Virus record (IMG/VR): IMGVR_UViG_3300045256_000829
Span: 3,503 to 67,502 of that record
DNA: 64,000 nucleotides
Reading direction: 5' to 3' (one strand)
DNA from: a virus
Position 1 is the stretch's first letter; each line of letters begins with the position of its first letter. Both the position numbers and the translations under genes were made by a program. This document shows positions 1 through 64,000 of this stretch, piece after piece. The notes below the pieces were generated by a model. The model did no database searches and had not been told where the DNA came from. It saw nothing but the letters and a program-made list of their open reading frames with translations.

Positions 1-1205
1 ATCGATTCGAAAAGACTCTGTACACTCTTCTGAATTGATTTAATTGCGGCCGTGTAAATCTCCCATTGTCGGTTGGCGTTCGCCTCACTGGTCGAATCAA
101 CAAGGGCCAACATAAGAGGCATCGTTTTCAAGGCGCGGACCATCATCCGCTCCAAAATGGCGATGATTTTATCGATCGCTCCGAGCGACGATGAATCCAC
201 CGCCCCAACCGGCTTGTTAACTTTGACCACGTCCGTGTGAATATAAGCGTCATCAGGCTTCAGCGGGCCATAGGCGTCCTTCACTTCTTGAATCGTCTGT
301 TCGACGATCGCCTTCAACCTGTCGGGATCTTCTGCCACCTCGTCGCCAAAAGCGGCCAAAAGCTTTTCAAGAACAATTTCGAGGTCAAGGCGCGGATAAC
401 CCTGTTGAGCGACAACGCGCTTCAAATCGCTCAGCAAGCCTATCAGGAACAGGGATGGGAAAAGGGCTGGATGAACGAGTGATCGCCCATACGGCTTACC
501 CGGTAGCGCATCAATCGGGACGTATTGAATAGTCGGGAAATCCGACAGGACAACGAACTCGCCTTGCTGATACTGGCCAAATTTCCACACAACGCCTCGT
601 ATCGGATCTGCAAATTGCCGCCAGGCCAGGGTGGCAGGGTCAGGCGTAACAAGGTCCACTGTTTGCCCATCGGGACCCAGAACAAGTTCGGCCAGGAATC
701 CGCCGCGGAGGAATCCTCCCAATATCACCTTATTGAAGACTACGTTAGGATCGCCGTTCCAATCACGCAAAACCTTCAACAGGTTGTTCAGGTATTCGGA
801 AGCTTCGGAATCCTCTTCCCTCTCGGTCGTATCAGCCTTCGCTTGATCGGTTGATGCCGTTAGCGCATAGGCGTGAAGCGTCCATTCGGGATTGACCATC
901 CGAATGAAATCAAACACGCCACGCGAGATTTCCGGCGACACGTCAATCAGCAATTCAACGAGAGAGTCAATCGGAAGCGCGTCTAAATTACTGGCGTCAA
1001 GATCGAAGTCGCGCCAGACCTTAGCGCCGCCTAAGGGGCGAATCGTCTGCAACGAATTTCGAAACAGACTGCTATACGCGTCGTCAGCCGAATGCCGGCC
1101 AATCGCCGCCACGGGAACGCGAGACGACGCTCCCGCCTCGCGCTTCGTAGGCGCCTCCTTAGTCGCAGATGCCTTGCGACTGATAGACCAACCGAAAATA
1201 TTCAT
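1..1205 (-). CDS. Portal protein (3' end outside window)
   Basis: Not in ORF track; translated by hand from ATG at 1205: MNIFGWSISRK...DVSPEISRGVFDFIRMVNP...PGKPYGRSLVHPALF...QQGYPRLD..., open for >400 codons to window edge; lies downstream of TerL. Confidence 0.75.
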   Translation of the reverse strand, partial: MNIFGWSISRKASATKEAPTKREAGASSRVPVAAIGRHSADDAYSSLFRNSLQTIRPLGGAKVWRDFDLDASNLDALPIDSLVELLIDVSPEISRGVFDFIRMVNPEWTLHAYALTASTDQAKADTTEREEDSEASEYLNNLLKVLRDWNGDPNVVFNKVILGGFLRGGFLAELVLGPDGQTVDLVTPDPATLAWRQFADPIRGVVWKFGQYQQGEFVVLSDFPTIQYVPIDALPGKPYGRSLVHPALFPSLFLIGLLSDLKRVVAQQGYPRLDLEIVLEKLLAAFGDEVAEDPDRLKAIVEQTIQEVKDAYGPLKPDDAYIHTDVVKVNKPVGAVDSSSLGAIDKIIAILERMMVRALKTMPLMLALVDSTSEANANRQWEIYTAAIKSIQKSVQSLFES

Positions 1206-1213
1206 GGCAATCC

Positions 1214-1513
1214 TTACGCGCCGCTGGTTTGTGTTCTGGCCTTACGCTTGATTTGCACGGGTGTCACTGGGGCATCGTCGAGAGATTGATTCCTATTCGG
1301 TGTGCAACGTTGAGAATTCGTAGGAAGAGTGCCACCCAGTTCGAGGAAGCTGAGCGGGTTTACGCACACCTCGACTTCAGTCGAAAACGCCGATTCGGCT
1401 GCTTTTTTTGGAGAGTCTCCGAGGGGGACGTGGTGGATCAATTCTCCACAGCGCGCGCAATTTTGATCCCCCGTCTTCAGGTCAAACTGACCGGGAAGGT
1501 GAAATACGATCAT
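1214..1513 (-). CDS. Hypothetical protein (CxxC)
   Basis: Fills TerL-portal gap; start MIVFHL. Confidence 0.45.
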   Translation of the reverse strand: MIVFHLPGQFDLKTGDQNCARCGELIHHVPLGDSPKKAAESAFSTEVEVCVNPLSFLELGGTLPTNSQRCTPNRNQSLDDAPVTPVQIKRKARTQTSGA

Positions 1514-1548
1514 ACTGTCTCCGGATTGTAAGGATTGCGCCGCAGCCC

Positions 1549-3408
1549 TTATTTTATGCCCTTTGGCGTCCAGCCGCCAGTGCTGCCCTGCCCTAAAACG
1601 CCAACCGAACCGCGCGGCATCGATTCGAGCGCGATATGGCAATAAACCGAAGCGTGATAGAGATGATCCGGCGCTGTATGCTCCCAACTGGCCCGCTCCT
1701 GACCGTGATCATCTTTCGTGATAACGCGAATGGGCGAACACATCATTGCGACGAACTCGGGGTCATTCGCGATTTCAGGCGAGCAAACAACGTCCTCGCC
1801 TTCGATCGCTGCATATACGGCGTCCATCGCCATCGTGCGGTTAACTTGAACGACGTCCGAATCCGCCGCCGCGCTCTTGATGTCGGCCCGCGCCCTGAAC
1901 CGCTTGCGCTCGATCGCGGTTTGCTTCTTTCGTTCCTCGCTCGATCCCAGCGCGAACAACTTGCCGGACAGCGCCGCAACGCCTTCGGGATAGTAGGCAC
2001 GCCTGACGCGCCCTTTGAATTTCTCTGCCCATTCTTTGGCCTTGTGCAATTCAGGGTGAGCATCGACGACGCAAGAGCGAACCTTGTATCGATCCATCAG
2101 CGCCGACAATTCTGCCCATCTATCAACCGCGCCAACCGCCCGGATATAGCGCCTGCCGTCTTCGCCCGTTGAATCGATTCGATAATGCAGCTTTGCGCCA
2201 ACGTCGATGCCCATTGTCGTGCGGGTCCACTTCATTAACGCGAAAGCTCTTTCATCGTAATCGACGGCAAGCTTCTGAAGCATCGCCGCCGTAATGCGCG
2301 AGTCGGCCGGCGCATAAGCGATTCCCAAATCGGAGCGATAGAACTCGGTTTTGATCGTGGGATCGTGAGAGACGGCGAGTTCCGCCAACTCTTCGAGCTT
2401 AACCGAGGGGAAGGCGAGCGCCGGGATTTGATACCCGTGCCATTTCGTCGCCTCAGGGTTCGTAACTCTCCATCGGCCAGGTCCGAATCGGTCGATTTCC
2501 CCTTTGCAGTGAGGGCAAAAAACGGCCCACGCTGCGCCGGAAAGCCGAAGGAGTGTCCAATGCTTCCATTCTTGGTAATCGGCCCCACTGGCGCGAACGT
2601 CCCGAAAATAATCAAGCTCTGTGAACGTTCCGCACTTCCCGCACTCAACCTCCCATACCCGCTGATCGCTCTGTTTATATAAAGCGTCAATTCCCATCCC
2701 TGGCAAAGTTGGAGTCGAAATGCACAGCTGCCGCTTGATCAAACTTTGGCGCAGTCGCTTGCGGGCAAGCTCAACGGCCGCGGGGTCCATTCGGTCGAAC
2801 TCGTCCAGGATCAAAACGTCTGCCGGGAACGAAAGCAGCGCTTCAACAGACCACGCGCCGCGAAGGTACAGATAGGAATCCTGAATCTGTTTGAACTTCA
2901 CGTCGTCGAAATCCGAATCAGCGAACAGCGCGGAAAAGTATTCCGATTCGCGCTTGAGGCCTGTGAATCGCTCTTTCGAGAAGTCGGACAGGGCTTCTTT
3001 TGTCGGGAAGCAGTAAGCAACGTTTAAGCCAGCCTTGGGAACGCCTGCTTGCGCCGACCATTCCTTGTAACCTTCGACCATTGCGTGAACGGCGTAATTG
3101 ACCGCGAATTCGCTAATGCCAACCTGAGCAGGCTTCTTGACGCAGATATTCCGGTGATCATCGCGATAAACCCCTTCGAGCGGTCGAAAGCGGGCAAGGG
3201 AGAATGGTTGATCGTCGATGCGTCGATATTGCAACGCCCATTCGAGGCGCGGGAATGTGATCACCGCTTTTTCCTCGTTTGCTTCATCGATCGAATCGGC
3301 CACGCCCTGCAAAATCTCACGACGGCGCGCGAGACTGCGCCGCGCCTGCGCCTTGTAATACCAGCTATATCGAGGCGCGTATTCCCAAGGTGTCTTGTAA
3401 CGTCTCAC
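1549..3408 (-). CDS. terL: Terminase large subunit, lambda GpA family
   Basis: KKPAQVGISE Walker A, ILDEFD Walker B, ISTPT motif, CxxC...CxxC Zn ribbon, GIDVG nuclease motif. Confidence 0.93.
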   Translation of the reverse strand: MRRYKTPWEYAPRYSWYYKAQARRSLARRREILQGVADSIDEANEEKAVITFPRLEWALQYRRIDDQPFSLARFRPLEGVYRDDHRNICVKKPAQVGISEFAVNYAVHAMVEGYKEWSAQAGVPKAGLNVAYCFPTKEALSDFSKERFTGLKRESEYFSALFADSDFDDVKFKQIQDSYLYLRGAWSVEALLSFPADVLILDEFDRMDPAAVELARKRLRQSLIKRQLCISTPTLPGMGIDALYKQSDQRVWEVECGKCGTFTELDYFRDVRASGADYQEWKHWTLLRLSGAAWAVFCPHCKGEIDRFGPGRWRVTNPEATKWHGYQIPALAFPSVKLEELAELAVSHDPTIKTEFYRSDLGIAYAPADSRITAAMLQKLAVDYDERAFALMKWTRTTMGIDVGAKLHYRIDSTGEDGRRYIRAVGAVDRWAELSALMDRYKVRSCVVDAHPELHKAKEWAEKFKGRVRRAYYPEGVAALSGKLFALGSSEERKKQTAIERKRFRARADIKSAAADSDVVQVNRTMAMDAVYAAIEGEDVVCSPEIANDPEFVAMMCSPIRVITKDDHGQERASWEHTAPDHLYHASVYCHIALESMPRGSVGVLGQGSTGGWTPKGIK

Positions 3409-3905
3409 GCGTTGCCGTTCCGGATTGAGCGAATATCAAACGTGCGTAACAACTTTTCCCACTTTGAGGGATAGAGAGCGAGCAATGGCGCCTCGAAGAG
3501 ACGCCGACGCATAATCGGCGCGGCTTCCTCTTCGGACATTCGGCGGTTCGCTTGAATGCAAAGCTCGTAACTGTGGCACGAATCCCAATGCTCCCCGCCG
3601 TCAGTTCGGCCGACGCCGACGAGAAGATCCCTGCAAGCCTGTGCGGCAAGAAGCTGTTGCATCTTGTCCCATTCCTTGTAGGGAATCGCTTCCCAATCCT
3701 GTTTGGGATTTGCGAACACTCGGCGCACGAATCCGGCGGCCGCGTGCCAGGCGAACGGTTCCTCATAGGCGTTGACCGTAAACCACGTTTGAAGGCGGAT
3801 ACCGGTTGGAAGGTCAGTTTCCTCACGCCAAAGATTGTTTCCCGTGAGTTGGAAAATCGAGAAAAGCGGATTGTCGTATGCGAGCTGTTGACGCGGAGTC
3901 ATCAA
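3405..3905 (-). CDS. Hypothetical protein between TerS and TerL
   Basis: 166 aa; 4-nt start/stop overlaps on both sides. Confidence 0.7.
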   Translation of the reverse strand: MMTPRQQLAYDNPLFSIFQLTGNNLWREETDLPTGIRLQTWFTVNAYEEPFAWHAAAGFVRRVFANPKQDWEAIPYKEWDKMQQLLAAQACRDLLVGVGRTDGGEHWDSCHSYELCIQANRRMSEEEAAPIMRRRLFEAPLLALYPSKWEKLLRTFDIRSIRNGNA

Positions 3906-4537
3906 TTGCGCTCCCTGCTAATTGTGATCGGTGAGTCTTTGAGGATCTTGTCGAGGTCCTCACTCGAAATGTTTTCCCAATCGATTTCGTCGAGCGGGTG
4001 AGTTCCAGGGGCAAGGCCTGTCGCGAGCATTCCCATTTCGAGGGCGAGGCGTATGGTGTTTACGATCGAGTTCGCATTCCAGCGCGCCGGCTTGATGATG
4101 ATCGTTTCCCCGTTCTCTCCCTTTCTCTCTTCCTTCTCGATCGGGTACGCCAGCATTTCCTTGCCGCGCTTCATCAACTGCCGACCATAGTCGAAAACTT
4201 CTTCGCGGAATTCCTGCCGGCGTTTCGCCCATTTCGCGGCTTCGCTCGCGGCGTTTTCGCGAATGAGCGCCTCGAAAATTTCCTCAGTTCTCTGGTCGTT
4301 ATGAGCGAGGAAAGCACGGATGCGGGATTGCCATTTGTACTTAGTCGAATAGGAGTCGATTGTGGGGAGGCTGATACCAGTGCGTTTAACGACTTCCTTG
4401 TGAGTACGGTTCGGGCCGATTTCACAGTAAATCTTGAACGCCTCGTACGCCTTGACCGGCTCATTCGATTGCTGATGCCAGTCTCGCGCCTCGATGGGAT
4501 TCTGTTCTGGTTTTTTGGATTTACTTCTCTGTGCCAT
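3902..4537 (-). CDS. terS: Probable terminase small subunit
   Basis: N-terminal HTH (AYEAFKIYCEIGPNRTHKEV...WQSR) plus helical oligomerisation region; upstream of TerL. Confidence 0.7.
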   Translation of the reverse strand: MAQRSKSKKPEQNPIEARDWHQQSNEPVKAYEAFKIYCEIGPNRTHKEVVKRTGISLPTIDSYSTKYKWQSRIRAFLAHNDQRTEEIFEALIRENAASEAAKWAKRRQEFREEVFDYGRQLMKRGKEMLAYPIEKEERKGENGETIIIKPARWNANSIVNTIRLALEMGMLATGLAPGTHPLDEIDWENISSEDLDKILKDSPITISRERN

Positions 4538-4567
4538 ATGCGCCCCCTTAATCAATGCAGCGAAACG

Positions 4568-4621
4568 CATTATGTGTACAGTGAAAAAAAAAGGCAACCC
4601 ATGGAAACTATGGGTTGCCTT
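4568..4621 (-). terminator. Intrinsic terminator overlapping a probable terS promoter
   Basis: 12-bp stem AAGGCAACCCAT/ATGGGTTGCCTT then T-run on - strand; TTGCCT-17bp-CATAAT starts inside it. Confidence 0.75.
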
Positions 4622-4655
4622 ACTTAGTCGATTATTCCCGCTTCACCGCTCTCAT

Positions 4656-4922
4656 CTACGCGGCGCGGCTCTTTGGTTTCCTCGTCGCCTTTTTCTTTTG
4701 CGGATTCCTGCGGCCGGTATTCGGCCGCGCGCCACCACGCTTACGGACAGAAAATTCAGGACCGAGCGCCAACCGTACAATATTCTGAGGTGTCAAGGTT
4801 GAAACATACTCGCGGACCTGTTCCAATGACATGCCGGAGCGCTGAAGGGTTGACCCCGCCAGCGTGTACAGGATCACGGTTTCGGCGTCGTTAAAGTCGA
4901 GATTGTAGATTTTGAGAGCCAT
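4656..4922 (-). CDS. Small basic protein with RGGARPNTGR motif, probably DNA-binding
   Basis: AT-hook-like motif and K/R-rich tail; last gene of a two-gene cassette. Confidence 0.65.
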   Translation of the reverse strand: MALKIYNLDFNDAETVILYTLAGSTLQRSGMSLEQVREYVSTLTPQNIVRLALGPEFSVRKRGGARPNTGRRNPQKKKATRKPKSRAA

Positions 4923-4978
4923 TGTTAGTGGTAAAGCGAAAGCCAGCCAGAGCGGCTACCCTGCGCGGGCTTTTCGCT

Positions 4979-5224
4979 TTATTTCTTTCGCAGTAACCCC
5001 TTCGACGCCAAACCATCCATCGCGCTCAAGCCCGTATTTGGGTACTTACCCGAAGCAATTCGGGCAGCGCCGGAAACCTCTTTCGCTCTCGATCTTGCCG
5101 GGTATTGCCAAGCGCACCCGTCAATCTCGTCGGCTAACATTTCGAGAGAAAGCTGCTTTTCGCCAGCGGTCAAATCGGACTTTTCAATTTCGGTAATTTT
5201 AGCCTCGTATTCAGATAGATTCAT
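4979..5224 (-). CDS. Hypothetical protein
   Basis: AAGGAG RBS before MNLSEYE; directly behind a strong promoter. Confidence 0.7.
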   Translation of the reverse strand: MNLSEYEAKITEIEKSDLTAGEKQLSLEMLADEIDGCAWQYPARSRAKEVSGAARIASGKYPNTGLSAMDGLASKGLLRKK

Positions 5225-5269
5225 CTCGATTCTCCTTGTTAGTAGCAACCCCATTGCTGCGATGGGCGG

Positions 5270-5319
5270 ATTATACTCAAAGGTGAGCTTGAGTCAAGCA
5301 AATTCACCTTTGAGTATAA
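5270..5319 (-). promoter_or_regulatory. Sigma70-like promoter inside a perfect 16-bp inverted repeat
   Basis: TTGACT-16bp-TATAAT; arms TTATACTCAAAGGTGA (5271-5286) and TCACCTTTGAGTATAA (5304-5319). Confidence 0.8.
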
Positions 5320-5362
5320 ATTATTCGGTAAATCGAAAACGAATAAAGAGCAGGGCAGGGAA

Positions 5363-5638
5363 CTACGCGGCCGTTGCCACTTGATTGCCTTCGGCTTGCG
5401 CCTCGTTAATGCACATTAGGCACATCGGTAAATCCACCATTTGATGCCTCGGGCACATCTGGATTTGAAATACCCACTTGTCCCCCTGTTGAACGGGGGA
5501 GATTGCCCCTGTTTCCATTGCGCGCAGCAAGACTTGACTCAATTCGAGAGAGTACAAATCGTTCATTTGGTTTAAGTTCACTGGCTCGCTTGCCAGTGCC
5601 TCGGCCCGCGCGCTGTACGAGTTTTTCTGTGATGGCAT
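5363..5638 (-). CDS. Hypothetical protein, Cys/His-rich C-terminus, overlapping the frameshift extension
   Basis: GGAGG 8 nt before ATG 5638; CPRH...CLMC. Confidence 0.5.
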   Translation of the reverse strand: MPSQKNSYSARAEALASEPVNLNQMNDLYSLELSQVLLRAMETGAISPVQQGDKWVFQIQMCPRHQMVDLPMCLMCINEAQAEGNQVATAA

Positions 5639-6155
5639 GACTAACACCTCCGTCTCGCAACGCAGAGATTACCGCGTCGGTGATTTTCCCTAAATTGATA
5701 CTCTTCGCCTGTCGGCTGGTCATGTTCGGACAAGGCCGATTGACGATCGTTTGAGCGTAACGCTGCTTTGACCATTTAAGCCGCTTGCGAATGATAACAA
5801 AGTACCCACCTTTGGCCCTGTCCCGGCATTCGATTTCATAGCGAAACCATTCGGTTTGCTCGCCCGGTTTTTGTGGGGCATTTCCACCTAAATTTGTAGG
5901 GTATTTCGGGATTTGCCCCACGTTTTTTTGTGGGGCATTTCCGCCTAAGTTTTGTGGGGTATCTTGTGGGGTATTTCCGGGTAAACCTTTAGGTGTATTT
6001 ACGTTTATCGGATTTTGCCCCACTTTTTGAGCAGGGAAATGCCCCACATTATTTTGTAGGGCATTTCCCGCTGATTTTGCAGTCGTTTGAGGCTGACTTT
6101 TAACACCTTGAGCCGACCCAACCGCGCCTCGTGATTGCGTCGTGTCGGCTACGGT
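5406..6155 (-). CDS. -1 frameshift extension of the 6149-6898 membrane protein (repeat linker + basic domain)
   Basis: About 249 open codons; no convincing own start seen; entered in -1 frame at G_GGA_AAA (6161-6155). Confidence 0.7.
   Translation of the reverse strand, partial: TVADTTQSRGAVGSAQGVKSQPQTTAKSAGNALQNNVGHFPAQKVGQNPINVNTPKGLPGNTPQDTPQNLGGNAPQKNVGQIPKYPTNLGGNAPQKPGEQTEWFRYEIECRDRAKGGYFVIIRKRLKWSKQRYAQTIVNRPCPNMTSRQAKSINLGKITDAVISALRDGGVSHAITEKLVQRAGRGTGKRASELKPNERFVLSRIESSLAARNGNRGNLPRSTGGQVGISNPDVPEASNGGFTDVPNVH
5871..6066. repeat. Array of TTGTRGGGYATTT motifs, 6 direct + 3 inverted
   Basis: Direct copies at 5871, 5894, 5928, 5952, 5964, 6054; inverted TGCCCCAC cores at 5914, 6016, 6040. 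Confidence 0.85.
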
Positions 6156-6898
6156 TTTCCCGGCGCATCCGGTTTGCCGTCGCCGTCGCGGTCCCATTCC
6201 CAACTGGCTTTGACCAGCGCGCCGCCGACGATCGACACGAACGCTTCGAGGTACGCAAAGAAAGTCAGGAACGGCATGAACCGCTCCATGACCTCTTCGG
6301 GCGTCTCGATCTTCTTATCGCCGTCCCTGGTGATGACCTTTACCGGCGCCATATCAACAACGGGCAGCTGAAACGCGTCGGGGGTGGCGTCGGCTGATGG
6401 CCGCGGCGCTCCCAAAACTGACCGGCGCATTTGCGGCGGCAAGAGACTTAAACGCTTGTTCTCGGCGTTCAACTGCGCTGTCTGATTTTTCAATAGTTCA
6501 GATTGATTCTTCAGCAGTTCGGATTGCGCGCGATCTTCGGCCAGTTTGAGTTGCGCTTGTTTACGCTGGCGCTCATCAAGACGGTCCTCTTCTTCGTGCT
6601 TTCTGGCCATATTGGCTGAAGCGATTTCGACCTGACGGGCCAGAATCCAGTGAGAGCCGACGTTGACGCACAGCAACACAGACACAACAACGTCAAGGAA
6701 AATACAGGATCGCTGCGTTTTAAGCGTCGCCTGTCGTGAGCGCCAGGTGATGACGGTCACAACGCCTACTGTGATTAGCAGTAGGATAGTCGCTTTTACA
6801 AACGATTTGGGGAATACATCGAAGTTTGACATCCCAACCAATACCCCAGGCAGGATGACGAGGAAAATAAAAAGCACAGACTTTCGCCAGGAATCCAT
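6149..6898 (-). CDS. Membrane protein (about 4 TM segments + coiled coil, C-terminal DxDGDG motif)
   Basis: Three hydrophobic segments near N-terminus, one near C-terminus; ends WDRDGDGKPDAPGKP. Confidence 0.8.
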   Translation of the reverse strand: MDSWRKSVLFIFLVILPGVLVGMSNFDVFPKSFVKATILLLITVGVVTVITWRSRQATLKTQRSCIFLDVVVSVLLCVNVGSHWILARQVEIASANMARKHEEEDRLDERQRKQAQLKLAEDRAQSELLKNQSELLKNQTAQLNAENKRLSLLPPQMRRSVLGAPRPSADATPDAFQLPVVDMAPVKVITRDGDKKIETPEEVMERFMPFLTFFAYLEAFVSIVGGALVKASWEWDRDGDGKPDAPGKP

Positions 6899-6901
6899 GT
6901 T

Positions 6902-7015
6902 GCCTCTTTTCTTTTAGAGGCCGGGAGGCTACAAAGGGCGTCGCCCGTCGCCCGACCTACTGTAACTAGGTTTAAGAGCGCCGAAGGGTTTCAGCCTTCG
7001 ACGCTCGGTGACGGG
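6902..7015 (-). ncRNA. Candidate structured 5' leader (three-way junction + RBS-occluding hairpin)
   Basis: CCCGTC/GACGGG closes GAGCGTCGAAGG/CCTTCGGCGCTC and ACCTA/TAGGT stems; GCCTCT/AGAGGC pairs with RBS. Confidence 0.5.
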
Positions 7016-7052
7016 TGAAAGGTTAGCACAGAGGTGAGAATTCAGAAAAACG

Positions 7053-7433
7053 CTAGGACTGAGTGACCTCGCCAACCGGGTAAATAAAGCGTTTTTCGCG
7101 AGTGATTTTCTCCCCGGTGGCAAATCGCATTTGAAAATCCATAACGTATTGGCGAGCGGTCATGAGCGCGGTTTTCGCATGGGGGACCTTTATCTTGAAG
7201 GACACCTGACCAGCTGAACCGTTCTCCGTGATCACCCCATCAGAGGTAGGCGTCGCGGTAATGGTTATCTGCGCGGCCGCCTGCACGTCTGATTGCGCCT
7301 CGGTTTCTTTAATCGTCAAAATGACCTGATCAATATCGGTTCCAATGGGAGCGCCCTTATAAATGCGCTCAAAGATCCAATCATCCCCAATTACGAAATC
7401 ATTGTTTTGAATCAAATTCTCGGAAAAGGGCAC
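7053..7433 (-). CDS. Virion accessory beta-sandwich protein (BppU N-terminal-like)
   Basis: GDDW...TIK...YVMDFQMR pattern, 126 aa. Confidence 0.55.
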   Translation of the reverse strand: MPFSENLIQNNDFVIGDDWIFERIYKGAPIGTDIDQVILTIKETEAQSDVQAAAQITITATPTSDGVITENGSAGQVSFKIKVPHAKTALMTARQYVMDFQMRFATGEKITREKRFIYPVGEVTQS

Positions 7434-7460
7434 ACATCCTCCGATCAGACAAGTCAGCCG

Positions 7461-8735
7461 TTAAACCTTCGTCACTACCTTGTCGATAAAATTCAGAAAC
7501 AGCGTCCGCTTATTCGTGAGGCTCACAAACAGGACTTCGCGGTTCGTCGGCAGGAACGGTTGATAACCAGCGGGACCTTGATCGACTGTAATAGCGCCGA
7601 AGGCCTCCAAGGATAAAATTGCGGCAGGCGCGATGAACTGAGCGATCACAACCGTAAGCGAGCCGAACGATTCACCGGTCACTATTCCTGCCGGCAAGAC
7701 AGAGATTCCACCCGGCGTTAGAGTGGGAGAGCCGAAGGATTCGGCGCTTGGAATGCCTGCCAGCGTGAACGACAAATTCAGCCTTGACGACCCAAACACT
7801 TCAGATGACAGAATCGCCTGAGGCGTGAGATTCAGGTTGATTTGAGGCGCGCCAAAACTCTCAGCCGAAGGGATGCCGGCAACAGACAGAGCGATTGCGC
7901 CCGGCGTGAGCGTGAGCGCGCCGAAGGCTTCAGCCGTGCCAATACCGAAGGGTTGAATAATCAACCCTCCCGTTTGAATAATGTGCGAGCCGAACGCCTC
8001 AGCCGATGCGATCCCTGAAGCCGAGATAGTGACGGAGCCAACCGCGACAGCGTGCGAACCGAACGCCTCAGCTGAGGCGATGGCCTGGCCATAAATGACA
8101 AGGTTGAGAGCGTGCGAGCCAAAGGCCTCGTTCGAGCCGATCCCGCTTACAAAAATCTTCAAACTGAGCGAGGGCGCACCAAAATTCTCAGCTGATGCGA
8201 TGCCTAACACGGTGATCAGGTACGCCGCATTGACAGAGTGAGAACCGAACGATTCGGCCGACGCGATAGCCGAAGGGGACACGTTGATAGCGCCAGGGGA
8301 GATAATCGAGGTTCCAAAACTTTCCGCAGATGCGACGGCCGAAGGCGAAACCGTAACAGATCCAATCCCGACAACTACAGCGCCAAAAGATTCAGCCGTA
8401 GCAATACCCGAGAGCGAGAGAACGACAGCGCCAGGGGACACAGCCACATTACCAAAAGCTTCAGCCGTCGCAATGCCTGAGGGCGACAAGGCGACGGCGC
8501 CCGGAGACACGACCGCGCCGCCGAACGCTTCAGCGCTGGCAACACCACCTGGCGCAACAGTGACGGGACCGGGCGACACAACCGCATCGCCAAAAGCTTC
8601 AGAACTCGCAATACTGCCCGGCGCAACATTGACAGCGCCAGGAACAATAGTTGAGGAACCGAAGGTTTCAGCAGAGTTGATGGCCGAAGGCGATAGGTTT
8701 TGCGCGGCGGGAGTACTCAGTAATAAGAGCAGCAT
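7461..8735 (-). CDS. Repeat-rich virion fibre-like protein
   Basis: 17 GIxSAE(A/S)FG repeats of about 20-24 aa. Confidence 0.75.
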   Translation of the reverse strand: MLLLLLSTPAAQNLSPSAINSAETFGSSTIVPGAVNVAPGSIASSEAFGDAVVSPGPVTVAPGGVASAEAFGGAVVSPGAVALSPSGIATAEAFGNVAVSPGAVVLSLSGIATAESFGAVVVGIGSVTVSPSAVASAESFGTSIISPGAINVSPSAIASAESFGSHSVNAAYLITVLGIASAENFGAPSLSLKIFVSGIGSNEAFGSHALNLVIYGQAIASAEAFGSHAVAVGSVTISASGIASAEAFGSHIIQTGGLIIQPFGIGTAEAFGALTLTPGAIALSVAGIPSAESFGAPQINLNLTPQAILSSEVFGSSRLNLSFTLAGIPSAESFGSPTLTPGGISVLPAGIVTGESFGSLTVVIAQFIAPAAILSLEAFGAITVDQGPAGYQPFLPTNREVLFVSLTNKRTLFLNFIDKVVTKV

Positions 8736-8746
8736 TGATTACTCCC

Positions 8747-9484
8747 TTATGGCAGGAAGGGATAGGCGCGTCCCTTTCCCGCGTTATATAGCCAGTCCTG
8801 TTCGGGTCGCGTCAGCGTGCGCCCCTTCCAGTAGTTGACATGCTGGATGCGGCCGTTGAACGGGCCATCCGTGAGGTGAACGGCGCCAATTTGAAAAGGG
8901 CTTGTAGAATCCGAAAAAATCCCATTGAACGGGGTCGTAGCGGGAGACGGATTGTTGTTTACTGAAATGCCGAGATTCGCGCCGTCCGCAAAGGCGTAGA
9001 CGAAATACCAAACTCCTGTTGAGCCCGGCCCACCTGTTGACTGACCGCCTCCCGTATACCCGAAAGTCGGATTCGTGGCCTCTATCCAAAATTCCAAATT
9101 CGTCGAGGGAACAAAGGCGAAGACACTGAATTCCCAATTGGGCGACGCGCTCCCATCGTTCTTGGCTGCAATCGCCACAATGGGCGCAGGAAGGGTGTCG
9201 AAGTTGACCCACGCAGTTAGGGCGAATTTATCCGCCGTTGGACCGAGCGAAAGAAGCGGATTATCCGGCGCAGAAAGATATTTAACGCTGGCCGATACGA
9301 ATTGGCCTGCCTTTCCGAGCAAGCCATCTCCTTGGCCGACAGAGTTGACATCGTCGAGGTGATTATTGCCTCTCGCGTCAAACCTGCGGCCGGAGGCCTC
9401 GCCAAGCGGCCACGCCGCAACCAAACCATCGACTAACGAGTGGCGGGGATGAACCCGAAGGATTTGAGCAGCTCGATGCGGCAT
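8747..9484 (-). CDS. LamG/concanavalin A-like lectin domain protein
   Basis: GLVAAWPLGE, FALTAWVN, WYFV, FQIG...FNGRIQHV...LYNAG. Confidence 0.8.
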   Translation of the reverse strand: MPHRAAQILRVHPRHSLVDGLVAAWPLGEASGRRFDARGNNHLDDVNSVGQGDGLLGKAGQFVSASVKYLSAPDNPLLSLGPTADKFALTAWVNFDTLPAPIVAIAAKNDGSASPNWEFSVFAFVPSTNLEFWIEATNPTFGYTGGGQSTGGPGSTGVWYFVYAFADGANLGISVNNNPSPATTPFNGIFSDSTSPFQIGAVHLTDGPFNGRIQHVNYWKGRTLTRPEQDWLYNAGKGRAYPFLP

Positions 9485-10176
9485 CAGTCTTGAGAGATTT
9501 GCAAACGTACAACAAGTTTTTCAGCGCTGATCGGCGTATACGCGTTCCTAACGACAAGCAAGCCAAAGATAGAGGTCGTCGCGCCGCCGCATTTGAACGG
9601 GATAGACAAACCCGGCGCCGGAAAAACAACCTTACCTGAGGACCCTGAACCGGCGTTCGCCACGAACGCGGTATTGAAAGGGATCACTCCTATCAGCGTT
9701 TCGCATTCGGCGTTACTGCGGGCAAAGGCGGCGTTGTCGTTATCAGGAGTGACAGAGGTATCAAACAACCAAAGCTCGAACTGGCCTTTTGTTGTCTGGT
9801 TGGCTTCGTCGATCAGAACGGCGGATAGAATCACGCCCGACGCGCCATTGACGCGCCCCGCGCCGCTGAAGGTCATTTGCGAGGGGGATGACGTTGAATT
9901 CGTAACGGCGTCACCCGCGGCGTAGGCGTTGGTATCAGCCGGACGCGTAAAGCTGGCGCTAATCACGACGGTGCGGCCTCCCACTTCGCCAAGGTGATTT
10001 TCGCCAGCTTGAATTCTGGTAACGTCAACGTCGAGTCCGTTGGTCGCGTCGCCAGGGATCCCCGCCGAACTGTCCAGCGTGCCATCGACCAACTTTACGC
10101 GCTGATACTGAACGCCGCCGACATCGTCGGATGCGACAACGGACCCAGTCGCCGGTAAGGTTACATTGTCAGCCAT
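9484..10176 (-). CDS. Probable virion structural protein
   Basis: MADNVTLPATG...YQRVKL N-terminus; G/S/T/A-rich beta protein in structural cluster. Confidence 0.6.
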   Translation of the reverse strand: MADNVTLPATGSVVASDDVGGVQYQRVKLVDGTLDSSAGIPGDATNGLDVDVTRIQAGENHLGEVGGRTVVISASFTRPADTNAYAAGDAVTNSTSSPSQMTFSGAGRVNGASGVILSAVLIDEANQTTKGQFELWLFDTSVTPDNDNAAFARSNAECETLIGVIPFNTAFVANAGSGSSGKVVFPAPGLSIPFKCGGATTSIFGLLVVRNAYTPISAEKLVVRLQISQD

Positions 10177-10179
10177 AAA

Positions 10180-10404
10180 CTAGCTTTCCGGGGATTCGAT
10201 TCCTTCGGCCTGAATCGTTTGATAGAGCGCGTGTTTTTGATCAGCTGTCAGATTGGCGGCGATCCGCTCCGCTTCGGCGGCCGCCAGCAACTTGTTTTCA
10301 GCTTCAGCGAGCGCCTTTTTCTGTTCGCGCAGTTTTGCGATTTGCGTATCGATCTTGTTTTTCTGCGCCTGTATATCGTCAAGGGTTACTCTTCTATTGC
10401 CCAT
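10180..10404 (-). CDS. Small coiled-coil protein
   Basis: GAGG RBS, heptad pattern. Confidence 0.6.
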   Translation of the reverse strand: MGNRRVTLDDIQAQKNKIDTQIAKLREQKKALAEAENKLLAAAEAERIAANLTADQKHALYQTIQAEGIESPES

Positions 10405-10663
10405 GGCCACCTCTCTTTGTCGCCTGATCAAGAATTACTCCCTGAATCAGTTCTTTTGGGAAACCTTGTTTTTCAAGCAAGGCGCCATCAGCAATCATTC
10501 GATTCTGCTTGGCGAAAGCTTCAGCCTGCCTCGCCGCGGCCGCTATCGCTTGCGCGATTTCGAGAGCCGCGCCATAAGGGACGCGGCTCTCAGCGTTCTT
10601 GAACCGGATAATTACGTGATCGCTATCCTGCCTGATTCGACACTCATCCATCATTTTCTCCAT
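10394..10663 (-). CDS. Hypothetical protein
   Basis: Tightly packed in operon. Confidence 0.55.
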   Translation of the reverse strand: MEKMMDECRIRQDSDHVIIRFKNAESRVPYGAALEIAQAIAAAARQAEAFAKQNRMIADGALLEKQGFPKELIQGVILDQATKRGGHGQ

Positions 10664-10683
10664 GCGCCCCGATGGAGACGCGG

Positions 10684-11121
10684 TTATAAGCGGAAAATTT
10701 TACTGCTCCCGTTATCCCATGAGACCGTGATGTCCCCGCCATTCGGCGTCACGGGTAAGCCGGTCGCTGTGTCAATGTAGGCGATTAACAGATCGGTCGT
10801 TCCCGAAGTCGAAGTTCCGCCGCCGCCGCCGTCTTTCCAGATAATCAAGGCTTCAACCGATGCGCCGGAAACCGCACTGAAAGTCACATCAGCGGCGTCA
10901 GCAACGCCGGCCGTGACGGTTTTCGACCCCAGCGTTTGCGGTGAACCTACCTTGGCCGCGGCCGCAACCGTATTGGTATTCATGTACTGATGAGTGGAAA
11001 GGTTGACTGTGTAGTTGCCCGTGTCTATCAAAGTCACCTTGATGGTATCGGTGTCCCAATCGAGGGCTGGCGACTGCCCTAAAAAACTTTCCCGCGCTTT
11101 ATCATAGAGAGCGTTTGCCAC
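10684..11121 (-). CDS. Small virion structural protein (possible fibre/filament subunit)
   Basis: MANALYDK...DTIKVTLID...ADVTF...LIAYID...LPVTPNGGDITVSW, a pattern typical of phage virion proteins. Confidence 0.65.
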   Translation of the reverse strand: MANALYDKARESFLGQSPALDWDTDTIKVTLIDTGNYTVNLSTHQYMNTNTVAAAAKVGSPQTLGSKTVTAGVADAADVTFSAVSGASVEALIIWKDGGGGGTSTSGTTDLLIAYIDTATGLPVTPNGGDITVSWDNGSSKIFRL

Positions 11122-11160
11122 AATAGTCCGATCTGCGCCCGCAGATTGTTTTCGTGACTG

Positions 11161-12126
11161 TTACCGCTTGAGCGGTACGACGGCGATGTCGATGAAGGTT
11201 TGAATCTCGGGAAGACTGACTGTTTGCGCGACGATATTTTGTGTCTGCCCGAGAGGTAAATTCGCCGGCAGTTGGGAGAGGTCGATCGTGTGGAATGCGG
11301 CGCCATTCACGCCGATGAGGAAATTATTCCGCGCCGCGTCGGTGTAAATGTCGAAGTCCGCGAACGGGGAGACATTGATCGGATTCCCGTGCTGATCAAC
11401 CAGATTGCCGATCGTCTGTAACTGACCACCGCCCGTATTGCTCGATCCTGTCGCGCTGACAGACGCGATTGTGACGAAGGTGTCGAGGTCATAATCGACC
11501 CCGTAAAAGAGGGTATTGGGCGCACCGGCGTAATTGTTCGTGTAAGCGCCGCCGCAAACGTTCGGGAACCTGCCCGCATTCACGTCGCCCGGCGCGTAGC
11601 TGAGCGAGGTTTGCACGACAGCTGTATTTGGTTCACCGCCCGGCTGCGCGCTCACAATCGCGTAGTTGTCGCCGTTTGAGCCAATGAGGCGGATGGCGTC
11701 TACCACAGGGTTAAAGTCCATCAGCGATTGAAAGCCTCCGGCGAACCGCGGCTGAAGCCCATAAACCTGATTGGCGAAGAAAGCGAATCCGAGCAAGCCG
11801 GGCGTTAGCTTGTAAAGCCTGCCCGTATCGGAGAGCGCGTAGAGCGCACCATTCGCCGGCCGATAATCAATGCCGATCAAGTTTCCGTTGACGCCTGCGG
11901 GTTTGCCGATGCCGAAGAAGCGGCCGAACTCAGCGCGATAGAGGAACATGTTGCCGCTGTCGTCGAGCGCATAGATGGCGACGCCTGCGGGGATCTTCAG
12001 GCGCGCATTTTGAGCGGTCACGCGAGCCGGGAAGAGTTCAGATGCGACCATTGCCAGACACGCGAATCCGACAAGAAGTTTGGCGATATAAATCCCAATT
12101 TTTTGAGCGAATATCTTAAACCGCAT
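11161..12126 (-). CDS. Secreted DUF4394-family protein
   Basis: Signal peptide; GIDYRPANGALY, DFNPVVDAIR, AYTNN...YGVD. Confidence 0.8.
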   Translation of the reverse strand: MRFKIFAQKIGIYIAKLLVGFACLAMVASELFPARVTAQNARLKIPAGVAIYALDDSGNMFLYRAEFGRFFGIGKPAGVNGNLIGIDYRPANGALYALSDTGRLYKLTPGLLGFAFFANQVYGLQPRFAGGFQSLMDFNPVVDAIRLIGSNGDNYAIVSAQPGGEPNTAVVQTSLSYAPGDVNAGRFPNVCGGAYTNNYAGAPNTLFYGVDYDLDTFVTIASVSATGSSNTGGGQLQTIGNLVDQHGNPINVSPFADFDIYTDAARNNFLIGVNGAAFHTIDLSQLPANLPLGQTQNIVAQTVSLPEIQTFIDIAVVPLKR

Positions 12127-12165
12127 AATTTCCTTCCGTTCAAATTTTAGACAGGGATTCGGCCG

Positions 12166-12534
12166 TCAATTCGGGCGATCAACCTCTTTCCTGCGCTCGA
12201 AGATCCATCGGGATAAAAACAGCAAAACCTGAATAATGACTGTGCCGACGATCCAGCCGCCGAAGCTGCGAATCATTTCGATGTTGGCCTTCATCGCACT
12301 AACCTCGTTTTGCAATACGCGTAAGTCGGCGCGCAGCTCGCCGTACTTCTTTTCGGCTTCGACTTGCCCGGAGGTTTGCTGTTGCTGAAGTTGCTCGATC
12401 TTGTCGAGGACTGAGAGTCGAGCGGTTTGAGCGATGACGGCCCCGATCACGCACAGGGATGCGATCAGGTACGCCACCGCCAGCACTATGCCGATGTAGA
12501 ATCGTCGGTTCATTGGTTTACTTATCGCTACCAC
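12166..12534 (-). CDS. Holin/XhlA-like membrane protein
   Basis: N-terminal TM, coiled coil, C-terminal TM, basic tail. Confidence 0.5.
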   Translation of the reverse strand: MVAISKPMNRRFYIGIVLAVAYLIASLCVIGAVIAQTARLSVLDKIEQLQQQQTSGQVEAEKKYGELRADLRVLQNEVSAMKANIEMIRSFGGWIVGTVIIQVLLFLSRWIFERRKEVDRPN

Positions 12535-13072
12535 CCAAACGGAATTTGAACCCGACTTGATTAAGTCGCAGGTCAGGAACAGGACAGGAAGGCTGAGCCG
12601 TGTATTTCAAGCGCGTGTATTGATAGAACGGGCCGAATCCGAACCGGGCATACCTGACCAGGTCGTGATAAGCGCCAGCCTGAACGAAATTTTGCTGCCC
12701 GTAATCGGCCCAGGTATCGAGGTATTTTCCGACGTTGACCTTGACCCGGCCGAAGCCGCCAACCTCGTTACCGAACTTGAAGGCGCCGCCGCCGCCGTGA
12801 ATCTCGACGAAATCCTTATAGGTGTAAACGCGCCAGGTGGCGAACGCCTGCCCGCGCGTGAGCTGGCGGGGATTCTGCTTCGATGGATCGCCGAACACTG
12901 TGAGACCAAGTGTGACCGGCTTGATTTTTACTGAGGCGCCGATGCCGGCGAGATATTGAGTAGTGTTGGACGCGTTATCGGGAATCGCGCCAACCATAAA
13001 ATCGACCTGGCCTTGAGCGAAAGCGAAAATAGGGAAAAGAAGCGCGAAGGCGAGAGCGAGAACGGGTTTCAT
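12518..13072 (-). CDS. Predicted small outer-membrane beta-barrel protein
   Basis: Signal peptide ending AFA; amphipathic G/aromatic strands; terminal VGFKFRL. Confidence 0.6.
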   Translation of the reverse strand: MKPVLALAFALLFPIFAFAQGQVDFMVGAIPDNASNTTQYLAGIGASVKIKPVTLGLTVFGDPSKQNPRQLTRGQAFATWRVYTYKDFVEIHGGGGAFKFGNEVGGFGRVKVNVGKYLDTWADYGQQNFVQAGAYHDLVRYARFGFGPFYQYTRLKYTAQPSCPVPDLRLNQVGFKFRLGGSDK

Positions 13073-13225
13073 ATTGTCTCCTTGGGAATAAAAAAGCGGC
13101 GCCATTGTTGCGCCGCATTTACATTTTTTGGGGGTGGCAATCACCCGCTGTCTAAAGATGCTCCCAATAGCTAACCCGGATAACGTCCACCCCCAAACTG
13201 ACGATTAGCAAACAGGAGACAAATC

Positions 13226-13915
13226 CTATCTTACCGCTTGATTTTGATCAAGTGATTCACTTGAATTATCAAGTATCTCGCCGAGAGGAATATCATCCCC
13301 GGCTTTATCGGCGAATTCGATTAGCGCCTGCGCTTGCGCTTCGAGTTCGGACGTGTCGTATTTCAGGGCTTTGGCCATATCCTGAGCAATATACAGCTTT
13401 GGCCGACTTACCTCCTTAACGAAGCCGAGAAACAAATGAGGCGCGGCTTTTTCGAATCGGGCCACATCGATCGAAATGAATTGGGTAAGCCCATGACGCA
13501 CAAGATATTCAAGCGCAAGGTTTGGATCATACTCCAGCGACTTTTGCGCCTTAACCTCAGCGCAAGGCGTCAGACGCGCCGCGTTGTCGCCGTTCTCGAA
13601 TCGGAGTCTGCGAAGCAAAAGGCAGGAATTTTCATAACGCTCGCGCGCCTGCGAGCATTCATTGTTGAGAGCGCCCATTTGCTTGCGCAATCCGGCATTT
13701 TCGCGACTAGCCTCATCCACCACGGCTTCAATGCGCGCCTTGTAGGTCGTTAGCACGCGATCGTAAAGGAATCGCGTGCGGAGATACGCCATCTCCTGTT
13801 CCCGAACAATCTCAGTCGCCTCATCGATGAGTTCCTTCATCTCTTGCGGCGACTTAAACAAGTCTTCGGTCAAAACCTCCGCTTTCGTTTCGAGTGTTTT
13901 TTCTTCAACTGCCAT
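13226..13915 (-). CDS. Coiled-coil protein, possibly Mu Gam-like
   Basis: Long coiled coil then YDPNLALEYL...IDVARFEK...FVKEV. Confidence 0.5.
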   Translation of the reverse strand: MAVEEKTLETKAEVLTEDLFKSPQEMKELIDEATEIVREQEMAYLRTRFLYDRVLTTYKARIEAVVDEASRENAGLRKQMGALNNECSQARERYENSCLLLRRLRFENGDNAARLTPCAEVKAQKSLEYDPNLALEYLVRHGLTQFISIDVARFEKAAPHLFLGFVKEVSRPKLYIAQDMAKALKYDTSELEAQAQALIEFADKAGDDIPLGEILDNSSESLDQNQAVR

Positions 13916-14325
13916 AACTGCTTTCCTTTCCAGTTGTGGCCGCGCTTGCTTTTGCGCCCGCGACCGGTTTCGAGTATTTCGATGCCCCATACGGCAAGCA
14001 TCAATTTCTTCGTCAGGATGAATTCACGGGTTCGACAACCCTTCCAGTCTTCGACTACCTCCTTTCCAGTTCTGCGATCAAAATATACAAAGTCGGCGTG
14101 ATAGGTTTTGACTAGGTAGCCGTCAAACTCGATACGGTAGGGGACTTGCCGGCGCAAATCTGAAATCTCGCCGGCGAGTTCGAGGACGAGTAATTCATCG
14201 TTACGATCGGCTTCGCCAGTTGACCTGAACCAAATTCCGTTACGACGAACCGGCTTATTGCGGTACTTGTTCGTCTTCTCGCTTGCCTGAAGTTCTCTCA
14301 ATTCTGCAACGGTGATGCGTTCCAT
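13870..14325 (-). CDS. DUF1064 PD-(D/E)XK nuclease (resolvase-like)
   Basis: NKYRNK, FRSTGEA, LRRQVPY, YHADFVY, VVEDWKG. Confidence 0.85.
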   Translation of the reverse strand: MERITVAELRELQASEKTNKYRNKPVRRNGIWFRSTGEADRNDELLVLELAGEISDLRRQVPYRIEFDGYLVKTYHADFVYFDRRTGKEVVEDWKGCRTREFILTKKLMLAVWGIEILETGRGRKSKRGHNWKGKQLWQLKKKHSKRKRRF

Positions 14326-14423
14326 ATTTCAGAAATTCAGAACAGTTTTGATTGCTCACCCTTCGCGCTGCTACAAAGCCCGCATATGTTCGGATCCAAA
14401 GCGGCCGCGCCCGACTACATGGT

Positions 14424-16145
14424 TTACCCTTGCGGGCAACCTGATCGCAGGGTTTTGTTTGGCCGCGAATAAACCTGATTAACCGAAGGGGTTGTTCCGC
14501 GAATCTTCCCCTTTTTACGATTGGCGCTCGCACCGAGAATCGCCGTCACCAACGCTTTCGCCAACTGAACCGGGACGGCGTTCCCGATTTGTTTGACTTG
14601 TTGCTCGCGGTTGCCGAGAAAGACGTATGAACGGGGAAACGACATTGCCGCCGCGAGTTCGCGCGGCAACAACATTCGATAAAGAATATCGAGAAGAAAA
14701 TATCCATTGCCCTCTTTAAAATTCGGAACAGCAAGCGCGAATCTATCTTTCGATGTTACGGTGTCCAACGGTTCATCAATACTGATGGCGTTCGCCGTTC
14801 CGTTGTATTTAACGAGATAAGGAGTAACGAGACTCAGATATTCGCGCGCGAGTATTGTATTGAGAGGTTCACTTACGCCCCGCGCCTTAATTTCGGGGCC
14901 TCCACTGTTGATGATAAAGGGTTCGATTAGTCCCCAAGCGTCAACGCTGGTCACTGTAGGGAAAGGCGAGTCCAGCTTGTATGGGGGTCTGTCATCTTTT
15001 CCGTGATTAGCTGCAATCACGAACGGTTCGACCAACCCAAAGCGATTACTCGTGTCTAAAGTTGAGAGCGGTTTATCAACGCTAAAGCTTCGACCGTCTC
15101 CGTCTTTACGGTTTGCATGACTACCGTTATAACGAACTATAAACGGCTCGCAGAGCATGTGATGCGTCCCTTGGGCGCAAATCGTGCTCGGGGGTTGGTC
15201 AACAGATTGCGGAATGTTGTTATTCCTGAGTGTGACAACATAGGGCTCGCAAAGGCCGATACCCCTGCTGGTTGTCGTAATTGTCTGCAACGGATTCTCG
15301 ACCGAACGCGGCACGCCGCCAGAAAGTTGCGGAACGATGAATGGCAAACCTGAACACTTTTGCAAGCCGATGAAGATTTTCCGGAGCGTGTTCGGAGAGA
15401 GCGGTTTCTTGCGATTAAATATGCTCTCGCCTTTGATCGACCAGTCGATAATTTCGCGCGTGGTCCGGTAAGGCTGCATTTGTGCACTGGGGAACAAAGA
15501 AGAGTTTTCGGATTTTTCGAGCGCCGCGCAATGTGTGGGAGTTGGCCAAACGATTGGTTTACCGTCGCGCCGCGCCTGAATGAATAGACGTTCACGCGAA
15601 GTCGGATCGCCGTAATCAGTCGCGCGCAGTTTCTTCCAGCTCACTTTATAGCCAAGGCTTTCAAGATTATTGACCCACGATATAAATGTCTCGCCTTTCT
15701 GCTTCGGATCGGGAACCCATTCGAGTTTTCCCTTGATCCGCTTCCGAATCAGCGGACCCCAGGTAAGAAAGGCGGGAACGTTCTCGACGAGGATCGCTTT
15801 TGGCAAGACAGCTTCCGCCCAACGAATTGCACACCAGGCCGTTGCCCGACTTTGATCATTAACCGGGCGGCCGCCTCGGGCGTTCGAAAAATGCGTACAT
15901 TCCGGTGAGGCTACAAGGAGGTCGAGCTTGCCGATTTCGACCAATTCGCGCGGGTTGATCAATTCGATATTCGCGCAAAGGTGTTTAGCGTCCGGGTGAT
16001 TTGCCGAATGAGTTTCGATCGCCTTATCCCAATGGTTGATGGCTATCAGATTGAGCTTATAACCGAGACTCTCGCACGCCTCAGCCGCGCCCGTGGACGT
16101 TCCCCCAGCCCCACAAAATAAGTCTACGAGGTTAAACGTTTTCAT
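14424..16145 (-). CDS. DNA (cytosine-5)-methyltransferase
   Basis: DLFCGAGG (I), SPEC (IV), ENV (VI), RER (VIII), QIGNAVP (X). Confidence 0.93.
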   Translation of the reverse strand: MKTFNLVDLFCGAGGTSTGAAEACESLGYKLNLIAINHWDKAIETHSANHPDAKHLCANIELINPRELVEIGKLDLLVASPECTHFSNARGGRPVNDQSRATAWCAIRWAEAVLPKAILVENVPAFLTWGPLIRKRIKGKLEWVPDPKQKGETFISWVNNLESLGYKVSWKKLRATDYGDPTSRERLFIQARRDGKPIVWPTPTHCAALEKSENSSLFPSAQMQPYRTTREIIDWSIKGESIFNRKKPLSPNTLRKIFIGLQKCSGLPFIVPQLSGGVPRSVENPLQTITTTSRGIGLCEPYVVTLRNNNIPQSVDQPPSTICAQGTHHMLCEPFIVRYNGSHANRKDGDGRSFSVDKPLSTLDTSNRFGLVEPFVIAANHGKDDRPPYKLDSPFPTVTSVDAWGLIEPFIINSGGPEIKARGVSEPLNTILAREYLSLVTPYLVKYNGTANAISIDEPLDTVTSKDRFALAVPNFKEGNGYFLLDILYRMLLPRELAAAMSFPRSYVFLGNREQQVKQIGNAVPVQLAKALVTAILGASANRKKGKIRGTTPSVNQVYSRPNKTLRSGCPQG

Positions 16146-16163
16146 CTTGTTCAATCGCCTCTA

Positions 16164-16604
16164 TCAATCGTCGCAAGATTTCATTTCGTCGGCGCGCTTA
16201 CTTCCAACGTAGTCACGCCAGTTCACCCATGCGTTATTTACCCAAAAACCCCAGGATCGAACCGATTTGAAAACAATCGCCAACGTCCAACAGGGTTCGT
16301 CGTTAATCAGTTCGATCCTATGAACATGAGTTGCCGAAAAGGTTCGAATCCAAGGGGCGAGGAATACACGGCTGCCATTGGGTGTGCATTCGATGTACTG
16401 TCCCCAAAGGCCGATAGTTACGAATCGCTTTGGATGATCATGCATATCTTTTGACCAATCCTCGGCGACGAATTTATGCAGGTAAACCTTGAACTGGGGA
16501 AGCGCGAGCAACGTCCATCGGTAGAGATAAGCAGGACAACGGCCGTCGCCGTTAATATCTTCACGTCGAAAAATCCGATCAAGTAATTTTTTCAATCTAT
16601 TCAT
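16164..16604 (-). CDS. Cupin-like metal-binding protein
   Basis: YLH...HDHP...YIE...HRIEL...WTL...WGFW. Confidence 0.65.
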   Translation of the reverse strand: MNRLKKLLDRIFRREDINGDGRCPAYLYRWTLLALPQFKVYLHKFVAEDWSKDMHDHPKRFVTIGLWGQYIECTPNGSRVFLAPWIRTFSATHVHRIELINDEPCWTLAIVFKSVRSWGFWVNNAWVNWRDYVGSKRADEMKSCDD

Positions 16605-16624
16605 TGCACACCTTTCGCGCTCCG

Positions 16625-16876
16625 TCATATCACCCCCTTTTCTTTCAGGTGATTGATCAACGTTTCAATCGTGAAAGTATTTGCCAGGTTGGCGCATGGC
16701 GAGGTTCCGAGGATGAAGCGCACGCCGGGAACATTTGCGTCTTTAAGCGCTCGGGACACGTCAAACATTGACCCTTGCACGTTGTAATAACCGTGGTCAG
16801 CAACCACCTGCACGACCTCAACCTCAATATCTTCACGTCGAAAAATCCGGTCAGGAAATCCCTTCAATCTGTTCAT
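16625..16876 (-). CDS. Hypothetical protein sharing its N-terminus with the cupin gene
   Basis: MNRLKGFPDRIFRREDI vs MNRLKKLLDRIFRREDI. Confidence 0.6.
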   Translation of the reverse strand: MNRLKGFPDRIFRREDIEVEVVQVVADHGYYNVQGSMFDVSRALKDANVPGVRFILGTSPCANLANTFTIETLINHLKEKGVI

Positions 16877-17262
16877 TGCGATTCCCCCTTCTTTTCGAAA
16901 TCGCGCGGAACGAACAAACGAGAGTTGAATTGCTTGTCTCCCGTTTCTTTGAAGGAAACGTATGCCCCGTGTTGCCACCGCTTCACCTTGGCAATCGTGT
17001 AAATCGCATCACGCGTTAGATGGCGATCGGCATATATGGCGTCCGCCTGCGCTCTTTCTGGCGCCGCATATTTGACTTGAACGCCTCGACTGAGCGGCGC
17101 AACACAGATGCGGCAACCCGGCAGATCGATGACCTTATCGGTATGTACGTGGTATTCATCCTTCCAGCGATTACCGCAAAAAGAGCAAACGAAATCCACG
17201 ATATGCCTTTCATCAGGTAACGCGCTAATTGTCGACTCTTCTTCTCGTTTAGTGTTTTTCAT
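16873..17262 (-). CDS. Hypothetical Zn-ribbon protein
   Basis: CSFC...CRIC; ATGA overlaps. Confidence 0.6.
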   Translation of the reverse strand: MKNTKREEESTISALPDERHIVDFVCSFCGNRWKDEYHVHTDKVIDLPGCRICVAPLSRGVQVKYAAPERAQADAIYADRHLTRDAIYTIAKVKRWQHGAYVSFKETGDKQFNSRLFVPRDFEKKGESQ

Positions 17263-17711
17263 TTCCCGTTCACCGCCTTTTTATTGGCTTCTTCGAGAAA
17301 CTGAGGCAGGACGCAAACGTCGGCGCGATTGCCGTATTGCGTTTCGCGTTGAAGATCCGATACGGCAATCGCCTCGACGGCTTTCAATTCGGAGAATCGC
17401 GCGGAAGCCGAAGCAATCGGGATGCTAAGAAGGCGCGCGGCTTCGTGAGCAATCAACCCGAGAGCGCCGCGATCGAATAACAGATCAAGAATGCGCTGTT
17501 GCTGCCTCGTGAAATGATCCTTGTTTTTCTCGTATGCCGCCTCGCTGCGCGCGTTCCCCTTATGGCGATTTTTTGTAATGTCGCCGCCAGTCTTACCCGG
17601 TTTGCGGCGCTGCTTTTGCTCAGACTGGCGCTCATGCTGAGTGTTTTCTTTGAGCTTCTTTTCGGGTTTCTCTTTCGGTGTAAGATTCGCAAACAATCCG
17701 TCACTTTGCAT
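17259..17711 (-). CDS. Winged-helix protein
   Basis: ILDLL...AHEAARLL...SARFSELK. Confidence 0.65.
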   Translation of the reverse strand: MQSDGLFANLTPKEKPEKKLKENTQHERQSEQKQRRKPGKTGGDITKNRHKGNARSEAAYEKNKDHFTRQQQRILDLLFDRGALGLIAHEAARLLSIPIASASARFSELKAVEAIAVSDLQRETQYGNRADVCVLPQFLEEANKKAVNGK

Positions 17712-17773
17712 TTCTACATCTCCCTTCAATCAAGCGTTTCACTTGTTATATCAAGTTTCCAGTCGAAATAAAA

Positions 17774-18220
17774 TTAGTAGTTGGGTTCCCAAAGAAGTTT
17801 TTGACCTGTCGGATGATTATCAACACGCGGACGCCTTTTCCGATTCCAGGTCCCGCCGCGCGACTCTGCGACTACCCTCCAATTAGCGGCTGAGAGACTG
17901 ACTCCAGATTCCGATTTCAGCGTATAAGTGATGATCCTCTTGTAACCGAGCGCCCTGCCCGCCTTGACTAATGCTCCGTAAAGCTTACTCGCTACATTTT
18001 GCGTATGATCTGTACAGCAACGAGTAATTTCGAGGGTCCAGCCATCATCAAACAACCTCGCGAGAGGTTTGCCAGCCATCGCGACGCCGACTATTTTCTC
18101 CCCGTCATTCACGGCCACCCCAAACACCCATCCACTCGGGGCGCGATGATGACTGTGATTCTTATTGATGAACCGTTGCGCCTCTTTAAACGTGATTGGT
18201 TGTAATTCGAGTTTGGCCAT
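17774..18220 (-). CDS. Mom-like GNAT-fold protein (XF1762-type)
   Basis: PITFKEA...HSHH...GVAMAGKPLAR...LEITRCC...SKLYGA...ITYT...ESGVSL. Confidence 0.8.
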   Translation of the reverse strand: MAKLELQPITFKEAQRFINKNHSHHRAPSGWVFGVAVNDGEKIVGVAMAGKPLARLFDDGWTLEITRCCTDHTQNVASKLYGALVKAGRALGYKRIITYTLKSESGVSLSAANWRVVAESRGGTWNRKRRPRVDNHPTGQKLLWEPNY

Positions 18221-20621
18221 AATTACGCCCCGCCGCGGCAAAGAGTGGCGTTTGCTCTTTCTCCATCTCTGCGCGGTCGCGTAGCGCACGCTTGAAGTTG
18301 TCTTGCGAGGTTTTCCAGTAAGAGCGTTTCAGTTCAATCCCCAGGTATTGACGATCAAGCAAGAGCGCCATCACGCCGGCGCTGCCGATCCCGTTGAACG
18401 GCGAAGCGACAAGATCGCCGGGCGCCGACCAAAGCTTGATGGCCCGCTCGCAAACGGAGAGTTGCAGCGGGCAGAGGTGGCGAGCGTCTTCAGGTTCTTT
18501 GGCTATGGCTGTGTTGAGAACGTCTGTTTCCATGATTCCGTTGTAGACAACAAGGCCATCAGCTTTATGGCGTAAGTGGTGCGATGCCTGATGTAATGCT
18601 GGATAACTCGGCTGAATATCCGCGCTCTTTCCATCTGAAGTTAGATGCCGATACCAAACGGGCGCGGCCCATTCAATCCATTCATTCTCAGTAATCCAAC
18701 CATTCGCATTCTCGTAACGGGCAACCCGGCCAGCCCGTATCTTCTTCGGATTCTCGCCAGGCTTGCGGAAAATCAAGAGATAATCAGCGAGCGCCGGACG
18801 CGTGAGTCCGGAATCAGTCGCCAGGGTTTTAAACAGCAAGCCGCGCTCTTTCGTGCGCGCCGCCTTAACCTGTGGATTTTTATCAATCGTCACTTCACCT
18901 GTATAAATCCACCCTTCTTCCTCGAAGAGGTTGATAACCCTACCGCGAAAATCCTTCAATCCGATGTACCCATCCTGTGATTTCTGCGCTGGAACCTGAC
19001 AGAGATGAACCGCAGCCGTCCGCCCTGGCATCGTCGCGCGCAACATACCCGGCAACAGGAAACGAAAATGCTCGATCATTTGGCCGATCGATTCGCAATT
19101 CCCGATGTCGCGCGCCGAATTCGAATAGGCGTACATACCGGGGAAGGGGGGAGAGAAAACCCAAAGGCCGACAGAATCCTTCTCGACGCGATCAATCAAT
19201 TTGACCGAGTCTCCCAGATGAAGCGTCCAGCCTTCGCCGCGCGCCGTCTCTTCCTTGTATTCGGCTTCCTCGTGTTTCGTGCGGCCCGTGCGACTCAGCT
19301 GCTTGATGGTTTGTTTCTTCATGGCTTCAACTGACTCCCTCATAAGTTCGGCGTGTTGATCTTCTTTGCGGCGAATGTTCGAAAGGATCGATCCCTCGGC
19401 TTCACTCGCAACGTGATATGCGACGACTTCGCGTTTCTGACCGAAACGCCAGAGGCGACGCGTCGCTTGATATAGTTCCTCAAAGCTATCCGACAATCCG
19501 ACGAAAGCCATACGGGCGCAATGCTGCCAGTTCAACCCGAAACCAAAAATTTTCGGTTTTGTAATCATGATCTGAACATCTCCCTCCCTCCAGGCGAGTT
19601 CATATTCAATCCGCTTATCGTATGGAGTAGAACCAGAAATTGACACAGCATCACTTCCAAAGGCTTTCTCAAGAGCATCCTGCTCAGCATCAAGATTGCA
19701 CCAAATCACCCATTTCTCTTTTTCAACGATCTGGGATTCGCCATAAATCAGTCTCCTGCATACTTCAACTCTTTCATGCAAGCTATCTTTTTTAGCCGTG
19801 CGCCGCTCTTTCAGCGTCTTCGCCTCCGTGGCGAACAGCATCCCGTCGAGCGGCTTCGAATTGACCGTGATTTGCTCAACGCGCAACGGCGGCAAGAGGT
19901 AACCCTCGTCGGAGTAGCCAAGATCGGAAGGCTTTTCGATTGCGACCGCCCAGGAGGCCAGCCAGTTGAAAAAATCCTTCCTCGCGTGATCACGCAGCTT
20001 CCATTTATGCGTGGTATTGCCGTCTTGCTTGAAATATAGGGCGATGATTTCCTTGCCGTTCATCACGTCAAGGAATTCGGCGTGATTGATAATTTCGATC
20101 AGGTCATTAGGGGAAGGTGTAGCCGTGCAAGCAAGACGGAAGTTTATACCGCGGGCGAATTCATTGACTTGCCTTCTGATGACACCCTCGAAAGACTTCA
20201 TAATCGAAGATTCATCACAGCAGATCCCGCCGAACACGTCAGGATCGAAGCGATGAAGCTTTTCGTAGTTCGTAACGTTCACGCCGATCGTGACATCGTC
20301 CATCGTTTCGCAAACTGTCACGGGAATGCCGAACTTCTTGCCCTCGCGCTCTGTCTGTCCGGTAACGGCCAGCGGCGCAAGCGTCAGCGTCGGCTTACCA
20401 GTGTGCGCTATGACGTGCCGTTGCCATTCGAGATGCATTCCAGTTTTCCCCATCCCGCAACCAGCAAGGATCGCGGCCCGGCCCTTCTTGATCGCCCAGC
20501 GCGTTATGTCACGTTGAAAAGGGAAGAGAACCTTGTTGATCTTATTCGGCGCAACATCGAAGCCAGCTTCCGGCGCCACTATTCGTTTACTGTTGAGAAA
20601 ATTATCGTAGTTACTTGTCAT
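18186..20621 (-). CDS. SNF2-type helicase fused to beta-class N4/N6 DNA methyltransferase
   Basis: GCGMGKT, DESS, ATPSPND, QATRRLWRFGQ; then SPPF and SPFNGIGS. Confidence 0.88.
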   Translation of the reverse strand: MTSNYDNFLNSKRIVAPEAGFDVAPNKINKVLFPFQRDITRWAIKKGRAAILAGCGMGKTGMHLEWQRHVIAHTGKPTLTLAPLAVTGQTEREGKKFGIPVTVCETMDDVTIGVNVTNYEKLHRFDPDVFGGICCDESSIMKSFEGVIRRQVNEFARGINFRLACTATPSPNDLIEIINHAEFLDVMNGKEIIALYFKQDGNTTHKWKLRDHARKDFFNWLASWAVAIEKPSDLGYSDEGYLLPPLRVEQITVNSKPLDGMLFATEAKTLKERRTAKKDSLHERVEVCRRLIYGESQIVEKEKWVIWCNLDAEQDALEKAFGSDAVSISGSTPYDKRIEYELAWREGDVQIMITKPKIFGFGLNWQHCARMAFVGLSDSFEELYQATRRLWRFGQKREVVAYHVASEAEGSILSNIRRKEDQHAELMRESVEAMKKQTIKQLSRTGRTKHEEAEYKEETARGEGWTLHLGDSVKLIDRVEKDSVGLWVFSPPFPGMYAYSNSARDIGNCESIGQMIEHFRFLLPGMLRATMPGRTAAVHLCQVPAQKSQDGYIGLKDFRGRVINLFEEEGWIYTGEVTIDKNPQVKAARTKERGLLFKTLATDSGLTRPALADYLLIFRKPGENPKKIRAGRVARYENANGWITENEWIEWAAPVWYRHLTSDGKSADIQPSYPALHQASHHLRHKADGLVVYNGIMETDVLNTAIAKEPEDARHLCPLQLSVCERAIKLWSAPGDLVASPFNGIGSAGVMALLLDRQYLGIELKRSYWKTSQDNFKRALRDRAEMEKEQTPLFAAAGRNYGQTRITTNHV

Positions 20622-20649
20622 TTCAAGTGTCTCCCTTGATATATCAAGT

Positions 20650-21408
20650 TTAAGAGGCAAAAAAATTCATCACGAGCGCGCCCTCGCCGCTATCAGGATC
20701 TTCGGATTCTTCGATACGTCTGATGATTGATCCTCCATATCCCTCGCCGGATTCCGTCCAGTGTTCTTTCAACTTGGCCATTGTACAGTGCGCTGTGATG
20801 ATGACTTGATGATTGTAATTGTATGCGGCGTTGAGAATTCGCAAGATGGCTTCGCCGGTAAATCGAGTAGCGCGGCCGACATTGAAGTCATCGAAAACGA
20901 GTAGCCAGCGCTCGGCGTTTCTTGCCTCACTGGTGAGCGCCGTGACTGAAATCGATGGAATGAACTGATCATTCCATTCGCCGTGCTTTAACTCTTCAAG
21001 AAGGTCTGGCATATACGAAAAAACAGCTGGCCGGTTTTCTTCAACCGCGCGCCTGTAAACAGCGTAAGCCAGTCCAGTCTTGCCGCATCCGTGCGGGCCA
21101 ATGAGAACAAGTGAGCGATATGGATTTTCTTTGATGCGCGGGAGATATATCGCTTGTTTCTTATGGCGTTGCGGTGTCAATGTCATAAGGTTTACGTGTC
21201 GATGCTTGGGTGGAATTTTTGCCAATTTTGCGACTCGATATTTTTCAAGCTTGCACTCACATTCCTTGGCGCCGCGGTCAGTAAATACCCAACCTGGCGA
21301 GCTGCGATCACACCCGCAAGGATTAGTCGAGGGTTCATCAGATAACTTCAGCCCCGAAGAGAGACATTGATTCGCTTGAGTACTGGGAACTGTTTGAGGA
21401 TTTGCCAT
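20650..21408 (-). CDS. DnaC/IstB-like AAA+ helicase loader
   Basis: Cys cluster, GPHGCGKT Walker A, LVFDD Walker B; follows initiator. Confidence 0.85.
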   Translation of the reverse strand: MANPQTVPSTQANQCLSSGLKLSDEPSTNPCGCDRSSPGWVFTDRGAKECECKLEKYRVAKLAKIPPKHRHVNLMTLTPQRHKKQAIYLPRIKENPYRSLVLIGPHGCGKTGLAYAVYRRAVEENRPAVFSYMPDLLEELKHGEWNDQFIPSISVTALTSEARNAERWLLVFDDFNVGRATRFTGEAILRILNAAYNYNHQVIITAHCTMAKLKEHWTESGEGYGGSIIRRIEESEDPDSGEGALVMNFFAS

Positions 21409-22297
21409 CGTCTTTACCTTTCTTTGCAGTTTTGTATTCAGTTAAAGCGTATTTCGTGAACGTTGCGAATCTGTTGCAAAGATCCGCGAGCGTCCGATGC
21501 GCGATTTCACTCGCGAAATAATTATCCAGGGCGGTTGTGAAAAGACTTTCAGGGAGGTCGTTCTTGTAGAGCTTGATAAGCTTCGCGAGGTGAATAAAGT
21601 CAGCCTTTTTCCGATTGTACGGTTGCCCGTAAGCTTCAGGCGCCTCATAACGAACCCTGAAGAGTTCATACAGGAATTTTTGCTGAGCGGAAATCGACGG
21701 CCCCTCTTCTACGAGCGGAACGCGAGTAGAAGTATTTTTACTTTTTTTATTAATATTTTTCTCTATATTGATGTTTCTCTGTCCAACAGAGAATTGATTC
21801 TCTGTTGGACAGAGAATTGCCGCTCTGTTGGACAGAGAATTGATTCTCTGTTGGACAGAGAATTGATTCTCTGTTGGACAGAGAATTGAATCGGGGTTTT
21901 TGGTGCGCTTTTCCGCCCTGGCTAGTCGGGCTTTCTCGGTTTTAGATCTATTCTCGACGATGCGTTCGGCTGCAAAATGCTCGCGACTCTCCCAAAGTTC
22001 GTCAAGCTTTTCTCGATTGATCCTGTAAGCGTAAATCGGCGGGGAATCGACAAGTACGGCATCTATAACGCCCAAGTCGCACAGCGTCTTTCTTGCCGTT
22101 GCTTGCTCGGATCGTGTCAACCCGGTCGCTTTCCTGATCTGTTCGACATTGCGCTTGATCCAACCCTCTTCATTCGGCGACCAATAAAAGAGCTGACAAA
22201 ACAGCATCGTCGCGGACCCTGTTTTAAGTATTTCGGAAAGTGAAGGGTAGTAAACGACTACCTGCCCGAGATTATCCAGGGCGTCTGTTAACTTCAT
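21338..22297 (-). CDS. Replication initiator (lambda O-like organisation)
   Basis: N-terminal wHTH (QLFYW...TGLTRSEQATARKTL), internal iteron array. Confidence 0.85.
   Translation of the reverse strand: MKLTDALDNLGQVVVYYPSLSEILKTGSATMLFCQLFYWSPNEEGWIKRNVEQIRKATGLTRSEQATARKTLCDLGVIDAVLVDSPPIYAYRINREKLDELWESREHFAAERIVENRSKTEKARLARAEKRTKNPDSILCPTENQFSVQQRINSLSNRAAILCPTENQFSVGQRNINIEKNINKKSKNTSTRVPLVEEGPSISAQQKFLYELFRVRYEAPEAYGQPYNRKKADFIHLAKLIKLYKNDLPESLFTTALDNYFASEIAHRTLADLCNRFATFTKYALTEYKTAKKGKDDGKSSNSSQYSSESMSLFGAEVI
21733..21891. repeat. Replication origin: five 23-bp iterons + AT-rich tract
   Basis: CTCTGT-N3-ACAGAGAATTG units at 21777, 21800, 21823, 21846, 21869; AT-rich 21733-21776. Confidence 0.9.
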
Positions 22298-22358
22298 CGT
22301 CAAACCTCTCAATCAATCGTCATCATCGTGGGGAATGTTTCATTGATACGGTAAAACG

Positions 22359-22372
22359 CTTGATTTATCAAG
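22359..22372. promoter_or_regulatory. Palindromic operator between divergent initiator and repressor
   Basis: CTTGATTTATCAAG, extendable to CG..CG; motif recurs across the genome. Confidence 0.7.
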
Positions 22373-22418
22373 CGGCTCGATACTTTACCGCCCAAGCGTT
22401 TTGTAGTATCTAGCAAGT

Positions 22419-22847
22419 ATGAAAACCAGCGGGCGCGACAATCTAGCTCGACTAATTAAGCGGCTAAGGCTAGAAAAGGATCTATCCCTTGCCCAGGTCG
22501 AGTCAAATTCCGGTGGACGGATCACGAATGGCCATTTAAGTAGAATTGAAAATGGTCACAGTGAAAACCTAACCACCGATCGATTGGAGGCGATCGCGGA
22601 CGGTTTACAAGTATCTCCCTTGAAACTCTGTGAGGCTTTGTTCGGAGTTACAGCCCCAAAAGATCCGAACGAGGAAGAATTGATCTTGATGTATCGATCA
22701 ATGACCGACGCCGCTAAGCCGTTCCTCTTGCTAATAGCTCGCGCGTTCCGAGTTTATCGGGCGGATGTTCTTGAGCACGAAAACATACGCGGGAACGTAG
22801 ACGAGCAAATTGAGAAAGTGAAAACGAAAAAGAAAGCGTCAAAATAA
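22419..22847 (+). CDS. XRE-family HTH repressor (cI-like)
   Basis: IKRLR...LSLAQVE...HLSRIENG...LEAIADGLQV. Confidence 0.85.
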   Translation: MKTSGRDNLARLIKRLRLEKDLSLAQVESNSGGRITNGHLSRIENGHSENLTTDRLEAIADGLQVSPLKLCEALFGVTAPKDPNEEELILMYRSMTDAAKPFLLLIARAFRVYRADVLEHENIRGNVDEQIEKVKTKKKASK

Positions 22848-22882
22848 CTGTTCGGACTAGCTATTGTTACGAGGCTGCTTTT

Positions 22883-23218
22883 ATGTCGCTCCGAAAGGTA
22901 GCCCCGGTTGATAATAATCTGCGCCGCCTCAGGGTTTCAGTGACTATCCCTCAATACGGACTTAGGGAAGGCGATCAGATCGTAATAACCAAAAAGCGTT
23001 ATTACGCCCTTGGTGAAATCTGCATGGTGCGGATCTTTAAAACCGGCGCCCCTGTATTATGCTCGCTTGCATCGCCGTATTTTTCTCAGCCGCAAGTATT
23101 TTTGCTGCCTAATATTAATCCGTCTGAACCGCTGCACTTCTTTAAAGGCGACGCAACCCAGCTTGAAATCGTTGGAAGTGTCGCCAACTGCGCCAAGGTT
23201 CGGGTCTTACCGTATTAA
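22883..23218 (+). CDS. Stand-alone LexA/S24-like domain, apparently non-catalytic
   Basis: LRVS...GLREGDQIVI...GEICMVRI...VFLLPN...EIVGSV resembles LexA C-domain; Ser/Lys dyad not evident. Confidence 0.6.
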   Translation: MSLRKVAPVDNNLRRLRVSVTIPQYGLREGDQIVITKKRYYALGEICMVRIFKTGAPVLCSLASPYFSQPQVFLLPNINPSEPLHFFKGDATQLEIVGSVANCAKVRVLPY

Positions 23219-23970
23219 CCTAAAGCATCAACGTGATCAGCGAGTTCAGCCTTGAAGCGCTTCAACGCGCTCTCAATTTTAGATAAGTCGTCACTGGCGA
23301 TTTCAGCGATAGCTGTCGTTGCGCAAATTCGCATCAGCTTAGTATCAACCTCTTCAGGTGTTGCCCCGAGGTCAAGCACTTCCTCAACCAGTGTCTCGAT
23401 ACGCTGGCGCGGATTGGGCGACGTTGCGGCCGTCTCTGTATCCACTGGCAGCGTAATACCCCATTCGTTCAATTGTCTTATCATCGCCTCGCGGCCTTGA
23501 TTTTTCAGGAAAGTGAAAAACGCCTCGCCCGCCTTAGCCTTCTTTGTCTTGCAAGCCTCGTAAACAGTTTCGAGCAGGGAATCATTGAATGGTTCGTGCC
23601 TTACGCTTTCCGCCTTCTCTGCTTTCTCCGATAGTTCTTGTTTCGGCAGCCGATCCGGCTTAGCTGCCGATTCCGCAGCCTGATTCTCAGCTGCGCGCTT
23701 TTCAGCGTTTTCATACCTTTCAGCAAAGAACCTTTCACCGGTTAAAACCTCGTCAAAGATTTGGATCGCCCGCCTGATAACTTCGTGATCCTGATGGCCG
23801 TTTTCGATAACTTCGGTTTTACTGTTCCCATCACCATCGCCGTATTCGATTACCACGTCGCATAAGCCAGTCGCTTCTTGACTGTTCCATCTGCGCGCGA
23901 TAACGAACGGTCCCGTCTCGCGATTGGTCGCGCCTTCCCGATATAAAATCTGACAATATGCGTTCGACAT
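23215..23970 (-). CDS. Hypothetical early protein
   Basis: 251 aa, RBS, converges on repressor operon. Confidence 0.7.
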   Translation of the reverse strand: MSNAYCQILYREGATNRETGPFVIARRWNSQEATGLCDVVIEYGDGDGNSKTEVIENGHQDHEVIRRAIQIFDEVLTGERFFAERYENAEKRAAENQAAESAAKPDRLPKQELSEKAEKAESVRHEPFNDSLLETVYEACKTKKAKAGEAFFTFLKNQGREAMIRQLNEWGITLPVDTETAATSPNPRQRIETLVEEVLDLGATPEEVDTKLMRICATTAIAEIASDDLSKIESALKRFKAELADHVDALG

Positions 23971-24264
23971 TTAAACCCCTTTCTGATTCGTTTCCGTCAA
24001 CGGAAGCGACGTGATCTGTTTAAAGATTTCAGCTGCGCGCGGGCAATTTGCCAAGCGGATGAACAGTTGAGCCAGTACGACCTGCTGAGTGTCGAAAGCG
24101 GCCGCCGCGGCGCGCGCGCACCGATGGAACATGCGGCGTTCGCAATCAAAATAATCACCGACCAATTGAATCAATACAGCCTGATCCGTGAGCGACGGCG
24201 CTTCAACCTCGATCGCTTTAATGAACTTATCGCACAGCTCGCCGACAGGGCTTTTTAAAGTCAT
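23971..24264 (-). CDS. Hypothetical protein
   Basis: Coupled to neighbours. Confidence 0.6.
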   Translation of the reverse strand: MTLKSPVGELCDKFIKAIEVEAPSLTDQAVLIQLVGDYFDCERRMFHRCARAAAAAFDTQQVVLAQLFIRLANCPRAAEIFKQITSLPLTETNQKGV

Positions 24265-24689
24265 ACTTCTCCCTTCTTCTTTAGCGCCTCAACCTTCGCC
24301 AGCCATTCAGCCGAGGGCGCGGCTGGCACGTCGTATTCATAAGAGCTGTCATGGCAGGACCCGCAACGCGCGACATGGCATGAGTCGTCAATAACGCGCG
24401 AGTACCCGCACTTCCAACACTCGATAACCAAGGGCGCGCCTCTTATCTGGCGAACGGTCATGGTTCTTGCGGCTTCATCCTCGCGATTTATCTCCCTCTG
24501 AACTTTAAAACATTCGAGGTGAACAAATCTCGCCGAAGACAGAATGTATTCAGCGTTGAAGCCGATCGTCTGTTCGCACAGGACGCACAAAGTTCCAGCA
24601 ATAATGCGCATCCCGTGACAGCGTTCGTGGCCGCAAGGGGCATAACAGGGGCCGTCTTCCGTTCCAGGTTTACCGATTTTTTTAGCCAT
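24261..24689 (-). CDS. Cys-rich Zn-finger protein
   Basis: Several CxxC/HxxC motifs. Confidence 0.6.
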   Translation of the reverse strand: MAKKIGKPGTEDGPCYAPCGHERCHGMRIIAGTLCVLCEQTIGFNAEYILSSARFVHLECFKVQREINREDEAARTMTVRQIRGAPLVIECWKCGYSRVIDDSCHVARCGSCHDSSYEYDVPAAPSAEWLAKVEALKKKGEV

Positions 24690-24900
24690 TCAACCCCTTT
24701 CTGATTTGCGCTTCGATCGCTTCAACCGAGATTCTTTTTTGCTCGGAGTAGAACTTGATCGCGCCCTTGAGCGATTTGAAGCGCCGAGAAGTGAAAACCG
24801 TAACGGCGCAGTAAGGCTTCGGCGATTCGTCTTTCTTGATGCCGATGAAATACGACACGTCTTTATCGAATATTCGACCGTCAAAAATGATTTCAGGCAT
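24682..24900 (-). CDS. Hypothetical protein
   Basis: GGAG RBS, operon packing. Confidence 0.55.
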   Translation of the reverse strand: MPEIIFDGRIFDKDVSYFIGIKKDESPKPYCAVTVFTSRRFKSLKGAIKFYSEQKRISVEAIEAQIRKGLNG

Positions 24901-25030
24901 TTGCTCGCGCTCCCTTCTTTAGATTCGAAGGGCGACGGCTTGCCTTCTCTCAAGCCGTCGCCCCCGTTATTGCGGGCAGCTTCCTTTTGCCCGTAATCTC
25001 TAAAAGGCGATCTGCACCACTTCCACATTT

Positions 25031-25369
25031 CTACAATCCCGGATCAGCGTCCGAGTAGACACAGCCATCGCTGGCGAGCACGCCACCGCAATCGCGCTCG
25101 TTGAAGTGCGCGCTCCCCTGACCGTAATAGGCGTTCAGGTTGATTTGATCATCGCTGAGTTGCGCGGGTTCCTCTTCGAAAGGAACACCCAGGTTTCGCA
25201 AAAAATCGCGCACTGCGACATCGCTGCTTGCGCTCCCATCGGCCACATCGACGCCGAACTCTGCGAGCGCGCCATATTCTTTTTCGGTCAGGATAAAAAT
25301 TTCGCCCTGATGCTCGACGGTGTAAGCCGTCATAAAACCGCCTTGCTCATTTTTGATCCAGATTGCCAT
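25031..25369 (-). CDS. Hypothetical acidic protein
   Basis: AAGGAGTTTGACG-ATG start. Confidence 0.65.
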   Translation of the reverse strand: MAIWIKNEQGGFMTAYTVEHQGEIFILTEKEYGALAEFGVDVADGSASSDVAVRDFLRNLGVPFEEEPAQLSDDQINLNAYYGQGSAHFNERDCGGVLASDGCVYSDADPGL

Positions 25370-25466
25370 CGTCAAACTCCTTGCAGCGGCAAACTTAAAA
25401 GATCGATAGGCCAGCGAAGGAGCGTCGCCGATTGACGCTCCACCCAGCAGCTGGCGTCCCTGAACT

Positions 25467-25766
25467 TCACGACAGGGACGAAGCGGCGCTCGGTTTTGGG
25501 GCCGGCGCCGCGACGCCATCGGGCGATGGCGTATCTGAAAATTCCTTCTCCTGATTGATCCAATTCCGCGCCTCATCGACGCCCGCTTCGATCGCCTCAT
25601 CGCGTGAGCGACCCAAGAAGTATCGGAGCATATGAGTTCCGCGAAACCCGGTGACCCACAAGGCGAAGCAGTTCTCTTCCTGAGTGAGGATGATTCGCGT
25701 AGGCATCTCGCCATCCTCCGAATCACGCGCGTCAACTACGGTTTTGCTATAAAGAATGTTTTTCAT
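25467..25766 (-). CDS. Hypothetical protein
   Basis: GAGG RBS. Confidence 0.55.
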   Translation of the reverse strand: MKNILYSKTVVDARDSEDGEMPTRIILTQEENCFALWVTGFRGTHMLRYFLGRSRDEAIEAGVDEARNWINQEKEFSDTPSPDGVAAPAPKPSAASSLS

Positions 25767-25829
25767 GGCTGTCCTCTTCGTTTGTCTTAATCGTCAGTTA
25801 TTGATTGAAAAATTGATCGAGTAATCGCC

Positions 25830-26102
25830 CTACGATTCATGGGTAGGGGTCGTATAAACGTGGTATCTCTGTTGCCGCGTCAGCGTAATGTCGTGCTTGG
25901 CTGGCCTCAGGTCGTCGGCTGTTATTTGGCCAGCTCTGACCATCTGCGCGGCCTCGATCAGCGCGCGATCAATCTCTTCCTCCGATGGCGGCAACTCGAT
26001 CTTTAACGAGCCGTCGATAAATCGGCAAACCGTCGCAAAAACGGTTGCCTTTTGCTCCTTGCTCAAATTGTCAAGAAGCTCTTTTGCTGCCTTTGAAATC
26101 AT
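25830..26102 (-). CDS. Hypothetical protein
   Basis: GGAGG RBS, ATGA overlap. Confidence 0.6.
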   Translation of the reverse strand: MISKAAKELLDNLSKEQKATVFATVCRFIDGSLKIELPPSEEEIDRALIEAAQMVRAGQITADDLRPAKHDITLTRQQRYHVYTTPTHES

Positions 26103-26299
26103 TTGCGCCCTCCCTTGGGTGCGGCTGGCGCAAACATTTTACGAATCAATAAGCGCGCGTTGCGCTGTTCGATTCCGCGCTGAGCTTGCTTGCGCGCGAC
26201 CGCCTGCTCCCAGGTTTCGTTTGCGGGGGCGTTTTTCGCGCCCCCGGTTGTTTCTTGTTTCGTCTCTTTTTCTTTCAAGTGATTCCCTTGATATATCAA
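26099..26299 (-). CDS. Hypothetical protein
   Basis: Fills operon gap; start uncertain and overlaps an operator palindrome. Confidence 0.4.
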   Translation of the reverse strand: MIYQGNHLKEKETKQETTGGAKNAPANETWEQAVARKQAQRGIEQRNARLLIRKMFAPAAPKGGRK

Positions 26300-26324
26300 G
26301 TGTCGAAGTCAAAAAAGGGGAAGG

Positions 26325-26633
26325 TTAAACGTCCCAGCCGTTAAGACTGACGCCTTTCGGCTGAGGTTTGATCATCGGCGCCGTTTCACGTTGAAGTTCA
26401 CTTTCAAGCTTTAAAATCTCAACGTTCAGATTCATCCAGTTAGTCACGAATTGATTTCTAAGGTCCTGATGATTTCCCCAGCTGATGGAGTGAGCACATT
26501 CAGCGCGGAGAGATTGGTGGACTTCATCCATCTTTTTGATGGCCAGAGCGACTTCGGAGCGCAGTTTTGACTTGCTCTCGATCGTTTCCCTTATTTCTTC
26601 GGCTTGCGTTTTGATATGAATTGCCTGTCTCAT
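26325..26633 (-). CDS. Hypothetical coiled-coil protein
   Basis: AGGAGTTGACG-ATG start. Confidence 0.65.
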   Translation of the reverse strand: MRQAIHIKTQAEEIRETIESKSKLRSEVALAIKKMDEVHQSLRAECAHSISWGNHQDLRNQFVTNWMNLNVEILKLESELQRETAPMIKPQPKGVSLNGWDV

Positions 26634-26819
26634 CGTCAACTCCTAATCGTTTAATCTGTCAAGTGTTTTGCTGCCTCAAACAAGCGGGATTATATGTAAA
26701 ACTTGCGCGAAAGCAAGAATTATTTTCAGCTGTGAAGAAAAATTCTGTATTGATCAAGCACAGGGAATTGTTGCGTTGTCACTTGTTTTATCAAGTATTT
26801 TACTGTATAGCTGAAGCCT

Positions 26820-27134
26820 ATGGCTAAGAAGATCCTGAAACCACCAGAGAAGCCGGCCGCCGATGTTGTCGATTTGTCGGAGTGGCTAACCGTAAAAGAG
26901 GGCGTTGAGTTGCGCGAAAAGATCGGGAAACCGCTCAGCGAACAGCAACTGCGGTTGCTGGCGCAAGAGGGCAAGATCCAGGCGCGACACATCAAGGACA
27001 CGCGATGTCTCAGCCGCAACGCCGTTTTGAGCTATAGCGGTACGCGCGGCCGGCCGCCGGGGAATCCCAAGATCCGATCCAGCCGCAAAAAGTCGAAAAC
27101 GAAACGGGAATCCATAACACGGATTCTCTACTGA
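26820..27134 (+). CDS. Excisionase-like HTH DNA-binding protein with AT-hook
   Basis: WLTVKEG...LRLLAQEGKIQA; RGRPP. Confidence 0.7.
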   Translation: MAKKILKPPEKPAADVVDLSEWLTVKEGVELREKIGKPLSEQQLRLLAQEGKIQARHIKDTRCLSRNAVLSYSGTRGRPPGNPKIRSSRKKSKTKRESITRILY

Positions 27135-27172
27135 TCTTTCAATACTTGATTCATCAAGAAGGGAGTTTGACC

Positions 27173-28402
27173 ATGGCCATGTCCAACCAAAAAACGGCGA
27201 AAGCCGCAAAACCGAAAGCCGTCTCAGCTTCAGACGCGACCGCTATTGTTATCCGGCAATCGAAGTTTCTGCCCAGCTTGCAGGCGCTAGCCTTCGCGCT
27301 GGATACGAAAAGCACGATTCCAGTTCTCGGCTATGCGTTGTTTGAAATCGCGGATGGAGACGCGCGAGTCACGGCGACAAATCTGGATCTTCGAATCACC
27401 GAAAAACTGGACACCGTCGAAGTCACCGGCGAGGGGCGTTTTTTGCTTCCGTTGAAGAGATTGCTTTCCTTCGTCCAACACTCGGACGGTGAAATCAAAA
27501 TTCAAGCTGGAAAAGAGGTCAGGATTACCTGCGGAAACGCAAAAGTGAACTGGCAAACGCACGACGTGAATTCTTTCCCTGATGCCCCTCCAACACCCGA
27601 TGACCTATTCACCCTCTCAAGCGGCCGGTTCGCGAAAGCCCTCCGCGCCGTTGCAATGATCCAGGCCGATACCGATCAGCAATACACCTTCAACAATGTG
27701 TTTCTAAACGCAGCCTCAGACAAGTTGGAAGTGGCCGCGAGTGATGGCCATCGCCTCGGTTTCGCCGAACTCCCGCCACTCGGCAAGTCCGGCGCGTGGG
27801 ACGTGCTGATCCCCAAGAAGGCTGTCAATCCGATCATTCGCGCCTGCGATGCCGCGGATGAGGTGTATTTCGGAACGAAGCATAACCACTTCTATTTGCG
27901 CGGCGGGGAACGGCAAATATTTTCGCGTCTCAACGCCGGCAACTTTCCCGCTTTCGGTGAAATCATCAAAGCGACCGACAATAACCCGATTCATTTCACC
28001 CTCAACACATTCGCCCTTCAAGCGGCGTTACGCCGTGTAGTTGCCGCCTGCGAGGAGGGCAAAAACACGTCTTTACTCGTTACGGTAAAGAAGGGCAAAT
28101 TCGTGATTGAGGTTGACCGGCGCGGCTTTCAAGTCGGCGTAGCGACCGACGCCGTCAATATTGATTACGACGGCGACACGTTTGAATTCGGCATCAATCA
28201 CAAATACCTCTCTGACGCCTGCGGGATTGCCGACAACATCGTTTTCAAGTTCAAAACGAATAACCACGCGATTCAATTGCGGGCGGAGGGCGACGAAAAA
28301 GTTTTGCATACCGTCGCCTTGATCAAGGTTGACTCTATTCGCGCGCTGGCCGCCAACGAACAGCTGAAGGGCGACGACAAACAAGAAAAGAAAGCCGCAT
28401 GA
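27173..28402 (+). CDS. dnaN: DNA polymerase III beta sliding clamp homologue
   Basis: STIPVLG, ATNLD, ASDGHRL, LIPKK, SRLNAGNFP, INHKYL. Confidence 0.9.
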   Translation: MAMSNQKTAKAAKPKAVSASDATAIVIRQSKFLPSLQALAFALDTKSTIPVLGYALFEIADGDARVTATNLDLRITEKLDTVEVTGEGRFLLPLKRLLSFVQHSDGEIKIQAGKEVRITCGNAKVNWQTHDVNSFPDAPPTPDDLFTLSSGRFAKALRAVAMIQADTDQQYTFNNVFLNAASDKLEVAASDGHRLGFAELPPLGKSGAWDVLIPKKAVNPIIRACDAADEVYFGTKHNHFYLRGGERQIFSRLNAGNFPAFGEIIKATDNNPIHFTLNTFALQAALRRVVAACEEGKNTSLLVTVKKGKFVIEVDRRGFQVGVATDAVNIDYDGDTFEFGINHKYLSDACGIADNIVFKFKTNNHAIQLRAEGDEKVLHTVALIKVDSIRALAANEQLKGDDKQEKKAA

Positions 28403-28752
28403 TCGTCATCATCTCGGGTTCGAGACGAATCATTCAATTTGACATCGGCCTGGCCGTGAGGGGGTCAGGCTTCGATGTCACCGAAGTCGTTGCGGGAAGG
28501 GAACGAAAGGGAATTGATCGACTCGCCGAAGCTTGGGCAAACGCGATGAAGATCCCCTTTCAACCCTTCCCGGCCGACTGGGACAATCTCACGCACCCCG
28601 ACGCCAAAATCATCACCCGCGGTGACGGTTCACAATACGACACCAACGCGCGCCCGCTCGCGCTAACGCATGATTCCGTCGGACTACGAGCTGACCAGCC
28701 ACCGCCTCGACTTCCCAGGCAGTACAGGCTGGATTACCGAAAGCCCAGTTGA
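28399..28752 (+). pseudogene. SLOG/DUF2493 (YspA-like) gene lacking its C-terminal half
   Basis: IISGSR...VVAG...GIDRLAEAWA...FPADWD, then unrelated sequence where RN..M and WDG.S.GT are expected. Confidence 0.6.
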
Positions 28753-28841
28753 CCCGGCGTTTCTTCATCACGGTGATAATAAATTTTGGAAAATGATGCT
28801 ACTAACCTTGATTACCAATTTGATAATCAAAAAATTGAGCG

Positions 28842-29051
28842 ATGCCAATGAGCCCGCCGCCGCTTATGAATATTCTGACACCTGAAAACGCCAGCGCTAG
28901 CGCCGGGTTACTCGCAATCATGTCAATGCAGATTTTTTTCTTCTACTGGGAGGCGCAAATAGACACTTGGGAAAAGTGGCAAACCTATGAGCGCCACCTA
29001 TTGACGATGAATTTGTTGATCATCCTTTTGATGTCATGGCAGGCGCATTAA
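28842..29051 (+). CDS. Small two-TM membrane protein
   Basis: Two hydrophobic segments. Confidence 0.45.
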   Translation: MPMSPPPLMNILTPENASASAGLLAIMSMQIFFFYWEAQIDTWEKWQTYERHLLTMNLLIILLMSWQAH

Positions 29052-29053
29052 AT

Positions 29054-29350
29054 ATGGAGACGTTCAAGAAAGACAAACACGGATGCCATTACTGCTATTT
29101 GATGGGGCATCGATATATGAATCATCGCCACTGCGACCGCTGCGGATTACCCGATTATGTTGCCGATGAGCGAGGCACACCTAATTTGCTTCCTCGTTTG
29201 GACTGGCGATGGTTCCACCTAAAGATGCGCTATCACGAATTTCGCGGGCACATGTTTGGACGCTGCCTTGACCCTCGTTGTAACAAGATTGATCGGGTTT
29301 GGAATTGGAGATTTGGCAAGCACGATAAATGCGACGCCTTGCCATTTTAA
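29054..29350 (+). CDS. Cys/His-rich hypothetical protein
   Basis: METFKK start; several Cys pairs. Confidence 0.5.
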   Translation: METFKKDKHGCHYCYLMGHRYMNHRHCDRCGLPDYVADERGTPNLLPRLDWRWFHLKMRYHEFRGHMFGRCLDPRCNKIDRVWNWRFGKHDKCDALPF

Positions 29351-29662
29351 AGAGTCTGAAATGATCCCCATTTACACGCAAGGGCCCTCAGCGAACTGTG
29401 AATGTAGATGCCGCGCTTGTGGCGTGCGCTGGCATTACGGGCACGATTGCGGAACTGGGAGTGAGGCTTCCAGCTGCGGGCGGTGCGGCAATACAACCTC
29501 GAATTTGCGCTATCCTACCACTCTGACGCCTAAGCCGATTGACCTACCGAAACCTACTCCTTATCACCCTCGCCTTGAGGCATGGCGCGCGTCAGGTAGG
29601 CGTTTGATTGTTCGCCCTGCTCGACTATCGCGCGGCATCCTTCCGCGCGTCAGAGGCGATTG

Positions 29663-29929
29663 CTAGGTGATATTCTGGCCATCCACAGGGGCGCGGTTTT
29701 TCATTTCCTCAAAGCGCCTCAACTCCACGAGTTGATTATTGATCTGGCCGATCATTCGATCTGCCGCTTGGATCGCGCCTTGCGCCCCGATTCGGCGGGT
29801 TCTGACCTGATCCAACTGATCCTTTAACTCCTGCTCTGAAGCAAGCATCGCAATATATTCCTCTTCAGCTCGCTTTTTCTCGCCGGCCGCGATATTGAAG
29901 GCGACCGTTAACCCGTGCAATGCGTCCAT
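29663..29929 (-). CDS. Coiled-coil protein after tail fibre
   Basis: GGAG RBS, starts 5 nt after fibre stop. Confidence 0.6.
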   Translation of the reverse strand: MDALHGLTVAFNIAAGEKKRAEEEYIAMLASEQELKDQLDQVRTRRIGAQGAIQAADRMIGQINNQLVELRRFEEMKNRAPVDGQNIT

Positions 29930-29934
29930 GGTGG

Positions 29935-32900
29935 TTATGCTCCCAAAATCCCGTGACTGATTAAATCGTCGATTACAGCCTTCAACGCCTCTGCTACTTG
30001 TTGCAATGTCGCCGATCCTGTTGCGAACCCTGTACGCGTAGGCGTCCCCGTTGGCGCCGTCCATCCCGTTTTCCGCGGGCCAAGGACTTGCGCGCCAGCT
30101 ATCCTGACCTTGCCATCTTCGAGAACGGTAAATCGCTCCGTCCCTCCGCTCGTAACGCAACGCAAGAAACTGGTCACTCCGGCGACCATACTCGAAGCGC
30201 CGCGAATTTGAACGTGTGTATTGTCGGCGAGATTCTCGCTGAAGCCGCCGTTCGAACCGATGAATTCGACGTGCGGATCTGTGACATCGTTCGAGGAAAA
30301 GCCTACGGGCGCCTCTGAGCCGGTTGTAACCCCGTAGGTGTGGCCGTAAATTTTCAAGCCGTGGAACGACTGTATGACCATCCGCCCGCTGTATGAATTC
30401 TGGATGGAGTTAAAGCCGTCGCCGAACTGAAACCGGGCCGCGTTACCTGATGCGATATTACTCAAACCAAGCAACCGCGGAGAGCCGGTTGAAGATCCGG
30501 CGACATCGATCGAGGTATTCCCGCCGATCGATGCCAAACCCGTCACCGATAGATTCCCTTGCGCGTTCACGTCAAGCGCCCGCAGGACAGCGTAAGCCGA
30601 ATCGTCGGCGAGCCTGACTTGTAACTCCGCGCTCGATCGTTTGAGAGCTGGAAAACTCGACGTTGCGCCGGCGAAGCGAATCAATGAACCTGACTCCGAC
30701 AGGATCGAATCGCCTACGGCCGATGCGCCGGTGAACTTCGCCATGTTACCGCTTGTCCCCGTTCCTGTGACGCCAGAAGCGCCGCCGATGTTTTGCCATG
30801 CGCCTGACTTGAATTCCTGCCAGTTTGAACCGTTCCAGCGCAACCCCCCGTATCCTGATGGCGGACTACCCGTCGAGGGTCGCGCGGGCGCAAAAATGGG
30901 TTGCCGCAAGTAATTGACCCTATCCTCTGCCCAAAGGACATGCCCGCCAGCCTGACCATCGGCGCCCGGCGTCAATCGGAAATTAGCAAAGCGGACCGTG
31001 GGAGTATTCGCCCCTTTATAAGTTTGATCAGGGTTGATCCTGACCCGGATAGTGCGACTCGATCCAGCCGCCAACCATACCGCAATCGAGTTGCGAACCC
31101 ATTTGCCGACAGGCAGAAAGTTGTTTAACTGGTTTTTGTAGTAGGTCGTAAATTCGCTCGCGCCCGTCGCCGTTACGGAAAAACCGACCCGCGCGTTAAC
31201 GTCGTTGGCCGCGCCGTCATCCTCGATATGGTAATCCCACGCGACCGTCCAAAATCCCGCAGGGACACTGTCGGGAATCGATACCGTCTGTTCAAGCACT
31301 GTCAACCCCGTTAGCGTTCCGCTGCCCGCGCCTGGCGTATATTTAAAATAGCCGCCAATCCCCGAGGGACTACCTGTAGCGACGCGCGATATGTACGTTC
31401 CGTTGAGTGTCCATCCATTCGAATCGTCAACAAGGTTCGGATTGTCAATCCAGTTCTGCCCTAGTCCGTTATAGAGCGCCCAGCTTGAACCATATTCTTT
31501 GTAGTTAAGATCCGCGTTCGAATGATAATGGCAATCACTGTGGATGTAGGTGTGATCAGGCGCATCCCCGTTGATGACGCTTTCGGGATGCGTGAGGACT
31601 GACCCATAGACGCCAACATAAAAGCTATTCTCGCAGACGAAATGCGGGACGCTGTTCGTCAGCGTGCAACCTCGAAAGGTAACTGATTTTGAATTGAGTA
31701 AATGGAAATCCCATGTATGAGTACCCGAACCGTGATAACCCGAAATGAGCGCCGCGCGGCAGTTCACCAGCTTGACGGCTGGCGTTTGTGGCCCTGCCGG
31801 CAAATTCTCAACCCATACATTATCAAGAACGAGGGAATCACAATGATCGGCATATATCGCCTGAATGTTTCCAGTCGTTCCACTGTAGTTGCCCTGAATG
31901 GTGCAACCGCTAATCCTCGTTCCGTTCGCGTTGTATAGGTAGATACTGGCGACGTTCTGATCGTCAGCTGGAGTGTTATCGAGCAAACAGCCCTCGATCA
32001 CGTTAGCATTCGGCTCTTTAACCGGGTCAACGACGCTCGGATCGACAAGCTTGATATGCCCGGCTTTATTCTGGCGCAAATGGCAATTGCGAAGGATGCT
32101 TGATTGCAAGTTATCCGCGTTGACCGCCCACCGCCCGAATTTAAAGATTGCGACGTTCTCAATAAGTAGATGGGTATTAACCGAACTGCTATTGCCGATC
32201 AGATGGAGGCCATCGCCGGCGTTTGAAACGTTGATACATTCGAGGCGCAAGTTGCGCATCATCCAACAATCGCTTGCCCCGTTCGGCGCTTGAAACGCGT
32301 GGCCCGTTCCGTTGAATTGGAGAAGCGTCGAACCCTGACCATGGCCTTCGAGGATAAAGGCAGAGCCGGGGTTCGCTGTGGGGATATTGATCGTCGTCGC
32401 AAATTTATAAGTGCCTGCCGGAATAACGATTCGCGAATACGAATTGATCGCGTTTTGAAGCGCGGTCGAACAATCGCTGACACCCAGAGGATCGGCGCCA
32501 AAGTCGGTCACAAGGTTGCGGACTGCGGTTTCGAGAAAAGCCGCCTTGAGCAGTGTCTGATTGTTGCCCGCGTCATCAGCGAACGTGAATGGATGATATT
32601 GCGGGATCGATATATCTGGCCGCAATGTGACCGGCGTTGACTGATTTTTCAAGCCGTGGCCGTTCGGTTCAGTCACCCATCCCGTATTGCCTGTTCCGCT
32701 CGCCTTCTTATAGCGCGAGCCGTCCGCTCGAAAATAGCGACTCCCAGGGTTTGCCGTTTCAACTCCCTCGGGATCGCCGGATCCGCCGAGAAGGCTGACA
32801 CTGCTGGGAAGGGTATAGCCATTCGCGGCGACTCTGCCGGTCGTGCGGTTTGCTTGAATGGGTGATGAGTAGGTCAACGAGTTGCTAACGTTCGGGTCCC

Positions 32901-33723
32901 AAATCGCCAACCGATCGCCCAAACCGTCATTCTTGCCGCCAACCCCAAAACTAGGATCAGCAGGCAATGGCACAATTCCAGCCGTGAATTCACCAGCTCC
33001 GGTAATATTGAAACCAGAGGCGAACGGATTGTAAGCTCCGCTAGCGCCCCCCGTCCCATCGGGAGCGGCATACGTAATTGCGAAAGCTGGCGACTCAGGT
33101 CCCCATCGCAGCGACGCGAGTTTGTCCAGCTGCGTCGCGCCTTGCGCGAGAAGTGTCGAAAAAGACGAATGCGAAACCTTGACATAATAGGTAGTCGCCG
33201 CCATCCCCGGAGTCCGGAACAATGCGACCTGCTCAGACAGCCGCGGCACTTCCATCCCTGATTTGTCAATATCCTGATAGACGGTATTGATGACATTTGT
33301 AAAAGCCGCGTCAGTCGCAATTCTGATGCGCCTGGCGCGCATATGGCGAGGGAAGCGGCCAATCCCGAGAACCACCTTATCGTTTGTTGACGAGCCCGTC
33401 TGCGCGACAATTGGAACGCGTTGCTCGCGCTGCGACTCAATCGTGAGGCTGACGCCATCCGCAACATCGTTGACGTGCTGAACGCCGACGCCTGACCGCG
33501 CGACTGCTGTTACGATCACGTCGCGATCCTGATCAGGCGGCAGGGGGATTTTGACTTTCGTGTCGAGAGGGAACGTGCCGACGTAGCTACGATTCGTAGG
33601 GTCGTCGGCGTAAGCCATGTATACGTCGGCGTTAAGCGGCGCGATATTCTGCGCCGGATAAGCCGGGGCGTTCGCCGCCTGCAGGAAGATGTTAAAGCCG
33701 ATTGCGCGTTGAATAACGATCAT
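29935..33723 (-). CDS. Tail fibre/tailspike with pectate-lyase-like beta-helix and CBM-like domain
   Basis: VTDFGADPLGVSDCSTALQNAI...IPAGTY, parallel beta-helix repeats, 1262 aa at end of tail operon. Confidence 0.85.
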   Translation of the reverse strand: MIVIQRAIGFNIFLQAANAPAYPAQNIAPLNADVYMAYADDPTNRSYVGTFPLDTKVKIPLPPDQDRDVIVTAVARSGVGVQHVNDVADGVSLTIESQREQRVPIVAQTGSSTNDKVVLGIGRFPRHMRARRIRIATDAAFTNVINTVYQDIDKSGMEVPRLSEQVALFRTPGMAATTYYVKVSHSSFSTLLAQGATQLDKLASLRWGPESPAFAITYAAPDGTGGASGAYNPFASGFNITGAGEFTAGIVPLPADPSFGVGGKNDGLGDRLAIWDPNVSNSLTYSSPIQANRTTGRVAANGYTLPSSVSLLGGSGDPEGVETANPGSRYFRADGSRYKKASGTGNTGWVTEPNGHGLKNQSTPVTLRPDISIPQYHPFTFADDAGNNQTLLKAAFLETAVRNLVTDFGADPLGVSDCSTALQNAINSYSRIVIPAGTYKFATTINIPTANPGSAFILEGHGQGSTLLQFNGTGHAFQAPNGASDCWMMRNLRLECINVSNAGDGLHLIGNSSSVNTHLLIENVAIFKFGRWAVNADNLQSSILRNCHLRQNKAGHIKLVDPSVVDPVKEPNANVIEGCLLDNTPADDQNVASIYLYNANGTRISGCTIQGNYSGTTGNIQAIYADHCDSLVLDNVWVENLPAGPQTPAVKLVNCRAALISGYHGSGTHTWDFHLLNSKSVTFRGCTLTNSVPHFVCENSFYVGVYGSVLTHPESVINGDAPDHTYIHSDCHYHSNADLNYKEYGSSWALYNGLGQNWIDNPNLVDDSNGWTLNGTYISRVATGSPSGIGGYFKYTPGAGSGTLTGLTVLEQTVSIPDSVPAGFWTVAWDYHIEDDGAANDVNARVGFSVTATGASEFTTYYKNQLNNFLPVGKWVRNSIAVWLAAGSSRTIRVRINPDQTYKGANTPTVRFANFRLTPGADGQAGGHVLWAEDRVNYLRQPIFAPARPSTGSPPSGYGGLRWNGSNWQEFKSGAWQNIGGASGVTGTGTSGNMAKFTGASAVGDSILSESGSLIRFAGATSSFPALKRSSAELQVRLADDSAYAVLRALDVNAQGNLSVTGLASIGGNTSIDVAGSSTGSPRLLGLSNIASGNAARFQFGDGFNSIQNSYSGRMVIQSFHGLKIYGHTYGVTTGSEAPVGFSSNDVTDPHVEFIGSNGGFSENLADNTHVQIRGASSMVAGVTSFLRCVTSGGTERFTVLEDGKVRIAGAQVLGPRKTGWTAPTGTPTRTGFATGSATLQQVAEALKAVIDDLISHGILGA

Positions 33724-33969
33724 TTAAACACTCACCACTTCGACATAGCCGGCGCGGCCTTGATAGTTTTCGATTCTGATTCTGTACACCGTTCCTGGCG
33801 CGCCCGATACCGAGGTTGCCGGAAAGATCCCGCTCGCGTCGGTCGATACAGTCGCGACATCGGCGGCGCCTGGCACCGAATAGACTTTGCAAGTCTGACT
33901 TGGAATGCGCTGAACCGTTCCGTTGCCCATATCCAATTCAACGTTGAAGCTTTGAATCGTGCTGGCCAT
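33724..33969 (-). CDS. Small tail-associated beta protein
   Basis: Abuts fibre gene. Confidence 0.6.
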   Translation of the reverse strand: MASTIQSFNVELDMGNGTVQRIPSQTCKVYSVPGAADVATVSTDASGIFPATSVSGAPGTVYRIRIENYQGRAGYVEVVSV

Positions 33970-33971
33970 AA

Positions 33972-34184
33972 CTACTCAGGCTTCTTCTCGACGTTAGGTG
34001 TTGGGAGTTGATGGCGATCGTTGTCTCTGCCGAACCGTAATTCATCAATGGGAGTTCTAAAGTCGCCGCATTTCGAGCTGTCGGGATAGGGGCATTGATT
34101 CGAATCAATGCCAGAATGCCACGGCTCTTTAACACTGTTTGGCATCGGCCGAATCTTTCTATAGCGCGTCTTCTTGTTTCTCAT
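33972..34184 (-). CDS. Hypothetical protein
   Basis: GGAGG RBS. Confidence 0.5.
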   Translation of the reverse strand: MRNKKTRYRKIRPMPNSVKEPWHSGIDSNQCPYPDSSKCGDFRTPIDELRFGRDNDRHQLPTPNVEKKPE

Positions 34185-34192
34185 GCTACCTC

Positions 34193-36388
34193 CTAAGTTA
34201 GTGAGACCGTGACCTCAATATAATCGAGTGAGCGAACGGGATCGCGCACGATCGGCGCCCGCGGTAATCCAATGCGCCGCCCGCCAGGCGGCGGTAACCA
34301 TCCGCTTCCGCCAGCAACGAATGGACCGTCAGACAAGCTGTAATAAAGTGTCGGGTAAGCTTGCGCCTCGATGTCCATCTTTTGATCAGCCTTTCGCGTC
34401 ATTTTCATGATTCGAAAATATTGAAAGGGAACTCCGGGTTGTTCCGTGAAGCTGTTGAGCTTCGAATTTACGACCTTGATCACCTTCCACGGATGCAACT
34501 TCAACGCGTCAACCAACGGCGCCCAGGTTGTAAACCTGCAACGTAAATTGTTCCGCAGTCCCCCTTGATCGAACTCGCCAAGGTCAATGAGCATCCGCGC
34601 GACTCTTAACGCTTCGGCAAAGGTTGTCACGCCAACCAATGAATAAGGCTTAGACACCGTTCGCGTCGAATAGTCGCCCGCCGCAACGCCGGATTTCATC
34701 TGGCGATCAAGGTCATCATAAGGGAAGGTCGTTTCCTGGTAGCGGCGATTCGCGTCGTCGTAAGTAATTTTGAGCTCATTCGGCAACTCGTCGTCACCTT
34801 TTTGCCACCATCGCAGCGTCGATTTTGGAACAGGCAAACCCTCGAAAACGATATTCCGCCCCGTCGTTCCCTGATCAGTAAACACGGGAACATTTTCGAG
34901 CGGCTCATTTCTCAGCGGGAGAATCCGCATCTTCCCATTGAAGTTGAACGGCAACGTGTAGCGGCCGGCAAGACAGATGTTCGTGAAGTGCTGCTGCGCC
35001 GCCTTTTCGTTTATTTCCGCATTGAAGGTCGTGCGGGACATATTAACTTCAGAGTCGCTCTCGTCGCGACTGACAACCGTTTCATTCGACCACGCAGCCA
35101 GATCAATCCAATCCTGAATAACAACGCGCGAATAATCGAGCTGATGGCCATATCGTTTATTGGTTACAAGATTGAGCAAGCACCATGCGCGGTTCGTCGT
35201 GTACTGCTTCGTGTAGGTCGAAGGCGAGGAATAAACGCGAATGTCGTTCTTGCCGACAACGGTGCATTCGCCCGAAATCTGACTCCCGGCAATTCCGCGC
35301 CAATCCTTAGGGCCGACATCGGCGCGCATGACTGCCGTTCCTGAATAGTTGAGCGAGTTAGTTTGAAACAGAACAGGAGCTTGCCTGACCTTGCCGAGAT
35401 TGCCCCATAAATGATTCCAGGGAACATACTGATTGTTCACATAAAAGTCATAGATCGAGGTTATCTCGCCTTCGCAAATCAGGAACAGAGTTTTCAGGTA
35501 ACCACGCTCTGGGTTATCCCCGACGCTTTGAGACTCATAACCGAGAAGGTCAAGATCGCGAACAACGCGAGTTCCGTAGATAACGCGCAACGGCCGCTTT
35601 TGCAGGGATTCATTCCCGCGCGCCGTGGCAACGAAAGTATGATCGCCCGTTGAAACGAGTTCGGGCTCAGGCGAAAGGTCGAAGGCTAGATAACTGAGCG
35701 TGTCGCCAAGGCGCGCGATGCATGCGGCTTTATTGTTTCGCGGACAAGTCGTAAATGGGACACCCGCGTTAAGCAATCCGAAAACACCCCCGATATGTCG
35801 ATTGTAACCGCAATCGTTATCATTGAGGGCCGCTTGCGTCGGAAACAGGAAGCTGCCATCAGACCGAACCGAGCCGCCGAAAATCGCCTGGCAACCAGCC
35901 CAGATGAAGCGCCGAGGGAAGGGTAGGAGAGGGGAACGGAATCCCGTTGCGACCTTCAACTTGATTCGGTCCCTCGTGCTCTCGTCGAGGCCTTTCAGTA
36001 ATCCCCAAAAAACCTCAATCAAAAGATCCACGTCAGCGATGTATTCGCGAATCAAAACGCGCGTGCCCTCGCCTGACACCTTCCATAAGTTTGTCACCTG
36101 ATTATCCCCATCCCAAATATCAAGAGAGACAGTGTCATCACCGATGGCAGACGTGTGGGGTAATTCAAGAAACTGATTCTTATTGAAACGCGGTTCGACG
36201 CCGGAGATTGAATAAGCGCCGACGCCTGAGAAAACGGAAATCTGATCGACGGCCGTTGAAGAGTAATGGCGAGTTTGGCCACCATCCCAGAATATCGTGA
36301 CGATTTCCTGAACCTTCGGCGGGAACGTGAGCGCCGCGAGTGAGGCAAGCTTTGCGGGATCGATTTCGCCCGACAGATCAAACGGCAT
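34193..36388 (-). CDS. Tail tip/hub protein
   Basis: PLRVIYG, ICEGEI, NRAWCLL...RYG; downstream of tape measure. Confidence 0.8.
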   Translation of the reverse strand: MPFDLSGEIDPAKLASLAALTFPPKVQEIVTIFWDGGQTRHYSSTAVDQISVFSGVGAYSISGVEPRFNKNQFLELPHTSAIGDDTVSLDIWDGDNQVTNLWKVSGEGTRVLIREYIADVDLLIEVFWGLLKGLDESTRDRIKLKVATGFRSPLLPFPRRFIWAGCQAIFGGSVRSDGSFLFPTQAALNDNDCGYNRHIGGVFGLLNAGVPFTTCPRNNKAACIARLGDTLSYLAFDLSPEPELVSTGDHTFVATARGNESLQKRPLRVIYGTRVVRDLDLLGYESQSVGDNPERGYLKTLFLICEGEITSIYDFYVNNQYVPWNHLWGNLGKVRQAPVLFQTNSLNYSGTAVMRADVGPKDWRGIAGSQISGECTVVGKNDIRVYSSPSTYTKQYTTNRAWCLLNLVTNKRYGHQLDYSRVVIQDWIDLAAWSNETVVSRDESDSEVNMSRTTFNAEINEKAAQQHFTNICLAGRYTLPFNFNGKMRILPLRNEPLENVPVFTDQGTTGRNIVFEGLPVPKSTLRWWQKGDDELPNELKITYDDANRRYQETTFPYDDLDRQMKSGVAAGDYSTRTVSKPYSLVGVTTFAEALRVARMLIDLGEFDQGGLRNNLRCRFTTWAPLVDALKLHPWKVIKVVNSKLNSFTEQPGVPFQYFRIMKMTRKADQKMDIEAQAYPTLYYSLSDGPFVAGGSGWLPPPGGRRIGLPRAPIVRDPVRSLDYIEVTVSLT

Positions 36389-36544
36389 GACCTACCCTGA
36401 GCGCCCGCAAATTTTAGTTTTGAGGTTTACCAGCGGGGGAGAGGCCACGATACAGGCTTGTGGCCCCTTAGTTCGAACCTGACCAACCGTCGCCGGTCAA
36501 GCCTTATCAGGTTTCCCCTGTCCCCCTTCGTCGTGGATCTTGAT

Positions 36545-36784
36545 TTAAGCCTCGACCTCGGTGAAGTCTACGTAAAAGGTTTTCCCGGTTTTGAACTGCT
36601 CAAGCGCCGCTGGATTTGTAATGTGCAACTCCATTGAGCCGTTCGGCGTGGCTTGCGAGAATCGACGATCTTCGGGGATTGATGGGTCGTAAACACAAGT
36701 CAGCTTCACCGTTTTCCCGCCGTTATTATTGTTGTATTCGGTGACTGCCGTCACTGTGAGTTTCGCTCTGATTATACTGATCAT
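36545..36784 (-). CDS. Conserved small phage protein
   Basis: RAKL...FSQATPNGSMELHITNPAA...FYVDFT. Confidence 0.7.
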   Translation of the reverse strand: MISIIRAKLTVTAVTEYNNNNGGKTVKLTCVYDPSIPEDRRFSQATPNGSMELHITNPAALEQFKTGKTFYVDFTEVEA

Positions 36785-36980
36785 AAAGCCTCCTTTTCGG
36801 TTTTTCGGGCGCCCCAGACGCGGGATTTGACGTTATAGGCGGCGGCGGTCGATGGCGCTGAACGCGCTGAGAAGGCGCGTTACTCTCTTTTTTATGATCT
36901 GACTTATTGGGGGCAAGAATAGCAATCCAAGCAACGCACAAAATCAAAGCCACGATCAGTATGAGTAACAATGCTTCCAT
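36726..36980 (-). CDS. Single-TM membrane protein
   Basis: N-terminal TM, Pro-rich tail, GGAGG upstream. Confidence 0.55.
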   Translation of the reverse strand: MEALLLILIVALILCVAWIAILAPNKSDHKKESNAPSQRVQRHRPPPPITSNPASGAPEKPKRRLYDQYNQSETHSDGSHRIQQ

Positions 36981-37045
36981 TTCCCTGACCTCCGTTTCTA
37001 TGTATTCGACGCAAGTATTTTACATCAAGCGAATTGCTTGGTCCA

Positions 37046-37495
37046 TCAAGTCTGCGCGGGTGCGCCTCTGATCTGTTTGAATTGGATCGAGTATGAATAC
37101 AGCAACGGTTCGCGGCGGTCCTGCGTTTGCGTAAGAGTGAAGGGAATAAATCGGCACAGAAGCAAGGTCCGCAAGCCTGCCTTAGCGTCAACATCCTCAA
37201 ACCAGAATGGGGTATTGCCAGAACCTAGACGGCGATAAACAAACTCCGAAATATACCGAAAGCGATTTGTCGGACTGCCGACATTGACGGAGTTGTAGGT
37301 CCGAGGTTGAAAAAGGGTTTGATGATCGCGATGAACGTTGCTCCATGACAAAGTGTAATCCTTGACGCCGTTCGGATCGCCGATCAGGATCGACGCGTAA
37401 TATCCATCGCCAAAATCGGCGTCGAGGACTGGATACGTGGTGTTACGCCTTAACCCCGCGCTCCCTGTATCGAGCAAAATTTCGTAATCCGGCAT
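37046..37495 (-). CDS. Distal tail protein (lambda gpM-like)
   Basis: ADFGDGY...PFWF; follows tape measure. Confidence 0.75.
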   Translation of the reverse strand: MPDYEILLDTGSAGLRRNTTYPVLDADFGDGYYASILIGDPNGVKDYTLSWSNVHRDHQTLFQPRTYNSVNVGSPTNRFRYISEFVYRRLGSGNTPFWFEDVDAKAGLRTLLLCRFIPFTLTQTQDRREPLLYSYSIQFKQIRGAPAQT

Positions 37496-37503
37496 AAACC
37501 TCC

Positions 37504-40500
37504 TTACTGCACACCCAGCGTTGCGCCGATCGTGCGCGCAAAATCGTGATCACGTCTCAATTCGCTTTTCGCTGTATTGCCGATAATGTCGGGGCGACGC
37601 TCTGCCCCTGTTGCGAGCACGCTTTCAGGCGGCATCGCTTCGATCTTGCTGTCTAGCCGGGCGACCGACGACGCAAGGTTGTTAATCGCATTCACAAATA
37701 CTGGATTACCCTCGCCAACGCTTTCGCCCTGCTGACCTTCTCCACCGCGAGTAACGCGCAAGTCTCGTTGCTCCTGAAACGCAGGGGCCGAAGATGACGC
37801 GGCGCCCGTTCCACCCCCGCCGCCGCTACCCTGGCCGCCGAGGCCTCCGGCCGCTCCGATCCCGAGGCCAACGCCCGCGGCGATGCCTCCCACAGCCGCG
37901 TAAATCTTCGCTGCCGTAAAATGCTGCGTGGCTGAGGCGTAGTCATGGCGCGCGAGGGCTGCAAACCCTTCGGCAGTTTCGAAAATCGCTTTAACGAGCG
38001 ATTCTGCCGCAATCGTGGCTATCACAGAGGCGAGCAACTTTTTCAGGGCTGCCGGCCCTGTCTGGCCGGTCAGAATGAACGCTTGCAACGTCGCTTGAAG
38101 TCCCGCGCCTACCGCTGAGAGTGCGCCAGTCAGAATCGTCCTGAAGTTTCCCGCCTGCGCGCTGACCTGAGCGAGCGCCCCCGCCGCGGCATTGCCGAAC
38201 GCTTGAAACCGGGTGATGTCCTCATCCGCCACACCGAAGAGTGATGTGTTGCTCGCCGGGTTGAGCGCATCCGACTCTTCGGCCCCTTGCCGCTCAATCT
38301 GATTCTTTTCGTTCTGGAAGCGCTTTTCCTCATCTAGCCTTCGATCATCGCTCTTGCGCTGAATGTCCTCGATCAACGCCGCGTTCTTATTGGCGGCCGC
38401 GACAGCTTCATCTTGATCACGCTGGATTCGTTCGAGGTTTAATTGATGCCTCAATTCGGAAGAGGCCACAGCCGCCCGCGTCTGGGCATCGATCGCCGCC
38501 CGCTGAGTGTCCGGGGATGCGCCAAAGACTTGCGCCGCTCGCGCCAATTGATCCGCTTCCTGTTTAAGCAACTCAATCCGGAGCGCGGCGCTCTCCTGTA
38601 TAATCTGACGCCGCTGCGCGAGGAATTCACGCAGTTTGGCGATGTCCTTTGCCTGCGCATCCTGAATCCGGCTGATGGCGTCCAACTCGAAAGCTGCGCG
38701 TTCGGCCGCGAGTTGCGCGAGTTCATCATTTATTCGCCGCTGTTCCTCCTTATTGCGAATCGCAAGGACGAATTCTTGTTCAAGCTGCGCCTTGCGTTCG
38801 TCAAAGCGTTGATTCTGCAATTCGATCAAGCGGCGCTCGGAGGCTTCCGCGGTGAGAGTGCTACGGCCGGCAGCCCTGCGAACCGCGTCCTCTTCGGCCT
38901 TCCTGTTCGTCTCACGGATGTCGGCGAGCCGCTTTTGATGGTCAAGTTCCGCTTGCAATTCGACCTGTTTGCGCTGGCGCTCGAAATCATCCTGGCGCAG
39001 CTGAGAATCGAGAATAGCCGTATTCGCGCGAAGCCTGATGTCGGCGATCTTCGCATCGGCGTCAGCTTGATTCTTCGCGGCCTTTATCGCTTCGGCCTCT
39101 TCCTGTTTCAGTGTGGCGAGTTTTGCCGCAAGCAAAGATTTATCGATCGCGATGGCCCTATCGGTGAATTGGCGGATGTCGATCAGCTTATCGTCGAGCG
39201 CTCTCCGCGCAGCCTCCGTGTCACGGCGCGCGATCAGTTCGCGTTCCTTCTCTTGAGCCTGAAGCGATTTCAATTCGGCCGAAGCGATTTGCCGCTGTTG
39301 TGTGGCCGCCTGTTTGCCCGCCGCCTCGCGTTTCTTCGGGTCAAGGGTTTTTTCGAGCGCGTCAATTATGGGATCGACGCGCTGAACGTTCTCGACGGCG
39401 AGAAAGAAATCGTCATTGAGCGCGAGTTCCTGTTGCAGCTTCGCTTTGGCTTCGGCGATCGTCTTCGAACTCTCGGCGATTCTTCGGACGGTTTTATCGA
39501 TTTCGGCATGCGCCGCATTGTTCAATCGATCCAGCGAAGCGAATAACGCATCCACTGCCGCGCGTTGCTTATCGATTTCGCTCGTCGATTTGGCCGTCGC
39601 TCCCGCCGCCTCAGTCTGCTTCTTTTGATAGGCGTTGAACGCCGCGATCATTCCATTGACCTGGTCCTCATCGCGCCCGAGGGCGAGTTGCTGTTGCTTG
39701 AACGCCTCGACTGATAAGCCGTTGATCGCGATGTAGGTCGCAACGTCCTGCCCATATTTAACGATCGACTGGCGCAAGCCTTCGACCAGCGTCCGCGTTT
39801 CGTTTACAGCCTTCCCGAGTTCTTTCGCCGAGGCCTGTTGCGGCGTTCCGGCGAGTTGCTCGCCAAGAAGATCCGTCAGGTTCGCGCCACCCTGTTGGGC
39901 GATCTTGTTGGCCTGATTTTGCAGGTTAGTTAGCTGCTGCTGCGCGAGTTGAAGTTTCTCGACGAGCTTATTCGAGGCGTCCCCGACATCGCCGAGATTC
40001 TTGCTTAAATCGCCTTGTTTGAGCGCGATTTGCTCTTTTAGGACACGGTTCAATTCGGCAATCGCCGTCTGTTCGTCGGTGATGGAACTGATATACGTCC
40101 GCGTATCCGGATCGAGCTTTGCGAGGACCGCTTGAAGGCGCGTGTGTTGATCGGCTGAACCGGCTTGCACGCGGGTAAGCTCGGAGGCTTCGCGTGAGAG
40201 TTGTTCAAGCTGGTTGATTTGCGTCTGTTGGGAAACGACGAAATTTGAAGAGAGCTTTGCCGCTCGATCCGATGCGCTCTCATACGTGGCCCAAGCGAGC
40301 GCTGCAACACCCAGAGCGGCCGCGATGGCGGCAATACTGACCGTGACAGGGTTCAGAAGCGCGGGGAGCGTCGCAACGGCCCCACCAGCCGCAACGACCC
40401 CTTGCAGAGCGGTAAACGCCTCGACAATGGCGACGATTCCACTCGAAATTCCGCCAAAAATGAGTAGCAGCGGACCGAGCGCCGCTACGCCAGCCGCGAT

Positions 40501-41346
40501 AACGACGAAGGATTCGCGCGCTGCCGGTGAAAGGGAAGCGAACCCCTCAGACAGCTTTTGAATCACGGGAACAGCCGCTTCGACGAGCGGCGTAATTGTC
40601 TGAATGATCGTTAAGCCAAGAGGTCGTAAGGCGATCGATACACGATCGACCATCTTTTCGAATTGAGACGCAATAGATTCAGTGACGGCCGCAAGTTTCG
40701 GATTGTTCTCAGCCGCCTTCGCAATCGCCGTGAAAAAGGCATCGGTCGTCGTAATGCCCATTCGCGCGGCGGCCGCCCTGATAGCCTCCGAATTGATCGG
40801 ACTATCGACGTTGAAAACCTGTTTGATCAGTTCGCCGGCGAGCGGGGATTGACCAACCAATTCTTTCAGGTCCGTCCGCTCGAAATTCTGCGTGACAAGC
40901 TGTATCAGGTTTTGGGCGAATCGCTGAGAATCGCCAAGAGGCGATGCGGCGTTCAGTCTGCCGATCGCTGGCAGAATCCGGTTGATCGCCTGCTCAGTGA
41001 CGTTGGCCGCGCGCAGCTGAGCGTCGAGGGTGGTCGCGAGGAATACCGTCAAGCCTGGCGTCTTCTGTGAAAGATTGACCAGCTGGCTTAATCGTTTTTC
41101 CGCATTCTCAGCGCTACCCGTGAAAGCCTTGAGCAGGTTGACTTGATTGTCGAGTTCTTTCGTCGTCCGGAAAGCTGCAACACCAAGGGCGACGATTGGC
41201 GCGGTTAAACTGGCCGTCAGGATCGAGCCGGTTTTCGTCGCGCTCGATCCTACGGCGTCAATCGTTCTGGAAAATTCCTGTAGGTCTTTTCGCCCTGACG
41301 CCGTATCGACGATCAGCTTGAACGCAAGTGTAACGATGTCTGCCAT
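37504..41346 (-). CDS. Tape measure protein
   Basis: 1280 aa, A/Q/E-rich helical with TM segments; after chaperones. Confidence 0.9.
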   Translation of the reverse strand: MADIVTLAFKLIVDTASGRKDLQEFSRTIDAVGSSATKTGSILTASLTAPIVALGVAAFRTTKELDNQVNLLKAFTGSAENAEKRLSQLVNLSQKTPGLTVFLATTLDAQLRAANVTEQAINRILPAIGRLNAASPLGDSQRFAQNLIQLVTQNFERTDLKELVGQSPLAGELIKQVFNVDSPINSEAIRAAAARMGITTTDAFFTAIAKAAENNPKLAAVTESIASQFEKMVDRVSIALRPLGLTIIQTITPLVEAAVPVIQKLSEGFASLSPAARESFVVIAAGVAALGPLLLIFGGISSGIVAIVEAFTALQGVVAAGGAVATLPALLNPVTVSIAAIAAALGVAALAWATYESASDRAAKLSSNFVVSQQTQINQLEQLSREASELTRVQAGSADQHTRLQAVLAKLDPDTRTYISSITDEQTAIAELNRVLKEQIALKQGDLSKNLGDVGDASNKLVEKLQLAQQQLTNLQNQANKIAQQGGANLTDLLGEQLAGTPQQASAKELGKAVNETRTLVEGLRQSIVKYGQDVATYIAINGLSVEAFKQQQLALGRDEDQVNGMIAAFNAYQKKQTEAAGATAKSTSEIDKQRAAVDALFASLDRLNNAAHAEIDKTVRRIAESSKTIAEAKAKLQQELALNDDFFLAVENVQRVDPIIDALEKTLDPKKREAAGKQAATQQRQIASAELKSLQAQEKERELIARRDTEAARRALDDKLIDIRQFTDRAIAIDKSLLAAKLATLKQEEAEAIKAAKNQADADAKIADIRLRANTAILDSQLRQDDFERQRKQVELQAELDHQKRLADIRETNRKAEEDAVRRAAGRSTLTAEASERRLIELQNQRFDERKAQLEQEFVLAIRNKEEQRRINDELAQLAAERAAFELDAISRIQDAQAKDIAKLREFLAQRRQIIQESAALRIELLKQEADQLARAAQVFGASPDTQRAAIDAQTRAAVASSELRHQLNLERIQRDQDEAVAAANKNAALIEDIQRKSDDRRLDEEKRFQNEKNQIERQGAEESDALNPASNTSLFGVADEDITRFQAFGNAAAGALAQVSAQAGNFRTILTGALSAVGAGLQATLQAFILTGQTGPAALKKLLASVIATIAAESLVKAIFETAEGFAALARHDYASATQHFTAAKIYAAVGGIAAGVGLGIGAAGGLGGQGSGGGGGTGAASSSAPAFQEQRDLRVTRGGEGQQGESVGEGNPVFVNAINNLASSVARLDSKIEAMPPESVLATGAERRPDIIGNTAKSELRRDHDFARTIGATLGVQ

Positions 41347-41351
41347 ACGTG

Positions 41352-41576
41352 CTACCAGACTTCGACGGAGTCGAAAGTCTCTGTCGTTTCGTCCTTGCGC
41401 CCGGCCGATTTGATCGCTTCAACCTCAACCCTCGATAAATGCACCGCCGCGGCAATATCGAGGGCTGTCGCTACAGTGTCATCCAAGATCCCCAGGACTT
41501 CCGAGGGCAGCTTGTGGAACTTCTGACATGTCGCCGCTAATGACAGAAGAAAATCCCCTCCCTGGCTCGAAACGAA
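41352..41576 (-). CDS. Tail assembly chaperone C-terminal (gpT-like) frame
   Basis: Overlaps TAC in +1 frame; KLPSEVL...ALDIA motif. Confidence 0.65.
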   Translation of the reverse strand, partial: FVSSQGGDFLLSLAATCQKFHKLPSEVLGILDDTVATALDIAAAVHLSRVEVEAIKSAGRKDETTETFDSVEVW

Positions 41577-42195
41577 ACTCTTCGACGGCCGCAAGCGGCA
41601 CGTCGCCTCCTTTGGTTTCGACGGGGACAGTCGGCGCGAGCTGAAGCGCCTGCGCCAGGAGAAAGGTCAGATCCACTTCAGGGATTTCATCGATACTGAT
41701 TTCATTCTCGTCGTATTCATCCAGTGGCACGGGGCCAACCTCCCAAAGGTCAAGTTGCGCGCGCATCGCTTTCTTGCCTTCGGATTTGAGGCGATTGAAA
41801 AGCTCCGTCCCAACCTCGTCGCCGTTGCGCTCGACGCACTTGGCCAGCACGAACTTTTCAAACAAGGTCTGAAGCGGTCCTTTGATAATGCGCGGATCGA
41901 GTACGGAGGCAATGACAAGGTCAGTCAGGAATGTGTTGTATTTCATGTGATCTTCCTGTGACAGCTTCTCAATCTCAACTCGCGCCATCGCTTCTTTCTG
42001 GGCCAGTGAACCGTGAGTCCGCGCCACCTTGCTGAGGATGCTAACGAAGCTCTCGGGCATTCGGCCGCCGCCAACCCAAGTGAAGAGATGCGGCCGGCAG
42101 AATTTCACAACCGCGCCCGAAGGAAGTTCTAAATCAACGGCGCTTGACACATGCGCCGCTTTGGATTTGTCTCGCCATTGACTTGCTCTATTCAT
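41479..42195 (-). CDS. Tail assembly chaperone (gpG-like)
   Basis: Between tail tube and tape measure; LELPSG, SVLDPRI. Confidence 0.75.
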   Translation of the reverse strand: MNRASQWRDKSKAAHVSSAVDLELPSGAVVKFCRPHLFTWVGGGRMPESFVSILSKVARTHGSLAQKEAMARVEIEKLSQEDHMKYNTFLTDLVIASVLDPRIIKGPLQTLFEKFVLAKCVERNGDEVGTELFNRLKSEGKKAMRAQLDLWEVGPVPLDEYDENEISIDEIPEVDLTFLLAQALQLAPTVPVETKGGDVPLAAVEEFRFEPGRGFSSVISGDMSEVPQAALGSPGDLG

Positions 42196-42207
42196 GGTCC
42201 CTCATTG

Positions 42208-42238
42208 AAAAAAACGCCCGCGTCAGTTCGACGCGGGC
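42208..42238 (-). terminator. Intrinsic terminator after tail tube gene
   Basis: GCCCGCGTC/GACGCGGGC stem + T7. Confidence 0.75.
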
Positions 42239-42279
42239 AACCAATCCATCCGTTGAGAAGAAGAAGATGCGCTGAACCG

Positions 42280-42879
42280 TTAAACCTGGCGCCAGAATGA
42301 GCCAACCTGATCGCCTTGCGGCCGGGTCGCAATGCTGTTTCCAGTGAACTCGAACGGCACCTTCGAGAAATCTTTTCTCGTGAGCTGCGTCTCAATACCC
42401 GAAGAGTTGAAAGCCGCGTACAGCTGAAAGACTACCCATTTACCCCCCGTCTCAGCCGATGCGCCGATGACCGCGACTGAGTTGGTGGTTACGGTGGTTA
42501 AACCGCCGAACGTCAACTGCTCGTATCCCGAGCCCGTGGTTTTCGTGCCGCCTGGCGTGATCAAGCCAAGGATTGTCCAATCCTCGATTTGAAGATACTT
42601 GCCGCTCATCGTGGCTTTTTCGCCGGTCAGGTTTTGCTTCCATGGCGAAGTAAGTTCGTCGGCTTCAAAGCTTTGAACTTCAGCGGTGATTTTGACAACC
42701 GTACCCGATTCGGTAAGGCCGAGGTGTTTCGCGTTCGGGTTCGCCGTCGAGTCGGGCGTTCCCGTTGCGTTGTCGAGGGTGAGCCTGCTGCCCGACGCCG
42801 GAACTGCGACGCCAACCCAAACGTCCCCGACAGTATTCATGATTTTCGCCGCGTTGTAGGTTTTGGTCGTTCCTGCCAT
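42280..42879 (-). CDS. Major tail tube protein
   Basis: 199 aa, T/G/S-rich, HLGLTESG; position in tail operon. Confidence 0.8.
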   Translation of the reverse strand: MAGTTKTYNAAKIMNTVGDVWVGVAVPASGSRLTLDNATGTPDSTANPNAKHLGLTESGTVVKITAEVQSFEADELTSPWKQNLTGEKATMSGKYLQIEDWTILGLITPGGTKTTGSGYEQLTFGGLTTVTTNSVAVIGASAETGGKWVVFQLYAAFNSSGIETQLTRKDFSKVPFEFTGNSIATRPQGDQVGSFWRQV

Positions 42880-42882
42880 TGC

Positions 42883-43410
42883 TTAGCCTCCAACTTGTAA
42901 GTATTTGAACGTGATCGTGGACAAAGCGGATCTGAAATACAGTCCGTTCTTATTCACGACCTGTTGCACCTGTCCGAACTGAGCACGCCCAAATTTCAGG
43001 ATGAGTCCCGTCGTTCCCTCGACGTGAAGCATCAAATCTTCCATCGATGCGCTCAGGAACATCATCCGTACCGCCGCAACGCGCTTCCGCAGTTCCTCCG
43101 TCAAAGCCTCGGGTTTTTCGCCGGTCACTTCGACATCGAAACCGAACTTAACTTCCAAATTAAACGAGACATCGCTGTCTCCCGCCTCCGGTTCGTCGTC
43201 AACCGGGTAAATCGCGAGGGCAGGGAAGTCAGTCGCCACGCGCTCGCATTTCAAAATCTTCGCGAAAGGTTTCAAGCTGGCGACTGCCGGAGGCCTCGCC
43301 GCAACCCAGGCCAACGCGCCGACCTGATCACGCTTCGCGATCGTGATTAAGTTATCGAGCAACGGAAGTCCGAAATCTATTTGAGGTAATTCAGCTGCCC
43401 AGGGCATCAA
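42883..43410 (-). CDS. Tail terminator/completion protein
   Basis: FPALAIYP; directly upstream of tube gene. Confidence 0.65.
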   Translation of the reverse strand: MMPWAAELPQIDFGLPLLDNLITIAKRDQVGALAWVAARPPAVASLKPFAKILKCERVATDFPALAIYPVDDEPEAGDSDVSFNLEVKFGFDVEVTGEKPEALTEELRKRVAAVRMMFLSASMEDLMLHVEGTTGLILKFGRAQFGQVQQVVNKNGLYFRSALSTITFKYLQVGG

Positions 43411-43913
43411 CCAACCTCGATAACGATGAATTTCCCGCGCTTCTTAACGACATCGATCAACCCATCCCGTAAAACCTTCGTGATCCGGTTGGATTGTTCG
43501 GCCGTTAGGGAAACCGGAGGGCGCGCAACCATTCGCCGCGTACCATGGAAATGAAAAGCCGCTTTCGGATCATTCGTCCCGATCAGCAATTCTTCCTCTT
43601 TGACCTGGCGCATCGAGAAACGCGCATTCGGCTGCGTCAGGCTGCGCCGTAACTGGCCAGTCAATTCGAGAATCCGCGCGCCCGGCCGGAGTTGCAACTT
43701 TCTCGCGGCATATTGGGGCGTAAGCGGCGCCCAGCGGCCCGATGCGCCCGATGCGCCCGCTGCGCCCTCAGTGTCAAAAAGCTCTCGCTCCGCAGCGTAG
43801 AATTCACGCGAAGCCTCGATCAGCAAGGGGCGAAAGTCGCGGAACGTGAGTTGAAGCTCGTCAAGCGCGTCGAGAAGTCGATCCGTTCCCGTTACTTCAA
43901 TTCCCACACTCAT
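43407..43913 (-). CDS. Virion morphogenesis protein (Mu gpG/P2 S-like)
   Basis: WAPL..QY...TGQLRRSL...IGTN...FHFHGTRRMVARP. Confidence 0.8.
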   Translation of the reverse strand: MSVGIEVTGTDRLLDALDELQLTFRDFRPLLIEASREFYAAERELFDTEGAAGASGASGRWAPLTPQYAARKLQLRPGARILELTGQLRRSLTQPNARFSMRQVKEEELLIGTNDPKAAFHFHGTRRMVARPPVSLTAEQSNRITKVLRDGLIDVVKKRGKFIVIEVG

Positions 43914-44242
43914 GGCGCGACTCCAACCGGGACCGCAATGATTTTCCAGTGCGCCGGTTCCTGTCTCTTCAGTTCATGCGTCGATCGCTCGTATTTAACG
44001 CCATTGAAGAAAATGTGATTCGCTTCGTCGATCGTGGCCGGGTCGTATCTCTCCGGCGAATACAATCGAAACTCAAAGAACGGCCGCCCCGAGTCCTCAT
44101 CCGCTTCTTCAGTAACCGAGAAGTCCTCAGCGACGCTAAACAGCTCCGTGAAATTGTCATCGTCGATAACGTTGACAAAAACCGCCGTCACGTATCCCCA
44201 GGTTCGAACCCTCTGGAAATTGACATGGCGCAAGTCGCTCAT
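43910..44242 (-). CDS. Probable head-closure protein
   Basis: Size and position in neck module. Confidence 0.55.
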   Translation of the reverse strand: MSDLRHVNFQRVRTWGYVTAVFVNVIDDDNFTELFSVAEDFSVTEEADEDSGRPFFEFRLYSPERYDPATIDEANHIFFNGVKYERSTHELKRQEPAHWKIIAVPVGVAP

Positions 44243-44661
44243 CTGCCGCGCCTCCCTGGCGCAGTCGTAAAGAGCGTCGGAATCGATTTCGTCGCGGGAG
44301 TCGGCGACAGATATGCGGCCATTGCGTCGGCCGCGCGCTGCGCCAGATCCTCGGCTCTGGCGTCAACGTCCACCGATTGCCGCTTAAAACCCTCGCCGAC
44401 TTTAAAGTTTTCCTCGATCAGCTGGGGCATTGCCTTGACAACAAAGCTTGCGATCTTAAATACGATAGCCGTCTTTAACTGGCGCAACGTTGCGCCAGTA
44501 CGTGTCGCCGCTTGCGGATCGAGCCTGACCGCCCAGCGTTCCGCCTCGCCTTGATAGGGATCAAGCGCGATCACGTCGTTAGGGAGCGCCTTTTGATCCA
44601 CGTCGAGACTGATCACGGCGCGGATTTCAGGATATTCAGCTGTCGTAAGAATCGCCGACAT
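44239..44661 (-). CDS. Probable head-tail adaptor
   Basis: Helical 140 aa protein after capsid gene. Confidence 0.6.
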   Translation of the reverse strand: MSAILTTAEYPEIRAVISLDVDQKALPNDVIALDPYQGEAERWAVRLDPQAATRTGATLRQLKTAIVFKIASFVVKAMPQLIEENFKVGEGFKRQSVDVDARAEDLAQRAADAMAAYLSPTPATKSIPTLFTTAPGRRGR

Positions 44662-44667
44662 TCGTTG

Positions 44668-44928
44668 CTAGTCTTCGACCTCTTCGATTTCCCCGTCGCG
44701 CAAGAGCTTGCTGACGGCGGGCGACATCCCGACGCGGACAGGCGATTCACCTGCGATCATCGCCTCACCGCCCGGATGCGCGGGGTCGCGCTCCCAGAGA
44801 ACGACCACGCTACCGCCGTCAGCCTTGGGGGGAGCCGTTGAACGAACGCTGATATATTCGGGTTCGGCCGGTTTAGTTTTGGGTTTTTCCGTCTCTTCCA
44901 CTTCGTCAACTTTTTTCGCTTTCGCCAT
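44668..44928 (-). CDS. Small head-associated protein
   Basis: GAGGG RBS; follows capsid gene. Confidence 0.6.
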   Translation of the reverse strand: MAKAKKVDEVEETEKPKTKPAEPEYISVRSTAPPKADGGSVVVLWERDPAHPGGEAMIAGESPVRVGMSPAVSKLLRDGEIEEVED

Positions 44929-44941
44929 ATTGCCCTCATTG

Positions 44942-44974
44942 AAAAAAGAGGGACGGAACGCCCGTCCCGTCCCT
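44942..44974 (-). terminator. Intrinsic terminator after capsid gene
   Basis: AGGGACGG/CCGTCCCT stem + T-run. Confidence 0.7.
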
Positions 44975-45008
44975 GTTAATTGCTCCTGGCACCGAAAAAA
45001 AACTGCGC

Positions 45009-46244
45009 TTACGCCGCGAGATTGATAATCTTCGTCGCGTTGCCGTCGATAACCCTGTAACCCTCGGTTTCGGTCATAACCAGCGCCTCAGTCTGATTCG
45101 TGATGAATCGCTGCGTTTCCTGAATCGTGGCGCCGATTTCCGTCACCTGCTCCAACGCGAGGCGAGTGTCAAAGCCGACGATATTCGAAGCCGGCGCGTC
45201 GCCTGTGATCCCGAAGCGCTGCCCCTGCGCCAGCTGTGGCGTAATAGGCGACAAATTGCCGAAGAGATTGCCCGGCAGGAAGACGAGAGGAATGTTCGCG
45301 TTGCCCGTGTTGAGCATTTGCAATTTGATGATCGGCGCTTCCTGGCCTAAAACCGTATCGAGCATATACGGGTTGGCGAATTTCGCCTTGAAGGCGAGCC
45401 ACGCGAGCAACGTCAGATTGTTCGCCGTGGTCCCAGAGTCCAGCGTTGTCAGCGCGTAAACAGTCGCCGCCGTTCCAGAGTTGCCATCGCCGTTGACCGC
45501 GACATCCAGAATCGCGGCGAGCTTGTCAATTTCAGCCTGCACCGAAAGCCGAGCGATATGCATCGCGACCTGGTTGATCCGCATGCGCCTCATCTGCTCA
45601 TAGGACATCGTGAGCTTGCGGCCATACTTGTAGAGACGAATCACCCGATCGCCCCCGGCCAGTTTCATGCCAGGAATCTCGGAGAATTCCGTCACCCGAA
45701 CCAATCGCGTATTTGACGGATCGTCGGTCAGATAGAAGGCGCGATACGTGTCGCCGTCAATCGGAGTTGTCAGCGCAACAATCGACGCAATCGGGATCTG
45801 CGGAGCGATTTGCTTATTCCAGTACGCCGTTGAGGAATCGATATTCGGATTCGACACCGAACCGATCGGCTGATCGTATGAGGTGTAAAGCGAGCGAGTG
45901 TTCACCGGTTGATGACCCTGCGCTTGCTTCCACATCCGCGTGAAGAATTCGACCATCAAGATCGGGCCGGCTTCGCGGCAATTTTTTGCTTCGCACTTCC
46001 GAACGAAATCGCCAACCGTGTCGCAGTTGAGCCCGAGATAGGGAACCGCGCGCGTCACAATTCCAGCCTCGATCATTAAGCGTTGAAACGCGTCCGTTTT
46101 ATCGTTCGGGTATTCGGTCGAAGGATCGATCGTTTCGAGGAATGCCGACAACCCCATCCCTTCGCGATAACAAGTTTCCAGAAAATCCAAATTGACCTGG
46201 CGCAGAGTTTCGGCCGGACCCTGCTTTTTGATGCGTGCGCTCAT
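45009..46244 (-). CDS. Major capsid protein (HK97-type)
   Basis: RVTEFSEIP...KYGRKLTMSYEQMRR, NGDGN; after protease and decoration genes. Confidence 0.85.
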   Translation of the reverse strand: MSARIKKQGPAETLRQVNLDFLETCYREGMGLSAFLETIDPSTEYPNDKTDAFQRLMIEAGIVTRAVPYLGLNCDTVGDFVRKCEAKNCREAGPILMVEFFTRMWKQAQGHQPVNTRSLYTSYDQPIGSVSNPNIDSSTAYWNKQIAPQIPIASIVALTTPIDGDTYRAFYLTDDPSNTRLVRVTEFSEIPGMKLAGGDRVIRLYKYGRKLTMSYEQMRRMRINQVAMHIARLSVQAEIDKLAAILDVAVNGDGNSGTAATVYALTTLDSGTTANNLTLLAWLAFKAKFANPYMLDTVLGQEAPIIKLQMLNTGNANIPLVFLPGNLFGNLSPITPQLAQGQRFGITGDAPASNIVGFDTRLALEQVTEIGATIQETQRFITNQTEALVMTETEGYRVIDGNATKIINLAA

Positions 46245-46316
46245 AGTCACTCCTTAAGATTGAAGGATAAAGAAGCGAGAGCGCCGCATCTCCGCTCGGA
46301 AAATCGAAATAACCGA

Positions 46317-46751
46317 TTACAGTTCGACCCAGACGTTCGACGTGTCGCCAGCGTCGTAAATCTGACCGCGACACTTGATCAATTCGGCCGCTGTCCCGGA
46401 CGCCGCGGAGCGCACAAACCCTTTGGCCGAAGCCGCTCCCAGCGCGCCGACGATCGCGGTTCCGAGGGTAAGCGTCGCTGACTGGCCACCCTTAAAAGCC
46501 AGACAGCCTTTAACCGCAACGGTCGCTTTTAAATCGGCCTCCACCTTCTCTAAGCGGCCAACCAACGCCTCGCCATCGGAGGCAAGTTGAACGGTTTTAG
46601 CCGCCGAGAAACTGACCGCGAGCTGCGCGCCAGCCTGCGCCGAACCGTAAGGCTTCGTCGAGTCGAAGGTAATTGTCGAATTATCGATAATGAACGATCG
46701 GTATTGAACGCCGACTTCGTCGAATGACAGCACGTTGCGAGGGTTCGCCAT
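46317..46751 (-). CDS. Head decoration protein
   Basis: 144 aa A/G-rich beta protein just upstream of capsid gene. Confidence 0.7.
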   Translation of the reverse strand: MANPRNVLSFDEVGVQYRSFIIDNSTITFDSTKPYGSAQAGAQLAVSFSAAKTVQLASDGEALVGRLEKVEADLKATVAVKGCLAFKGGQSATLTLGTAIVGALGAASAKGFVRSAASGTAAELIKCRGQIYDAGDTSNVWVEL

Positions 46752-46793
46752 GACTATTCTCCCTGATTAGTGGTTTACGCCCGCAATCGTGAA

Positions 46794-48107
46794 TTAGCCG
46801 CCGAATGCCGACTTCGGCGCGAGTTGAAGCGCCGGGGAATCTTTGGGCGCAGCCGGAGCTTCCTGTTTCTCTTCCACTGGCGCGGAATCTTCTGTTTGAC
46901 GACCGGAGGGCAGCAGGGAAGTGGCGCGGCCAGCCCAATCCGCGCGCATTTGTTTGATATGCTCAATGTCCGCCGCTTCGAGCATCGCGCGATAGGTTTC
47001 GGCTTTGAAATCGTTGCCCCAAATCCTGACACCTTCTTTCAACGCTTCCTCGATCAGATCGGCGCGATAAGTGCGTCCCGTGCGCGCAAGAGAGACAATC
47101 TCGCGAAGGCCAGTCGCGAGGTCAGTCGTCGTGACGCCGGCGTCTTTCAGGGCAGCCTCAACAGACGAACGAACAGCGGTGAGGTCAGGATCGACGGACT
47201 GCGAGGGATTTGATTGCGGCGCGTCCCCCGCAGTCCGGGACTCCGTTCCAGGCAAAGTGGCGGGCGCGCTCACCTGCGTAGGAACAGAATTCGATTTATC
47301 GTTTCGCTGAGTCATAAGTCCTTCCTTTTCTCCGTACCCTGACCAGAACCGATCAAGCCCAGGGATAGGCGCGCCGCGATAAGCGGTTCGAATTGAGTTT
47401 GCAATTTCGGGTTTCATTCGGCCCGCTTCGATGTCGCGCGTAGCCTTGAGAATCCCGCAGCCGGGTGTAGCCCCGTCGTAAACAATGGAAACTTCCGAAA
47501 GGTGGGCGTCTTCGATCCAAGCGATTGCGACTTCTTCGCGAACCGCAACCACCTCGCCTTTTTCGTTGCGGTCTTCGACGGAATAAGTCACGCCAGGGAA
47601 GTGCCAGCAATCCCAATCAAAGAGGTCAAGGCCGCAAATCGAGCAACGGAATTCGCCGCCGTGAAAGCCGATCGATACGTCGCGAGCGATCCCGGCGCGC
47701 ATCTTCACCAAAAACGATTCGGTGTCATCCAAGCCGGAAATCGTGAAGATGTCCGAAGTTACTCTGACGATGTCGCCGGATTCTGTGTATTGACCCGAGA
47801 GAGTTGCGCCGAGGCCAAGCTGGCGCGTGATGTGCGAATTCTGGAAACTGACACCCGCCTCGGAATCTTTGGCGTAATTCTGAAGCGACGACGGCGCCAT
47901 TCGCGTGAAATACGCATCCAGGCGATTGTTCGAAATCTCAGCCGCGAAGAAATAAGGGGCGTTGGTTTCGAAAATCGCAGGGTCATGCGCGCGTTCTTTC
48001 GCCCGCTGCATCAGCGTTTCATCGTTTGCGCCCGACGCGGTATTCATCAATCGGGTAAGCAATCGAGCCGGGTGCGCAAAAATGTCAGTCGGAGAGTAAG
48101 AACGCAT
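46794..48107 (-). CDS. Prohead protease-scaffold fusion
   Basis: NSH, DVSIGF, CSICG...CWH, EVSIVYDGA; helical C-terminal scaffold; start uncertain. Confidence 0.8.
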   Translation of the reverse strand: MRSYSPTDIFAHPARLLTRLMNTASGANDETLMQRAKERAHDPAIFETNAPYFFAAEISNNRLDAYFTRMAPSSLQNYAKDSEAGVSFQNSHITRQLGLGATLSGQYTESGDIVRVTSDIFTISGLDDTESFLVKMRAGIARDVSIGFHGGEFRCSICGLDLFDWDCWHFPGVTYSVEDRNEKGEVVAVREEVAIAWIEDAHLSEVSIVYDGATPGCGILKATRDIEAGRMKPEIANSIRTAYRGAPIPGLDRFWSGYGEKEGLMTQRNDKSNSVPTQVSAPATLPGTESRTAGDAPQSNPSQSVDPDLTAVRSSVEAALKDAGVTTTDLATGLREIVSLARTGRTYRADLIEEALKEGVRIWGNDFKAETYRAMLEAADIEHIKQMRADWAGRATSLLPSGRQTEDSAPVEEKQEAPAAPKDSPALQLAPKSAFGG

Positions 48108-48142
48108 AAAAATAAAAGCCCGCAAGATTTACTTGCAGGCTT
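48108..48142 (-). terminator. Terminator-like hairpin at start of head operon
   Basis: AAGCCTGCAAG/CTTGCGGGCTT + TTATTTTT. Confidence 0.55.
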
Positions 48143-48312
48143 CGCCAATTCCTGAAGAGATGTTCGGCCTTACCGAACCGCGAAATAATTATCATCCCAA
48201 ATTCACTTGACGCGCGAAGTAAAGCACTTGTTCAAAACAGTGTCAAGTAGTATGCTCAATTTTGTCTGAAGGGGGTCAATCTCGCGGCTGAGGAGTCGGT
48301 CGTGGGGGAGAC

Positions 48313-48360
48313 AAAGAAACGCCGCAAACTTGTATGAGGGAGTTTGCGGCGTTTCTTTTT
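48313..48360. terminator. Bidirectional intrinsic terminator
   Basis: AAAGAAACGCCGCAAACT/AGTTTGCGGCGTTTCTTT 18-bp stem. Confidence 0.8.
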
Positions 48361-48850
48361 ATTTGGTTGGCGTCACAAGGTTGAGCGATGTTTTCGCGTG
48401 CGGTTTCTCAGCATCGGGTACAAAATCAAGACTGTCTTCAATTACGCCGTAAAAGATCCCAGCGCCTAAGCGTTCCTGTTCGGCAAGGATTTCTTTCTCT
48501 TCCGCAGCGATTTCCTGTTTCAGCTTTTTATAAACCGCGTCGAGTTGCTTGCGCTCATCTGCGAGTCTTCGACGCCGGCGTTCAAGTAGGAAATAATCGT
48601 GAGAGAAGTTGAGCGCCTGAGAATCCGAGATTTTTCGCGCGACCATCGTCGGTTGGCGCTCCATCTGAACCGCTCTGGACTGCTGTTCGGCCGCCGTCAC
48701 GTTCGCATTGGTAATCTGATCGTCCATTGATATTGATACCTCACAATCGAGCCGGGATGGCCCTACGAAATCAATCATACCTCGTACAACCTGCGCCGCG
48801 ACGATTTCGAGGTATCTGACCTTGCAGAGTAAAGTTTCACTTTGCGTCAT
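48359..48850 (-). CDS. Hypothetical coiled-coil protein
   Basis: Ends at terminator; start uncertain. Confidence 0.55.
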   Translation of the reverse strand: MTQSETLLCKVRYLEIVAAQVVRGMIDFVGPSRLDCEVSISMDDQITNANVTAAEQQSRAVQMERQPTMVARKISDSQALNFSHDYFLLERRRRRLADERKQLDAVYKKLKQEIAAEEKEILAEQERLGAGIFYGVIEDSLDFVPDAEKPHAKTSLNLVTPTK

Positions 48851-48943
48851 ACTGCGCCCGTATTTAAAGGGATTTCAGTCAAGAATACCGCAGGGAAGGG
48901 CGCGCGAAAAGGGAAGCGCCATTAAATCGCAACCTTGCCCGCT

Positions 48944-49402
48944 TCAACGATTCTCCCACTGATGACGCCCTTCCAAATACGTGATCACAGAATGCCACTT
49001 TTTAGCCGGAACGGTTTCATAGCAGGACTTGCATAAGTGATGGGGACTATTAACACCGATCGACGTTAGAATCTCATTTGAAGGTTTCTGTTTATCACAG
49101 AGATAACAATCAAACGTGATCAAGCCTTTATCAGCGCAAACCATGCAAACATTTTCCGACTTGTCATTGACTGACAGGGATTGAATTCGCCAACCGGCGC
49201 GATGAATCTGAGTCGCGAAATCGCACTTGGAAGAATAAGGGAAGGGAGCCGTGACGGACCACTTCTCTGCACCACGAACCATCAGCTGTTGGCAGATAGG
49301 GCATTGATCAACCTCAACCAGCATCAGGGCGTAACGCTGGCCCGTCTCCGATGTATAGACAACTTCAGGAGTGTATTCAAGATCGTTCAGCTTATCGGAC
49401 AT
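48944..49402 (-). CDS. Zn-finger protein (four CxxC)
   Basis: GGAGG RBS; CPIC, CMVC, CYLC, CKSC. Confidence 0.65.
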   Translation of the reverse strand: MSDKLNDLEYTPEVVYTSETGQRYALMLVEVDQCPICQQLMVRGAEKWSVTAPFPYSSKCDFATQIHRAGWRIQSLSVNDKSENVCMVCADKGLITFDCYLCDKQKPSNEILTSIGVNSPHHLCKSCYETVPAKKWHSVITYLEGRHQWENR

Positions 49403-49574
49403 CCAACCCTCCTTCTATTCCCGAATGCGTCTCGCCACCGTGCGCCGCGTGCAGCGCGTCGGTGAGGCGTCCCAATAGTCCGCGATATACCAAGTTGCCG
49501 TAACCGTCATACCAATCGGCGCAAATTGCCAATATGAGCAAAGTGATCAAGACGGTTTTGACTGTACGCTTCAT
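49392..49574 (-). CDS. Small exported or membrane protein
   Basis: MKRTVKTVLITLLILAIC. Confidence 0.5.
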   Translation of the reverse strand: MKRTVKTVLITLLILAICADWYDGYGNLVYRGLLGRLTDALHAAHGGETHSGIEGGLDVR

Positions 49575-49614
49575 GGTTGCTCCGTGTAAAACTTTACCTG
49601 GTATTGCATAGGCT

Positions 49615-50175
49615 TCAATTTCGTTTAAGTTTGAGCGCTCGCTGACATCGGTTAAGGAAACCGTATTCAAGAGTTGCTTTTGACCAAACGTTGAGGGGTT
49701 CAACCTCGAAGGTCATACATTCCATATATCCCCCAGGCTCTTTATGGTCGGGGTCAGTCAAATCGAAAAATAGTATCTCGCCGTAGCAGTCGTCATTTTG
49801 CGAGATGCCGACAATGCCGACGCCATGCCTTTCGCAGAGAATTTTCAGATCTTCGGCAAACGGCATGTAATCCTCGTACACCTTGAACGATCCGCCTCTT
49901 TTTACGCCGAACCCGACAGACTGAAGCAACCTGGCCTTAGCTTGCTGATTGGATTCAAGATTGATCCATTTGGCCAGCGCGTCCCAGTTTTCGCGGCGAA
50001 GCAACGAAGCCTTTCGCGTACATTTGCATCCGGAATCAAAGAACAGGCGATTACCTTTCCTGAGGAAGTGTAAGCGCCAATCGCAATGCGGGCATTGGTG
50101 ATAATCGACTTTCGTGATCTTGTTGGCGATCATCGCCTCCTTGATCTGACGACCTGTAACATCGAGGAAAGCCAT
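49615..50175 (-). CDS. Hypothetical protein
   Basis: GGAGG RBS; Cys motifs. Confidence 0.65.
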   Translation of the reverse strand: MAFLDVTGRQIKEAMIANKITKVDYHQCPHCDWRLHFLRKGNRLFFDSGCKCTRKASLLRRENWDALAKWINLESNQQAKARLLQSVGFGVKRGGSFKVYEDYMPFAEDLKILCERHGVGIVGISQNDDCYGEILFFDLTDPDHKEPGGYMECMTFEVEPLNVWSKATLEYGFLNRCQRALKLKRN

Positions 50176-50294
50176 TATGAACCTCCATTCTAATACTGTG
50201 GTTTGTTCTGATTGTGATTTGCCGGTGTTTTTCTCCTTTAGTCCGATTCAAAAGGGGTGGACTTTTTCTTTGTGTTCTGTACTTTGCTTTACAA

Positions 50295-50699
50295 TTAAAA
50301 GTACTTTCGTGGCGCTCGGCGCGAACAGTTTTGTTGACGGGTTACAGCTTCAAGATGTAAAGGGCTGGCACAGTGTCGCATACGACATAAATGGTCAGGT
50401 TCCAGTCCGTCAGGGACGGGGCCGACAAAGAACTCATAAGAGAACCGATGAGGGCTGGTTTTCTTTGCGCCCCTACGGCCGTCCGCTTTGAATTGCCCGT
50501 AGCCGGTATCGGTGCTGATATGTCCGGTCCATTCCCAGCAGGGAGTGCCGTTATAAAAAAGTGTATTGCTAACACATATCTTTTGGAGGAATCGGGTGAT
50601 AGGTAAGCGCCCTGTATATGGTGGCCATTTGCCCTCACCAATCAATCCTAAAAGAATAAAATTCAACTCTGAAATTTTATCGGGCGTCTCCATACTCAT
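50295..50699 (-). CDS. HNH endonuclease
   Basis: CWEWTG...GYGQF...HRFSY...DHLC...C..P.HLEAVT..N. Confidence 0.85.
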   Translation of the reverse strand: MSMETPDKISELNFILLGLIGEGKWPPYTGRLPITRFLQKICVSNTLFYNGTPCWEWTGHISTDTGYGQFKADGRRGAKKTSPHRFSYEFFVGPVPDGLEPDHLCRMRHCASPLHLEAVTRQQNCSRRAPRKYF

Positions 50700-50923
50700 G
50701 ATTCTTCCTCCCTCCGTTCGTAATAGATTACCTTCTGCAATCCAAGCGCATTCAAAACCGTTTCACCTGGGGTTCGCTTCCTTCGGAGTAGATCACCGAT
50801 GTATTGCTGGCTAACCCCGAACTCCTTCGCTAAAGCCTCCTGCGAGCCAGCTTTTATAAGGCGCTCTTTGATCATTTCAATCACTTCTTCCAGCGTTACA
50901 GCTGTAATAGTTCGTCGTTTCAT
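50696..50923 (-). CDS. XRE-family HTH protein
   Basis: SQEALAKEFGVSQQYIGDLL. Confidence 0.8.
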   Translation of the reverse strand: MKRRTITAVTLEEVIEMIKERLIKAGSQEALAKEFGVSQQYIGDLLRRKRTPGETVLNALGLQKVIYYERREEES

Positions 50924-51047
50924 AGGCCGCAGTATAGAGGTAATCGGCCCCTATCACAACAGGAAAGCTGTACAGCAGTAGCGTCCGATAATAGACGTTA
51001 TGTAACCCTTTAAAAGGGAATCAGCGGTTACAGCTTCGACGGCGCCG

Positions 51048-51554
51048 CTAAGGAAATAAAGCGTTGATTTTCTCAACCAGATGATTGAGAACCAATGCTG
51101 TAGCGCCCGGTGGCAATACTGTTTGCTCTCTCGCGTGCGAAGCCTCATTGCGGATCTTCCTGATGATATGCCACTCCCCGGCGCCCTTAGCCGTAAGAAC
51201 GCCGGCACGGACCAAGCAATTGATCCTCGTTTCGAAAGTTTTTCTATCCTTCGCAGACGCCTTGATCGTCTCGCATTTTACGACGATCGCTTCATCGGCC
51301 ACGCGATAAACCTGTTCCAACCCAAATGTATAAAGAGGGTAAAAGAAATAACCATAGAGCATTGCGCCCTTGGCAACCTCGAACAAGTTGACCAATTGGG
51401 ATGGAACACCTTTGGACAGCTCGAACGCCAAAAATATCTGCGCCCACTCTTCAGGCGGCATAGGCAAAACCTCACCCGTCGCGGTATTCACCTTGCTGAA
51501 GATGAGATTAGTCGGGTCAGGCGTGAGAAAGTTTTCAATGCTTATTATTTTCAT
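51048..51554 (-). CDS. HEPN-domain protein
   Basis: All-helical; RNEASH (Rx4H). Confidence 0.7.
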   Translation of the reverse strand: MKIISIENFLTPDPTNLIFSKVNTATGEVLPMPPEEWAQIFLAFELSKGVPSQLVNLFEVAKGAMLYGYFFYPLYTFGLEQVYRVADEAIVVKCETIKASAKDRKTFETRINCLVRAGVLTAKGAGEWHIIRKIRNEASHAREQTVLPPGATALVLNHLVEKINALFP

Positions 51555-51561
51555 TTATCGA

Positions 51562-52287
51562 TTAACCTGCATCCTCAGTTTTCAGGTTTAAATCAATCGC
51601 CTCAACAACGCGTTGAGCCTGATCGCGGATCATCTTCAATCTTCGCTCACCATCGCCAACCAAACCATATTCGACCATCTTCATTGCTTCAACGATCGAA
51701 CCAAATCGCCACTCATCTAGTTTTACTCCGGATTCTTCCTCGAACTTGGCAATCGTCTTTTTGACCCGTTCAAGTTCGTAACCGCGGCTTTCCTCGCCAG
51801 CTTTATAACCTCGCTGATATTCCATGGTCCGGACGCGTTCCAATTCAGCCTCTTTGGTAATCTGTTCTTGGGCGCGGCGGAAGAGAGCGGCAATGAATTT
51901 AGTTGTCAGTGGAATAGGTTCAAGTTTCGTCGGCTGGGTTATCACTTTCAGCTTTCCCGCCACGGGCGCCATCAATCCCCAGGTTGGCGGCAATTCGCCC
52001 GTCTGAATGATTTCCTGCGAAGCCGCGACCAAAAACCAATAGTCACAATATTGGGCGATCGATTCAGCTTTCGCGGGTTGCTTCAGTTCCTTTATCCAGT
52101 CCGATCGGGAAACCTTCAATTCGAAGCCAGTCAGGTACAATCCGCGGGATGGCCACAAGGACATCGCCAGCGCGTCCGCGTGCCGTGAGGCATGGCTCCC
52201 CGTGCCGTTCGGGACCTCTGTGAAAAAGGCAAATTCACCTTTCGGGTATTTTTGACGTAAGAGCGTCATTAGCTGCTCAGTTGTCAT
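51562..52287 (-). CDS. MmcB-like PD-(D/E)XK nuclease
   Basis: ADALAM...GFELKVSRSDW...YCDYWFLV...LPPTWGL. Confidence 0.8.
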   Translation of the reverse strand: MTTEQLMTLLRQKYPKGEFAFFTEVPNGTGSHASRHADALAMSLWPSRGLYLTGFELKVSRSDWIKELKQPAKAESIAQYCDYWFLVAASQEIIQTGELPPTWGLMAPVAGKLKVITQPTKLEPIPLTTKFIAALFRRAQEQITKEAELERVRTMEYQRGYKAGEESRGYELERVKKTIAKFEEESGVKLDEWRFGSIVEAMKMVEYGLVGDGERRLKMIRDQAQRVVEAIDLNLKTEDAG

Positions 52288-52288
52288 C

Positions 52289-52537
52289 TCACTTCCCTTT
52301 AAGCCTCTTCGCTATCATCCGCGTAAGCTTCAGCCATTGCTGATACTCGTCAGGCGTAAGCGGTAATTGCGCCGCCGTTGCGCGCCGTGAGCGGTAATCG
52401 GCCACCAGACAAACAGCCCCGTTGACCACGAACCCCTCAGGCAAAGCGCAAGGATCTTCAAGCGGCGGGTCAGTCTGGACAATGATAGCCTTGATGAACA
52501 GTTCACGTTTCCCAATAAGGATGTTAACGATTTCCAT
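52289..52537 (-). CDS. Hypothetical protein
   Basis: Operon packing. Confidence 0.5.
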   Translation of the reverse strand: MEIVNILIGKRELFIKAIIVQTDPPLEDPCALPEGFVVNGAVCLVADYRSRRATAAQLPLTPDEYQQWLKLTRMIAKRLKGK

Positions 52538-52545
52538 AATTAGTA

Positions 52546-53142
52546 CTACCGTAGAGACGCGAGCAATTCAGCCTCAAGAGGTGACAGATCCCATTCAGCT
52601 TCGACGATGAACAGCATCCCGGCGATCCGTCGCAACAAGAACGGATCAGTCGGATACTCTTCCCAGCGCTTGACCTCAAAAAGAATGTGGTAGTTGTTCA
52701 ACGCGAATCGCGGCCGGCAATCTGGCGGAATGTGCGGGACAGCCGATCGGCACGGGTTGCGCGCGAGCAATTTGTCATCGAATACGCCTCGCGGGAGTGA
52801 CAGGTTGGATGTCCGGTTTTGAGAATGCCAAGCATCCTTAGCTGAGAATCCCCCGTTCCCTTGACCTGCCCACCACGATGAACCAACCTCCTGGCGCGGA
52901 TGAAAGTGGACAGTTGGCCAATCAGCGCGAGCAATGGCAAGGCGCGGCTGCCCCTTCTCGTTCAAGCCGGCTTGCTTGAACGCCGTCGCGACGTTGACGA
53001 CGCGAGCGCCCTTGCTGATCGATCGATACATCGCTTCGACCTTATCGTCTTCGGCTGAGCGCTGGCGTGCTTTTATGCCGCGATACTGATCAAGTTTTTT
53101 AAGCGCTTCTTGCGAAGTAATGGTCAGAGTGTCAACGTTCAT
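52546..53142 (-). CDS. Conserved phage hypothetical protein
   Basis: GGAGG RBS; PRLAIARAD...DPFLL...WDL. Confidence 0.7.
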   Translation of the reverse strand: MNVDTLTITSQEALKKLDQYRGIKARQRSAEDDKVEAMYRSISKGARVVNVATAFKQAGLNEKGQPRLAIARADWPTVHFHPRQEVGSSWWAGQGNGGFSAKDAWHSQNRTSNLSLPRGVFDDKLLARNPCRSAVPHIPPDCRPRFALNNYHILFEVKRWEEYPTDPFLLRRIAGMLFIVEAEWDLSPLEAELLASLR

Positions 53143-53286
53143 AGATCCTCCGATTCTTGTGGCCCGGATTCAAACCGGGTTCGCCCCTAAGTCTGCGATT
53201 TTACGGCCCTATTGTTATCCTCGAACTCTTAGGAAGAAGCGGACAACGGCCGGCTTGCTCGTCACCAAGCTGCCACGGGATCAGTA

Positions 53287-53514
53287 TTAGTCTGTTAAGT
53301 TTAAAGTCGCCGCAACTTCCGCAGCTTGAACTTGTCTCCCATTCTTGCGTAGCGCTTGAATAAGAAATGCCTTCGTATTGAGAAACTTCTTCTCAAGTCC
53401 CCTTTGACCTTCCGGTGAAAAACCGGGCGCGCCTTGCTGTAAATTCGCCGCGTATTCTCGATACTCCTTGCGGATCGCCAAAGTGTCCTCAAGTAGGCGG
53501 TCAATATTTTTCAT
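53287..53514 (-). CDS. Hypothetical protein
   Basis: AAGGA RBS. Confidence 0.55.
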   Translation of the reverse strand: MKNIDRLLEDTLAIRKEYREYAANLQQGAPGFSPEGQRGLEKKFLNTKAFLIQALRKNGRQVQAAEVAATLNLTD

Positions 53515-53515
53515 A

Positions 53516-54163
53516 TTATTCCTTTAGCGCCTCCGCACCGTCTTTGTTTTCAAGCCGGCGACTGACGATTTGAACCCGCACAACCTTCCCTGGCATCGCG
53601 CCGGCGTCGGGAATTCCGACTGATTCACGCAACACCTTGCCGAATGCAGTATTCCCGACAAGGCCACCGACAAATACACGATCTGTTACTCCGACGACTG
53701 AAAACACGGACGGGTAAGTCTTCGGGTAGATTCGCCCTTCCCTGCGCTCGTAATCCCGCGGCTTGATCGCCAAGTCAACACCTGAAATCCGCGGTAAGAA
53801 ATCGATCCCGTAAATGCGCGAGAGCGCCGACGCTGCGACTTCATCCTTTAAAAGAAGTTCGATCATCACAAGGCGATCGTCAAGGAAGCTCAGCGTCGCG
53901 CCCTTGAGGTCCGCTGGCTTGTATTCGAGCTTTCGATAAATCTTTTGCTCGATCCTTTTTGTTACCCACTTTGAATCCACGTCGAAAACCCTCAAACGGT
54001 CAATCTTATCGCTGGATGGTTTACCCATGACTTCGATCACGCCTTGCGGCGTCGCGTCGTCGATGACGAAGCCTCGCCACCGATCGGGTTGCGCGTCCTG
54101 GGAATGGATTGTTGTGATTGCTAATATGATTAGGCATAGACTGACACTTACTTTTTTGAGCAT
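53516..54163 (-). CDS. Secreted/periplasmic protein
   Basis: Signal peptide MLKKVSVSLCLIILAITTIHS. Confidence 0.7.
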   Translation of the reverse strand: MLKKVSVSLCLIILAITTIHSQDAQPDRWRGFVIDDATPQGVIEVMGKPSSDKIDRLRVFDVDSKWVTKRIEQKIYRKLEYKPADLKGATLSFLDDRLVMIELLLKDEVAASALSRIYGIDFLPRISGVDLAIKPRDYERREGRIYPKTYPSVFSVVGVTDRVFVGGLVGNTAFGKVLRESVGIPDAGAMPGKVVRVQIVSRRLENKDGAEALKE

Positions 54164-54254
54164 TGGCTGAAATCTCCCTTTTGTTTTAGGCAATCTGAAA
54201 AGGTAGGGACGCCCGCGATTGCCCGGGAGATTTTCGCCGATGATTCGCTCTGCC

Positions 54255-54665
54255 TCAAGGCGTGTAAGGCTCGTTCAGTACATAAACCAGCGCGCAAGAG
54301 CCCGTGTCTATACCAGCTACTTCAGGTGACTGCCCGAATCTTTCGCCGCTTATCGCTGCAAAGTTGATCACGGCCCTGGCAACGGTCAATGTCGCGGGCA
54401 ATCTTGGCCCCTCCAGTTGAATAGCCATCACGAATATAAGTTCTCCGAATTCTGTGATGTCTCGATTGATATGCAGCCTTAACCCGTCATCGAAGTCGAA
54501 AGTATGATCACGGAGAAATAGCCGCTCATCCTTCGTTTCGGTAAAACCTTCTCGGATCGCCGCTTCAAAACGCGCCTTTAATTGATCAATCGTTTCAGGC
54601 TCAAACGGTAGCGGCTTTGCTCCGGCAAGATTGCCTTTGAGTTCAGTACCGGTGTTTTCAGACAC
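54255..54665 (-). CDS. Hypothetical protein
   Basis: GGAGG RBS, GTG start. Confidence 0.65.
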   Translation of the reverse strand: MSENTGTELKGNLAGAKPLPFEPETIDQLKARFEAAIREGFTETKDERLFLRDHTFDFDDGLRLHINRDITEFGELIFVMAIQLEGPRLPATLTVARAVINFAAISGERFGQSPEVAGIDTGSCALVYVLNEPYTP

Positions 54666-54682
54666 GTTCCCTCCCTTCTCTT

Positions 54683-55108
54683 CTATTGAACGTTAAAGGG
54701 TGAGAGTTGTCGCTTCGGTGGAGTGCAACCCAGGTACAAGGTAGCGATCATCTGATCGGCGAATTCAACATGGCCTCTCAAAATAAACGGGTGAATTTTG
54801 CGCGTGGCAATCTGCTGATCCATGTATTGAAAAGCTTGAGCCGTTAATTCGTCGAAACCGAGCCGGATGAATTTCTCAACCTCTTCCCATCCGATCGCTT
54901 GAGCCTCGATCAAAATCTTCACCATCACTGCGAACTTTTGACCGTTCTCTTGTTCAATTTCGCCGCTCATTGCTAACGGTTCAAGCTGAACCAAGAATTC
55001 AGGCCGTTGCGGCTTGATCAGGTTGATTACGTTTTCGAAGCAATGAGTAATTGTTTGGCTCGCGTTCATCGCGCCGATCGGAGTTTTTAATAGCGGAGAT
55101 TCGATCAT
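54683..55108 (-). CDS. Hypothetical protein
   Basis: TAATG coupling. Confidence 0.65.
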   Translation of the reverse strand: MIESPLLKTPIGAMNASQTITHCFENVINLIKPQRPEFLVQLEPLAMSGEIEQENGQKFAVMVKILIEAQAIGWEEVEKFIRLGFDELTAQAFQYMDQQIATRKIHPFILRGHVEFADQMIATLYLGCTPPKRQLSPFNVQ

Positions 55109-55392
55109 TATTCCTCCATCTCGATTCTATGTTTCGAGCAATCATCTTCACCTGTGACCAACACGAAGCCACTTGGATCATTGATCACAGGCTTGCACGC
55201 GCACTCGCCGATAAACCGGCCAATCGCGATTAAGCGGCGACCTGATCCGGCGTCAAGCTCAGCTTTAAACTCCCCTGCAATAATCGTGACGCCGACAACT
55301 TCGCCAGTCGCGTCGCGCTTTACGCTCACGTATTGTGATAGTCGTTCGGCTTGATTCTCTATCAAGCTCATTTGTTCTACTTGCATAATCAC
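55108..55392 (-). CDS. Hypothetical protein
   Basis: Coupled to neighbours. Confidence 0.6.
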   Translation of the reverse strand: MIMQVEQMSLIENQAERLSQYVSVKRDATGEVVGVTIIAGEFKAELDAGSGRRLIAIGRFIGECACKPVINDPSGFVLVTGEDDCSKHRIEMEE

Positions 55393-56090
55393 TCCCTGGG
55401 GAGATATGGCAGAATCGCGTCATACTGCTTTTGCAGTTGCCTCCGCGCGAGAACGCGAGCGGCGGGATAAGGCTCTTGATCACAAGCAGCCTCAAGAAGT
55501 GGGAGTCCGGTTTCGATCGACTTCATTACTTCCGCGCGCGTCGCTTCTCTGCCTTCGGCAAACCATCTCACTTGATCTGGATTACCAACCCTAAACAAGG
55601 CAGTCCGATCGGTTGGAATGATGTCGTAGCTGCGTGTATACCAAAGCAGCGTTACGCCCGGATTGCGCTTGATCATGACGCCGCCAGGCTCGCTGTATCC
55701 TTCAGGTATCTCCGATTCCCTGCGAACCATTTTAGGAATTGTCAGAAACGGACAGGCGCGAGCCGAGTATTCGGCGCATTTGAAATGGGACGGCGGTTCC
55801 GGATTCGTGCGGTTCACTCCGCACATGCATCCCATCACGAAGACGAAGCGCGAACCGAGTTGATTGCCGCACACCCAGCACAAGCCGCGCGTATAGGCGA
55901 GAAAGTGTTTATAGCCGTCCATAATTCGGAAGTCGGGCGCGCCCTCGCCTGCATTGCACGGCTTGCCGTCTTTGAGCCATTGAACAAACCAAGGGACAGG
56001 CCTGCCCTTATCGTCCATGTATAAACCCTTCATATGTTCCGGCAGTTCTAAATGACTGAGACTCGGATGGATATTTTGTTGCTGAGTCAT
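55389..56090 (-). CDS. Zn-binding phage protein of unknown function
   Basis: PVPWF...CWVCG...EPPSH..C...CPFL. Confidence 0.7.
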   Translation of the reverse strand: MTQQQNIHPSLSHLELPEHMKGLYMDDKGRPVPWFVQWLKDGKPCNAGEGAPDFRIMDGYKHFLAYTRGLCWVCGNQLGSRFVFVMGCMCGVNRTNPEPPSHFKCAEYSARACPFLTIPKMVRRESEIPEGYSEPGGVMIKRNPGVTLLWYTRSYDIIPTDRTALFRVGNPDQVRWFAEGREATRAEVMKSIETGLPLLEAACDQEPYPAARVLARRQLQKQYDAILPYLPRE

Positions 56091-56234
56091 ATCGTCCTTC
56101 CAAAAGCGCGAAAGCCGCTGCGGTTGTTAATCGCGGCGGCCCTCTCTGACGATTGAAGTTTGACGATGTGGGAGGATACTAGCAGTTGTGTCGCGCCCGC
56201 GTCAAACCACAATACACGCCGCCGCCTTTGCGTG

Positions 56235-56501
56235 TTACTCGTTGAGGTCAAGATCCACTTCGCTGTCATTAGCCGGTTCACTCGTTTTCAGGTATTCGTT
56301 AATAGCGGCCAGCGTGATCAAAATCGTTTTTCTGGAACCGCGCCCTTTTTTGACGATCTGAAGCTTGCCCTCCCGTATTTCACGTTGAAGGAATGAGAGA
56401 GAAACGCTGAGGGTTTTCGCGGCTTGCTCTGGCCGTAACGCCATAACGAGCGCCTCATCCGCTTTGAGTTTTACCGCAAAAATGTCCGAAAAATCAGCCA
56501 T
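56235..56501 (-). CDS. xis: Excisionase-like HTH protein
   Basis: LRPEQAAKTLSVS...EIREGKL; divergent from integrase. Confidence 0.7.
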   Translation of the reverse strand: MADFSDIFAVKLKADEALVMALRPEQAAKTLSVSLSFLQREIREGKLQIVKKGRGSRKTILITLAAINEYLKTSEPANDSEVDLDLNE

Positions 56502-56645
56502 AACAAAACCTGTATTGAAGAGTAGTGACCGCTCAAGACCGCTTGATATATTAAGCGTTTCGCTTGGTAGGGTCAAGGTTGTCGCTTGATAATTAATGTG
56601 ATTTACTTGATTCATCAGAGTTTGACGAAAGGACGATTGACGACG

Positions 56646-57743
56646 ATGACCGTATACAAAAGAGGCGGTGTGTACTGGTATGCCTTTGAACGCAAGGGAA
56701 AGCGTTTTCAGGGGTCAACCGGGGTTGGCGACAAGCGCGTTGCCAGAACGATTGAAGCCGCGCACAGGACACGCCTCGCGAAGATCGAGGTAGGGCTTGA
56801 AGAAGCCAATCCGATCGAAGCGCCGTCCTTCCCCGCTGCTATGAAAGCATTCCTGAACTGGTCAAAGACTACTCACGCCGATAAACCCGAAACCACGCGC
56901 CGCTACAGCGTGAGCGCCGTCGCGCTGGAAGAATTCTTCAGCAAAAAGAAACTGGGTGACATTACCGTCAAGCTGGTCGAACGGTTCATCGAATGGCGCT
57001 TGGCGCAAAAGGTCAAAGCGCCGGCGAAGAAGCGCAAAAAAGATCCTCGCGCTGTAACCGATAAGCCTATTCAACCCGCGACTGTGAACCGCGAACTTGC
57101 CTGCCTGCGCCACCTATTCAATTACTTCATCGGTCAAGGGGTGAAAGTTGCCAATCCAGTCAAGGATATGAAATTTTTGGCTGAGAATGAGGACACCTTC
57201 TATATATTGAGCGACGACGATGAATCCAAATATTTAAACGAATGTTCCCAGCCGCTTCACGACGTTGCGATCATGATTTTGGAAACAGGGATGCGCCCCG
57301 ATGAAGTGTATTTGATGCGTAGATCCTGCCTCCATCTCGACAAGGGTTTCTATAAGAATCCTAAAGGCAAGACGCCATCAGCGCGCCGGCGAATTGAGTT
57401 ATCGAGGCGCGCAACGGCGATGCTGAAAGAACGACTTGCGGAGATTGAAGGCGAATGGGTGTTTCCGAGTACTCGAAAGGAGGGTGTTCCCATCGTGAAG
57501 CTCAACGCCGCGCACAATGCTGCCAGGCAACGCGCGAAACTGCCGCGCTTCAGGATTTACGATCTGCGCCACACCTGGGCAACGCGAATGCTCGAATCTG
57601 GCGCGGCCGATCTGTTGACGTTGGCGTCGATGCTGGGACATAAACGGCTCGATATGGTCATGAAATATGCGCATCCGACAGATGGCCACAAGCGCGAGGC
57701 TATCCGAAAGTTCGAGGAAAGTAGAAGCAACCCGGACAGCTAG
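56646..57743 (+). CDS. int: Tyrosine recombinase/integrase
   Basis: TVNRELA, TGMRPDE, KT, YDLRHT, LGH, KY; N-terminal arm-binding domain. Confidence 0.93.
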   Translation: MTVYKRGGVYWYAFERKGKRFQGSTGVGDKRVARTIEAAHRTRLAKIEVGLEEANPIEAPSFPAAMKAFLNWSKTTHADKPETTRRYSVSAVALEEFFSKKKLGDITVKLVERFIEWRLAQKVKAPAKKRKKDPRAVTDKPIQPATVNRELACLRHLFNYFIGQGVKVANPVKDMKFLAENEDTFYILSDDDESKYLNECSQPLHDVAIMILETGMRPDEVYLMRRSCLHLDKGFYKNPKGKTPSARRRIELSRRATAMLKERLAEIEGEWVFPSTRKEGVPIVKLNAAHNAARQRAKLPRFRIYDLRHTWATRMLESGAADLLTLASMLGHKRLDMVMKYAHPTDGHKREAIRKFEESRSNPDS

Positions 57744-58612
57744 CTTAATTTCTCAAGTATCTTGTTGATTGCTTTCGTCGCGGCGCCCATCTTTTCAGTG
57801 CGCCTCTTCTGTTCGAGCTTTTGATCAAGAATCAATTCAATACCAAGCTGCAACACGGGAAAATATTCAAGGCATTCTTCCTCAGTCAACCCATGTATCC
57901 CCTTGCTCAGGATTGAGTACGCTTTTCGAATTTCGAAAAGATACTCAGGCAAATATCCTTTTAAAAGCCCAATCTTATCGTCCATTCGCGCGGACCTGTA
58001 TGCGTCTTCATCCCAGTCAACATACTGCGCCGCTTCCTCGTGCGCTTCTCTGACCAAGTCCTCAAAGATTCGCCGGAGATAGACAAACGCGCCAATTCCT
58101 ACGCCGTGAGACGCAAGCCCGATCCCGCGCGTCAATTCCCGATATTTTTCAGCGCTCAGAACAGCTCGATATTCACGGACTATAGGCTCTATCAAATCCG
58201 AAATCGAAGGATATTGGCCGATTTTCGTTATAGCCGAATCGCCGACATTGAAAATAAAAGTCAATCTGTGAGAGCTATCATGCGGGCATTTAAAATTTAT
58301 CGTGAACTGTCGCGCATAAAGTCCCGTTTCTAAACCAGAATGGTCAGGGGATCTATAGGTGGGCTCTGCTAGAAAAGATGTTTGTTTCTTACACCAAACA
58401 CAGAACGCATCGAGCGGCCGATTGTACTGCTGCAACTGCAAGACTCCGGTGCGAACTTCTTGTACATTACTGGCGTCCCAAACTACCCGATGGTAAAGGG
58501 GCAGATCAAGCATAAATTCCAAAGGTGAAGGAAATTTCTTTTCTGACTTAGTTACCAAGGGCGCCAAGGTTTGATTTTCGGCTCGTATCAAAGGACCTCC
58601 CAATACTGACAA
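57740..58612 (-). CDS. Zn-ribbon + HEPN-like (DUF4145-related) protein
   Basis: CVWC...CPH, KIGQYPS, GIGAFVYLRRIFE, LSKGIH; looks AT-richer than neighbours. Confidence 0.65.
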   Translation of the reverse strand: MSVLGGPLIRAENQTLAPLVTKSEKKFPSPLEFMLDLPLYHRVVWDASNVQEVRTGVLQLQQYNRPLDAFCVWCKKQTSFLAEPTYRSPDHSGLETGLYARQFTINFKCPHDSSHRLTFIFNVGDSAITKIGQYPSISDLIEPIVREYRAVLSAEKYRELTRGIGLASHGVGIGAFVYLRRIFEDLVREAHEEAAQYVDWDEDAYRSARMDDKIGLLKGYLPEYLFEIRKAYSILSKGIHGLTEEECLEYFPVLQLGIELILDQKLEQKRRTEKMGAATKAINKILEKLS

Positions 58613-58651
58613 AATCCAGATTCTGAAGCCGAATATTTTACTTACTTTGAG

Positions 58652-59785
58652 TCAGGCGGCAAGCTTGATCCGTACTGATCCATTCCGCCGACAACGCTCG
58701 GCAAACAACTCTTCATAGCGCTCGCGGATCGTGGCGGCCGACACGTATTGAACCGCCAGGCCTGACACTCGCGCCACTTCCCGCCGAACACCGGCGAGCG
58801 CCTCGCACTGGTCAAGTGACGGGATGAATGTTGGCCACCCCTTCACGAAAAGCATCTCTTTCGGAATTCGCGCCTCGATCGCGCGACGCGCACTGGCGTT
58901 CGCTTTCGCTTGCGTCACGGCTTGGCGTTGCGCTTGGCTGAGAAGATCCGGGCGAACATCGGCAAGCCAGCGCGCCGGCTGAAAACTGAAAGCGCTGGCG
59001 ATTTCCAAGTTCACAAGCTGATGATAATTGTCGTGATTGCGTTCGTCTTTTAGGCTGGCTTGTAGGTCGTGCATTCCGTTCAACACGCAAAGCGAGCAAC
59101 TCACCCGTGAATTACCATTCACGCGATAAGCGTAATGACCGGCGAATCCCTGCCGTTCGTGTTCAAGCCAAACCTCTTCGACTGGCCAGTCAATAATCGG
59201 ATACCAGTCGCGGCCGCCGATTCCGCCAGCTCGCGCAAGTCTCTTATTCGGCTGCGATACTGGCTTCTTCGCCCTGCCGTCTGACTCTTCGCGCCGAATG
59301 CCAACCGCGTTGATAATCGGATGGCCGTGAAAGCGGATGGCTAACTCACGCGTGATCGGCGCGACCTTCAATTCACTCGTACAGAAGCGCATCGAAGCCG
59401 AACTCCAAGGCGTGATGAGTGTCACGCAACGAAGGTCGATATAACGCGCCGCGTTGTCGCGCCATCGCTGCTGCCAGCGCTCAACCATTCCACCCTGCTT
59501 TCGTTTAACAACGATCAGTTCGAGGCCAAGATGAGCGGCTAAGCGTTCGCATTGAGGCAACGAATCCGCGTGTTCAATTCGGCCAAGATCGGCGTGAATC
59601 AGGACCCGTGGCCCCTGATGGTTTACCGCGTCGAGAAAACGCGTCGTGGCCAGCGCCATCGCGTCAGAGTCCTTACCTCCACTGGCGCCGAAGGCGATGA
59701 CCGCATCCGCATCGATCAGATCCGCGACATCTTCATCAATGGTGATTTTATGATTCTTCGCAGCTGCGCGAATAGGACCCTTCAT
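58652..59785 (-). CDS. PAPS-reductase-family (PP-loop) protein
   Basis: SGGKDS, FCTSELK, GIRREES..R, RVSCSLC. Confidence 0.85.
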   Translation of the reverse strand: MKGPIRAAAKNHKITIDEDVADLIDADAVIAFGASGGKDSDAMALATTRFLDAVNHQGPRVLIHADLGRIEHADSLPQCERLAAHLGLELIVVKRKQGGMVERWQQRWRDNAARYIDLRCVTLITPWSSASMRFCTSELKVAPITRELAIRFHGHPIINAVGIRREESDGRAKKPVSQPNKRLARAGGIGGRDWYPIIDWPVEEVWLEHERQGFAGHYAYRVNGNSRVSCSLCVLNGMHDLQASLKDERNHDNYHQLVNLEIASAFSFQPARWLADVRPDLLSQAQRQAVTQAKANASARRAIEARIPKEMLFVKGWPTFIPSLDQCEALAGVRREVARVSGLAVQYVSAATIRERYEELFAERCRRNGSVRIKLAA

Positions 59786-59798
59786 ACCACTTCCTTGA

Positions 59799-60113
59799 TC
59801 AGTTTGTGTACGCGCCGATCGCGCCCGAACCGCATTTATAATTGGTTTGATTGGCGTCACTGCCAACGATCGTGAGCTTGCTGCCGTCGAGACACGTGGT
59901 TGGCGGATTCTTTTTCGGCCGATCACTTTCATTCGATAGCGATTCTCGGTTAACCGGGGTTGAATCGAGTCTCTGAATCAGCTGCGGTTCCGGCGCCGGA
60001 CTCTGCGGCGTCGGCGGTGTGAGATAGTTCGGTTCAACAGTGCGCGGCGCGCTGCAACTCCAAGTCATAGCGCAAAGAACCACGAAGGCGATCATCAACT
60101 TCCGGTTTTTCAT
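59799..60113 (-). CDS. Putative lipoprotein
   Basis: Signal peptide ending TWSC, Pro-rich linker, GGAGG RBS. Confidence 0.6.
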   Translation of the reverse strand: MKNRKLMIAFVVLCAMTWSCSAPRTVEPNYLTPPTPQSPAPEPQLIQRLDSTPVNRESLSNESDRPKKNPPTTCLDGSKLTIVGSDANQTNYKCGSGAIGAYTN

Positions 60114-60142
60114 AAACCCTCCCTTTATCATATGGCTGATAT

Positions 60143-60625
60143 TTACGGATGTGGCTGAGCGCCTGCTCCGCTGACTTCACTCTCTCGTCTTTTCAGGTAA
60201 TCGATAAAACTGTTGGCGGCGCGCTTCGAAATTTCTTCCAGTTTGCACTGAAGAAGCGAAACGCATTCTCTCTCTGGATCGCATCCAATTTCGCGCGCAA
60301 GATTGCGAATCATCCAGAGTTGTTTCGGCGTCACGAGGTCACCCAGGGTTTTAGGATGCGGATCGACGCCACCGAAAGGGTTTTCTGGCTCTGCCCCTTC
60401 AATCTTCTCTCCCGCTTCGTCGGAAGGAAGCCCTCTCCGCTTTTTAACGTCGTTCGCTTGTTTCCTGACTTCGTCCTTCGCTTGCGTCCAGAGCGCCGCC
60501 AGCGCTTCTTCTGGCGATTCGCCAGGTTCGATCGCGCCCATCAGGCTGATGGCGATGTCAACGTTCTCGTAGTTTCCGAGATTGACCTTGTAGGCAAAAC
60601 TCGCCGTGATCATTTTCAGTTCCAT
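60143..60625 (-). CDS. Two-domain hypothetical protein
   Basis: KVNLGNYE N-domain; TPKQL...SKRAANSFIDYL helical C-domain. Confidence 0.65.
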   Translation of the reverse strand: MELKMITASFAYKVNLGNYENVDIAISLMGAIEPGESPEEALAALWTQAKDEVRKQANDVKKRRGLPSDEAGEKIEGAEPENPFGGVDPHPKTLGDLVTPKQLWMIRNLAREIGCDPERECVSLLQCKLEEISKRAANSFIDYLKRRESEVSGAGAQPHP

Positions 60626-60633
60626 AGCACCTC

Positions 60634-60843
60634 TCAATAAATCCTGCCCTTGTCCCATTCCGAGTGAAGGCGCGTCATAGCGATTCGCCTTGTCGCTTCT
60701 AAACTGGCCAATTCGCTCGTAGACTTACCGCGCTGGTCGTATCGAGCCTCGCCAGCTTTCGCGCCAAATTGCCTTGTCAAGGCTTCAGTCCAGTTCTCTT
60801 CAGCGCGCATCGCTTCGGCGTAAATCTTTTCGTATTCGGTCAC
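60634..60843 (-). CDS. Hypothetical protein
   Basis: AGGAG RBS. Confidence 0.6.
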   Translation of the reverse strand: MTEYEKIYAEAMRAEENWTEALTRQFGAKAGEARYDQRGKSTSELASLEATRRIAMTRLHSEWDKGRIY

Positions 60844-60856
60844 TGGCTTTCTCCTG

Positions 60857-61138
60857 TTACTCGATCAGTCGTTCAATCTTGCGCGATTCCATTTCATTCA
60901 ACTTCGTAATTAGTCGAACTCGTTCAAGTTCACCGATGCGGCGAAAATGAACCTCTGCCATCATCACATCAATCATTGTCGGCTGGCCTTCGGTTAACGC
61001 CTTCGCTTTCTCGATCAATTCCCGATTCTGCGCTTTATCGAAGGCGTCCATATGCAACCAGTGCGGGCCGTCGTGAATGACGCACTCACAATCTTTTTCA
61101 AGCTCGACAATCTGACCGTTTGTCAATTGCGCCTTCAT
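60857..61138 (-). CDS. Hypothetical protein
   Basis: GGAG RBS. Confidence 0.6.
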   Translation of the reverse strand: MKAQLTNGQIVELEKDCECVIHDGPHWLHMDAFDKAQNRELIEKAKALTEGQPTMIDVMMAEVHFRRIGELERVRLITKLNEMESRKIERLIE

Positions 61139-61145
61139 ATCTCCC

Positions 61146-61358
61146 CTATTCATCCACGGCCGCCGAATAAACTCTGTGCAGCTTCCTTCCGTGGCCGTAG
61201 GCGCGATACTCTTTGCCCTCTTGAATGGATTCCTTCACCGCTTTTAGGTGTGAATCCCGTTTAGCTAAAAGCTCCTTCGGGCCGAGGCCCTTGTAAGAGT
61301 TCTCCGCAGGAAACGAATCAACGGTTTCAGGCCAATCTGATTTGCGTTTCTGTTTCAT
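61146..61358 (-). CDS. Hypothetical protein
   Basis: Operon packing. Confidence 0.5.
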   Translation of the reverse strand: MKQKRKSDWPETVDSFPAENSYKGLGPKELLAKRDSHLKAVKESIQEGKEYRAYGHGRKLHRVYSAAVDE

Positions 61359-61434
61359 AATTCTTCTCTCGAAATAATCGTTCTATCCCGGCCATCAAAC
61401 CGATTCGGCGGCCGTCTTTTTCATTGCGATCACG

Positions 61435-61764
61435 TTACGCTGTCTCTTGGCAGTAGTCGCCATAATCATCTTTGCGCGGGCAATACCAACCGCGCCGTCC
61501 TTTTTTCATCATCGAACGATGCTCGGGACATTTCGGCGCGTTTGCCGCAGGCTGCGCGCCTTGACCGTTTCGCGCGCCCTGCCCTGACGCGGCGGGCTGC
61601 GGAGGCTCAGCGCCGATTGCCTTCAATTTACCGATCATCGATTTCAGCGCTTCGGCCTTCCCTTCGACTTCCACTTGTACCGGGAAACCCTCGATCAAAA
61701 CATTGATCGTAAACTTCGCCGATTGCGCGCCCTGCCTTGCGTCAATTGGAGTGACGTTGTTCAT
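61435..61764 (-). CDS. Hypothetical protein with C-terminal Zn finger
   Basis: CPEH...WYC...C. Confidence 0.65.
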   Translation of the reverse strand: MNNVTPIDARQGAQSAKFTINVLIEGFPVQVEVEGKAEALKSMIGKLKAIGAEPPQPAASGQGARNGQGAQPAANAPKCPEHRSMMKKGRRGWYCPRKDDYGDYCQETA

Positions 61765-61975
61765 TCGCTTCCACCTCTTCGTTGCTGGTCGCTTCTCTTT
61801 GAGCGTCGGCGCATTCAATCGCGGCTTCGATATATGCTTTTTCCGCGGCGTCGAGCGCATCGACCGCTATCAGCATCACGCGGCGCGCGTTAACGCGCTT
61901 CTCTCGTAAAACCGAGAGCTTTGATGCTTGCTCAATTTGCTCGTCAATTGTGGGCCGTACAGCTTGCGTTGACAT
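61742..61975 (-). CDS. Hypothetical coiled-coil protein
   Basis: GGAGG RBS. Confidence 0.6.
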   Translation of the reverse strand: MSTQAVRPTIDEQIEQASKLSVLREKRVNARRVMLIAVDALDAAEKAYIEAAIECADAQREATSNEEVEANEQRHSN

Positions 61976-61994
61976 AAATCCTCCGATGAATCCT

Positions 61995-62357
61995 TTACCG
62001 ACAAAGCTTGATGATCGCTGAGAGCCGGGCAATATCTTCCTGGCTCAACTCTTCATCATCACTGGTTTGATACTGGCCATTTGGGTGAACGGTGACTGTT
62101 CGGGGAGGCGTTCTCTCGGTTGAGATTGACATCCCGGCGCCAATCTCAACCCCGCCAGGCGCAGCAATAGAAGGTTTCAAAGTGGTAGTAGATCCCTCGC
62201 CTTTGAGTTCGACTGTGACTGGCAGGCAGGGATGAATTGATATTTCCCGTTGAGGATGAGGGACTGGCTGGCTTGCAACAACGATCATCATAATAAGAAA
62301 AACGAACGTAGCCGCAAGGTAAAGGCCAATCAGCTCAATTTTCAGTTCCTTGTCCAT
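61995..62357 (-). CDS. Single-TM membrane protein
   Basis: AGGAGG RBS; N-terminal TM. Confidence 0.6.
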   Translation of the reverse strand: MDKELKIELIGLYLAATFVFLIMMIVVASQPVPHPQREISIHPCLPVTVELKGEGSTTTLKPSIAAPGGVEIGAGMSISTERTPPRTVTVHPNGQYQTSDDEELSQEDIARLSAIIKLCR

Positions 62358-62373
62358 TTCATCACCTCCTCCT

Positions 62374-62772
62374 TTACGCACAAAGCAGCTTCGCCAGGGC
62401 GTTGTGAATTTCGAGCGCCTTATCTGCGCCCGAGAAGGTTTTCATCGTGAGCAACTCCATATAGGCATTCGTATCCTTGCGGAGTATCGCGATATTGATG
62501 TAATGCCCGTTGTTGATGCCCGGATCGAAGATCACTAGGACTCGCTTGTAGTCGGGGACTTCAACCTTGGACAGAAGCGACGAAGTTGACGGCCGAATAA
62601 AGTCGAGAGCGTCTCGCAGTCCAGTCGCGCTCAAACAGTTCTCGACGGCCCGCTGAAGCTCGCCAAGTGTCTTATTGCCAACCCTGCGCAGCATGTTTTT
62701 GTTTACAGGGCTCGGGCCGTAGACGTGAAGGTCAAATGGTTCGATCTTGGTTCCAGCTGCGGTTGTATTCAT
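62374..62772 (-). CDS. Hypothetical protein
   Basis: AAGGAG RBS, ATGA overlap. Confidence 0.65.
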   Translation of the reverse strand: MNTTAAGTKIEPFDLHVYGPSPVNKNMLRRVGNKTLGELQRAVENCLSATGLRDALDFIRPSTSSLLSKVEVPDYKRVLVIFDPGINNGHYINIAILRKDTNAYMELLTMKTFSGADKALEIHNALAKLLCA

Positions 62773-63065
62773 TTCGTCGTTACTCCTTTATTTTCGAACA
62801 CTACGATCCCATGGTTTGCATTTACGGCTGCGCGGATCGCGAGCGCCAGGTCCAGATAGTTACGGTGTCCTTGAAGCCAGTACGGCATCTGGCCCATTCC
62901 AGCCGTGAGAGCTTCGTCGCTGACTGGCGGTATATGGCCGGCGCGGCGCATCGCTTCGTTGGCGATAGCCGCTTTTGTCCAATCAGGATGCTCAGCTACG
63001 ACTTCAGCCAAAAGCCGATCCTCTTTTTGACTTTCAAGTAACCCGTTCATTCGCTGTCGATTCAT
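62769..63065 (-). CDS. Hypothetical protein
   Basis: ATGA overlaps. Confidence 0.6.
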   Translation of the reverse strand: MNRQRMNGLLESQKEDRLLAEVVAEHPDWTKAAIANEAMRRAGHIPPVSDEALTAGMGQMPYWLQGHRNYLDLALAIRAAVNANHGIVVFENKGVTTK

Positions 63066-63283
63066 CGCTCTCTCTTTACTCCTTGCAATTTAAACTTTTT
63101 GAAATGCTGTTCGATCGCCGATGACGCCAGTTCAAGTGCTTGCATCAATTCCGGATCTTGATCATCAACGCCCAGATACGCGCCGATGCACGCGATGTCG
63201 TTAATGAGCATGTGTTGGACTTCGGCTAATTTGTAATAAAAGTGCGCGAGTTTCTTGGTTTCGTCAGTGATGCCGTTTTTCAT
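63062..63283 (-). CDS. Hypothetical protein, first gene of an early operon
   Basis: GAGAGGTGGACG-ATG start. Confidence 0.65.
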   Translation of the reverse strand: MKNGITDETKKLAHFYYKLAEVQHMLINDIACIGAYLGVDDQDPELMQALELASSAIEQHFKKFKLQGVKRER

Positions 63284-63328
63284 CGTCCACCTCTCAATCG
63301 GTTTCAGGTCAAGTCCCCTTGCCTTATG

Positions 63329-63363
63329 CTTGATATAATAAGTAAATCGCTTGATATATACAA
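63329..63363 (-). promoter_or_regulatory. Sigma70-like promoter overlapped by two degenerate operator sites
   Basis: TTGTAT-17bp-TATTAT; CTTGATATA half-sites at 63329 and 63350. Confidence 0.6.
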
Positions 63364-63450
63364 TAAAGAAAGCGCACGCGAAGCAATTTATTTGCGCAGT
63401 GCGCAAGGTCACTTCAATTTCCGCTACGAGCGATTGTTTTTAAGGAATTC

Positions 63451-64000
63451 CGGAATGTGTCAATAACTTTGAGACACCTCGGTGAAAAATTTAGACTCCA
63501 AGTGGAGGCTCGGTGCCCGCTTCCAACAGCGGTTGCGGGCGGTTAATCCACACGGCATCAGGTAATGACTGCACGGTGGGAGGTTTTTTGACAAAGCGCT
63601 CTGGATGAGAGGCATATGCGGCATCCAGAACTCGCTGGCGTTTTTCGAGCAATGCGGCTGCCTGGCCATAATGGACCGTGGCCGGCGTGAGTAATCCCAA
63701 TGAGCTGTGATAATGCTCGTGGTTGTACCAATCAATAAACGATCGAACCCAGGCCCTGGCATCCTCCAACGAACCGAAGAAATCCGGGAAGTCGGGCCGA
63801 TATTTCATCGTCTTGAACTGCGACTCGGAGTAAGGATTGTCATTCGAGACGCGCGGTCGCGAATGAGTCTTGGTCACGCCCAGGTCGGCTAGCAGCATTG
63901 CCAGCGGTTTGGACTTCATCGAACTGCCGCGATCGGCATGCAGGGTCAACTGATCCGGCAAGATTCCCTGCTTGAGACAGGTTTCGCGGACCAATTTCTC
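63451..64000 (-). mobile_element. IS3-type insertion sequence (right part)
   Basis: DDE transposase plus terminal-repeat-like TGTCAATAACTTTGAGACA near 63458; exact end uncertain. Confidence 0.75.
63491..64000 (-). CDS. DDE transposase, integrase core (5' part outside window)
   Basis: LHADRGSSM, SRPRVSNDNPYSESQFKTMK, YNHEHYHSSL. Confidence 0.9.
   Translation of the reverse strand, partial: EKLVRETCLKQGILPDQLTLHADRGSSMKSKPLAMLLADLGVTKTHSRPRVSNDNPYSESQFKTMKYRPDFPDFFGSLEDARAWVRSFIDWYNHEHYHSSLGLLTPATVHYGQAAALLEKRQRVLDAAYASHPERFVKKPPTVQSLPDAVWINRPQPLLEAGTEPPLGV

Follow-up and report, generated by a model that had tools for sequence, protein, structure and literature searches.

A conserved slippery heptamer and a downstream hairpin point to –1 frameshifting between a membrane protein and a basic domain in a viral locus

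Introduction

Frameshifts annotated in phages belong almost all to tail assembly chaperones: of the 2476 joined genes in one survey, 2397 were chaperones and 79 were hypothetical (PMC10885494). The locus described here carries a canonical –1 site, with a covarying hairpin, that is conserved in another context. The locus lies in a stretch of viral DNA of 64,000 nt (the window, to which all coordinates refer), and the question that it raises is whether a membrane-protein gene, which ends on a slippery heptamer and is followed by a long open –1 frame, is extended into that frame by programmed –1 frameshifting, as a first-pass annotation had proposed, or whether the two frames are separate genes. 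A full-text literature search, limited to articles without their supplementary files, found no description of this protein family, and one may exist elsewhere.

The Membrane-Protein Gene and the Junction

The junction is made up of the following elements:

6149–6898, minus strand: zero-frame gene of a 249-aa polytopic membrane protein (open reading frame and translation, hydropathy, homologues)
6155–6161, minus strand: slippery heptamer G_GGA_AAA, at Gly247-Lys248 in the zero frame and in phase with the open reading frame 6149–6898
6149–6151, minus strand: zero-frame stop TAG, 3 nt past the heptamer
5406–6161, minus strand: –1 frame after the shift, 251 codons, from GK-TVADTTQ... to ...FTDVPNVH, with TAA at 5408–5406
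6195–6203, minus strand: possible own starts of the –1 frame, TTG 6203 and ATG 6197, 5' of the heptamer

At its N-terminus the membrane protein has three hydrophobic segments, after which come a coiled-coil-like charged stretch, a fourth hydrophobic segment, WEWDRDGDGKPDAPGKP and the stop codon; in the hydropathy profile, the segments correspond to residues 3–30, 28–54, 62–88 and 207–229. The locus carrying this gene was called a prophage. The Ca-binding-like DxDGDG motif that had been noticed before the shift site is present as DRDGDG (WEWDRDGDGKPD), and the region is kept among homologues as D-x-[ND]-x-[DN]-G-x-x-D, with DRDGDGKPD in the window and DRNHDGIPD, DTNHNGVPD and DANENGIPD in homologues. 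It agrees at the motif level with D-x-[DN]-x-[DN]-G-x-x-D, the consensus of the DxDxDG-type calcium-binding loop, and is a candidate for such a loop.

On the minus strand the gene ends ...GCG CCG GGA AAA CCG TAG, and the heptamer at 6161–6155, in phase with the 249-aa frame as first described, has the form X_XXY_YYZ in the zero frame, so that both tRNAs would be able to re-pair in the –1 frame. Read from the heptamer in that frame, the sequence continues GGG AAA ACC GTA ..., that is GKTVADTTQ.... The open –1 frame had been put at about 249 codons; from 6161 to the TAA at 5408–5406 it comprises 251, and the predicted fusion would be 246 + 251 = 497 aa long. Logan contigs from four runs cover 5350–7050 with zero letter differences and zero gaps; these runs represent at most three samples, their equal sizes suggesting two data sets each filed twice, and they may be the source of the window and hence not independent of it, although a different assembler was used.

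The –1 Frame and Its Possible Starts

When the –1 frame was compared by phmmer with 1.84 billion representatives, 37 proteins were matched at E ≤ 0.001, 32 of them at ≤ 1e-10 and 7 at ≤ 1e-30; one match is the record's own gene call, and many align up to the final residue of the frame. By homology, the predicted product of the –1 frame is a real and widespread protein domain. The same protein matches refuted an earlier reading of the –1 frame as a mostly noncoding cos/pac-like or operator array upstream of the terminase genes, open only by chance, in which the open reading frame 5363–5647 was taken as the sole real gene there; the tie to the terminase genes was likewise rejected, the module being found in other surroundings too. 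Between heptamer and domain, 783 codons of the –1 frame from six lineages are free of stops, and the other two frames contain 17 and 13. Behind the heptamer, the substitutions counted by codon position number 6 and 3 over the initial 120 nt, which is too few to be informative.

That the –1 frame has no convincing start of its own, as the first-pass annotation had it, is right in that no start is preceded by a good Shine-Dalgarno sequence, but ATG 6197 and TTG 6203 lie 12 and 14 codons upstream of the heptamer, and GTG codons follow at +38, +46 and +80 codons in the window, each within the repeats. The record's own gene call (P0003) begins at GTG 6047, and every locus has an internal GTG or ATG in the –1 frame, 7 to 41 codons past the heptamer; a shorter product with its own initiation may exist alongside.

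Conservation of the Heptamer in Relatives

A metagenome scan with 122 pattern matches contributed eight related loci, and a genome scan with 17 matches one more. As one of them, L008, is cut at its 5' end, the junction is present in eight loci besides the window; L009, L010 and L011 belong to one lineage and L012 and L013 to another, and the independent sample amounts to about six lineages. The upstream gene encodes a membrane-protein homologue in all eight loci (25–44% identity), and the identical GGGAAAA is found at the junction in 8/8, the preceding 45 nt being divergent and the protein tails ahead of the heptamer varying from 5 to about 70 residues. The prediction that homologues would keep GGGAAAN together with an open –1 frame thus holds for the window and the eight loci, in about six lineages; none of the relatives found has the two parts in frame, and none of the eight junction loci is without the heptamer. 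A lone heptamer in frame, seen in a single genome, might be a coincidence, and it is because the site is kept in relatives that it goes beyond chance.

The zero-frame stop follows the heptamer immediately in seven loci (always TAG), after 3 nt in the window and after 15 nt in L005 (TGA). In L009, L010, L011, L012 and L013 the –1 frame opens one codon before the GGG, and –1-frame starts 5' of the heptamer occur in the window and L007 only; in two of the six lineages the heptamer is the only upstream entry into the –1 frame. The trace of the site extends to 11 further clusters of the membrane-protein family, all of which have GK within the last seven residues, the residue before the terminal GK varying (LGK, FGK, PGK, RGK, QGK). 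In-frame fusions numbered zero among 13 membrane-family clusters of 111–550 aa and among proteins of 551–2000 aa (8000 candidates scored), and none of the 36 representatives of the C-domain family contains a hydrophobic segment, all being free-standing.

One distant relative, L015, keeps the gene order with a separate ATG for the second gene; this ATG, with AAAGG ahead of it, lies 17 nt before the stop of the membrane-protein gene, in the +1 frame and without GGGAAA. Because L015 retains the order with a separate start, the predicted frameshift fusion is a feature of one clade within a conserved three-gene module, and, the C-domain representatives all being free-standing as well, the domain can work unfused.

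The Downstream Hairpin

6111–6150, minus strand: candidate stimulatory hairpin, outer stem 6150–6144/6117–6111, inner stem 6142–6137/6125–6119, spacer 4 nt

The 7-bp stem AGCCGAC (6150–6144)/GTCGGCT (6117–6111), described at the outset as starting 4 nt past the heptamer, does so, and the spacer across loci is 4–5 nt, which is at the short end of the usual range. Taken alone, the fold of the window is the weakest of the set (61 nt, z = –1.29, with 20/200 shuffles equally good), and a stretch of 106 nt gives z = +0.42, with 137/200 shuffles equally good; single folds in relatives have z from –3.0 to –3.8. In the alignment, all 70 cells of a consensus of ten pairs are paired, compensatory changes occur in four of the pairs, and the covariation score of 0.381 stands against 0.193 ± 0.045 in shuffles, none of 500 of which reaches it; in slid controls, only 26–64% of the cells are paired. 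A predicted RNA structure at a short distance downstream is supported by this covariation.

Linker, Motif Array, Basic Domain and Overlapping Gene

The predicted extension and the gene that overlaps its end comprise:

5852–6154, minus strand: linker-coding part of the –1 frame, about 100 codons, rich in G/N/P/Q/K, pI 10.1
5872–6068, five copies on the plus and two on the minus strand: array of seven copies of the 14-nt motif TGTGGGGCATTTCC (≤ 3 mismatches)
5496–5851, minus strand: conserved basic C-domain, pI 10.9, WFRYE...IIRKRLKWS...GGVSH...GRGTGKR...SRIESSL
5363–5638, minus strand: small gene, 91 aa, acidic, C-x2-H...C-x2-C, in the +1 frame relative to the –1 frame

In the linker-coding part, the codon-usage score of the –1 frame is the best of the three and weakly positive. 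The motif has no copy with ≤ 2 mismatches elsewhere in the 64,000-nt window; its 10-nt core GGAAATGCCC is common to relatives, where it occurs three to eight times per locus in the linker-coding part (L013 having one linker copy), and it is read in two phases in L007 and L009. What had been described as a repeat linker is not a peptide repeat but a conserved DNA or RNA motif array, in which the motif lies in both orientations and is read in two phases in relatives.

The basic domain expected in the –1 product is borne out by its pI and by the 37 homologous proteins. Its structure, which had been suggested as a check, was predicted by AlphaFold2 with a mean pLDDT of 76.4 as three strands and four helices. 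A clear structural relative was not found: the best Foldseek match to the PDB has E 0.28, and VIA-align wide gives a best Z of 3.5, values that do not imply a new fold; a search of the ESM Atlas has a best score of 0.89, to unnamed clusters. The three proteins of the module have zero matches above cut-off in Pfam, PHROGs, NCBIfam and PADLOC, the anti-phage defence profiles of PADLOC giving no family for six proteins at E ≤ 0.1, and Rfam has no match at E ≤ 1. A single known domain turned up, MUG113/T5orf172 in the family member P0034. The basic domain is probably nucleic-acid-binding.

The final ~77 codons of the –1 frame are overlapped by the conserved Cys/His gene, the ATG of which (5638) is preceded by GGAGG and is accompanied by a family-wide codon signature in 29/32 rows. 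From about 5670 to 5370 its frame scores best of the frames. An AlphaFold2 model of the 91-aa protein, built on an alignment of only eight sequences, has a mean pLDDT of 59.8, which argues neither for nor against the protein.

Weighing of Alternative Readings

It is improbable that the two frames are simply separate genes, with the downstream one starting at ATG 6197, TTG 6203 or GTG 6047 and an incidental heptamer. Such starts do exist in the window, one of them being that of P0003, and all 36 representatives of the C-domain family are free-standing; L015, which lacks GGGAAA, begins its second gene at a separate ATG in the +1 frame, and the BLASTP alignments of P0004 and P0032 begin close to the Met of each, opposite a point near the start of the window's –1 frame. 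Yet separate genes would leave unexplained why the heptamer is identical in the window and 8/8 relatives although its flanks diverge, why the hairpin covaries, why 11/11 further C-ends carry GK and why the –1 frame opens exactly at the heptamer in five loci, while no start has a Shine-Dalgarno sequence and an upstream start occurs in 2/6 lineages only. The Met of P0004 and P0032 may be no other than the first ATG that a gene caller met past the site; an own start at ATG 6197, once favoured from the apparently equivalent starts of these two proteins, was overturned by the DNA of the eight relatives. The protein alignment of P0004 and P0032 is ambiguous in the low-complexity region. A protein with its own start could also be made beside the frameshift product.

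Termination-reinitiation (translational coupling) at the zero-frame stop, by which the –1 frame would be fed with no slip, finds agreement in a stop 0–15 nt from the heptamer in all nine loci and in the GTG of L005 (codon +7), which overlaps the TGA stop as GTGA. It is very improbable nonetheless: in the seven loci with GGGAAAATAG the sole –1-frame codon that overlaps the stop is ATA, and in the window it is GTA, neither being a usual start, whereas GK is kept irrespective of the distance of the stop and the GGG of the heptamer would be needless. Indels can occur in a run such as these four A, and the frame break might on that ground be an error of sequencing or assembly, or the mark of a pseudogene; but the same break recurs in nine loci from separate assemblies, a second assembler yields the same letters, no in-frame version was met among the relatives found and both parts are conserved as proteins, which leaves this reading a negligible probability. 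Known runs for slippage of RNA polymerase are far longer than four A, and the run here falls far below them. Together with a bypass, as in gene 60, that would lead from the codon ahead of the stop to a matching one behind the hairpin, such slippage makes up other forms of recoding to which we give hardly any credence. The take-off site of T4 gene 60 combines a stop codon with a hairpin (PMC5009743), and L009 does have an AAA in the –1 frame after the hairpin and a stop that adjoins the take-off codon; L012, however, lacks AAA within 60 nt behind the hairpin, the window and L005 have a codon other than AAA ahead of the stop, and the conserved GGG would serve no need.

Proposed Mechanism

On this comparative evidence, the membrane-protein gene and the downstream –1 frame probably form one recoded gene that would be expressed by programmed –1 frameshifting. 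The majority of ribosomes would stop at TAG 6151–6149 and release the 249-aa membrane protein, whereas a fraction would slip back by one base on G_GGA_AAA (6161–6155), the Gly and Lys tRNAs re-pairing with GGG and AAA, aided by the hairpin 4–5 nt downstream and probably also by the nearby stop codon. Slipped ribosomes would then make a protein of 497 aa, in which the membrane anchor is followed by a flexible linker of ~100 residues and by the conserved basic domain; comparison of the relatives supports both predicted products, which had been anticipated as a 249-aa and a roughly 497-aa form. As to the heptamer itself, IS elements include G_GG.A_AA.A among their slippery sites, and earlier studies reportedly saw little shifting on it in E. 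coli (PMC4066793).

The added domain would be cytoplasmic, since a signal peptide is absent from the free-standing relatives and the C-end is inside by the positive-inside rule. It is possible, though doubtful, that this domain binds nucleic acid with the linker motif array of its own gene as likeliest target, thereby tying DNA or RNA to the membrane. More speculative still, and rather unlikely, is a compact mobile module in which a single stretch of mRNA would hold an anchor, a frameshift-dosed fusion of the anchor to a DNA-binding domain, an array of that fusion's binding sites within the linker codons and, in a third frame across the end of the fusion, a Cys/His partner. If that were true, the fusion would pin the DNA of the element or its own mRNA to the cell membrane, with roles such as segregation, control of replication or packaging, or self-regulation, and the frameshift rate would set the number of anchors with a binding head.

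Comparison with Known Systems

One close parallel is the G/GT pair of phage lambda, which slips on G_GGA_AAG (PMC5009743). [quoted passage not shown] In contrast to G/GT, neither part here has a match in Pfam or PHROGs, the gene does not lie between the tail tube and tape-measure genes, it encodes a polytopic membrane protein, and non-phage settings contain the module too; by family and position, then, it does not belong to the tail assembly chaperones of the G/GT type. The lambda site is not known to need a downstream hairpin, whereas a covarying one is present here.

With OrfA-OrfB of IS3/IS911 the locus shares a –1 slip on X_XXA_AAN, a downstream stem-loop or pseudoknot, a nearby zero-frame stop and an association with mobile DNA, but the upstream part is here a membrane protein, and no transposase or helix-turn-helix family was detected; neither the DNA-binding OrfA nor the DDE domain of OrfB that define the IS3-family OrfAB was found by Pfam or NCBIfam in either part. 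From bacterial dnaX, where a hairpin lies 3' of the –1 shift site, one protein is made in two forms (tau and gamma), as is predicted here, and the upstream stimulator of dnaX resembles the GGGAG or AGGAG found 10–13 nt upstream of the heptamer in three lineages (L006, L007, L009); the shift in E. coli dnaX truncates the protein, however, while the one predicted here would extend it by 251 residues, and there is no homology between the two.

The lambda O gene holds the iterons of ori inside its coding sequence, and is thus similar in having a repeated DNA motif in the linker-coding part, the product here having a basic, probably nucleic-acid-binding domain; it differs in that there is no homology, that the motif here lies in both orientations and that the binding of motif by domain is here putative. 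Lambda Rz/Rz1, in which one gene is embedded in another frame, is comparable as a second conserved gene in another frame within a phage gene, beside the terminase genes, but here the embedded gene specifies an acidic Cys/His protein that lacks a lipoprotein signal, and a lysis role is unsupported.

Significance and Genomic Setting

Through the predicted shift, a polytopic anchor would be joined to a basic domain which at least one distant relative makes from a neighbouring gene of its own; such a natural "fusion by recoding" implies that the two partners act jointly. Information is layered threefold in the locus, as a nucleic-acid motif array and two reading frames that overlap, which makes it a good test case for the evolution of such overlaps. 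As gene callers split the gene and start its second part inside the repeats, the family would be mis-annotated wherever it is present.

The neighbours are a tail-fibre-like gene (7461–8735, phrog_13352) and a gene for the terminase small subunit (3902–4597, phrog_6299), the gene under study lying between them. Its placement outside the tail module, as first given, is correct in that it is not between the major tail and tape-measure genes, but it does lie directly downstream of tail-fibre-like genes. The module is also found in non-phage surroundings, hence it is not phage-only.

The segment 3900–7500 has no blastn match in phage records, and scans of IMG/VR with the membrane protein, terS, A2, A4 and A7 returned no relatives. 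A scan of IMG/VR with TerL returned L003 and L004, of which L003 begins 52 nt before terS and does not include the junction. In the A6 survey, 1/401 genomes sampled from the phylum of G001 matched, as did 2/87 from its order, one of these being G001 itself.

The probable frameshift junction in the window

The membrane-protein gene ends in ...CCG GGA AAA CCG TAG, as read directly in the window sequence together with the heptamer G_GGA_AAA at 6161-6155, and the stem AGCCGAC/GTCGGCT, which a first-pass annotation had put forward as the second element of a –1 frameshift signal, is likewise present, 4 nt behind the heptamer. The –1 frame that would be entered here, estimated earlier at about 249 codons, is indeed open, its exact length being 251 codons up to a TAA at 5406. 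The further claim that this frame has no convincing start of its own needs qualification: TTG 6203 and ATG 6197 are found upstream of the site, both without a Shine-Dalgarno (SD) sequence. Three GTG codons of the frame lie inside repeats and none is preceded by an SD sequence. When codon usage was scanned with 18 long window genes as the training set, the –1 frame ranked first between about 6180 and 5640, with weak scores (0.3-7.6 bits per 30 codons vs 4-16 in the membrane gene), and from about 5670 to 5370 the best score belongs to the frame of an ORF at 5363-5647. The window is taken from a 67.5-kb IMG/VR provirus record (bases 3503-67502), and the gene order around the junction, read along the minus strand, is the following.

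7461-8735, minus strand: tail-fibre-like gene (phrog_13352, E 7.6e-61)
between this gene and the next but one, minus strand: 126-aa ORF
6149-6898, minus strand: membrane-protein gene, upstream of the –1 frame
5297-5270, minus strand: strong, near-consensus promoter-like site (TTGACT-16-TATAAT), downstream of the –1 frame
4979-5254 and 4656-4922, minus strand: two small ORFs, downstream of the module and ahead of the terminase small subunit
4621-4591, minus strand: terminator-like hairpin of 12 pairs
3902-4597, minus strand: terminase small subunit (phrog_6299)
1549-3408, minus strand: gpA-type terminase large subunit (TerL)

The promoter-like site and the terminator-like hairpin bracket the two small ORFs. 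An IMG/VR contig with a 65% identical TerL (L003) starts just 52 nt upstream of its own terS homologue, which could reflect a genome end, with cos or pac nearby, or a mere contig break.

Conservation of the junction in related loci

A scan with a four-sequence alignment yielded eight metagenome loci and a ninth in a Blastocatellia MAG; the junction comparison covers eight of the nine, L008 being truncated on its 5' side. The heptamer and the open –1 frame, whose retention in homologues had been proposed as a check, are kept throughout: in 8/8 loci the upstream gene is a membrane-protein homologue (25-44% identity to that of the window) with the same four hydrophobic segments and a W.WDR..DG.PD motif, GGGAAAA is identical at its end, and the –1 frame encodes a conserved C-terminal domain (C-domain). 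Conservation is lacking in the 45 nt that precede the heptamer in these loci, and the protein tail, from the DG.PD motif to the final GK, has a length of 5 to about 70 residues. Between heptamer and zero-frame stop there is no gap in seven loci (TAG each time), a gap of 3 nt in the window and one of 15 nt in L005. In L009, L010, L011, L012 and L013 a TGA one codon before GGG closes the –1 frame, which thus opens exactly at the slippery site, and –1-frame starts upstream of the site occur only in the window and L007. Since the L009, L010 and L011 junctions are identical and those of L012 and L013 nearly so, the independent sample is about six lineages, in which the –1 frame from heptamer to domain holds 0 stops in 783 codons, against 17 and 13 in the other frames.

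In the range 111-550 aa, a profile of the membrane family retrieved 13 clusters. The 11 new ones all carry GK within the last seven residues, behind otherwise different sequence, the heptamer in these clusters being deduced from Gly-Lys alone. In P0045, Phe precedes Gly and a perfect X_XXY is impossible; P0002, which ends short of the fourth hydrophobic segment, was left out of the GK judgement. Relatives carrying both parts in frame, named earlier as a sign of sequencing error or pseudogene, were absent among membrane-family proteins of 111-550 or 551-2000 aa.

Two side observations concern the flanks of the site. L006, L007 and L009 carry GGGAG or AGGAG 10-13 nt upstream of the heptamer, and the window, L005 and L012 lack it; in dnaX an SD-like stimulator acts at a comparable distance upstream of the shift site. 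Moreover, the membrane genes of L007 and L009 differ at 157/600 nt; over the 120 nt just behind the heptamer the count is only 3, and over the 580 nt that come next it is 41, which suggests recombination at or near the junction.

The hairpin behind the slippery site

Taken alone, the window hairpin is unremarkable (z -1.29 over 61 nt, +0.42 over 106 nt). For seven junctions RNAalifold predicts a stem of 10 pairs, set 5 nt behind the heptamer, with compensatory changes in 4/10 pairs and 70/70 cells paired; its covariation score, 0.381, was reached by none of 500 shuffles (0.193 +/- 0.045), and in a control in which the partner was slid by 1-3 columns only 26-64% of cells were paired, with 0-1 compensatory pairs. 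Single-sequence folds of the relatives gave z from -3.0 to -3.8, a level that 0-3 of 200 shuffles attained. No Rfam family matched the hairpin.

Alternative routes and known systems

An assembly error or a pseudogene is a very unlikely source of the frame break, which is common to nine separately assembled loci; in addition, Logan contigs from four runs show no difference from the window throughout 5350-7050, these runs representing at most three samples, perhaps two data sets filed twice, and perhaps the source of the window itself. The runs are labelled hot-springs and microbial-mat metagenome, and the relatives come from other metagenome contigs and the Blastocatellia MAG. Reinitiation at the zero-frame stop is unlikely, the codon of the –1 frame that overlaps this stop being ATA or GTA in 8/9 loci; the one exception, L005, has GTGA. 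Bypass or polymerase slippage in place of a –1 slip would leave the conserved GGG unexplained, and both routes are at odds with L012, L005 and the window. On these sequence comparisons, –1 frameshifting at the heptamer is a well-supported and quite probable interpretation.

The site resembles a canonical bacterial –1 site in its heptamer, short spacer, hairpin and nearby stop, the closest formal parallels being lambda G/GT (G_GGA_AAG) and IS3-type OrfAB. A passage of PMC4066793 places G_GG.A_AA.A among the heptamers used by IS elements and refers to earlier work in which it was inefficient in E. coli. Profile searches gave no membership in chaperone, transposase or defence families, and full-text searches yielded no account of the family. 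The gene family appears to be new and is probably recoded, with an unusual packing of information.

The product of the –1 frame

In a phmmer search of 1.84 billion representatives the 251-aa product had 37 matches at E <= 0.001 (32 at <= 1e-10, 7 at <= 1e-30), one being the record's own gene call with a GTG start at 6047; to judge from such homology, the –1 frame encodes a real protein. The family combines a variable low-complexity N-terminal part with a conserved basic domain (motifs WFRYE..., RKRLKWS, GGI.H, GKGNGKR, ARIES.L) and, in about half of its members, a tail that closes with VP.VH. The 36 representatives inspected are all free-standing: no hydrophobic segment and no in-frame fusion to a membrane anchor occurs among them. 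In one homologue (P0034) a MUG113/T5orf172 domain (residues 14-85, E 2.3e-14) replaces the N-terminal low-complexity linker.

The predicted long form would comprise, in order, membrane-protein residues 1-246, GK, a linker of ~100 residues (G/N/P/Q/K-rich, pI 10.1), a domain of 119 residues (pI 10.9, 25 K+R vs 10 D+E) and an acidic tail of 29 residues. Structure prediction of the C-domain, suggested in the first-pass annotation, gave an AlphaFold2 model of three strands and four helices (37 sequences, mean pLDDT 76.4), with no clear relative by Foldseek (best E 0.28) or VIA-align (best Z 3.5). Because the free-standing homologues lack signal peptides and the most positive loop of the membrane protein, in our reading of the sequences, lies between hydrophobic segments 2 and 3, we infer an N-in, C-in topology with a cytoplasmic added domain. 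Calcium-binding-type loops are mostly extracytoplasmic, and the calcium-loop-like motif just before the site speaks somewhat against a cytoplasmic C-end.

A probable overlapping gene and a motif array

A 91-aa Cys/His ORF in another frame (5363-5638, minus strand; ATG after GGAGG, pI 4.6) overlaps the final ~77 codons of the –1 frame and has an 88-93-aa equivalent in 7/7 related loci holding the region and in the distant relative L015. A C-x2-H...C-x2-C pattern and an MxxLYSLxLS block are invariant. Over its ATG the –1-frame residue is H, Y, D or N (NAY), followed by a G-initial codon, in 29/32 rows, and over the cysteines the residues vary (V/L/M then P/S/H/R) yet keep TGY; these codon patterns, which preserve the ATG and TGY, point to genuine dual coding. 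AlphaFold2 modelled the Cys/His protein poorly (pLDDT 59.8, from 8 sequences). In the C-domain alignment the acidic-tail columns (...DVP...VPNVH) are empty in 16/33 rows, which mostly end soon after the ARIES.L helix, a few being cut earlier; in such members the overlap would have to be shorter or absent.

The linker-coding part holds seven copies of a 14-nt motif, in both orientations, at 5872-6068. A reading of the –1 frame as a largely noncoding binding-site array, prompted by these copies upstream of the terminase genes, is not fitted by the codon-usage scan.

Copies of the 10-nt core GGAAATGCCC (up to one mismatch) in linker-coding parts
Window: 5
L005: 5
L006: 5
L007: 6
L009: 8
L012: 3
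L013: 1, plus one copy 3.6 kb away

The core occurs in both orientations and, the distant L013 copy excepted, nowhere else in the counted loci. It stays in the same place in relatives with only about 45% protein identity. Selection acts on DNA or RNA and not on a peptide repeat, because some copies in L007 and L009 stand in another phase (EMPT in place of GNAH), the peptides read from the two orientations are unrelated (GNA.. vs VG..), and the peptides VGNS, VGKS, VGIS, VGQI and VGHF of distant members lie, in our reading, within one or two base changes of a single DNA word. The obvious candidate binder of the array is the basic domain, whose coding sequence follows directly downstream.

Distribution and a distant form

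The distribution of the module is sporadic: it was present in 1/401 genomes sampled from the phylum of the MAG and in 2/87 of its order, the MAG included, and scans found it in no other IMG/VR contig. The second genome match, L015, carries a distant module (1470-3016, minus strand) whose membrane protein has the same architecture, with a DANENGIPD motif (for that segment, hhalign probability 49%, E 1.7e-4). The C-domain gene of L015 has an ATG of its own, preceded by AAAGG and placed in the +1 frame 17 nt ahead of the stop of the membrane gene; GGGAAA is absent, and the Cys/His ORF is in place. The three genes, all present in L015, thus travel together, the probable frameshift fusion being specific to the clade that includes the window. 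Neighbouring genes vary from locus to locus. Small ORFs upstream are common to L005 and L010; L010 neighbours an RHS-repeat protein, and L012 and L013 an ABC-F ATPase, an erythromycin-esterase-like gene and an amidohydrolase.

Follow-up and report, generated by a model that had tools for sequence, protein, structure and literature searches.

Two-orientation repeat arrays in the linker-coding DNA of a predicted frameshift extension of a prophage membrane protein, candidate sites for membrane docking

What role could be played by a dense cluster of short repeats, present in both orientations, that lies within the coding DNA of a phage gene? The question is raised by a 64-kb stretch of DNA (hereafter the window, bases 3503-67502 of a 67.5-kb provirus record in IMG/VR, numbered from its first base). 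For this stretch, the first-pass annotation had reported nine copies of a motif in about 200 bp, six direct and three inverted, inside the linker of a frameshift product, and had proposed that the basic C-terminal domain of that product may bind them and hold phage DNA at the membrane. Here we examine the array, the gene that contains it, and the homologous loci.

The repeat array and its reading frames

The array (5871..6068, assigned to no strand) comprises nine sites of the core GTGGGGCAT/ATGCCCCAC and a degenerate tenth copy, recognized by eye near 5988-6001. A scan with the 9-mer core, allowing up to two mismatches, reproduced the earlier count: nine copies of a 9-14 nt motif (core TGCCCCAC, extended consensus GGRAWWTGCCCCAC) are present within 5873-6064, where approximately 0.5 copies are expected by chance. 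Six are on the plus strand (5873, 5896, 5930, 5954, 5966, and 6056) and three on the minus strand (5913, 6015, and 6039), with centre-to-centre gaps of 12 to 49 nt. Two pairs of sites with spacers of 6-8 nt form near-palindromes (5909-5921/5930-5942 and 6034-6048/6055-6069). The sequence TGTRGGGYATTT, with at most one mismatch, has eight matches in the window, seven of them inside 5872-6066 (shuffle expectation for this interval 0.48, maximum 3), and all six exact matches in the whole 67.5-kb record fall in the array. The GC content of the array is 0.44, compared to 0.53 for the window; the 40-mer of lowest GC in 5300-6300 is at 5300, in a promoter region ~570 nt from the array. No promoter-like site was found on the coding strand in or beside the array. 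The array RNA is predicted to fold at -79 kcal/mol (z -6.6).

The array is contained in a minus-strand open reading frame (5406..6203), and its copies are translated differently according to their orientation. Copies in one orientation encode GNAPQK, GNTPQD, DTPQN, and GNALQN, and the inverted copies encode VGHF, VGQN, and VGQI, matching the N(A/T)PQ-like and VG(Q/H) peptides described before. Among the six same-orientation copies, five give GNAPQK-like peptides, whereas the sixth is in a different frame and encodes KYPTN. The use of two orientations and of more than one reading frame bears out the earlier suggestion that the DNA motif, rather than a peptide, has been kept. The first-pass annotation had named the contrary outcome, a peptide repeat in a single orientation with synonymous drift; the homologue in G626 (locus L076) instead has 10 copies of TGCCCAC (0.54 expected from shuffles), five per orientation, with both orientations represented in two frames. 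The motifs of the two loci differ by a single C, G626 having one fewer, and share their flanks in the form GRAWWTGCCC(C)AC. By comparison, 32 of the 73 identical degenerate residues of the adjoining C-terminal domains use different codons, and the nucleotide identity of the domains is 64%. Because the copies occur in two orientations and frames, and the motif persists between the window and G626 despite this codon divergence, the motif is, on comparison of the two loci, conserved at the DNA level and not as a peptide.

Coding constraints also shape the array, since most of the same-orientation copies share one frame, and some peptide-level constraint or history of in-frame duplication is present as well. 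The spacing of the sites and the order of their orientations differ between the window and G626. Homologue DNA covers two of the 36 family members outside the window, with array DNA from G626; orientations in the other members were judged by eye from their peptides, and GNA[QH]-type peptides, which correspond to the reverse-complement reading, were seen in this way in P0002, P0004, P0006, P0008, P0013, P0024, and P0036.

A predicted -1 frameshift and the domains that it appends

The gene that precedes the array (6149..6898, minus strand) encodes, in the 0 frame, a 249-aa protein with four hydrophobic segments and a coiled-coil loop of ~118 aa. Hydropathy and the positive-inside pattern of charges suggest that both of its ends are cytoplasmic. 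Homologues in L009, G626, and G513 have 32% to 43% identity to this protein. As a test of the frameshift described below, four homologues were aligned, and a search of 401 genomes of the class to which the relative's host belongs identified 14 places in 10 of the 401 genomes.

The 3' end of the membrane-protein gene reads CCG GGA AAA CCG TAG, and thus contains the slippery heptamer G_GGA_AAA (6155..6161, minus strand), a candidate -1 site 3 nt before the TAG stop. From this heptamer the -1 frame enters the array-containing reading frame and stays open for ~250 codons, giving a predicted extension (5406..6161, minus strand) with a linker of ~100 aa followed by the C-terminal domain. The array is located in this -1 extension, as had been claimed, and the signal is kept at 12 of the 14 homologous places, each of which has an in-frame X_XXY_YYZ heptamer 0 or 3 nt before the stop (GGGAAAC in seven, GGGAAAA in four, and AAATTTT in one). 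The -1 frame after the heptamer is open for 82 to 313 codons at these 12 places. The two places that lack this layout are G513 and L086; the latter comes from G608, a genome marked as unpublished, and counts only towards the 14 places. The database gene call for the extension in the window starts at a GTG at 6047.

As a control, 584 mechanically called reading frames of at least 100 aa were taken from the window and twelve loci. Of these, 17 have a heptamer and 12 of the 17 are the membrane-protein genes, so that the signal is present in 12 of 12 such genes versus 5 of 571 other reading frames. A stem-loop in the window (AGCCGAC/GTCGGCT, 6111..6150, minus strand) begins 4 nt past the heptamer, and the 75-nt stretch of the window folds no better than shuffled sequences (z -0.28). 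Most of the 12 other loci have a stem that starts within ~7 nt of the heptamer, different in sequence at each, and at six of the 12 the fold z is -3.9 to -7.0. An in-frame heptamer, a downstream stem in most loci, and a long open -1 frame with a conserved product thus occur together. Since the same layout recurs at 12 of 14 relatives and the heptamer in only 5 of 571 control reading frames, a -1 frameshift that joins the membrane protein to the extension is well supported by comparison.

Related signals are described in passages of an earlier account, in which G_GGA_AAG is reported as shift-prone in Escherichia coli and G_GGA_AAC is listed as a shift site in haloarchaeal viruses (PMC5009743). 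According to the same passages, a G_GGA_AAN-type heptamer close to the end of the lambda-like tail chaperone gene G directs a -1 shift, which yields GT, a minor isoform with a C-terminal extension (PMC5009743). In contrast, the gene described here encodes a polytopic membrane protein outside the tail module, and the part that is added appears to be nucleic-acid-binding.

The two parts of the extension differ in their predicted structure. Residues 1-118 of the mechanically called reading frame are low in complexity and were modelled by AF2 as disordered (pLDDT below 55). The conserved C-terminal domain (5508..5858, minus strand; residues 116-232) has a net charge of about +15, with 25 K+R versus 10 D+E and several invariant arginines, and its AF2 model (residues 120-230, pLDDT >90) has three long beta strands and four helices. 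An exhaustive HMMER search of 1.84 billion representatives with the last 156 residues identified 36 relatives (E down to 1e-40), with many alignments extending to the very C-terminus. The domain that had been called basic is therefore both basic and conserved. In the relatives, 14 to 250 residues precede the domain, and most of these N-terminal parts are rich in VG[KNQ]-type repeats.

The C-terminal domain matched nothing in Pfam, PHROG, PADLOC, PDB sequences, or three fold libraries. Likewise, there was no Pfam match for seven further extension products, no PADLOC match for ten module proteins, nothing relevant in a PDB sequence search with three profiles, and no usable match in the ESM Atlas. 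Fold searches with the window model and a model of the G456-type domain also gave no match (best VIA Z scores of 3.9 and 4.1, to unrelated entries; Foldseek E of 0.1 or worse), which does not by itself make these folds new. Comparison to the beta3-alpha fold of AP2 and integrase arm-binding domains gave weak rows (3rmp_C, E 2.5; 3igm_A, E 4.2), and both models have strands followed by helices.

The extension domains at other loci form two sequence groups, one with a VSKNTWAF motif (L009, G564, and G410) and one found in G456, G001-C41, G561, G510, and G564-C885. Profile-profile comparison relates these two groups to each other (probability 83%, E 9e-6) and gives a probability below 1% between the window's domain family and either of them. 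The G456-type domain is modelled with three strands and two helices (pLDDT >90), and its matches to nucleic-acid-binding beta-alpha folds are weak and non-significant. As judged from these alignments and profiles, the membrane scaffold and the frameshift are conserved and the appended module is swappable.

A small Cys/His protein with the pattern C-x2-H-x8/9-C-x2-C (ORF C; 5363..5647, minus strand) overlaps the 3' end of the extension in another frame. It is kept in G626 (50% identity) and G513 (43%), and in G513 the extension-domain gene stops earlier, which leaves ORF C free-standing.

Arrays and gene neighbourhoods at other loci

It had been proposed to check whether homologues have internal arrays of their own that co-vary with the domain. 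Such arrays were identified in G626, L009, G456, and G549, each with another motif, and at all four loci they fall in the linker DNA between the frameshift site and the domain-coding part. In L009, GCCACACGTGGC occurs four times in the linker and once more at 7694 (0.11 expected). G456 has four identical 10-bp palindromes CCCTTAAGGG at an exact period of 36 bp (0 expected), and two protein homologues of G456 keep four to five [AT]LKG peptides, which are the reading of this palindrome. In G549, CGCCAAGA occurs three times directly and three times inverted (1.16 expected). The arrays in L009, G456, and G549 are thus all far above chance. At the same position, G564-C1180 has a perfect 21-nt inverted repeat, which has no compensating changes in two close relatives, and G001-C41 has two 17-mers and a 38-bp palindrome.

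A clear array is absent at G561, G510, G564-C885, G564-C342, G410, and G626-C128, and altogether eight of the 13 frameshift-type loci (the 12 homologous places and the window) have no clear array, so that the array is not obligatory for the role of the protein. G513, the sole locus of the A3 family that lacks the frameshift layout, has its domain gene on its own ATG in the +1 frame and has no array. It stands, on comparison of these loci, that arrays with lineage-specific motifs recur in this coding DNA.

The genes around the module vary considerably. In the window and in the syntenic L009 prophage, it comes after a tail-fibre-like cluster and stops immediately upstream of the terS/terL operon, whose large terminase is gpA-like (Pfam E 9e-26). 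The distance of ~1.3 kb given earlier between the array and terS is correct (terS start at 4537 or 4597). A link to terS is disfavoured, since arrays are also present in G626, G456, and G549, where no terminase is nearby in the stretches fetched. A small cassette, which has a promoter (5297-5270) and a terminator (4621-4591) of its own, is inserted between the module and terS in the window. Tyrosine integrases adjoin the module at G456, G001-C41, and G410, and because integrases flank these three loci a reading of the arrays as arm sites of an attachment site was considered. The G513 module is in an element of ~12 kb at a tRNA-Lys gene, together with a primase-helicase, and the G626 module is among ordinary bacterial genes. 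Based on these varied neighbourhoods, the module is a portable module of mobile elements, untied from packaging genes.

Several assignments for the array were rejected or disfavoured on the basis of this context. A replication origin is already indicated elsewhere: a lambda-O-like initiator gene (21338..22312) contains five iterons of 23 bp at 21772-21886 and is followed by a gene for a DnaC-like loader, in agreement with the first-pass statement that the phage's own initiator gene has internal iterons. The extension reading frame has no match to a Pfam or PHROG initiator. A motor-type partition system formed by the array and its gene was set aside, as no ParA, ParM, or TubZ-type NTPase is present among the ten neighbouring proteins scanned. 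A pac or cos site is disfavoured because the module is followed by terS at just two loci, the window and L009, and the G626, G456, and G549 stretches fetched contain no terS/terL homologue.

DNA and protein searches of phage GenBank records gave no match, and IMG/VR contained no relative of the extension reading frame or of terS. A terL relative in IMG/VR (L007) starts 52 nt before terS, and hence does not include the upstream region. Among 64 metagenome loci with terS, none has the domain family. A look-up of sequencing runs listed no RNA run with the stretch. Contigs of the stretch are present in four runs, from at most three samples, and one contig of 25 kb spans the array without a joint or end in it, an observation on assembled contigs that does not bear on virion ends or expression.

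Candidate roles of the arrays

We consider it a real possibility, somewhat short of an even chance, that the appended domain uses the repeats as docking sites, which would tether the DNA of the element to the inner membrane in cis; the binding we infer from the arrangement of the array and domain. The array would provide double-stranded docking sites for the small basic domain that is encoded just downstream, and this domain would be produced exclusively or predominantly at the C-terminus of the -1 isoform of the four-segment membrane protein. The majority of ribosomes would halt at the TAG and yield the short membrane protein. A minority would slip on G_GGA_AAA, translate the array DNA into a disordered stretch of ~100 residues, and then add the domain on the cytoplasmic side. 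Since transcription, translation, and membrane insertion are coupled in bacteria, the finished domain would be positioned beside its own gene, and by binding the repeats there it would tie that DNA molecule to the inner membrane in cis. Such a tether may be used for the retention or segregation of the excised element, for the organization of replication, or for packaging.

Docking is the simplest account of the presence of one motif cluster per element, of its mixed orientation and palindromes, of the position of the array immediately upstream of the part that encodes the basic domain, and of the change of the motif together with the domain. A tie in cis, in turn, is suggested by the fusion of the domain to a membrane anchor and its synthesis beside its own gene. 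Also counted in favor of docking are the DNA-level conservation of the motif, the frameshift context, the predicted cytoplasmic C-terminus of the membrane protein, the same beta3-helix order in models of the second extension class and the joint absence of frameshift layout and array in G513. Counted against it are the lack of a match between the domain and any known DNA-binding fold, the missing arrays at eight of 13 frameshift-type loci, and the differing spacing and order of the sites in the window and G626, as well as the shared frame of most same-orientation copies and the fold of the array RNA (z -6.6), which would allow a role in RNA. A broader proposal, which we regard as rather unlikely, is that the whole is a self-tethering device of mobile elements, in which a frameshift isoform with a swappable predicted DNA-binding domain would dock, during its synthesis, on its own linker-coding repeats, mark and anchor to the inner membrane the molecule from which it is encoded, and act as a motor-less system of retention or segregation, or as a platform for replication or packaging. 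No counterpart of such a device is known to have been described.

The same binding might instead serve regulation. The repeats would then be intragenic operators, and the isoform anchored in the membrane would be a transcription factor, either sequestered or autoregulatory. By roadblock or repression it could limit expression of its own 3' part and of ORF C, as well as read-through towards the terminase operon, and tethering would be a by-product. The array forms one cluster within the transcription unit to which it belongs, the modules of the window and L009 end directly upstream of the terminase operon, and the palindromic sites of G456 and L009 resemble operators for dimers, all of which would be consistent with regulation. 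However, the coding strand has no promoter-like site in or beside the array, and nine to ten sites over 200 bp exceed the usual operator, so we think a regulatory purpose unlikely. Inverted copies could also act in the mRNA, where hairpins in the linker-coding RNA would delay ribosomes or determine how stable the extension is or how well it is translated; the DNA would then be read by no protein. The fold energy of the array RNA (-79 kcal/mol, z -6.6), the 3+3 inverted repeat of G549, and the perfect 21-nt inverted repeat in the same position in G564-C1180 are consistent with this. Yet hairpins do not need one shared motif, the six and three copies of the window leave several without a partner, the orientations follow a different order in the window than in G626, the G456 array consists of identical 10-bp palindromes at a fixed 36-bp period, and the 21-nt repeat has no compensating changes in close relatives. 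Taken together, these features make an RNA role improbable.

A further explanation gives the repeats no function of their own: a disordered linker may tolerate slippage, duplication, and small inversions, or may require just a peptide rich in Gly, Pro, Gln, and Asn. The predicted disorder and low complexity of the linker, the VG[KNQ]-type peptide repeats in most family members, the eight loci without arrays, and the common frame of most same-orientation copies all fit such an origin, to which we nevertheless assign a low probability, because the motif has been kept between the window and G626 despite synonymous divergence in the adjoining domain, the copies at both loci use two orientations and two frames, and independent palindromic arrays occupy this position repeatedly in linkers that are unrelated. 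Finally, the small terminase, whose gene is 1.3 kb downstream, could recognize the array as a pac or cosB-like site. In both lambda cosB (the R sites) and P1 pac (the hexamer repeats), short repeats are clustered in two orientations, and a pac site is often intragenic; the array resembles them as a two-orientation repeat cluster near terS, sometimes within a gene, and the large terminase is gpA-like, with terS after the module in the window and L009. This reading is very improbable given that G626, G456, and G549 have arrays in fetched stretches that contain no homologue of this terS or terL, that a self-contained cassette with its own promoter and terminator parts the array from terS in the window, and that no contig ends or joints fall at the array, the last being weak evidence as it comes from contigs only.

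Returning to the docking reading, known systems provide partial parallels. In phage lambda, the iterons of the origin are inside the O gene, and the arrangement here is similar in that repeated, partly palindromic sites lie within the gene of their presumed binder, in the part that encodes a flexible linker. It differs in three respects: no initiator family resembles the extension domain, an origin is already present elsewhere in this phage, and a frameshift is predicted to attach the presumed binder to a membrane protein. Partition centromeres such as the omega-protein heptad arrays of pSM19035, which are direct and inverted, and parC of R1 share with the arrays a count of seven to 12 short sites approximately one helical turn apart, mixed orientation, the restriction to one cluster per replicon, and a position adjoining the gene of the binding protein (here presumed). 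Unlike these centromeres, the array has no adjacent motor gene, is inside coding sequence, and would have a membrane-anchored binder. Protein p16.7 of phi29 is likewise an integral membrane protein of a phage, with a proposed role in bringing viral DNA to the membrane and organizing its replication there; it is described as acting via the terminal protein and single-stranded DNA and not a repeat array (PMC4974454). The window protein has no sequence or fold relation to p16.7, which is made without a frameshift. In its working, the array would be most like centromere or iteron arrays bound by the product of a neighbouring gene, and like p16.7. A narrow search of full-text literature for frameshift-made, membrane-anchored DNA-binding proteins in phages found nothing relevant.

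If the docking reading is true, these loci would add a conserved programmed frameshift beyond the tail-chaperone, dnaX, and IS cases, one that joins a membrane anchor to a nucleic-acid-binding module, and two or more new small basic domains with predicted target motifs. The old idea of membrane-attached replicons would become directly testable in a system of two parts, one gene and one 200-bp site. Even without a tether, the frameshift conserved at 12 of 14 places and the recurring lineage-specific repeat and palindrome arrays stand on comparative evidence. For prophages and small integrative elements of Acidobacteriota, a tether of this kind would be a simple physical means of attaching their DNA to the membrane.

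ORF C and the tail of the extension ORF

The extension ORF, which follows the membrane-protein gene in the -1 frame, is overlapped at its 3' end, in a different frame, by ORF C (window 5363-5647, minus strand), a gene for a small Cys/His protein with the pattern C-x2-H-x8/9-C-x2-C. All three loci with members of the window's domain family, the relatives of the extension ORF's C-terminal domain, have kept ORF C: the window, L076 (the G626 locus; 9928-10209), and L077 (the G513 locus, without the frameshift layout; 7225-7506). The 'VPNVH' C-terminus of many members of this family is an other-frame reading of the C-x-M-C-I motif of ORF C. The overlap may therefore be a dual-coding region; alternatively, the extension ORF may end in a long tail that is not under selection.

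Predicted frameshift sites among membrane-protein homologues

Frameshift stem-loops just 3' of the slippery heptamers in L082, L084, L085, L089, L090, and L091, all loci with membrane-protein homologues, have a common loop motif (..TTGCCCCGCC..) despite differing stems. This motif may be a pseudoknot partner or reflect a conserved peptide (APPP). The sub-branch of membrane proteins in L093 (G549) and L101 (G626-C128) is longer (379-401 aa). Its genes retain GGGAAAA and the stop, and the -1 frame extends for just 82-107 codons, in which a recognisable domain was not found. The sub-branch may represent copies in decay, or its extension may be of another kind.

A two-gene cassette and wrapped promoter-like sites

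A self-contained cassette of two genes (4979..5254 and 4656..4922) is sited between the module (membrane gene, extension, and ORF C) and terS on the minus strand of the window (4591-5297). A promoter close to consensus (TTGACT-16-TATAAT, 5297-5270) precedes its genes, a strong terminator (4621-4591) follows them, and the cassette is not present at L009, a syntenic prophage locus. Promoter-like sites that precede the window's cassette (5260-5300) and the terminase operon in L009 (7957-7997) lie within perfect inverted repeats of 13-16 nt, in an arrangement that looks like operator-wrapped late promoters.

Replication genes and a candidate origin

The lambda-O-like replication initiator of the window (21338-22312, minus strand) contains five palindromic iterons of 23 bp each within its own gene (21772-21886), and the next gene encodes a DnaC-like loader (20650..21408). 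In the G513 element (L077), which is ~12 kb long and integrated at tRNA-Lys, GCGTAAC occurs 11 times inside 300 bp (5001-5300) immediately following the primase-helicase gene; this cluster is probably the element's origin.
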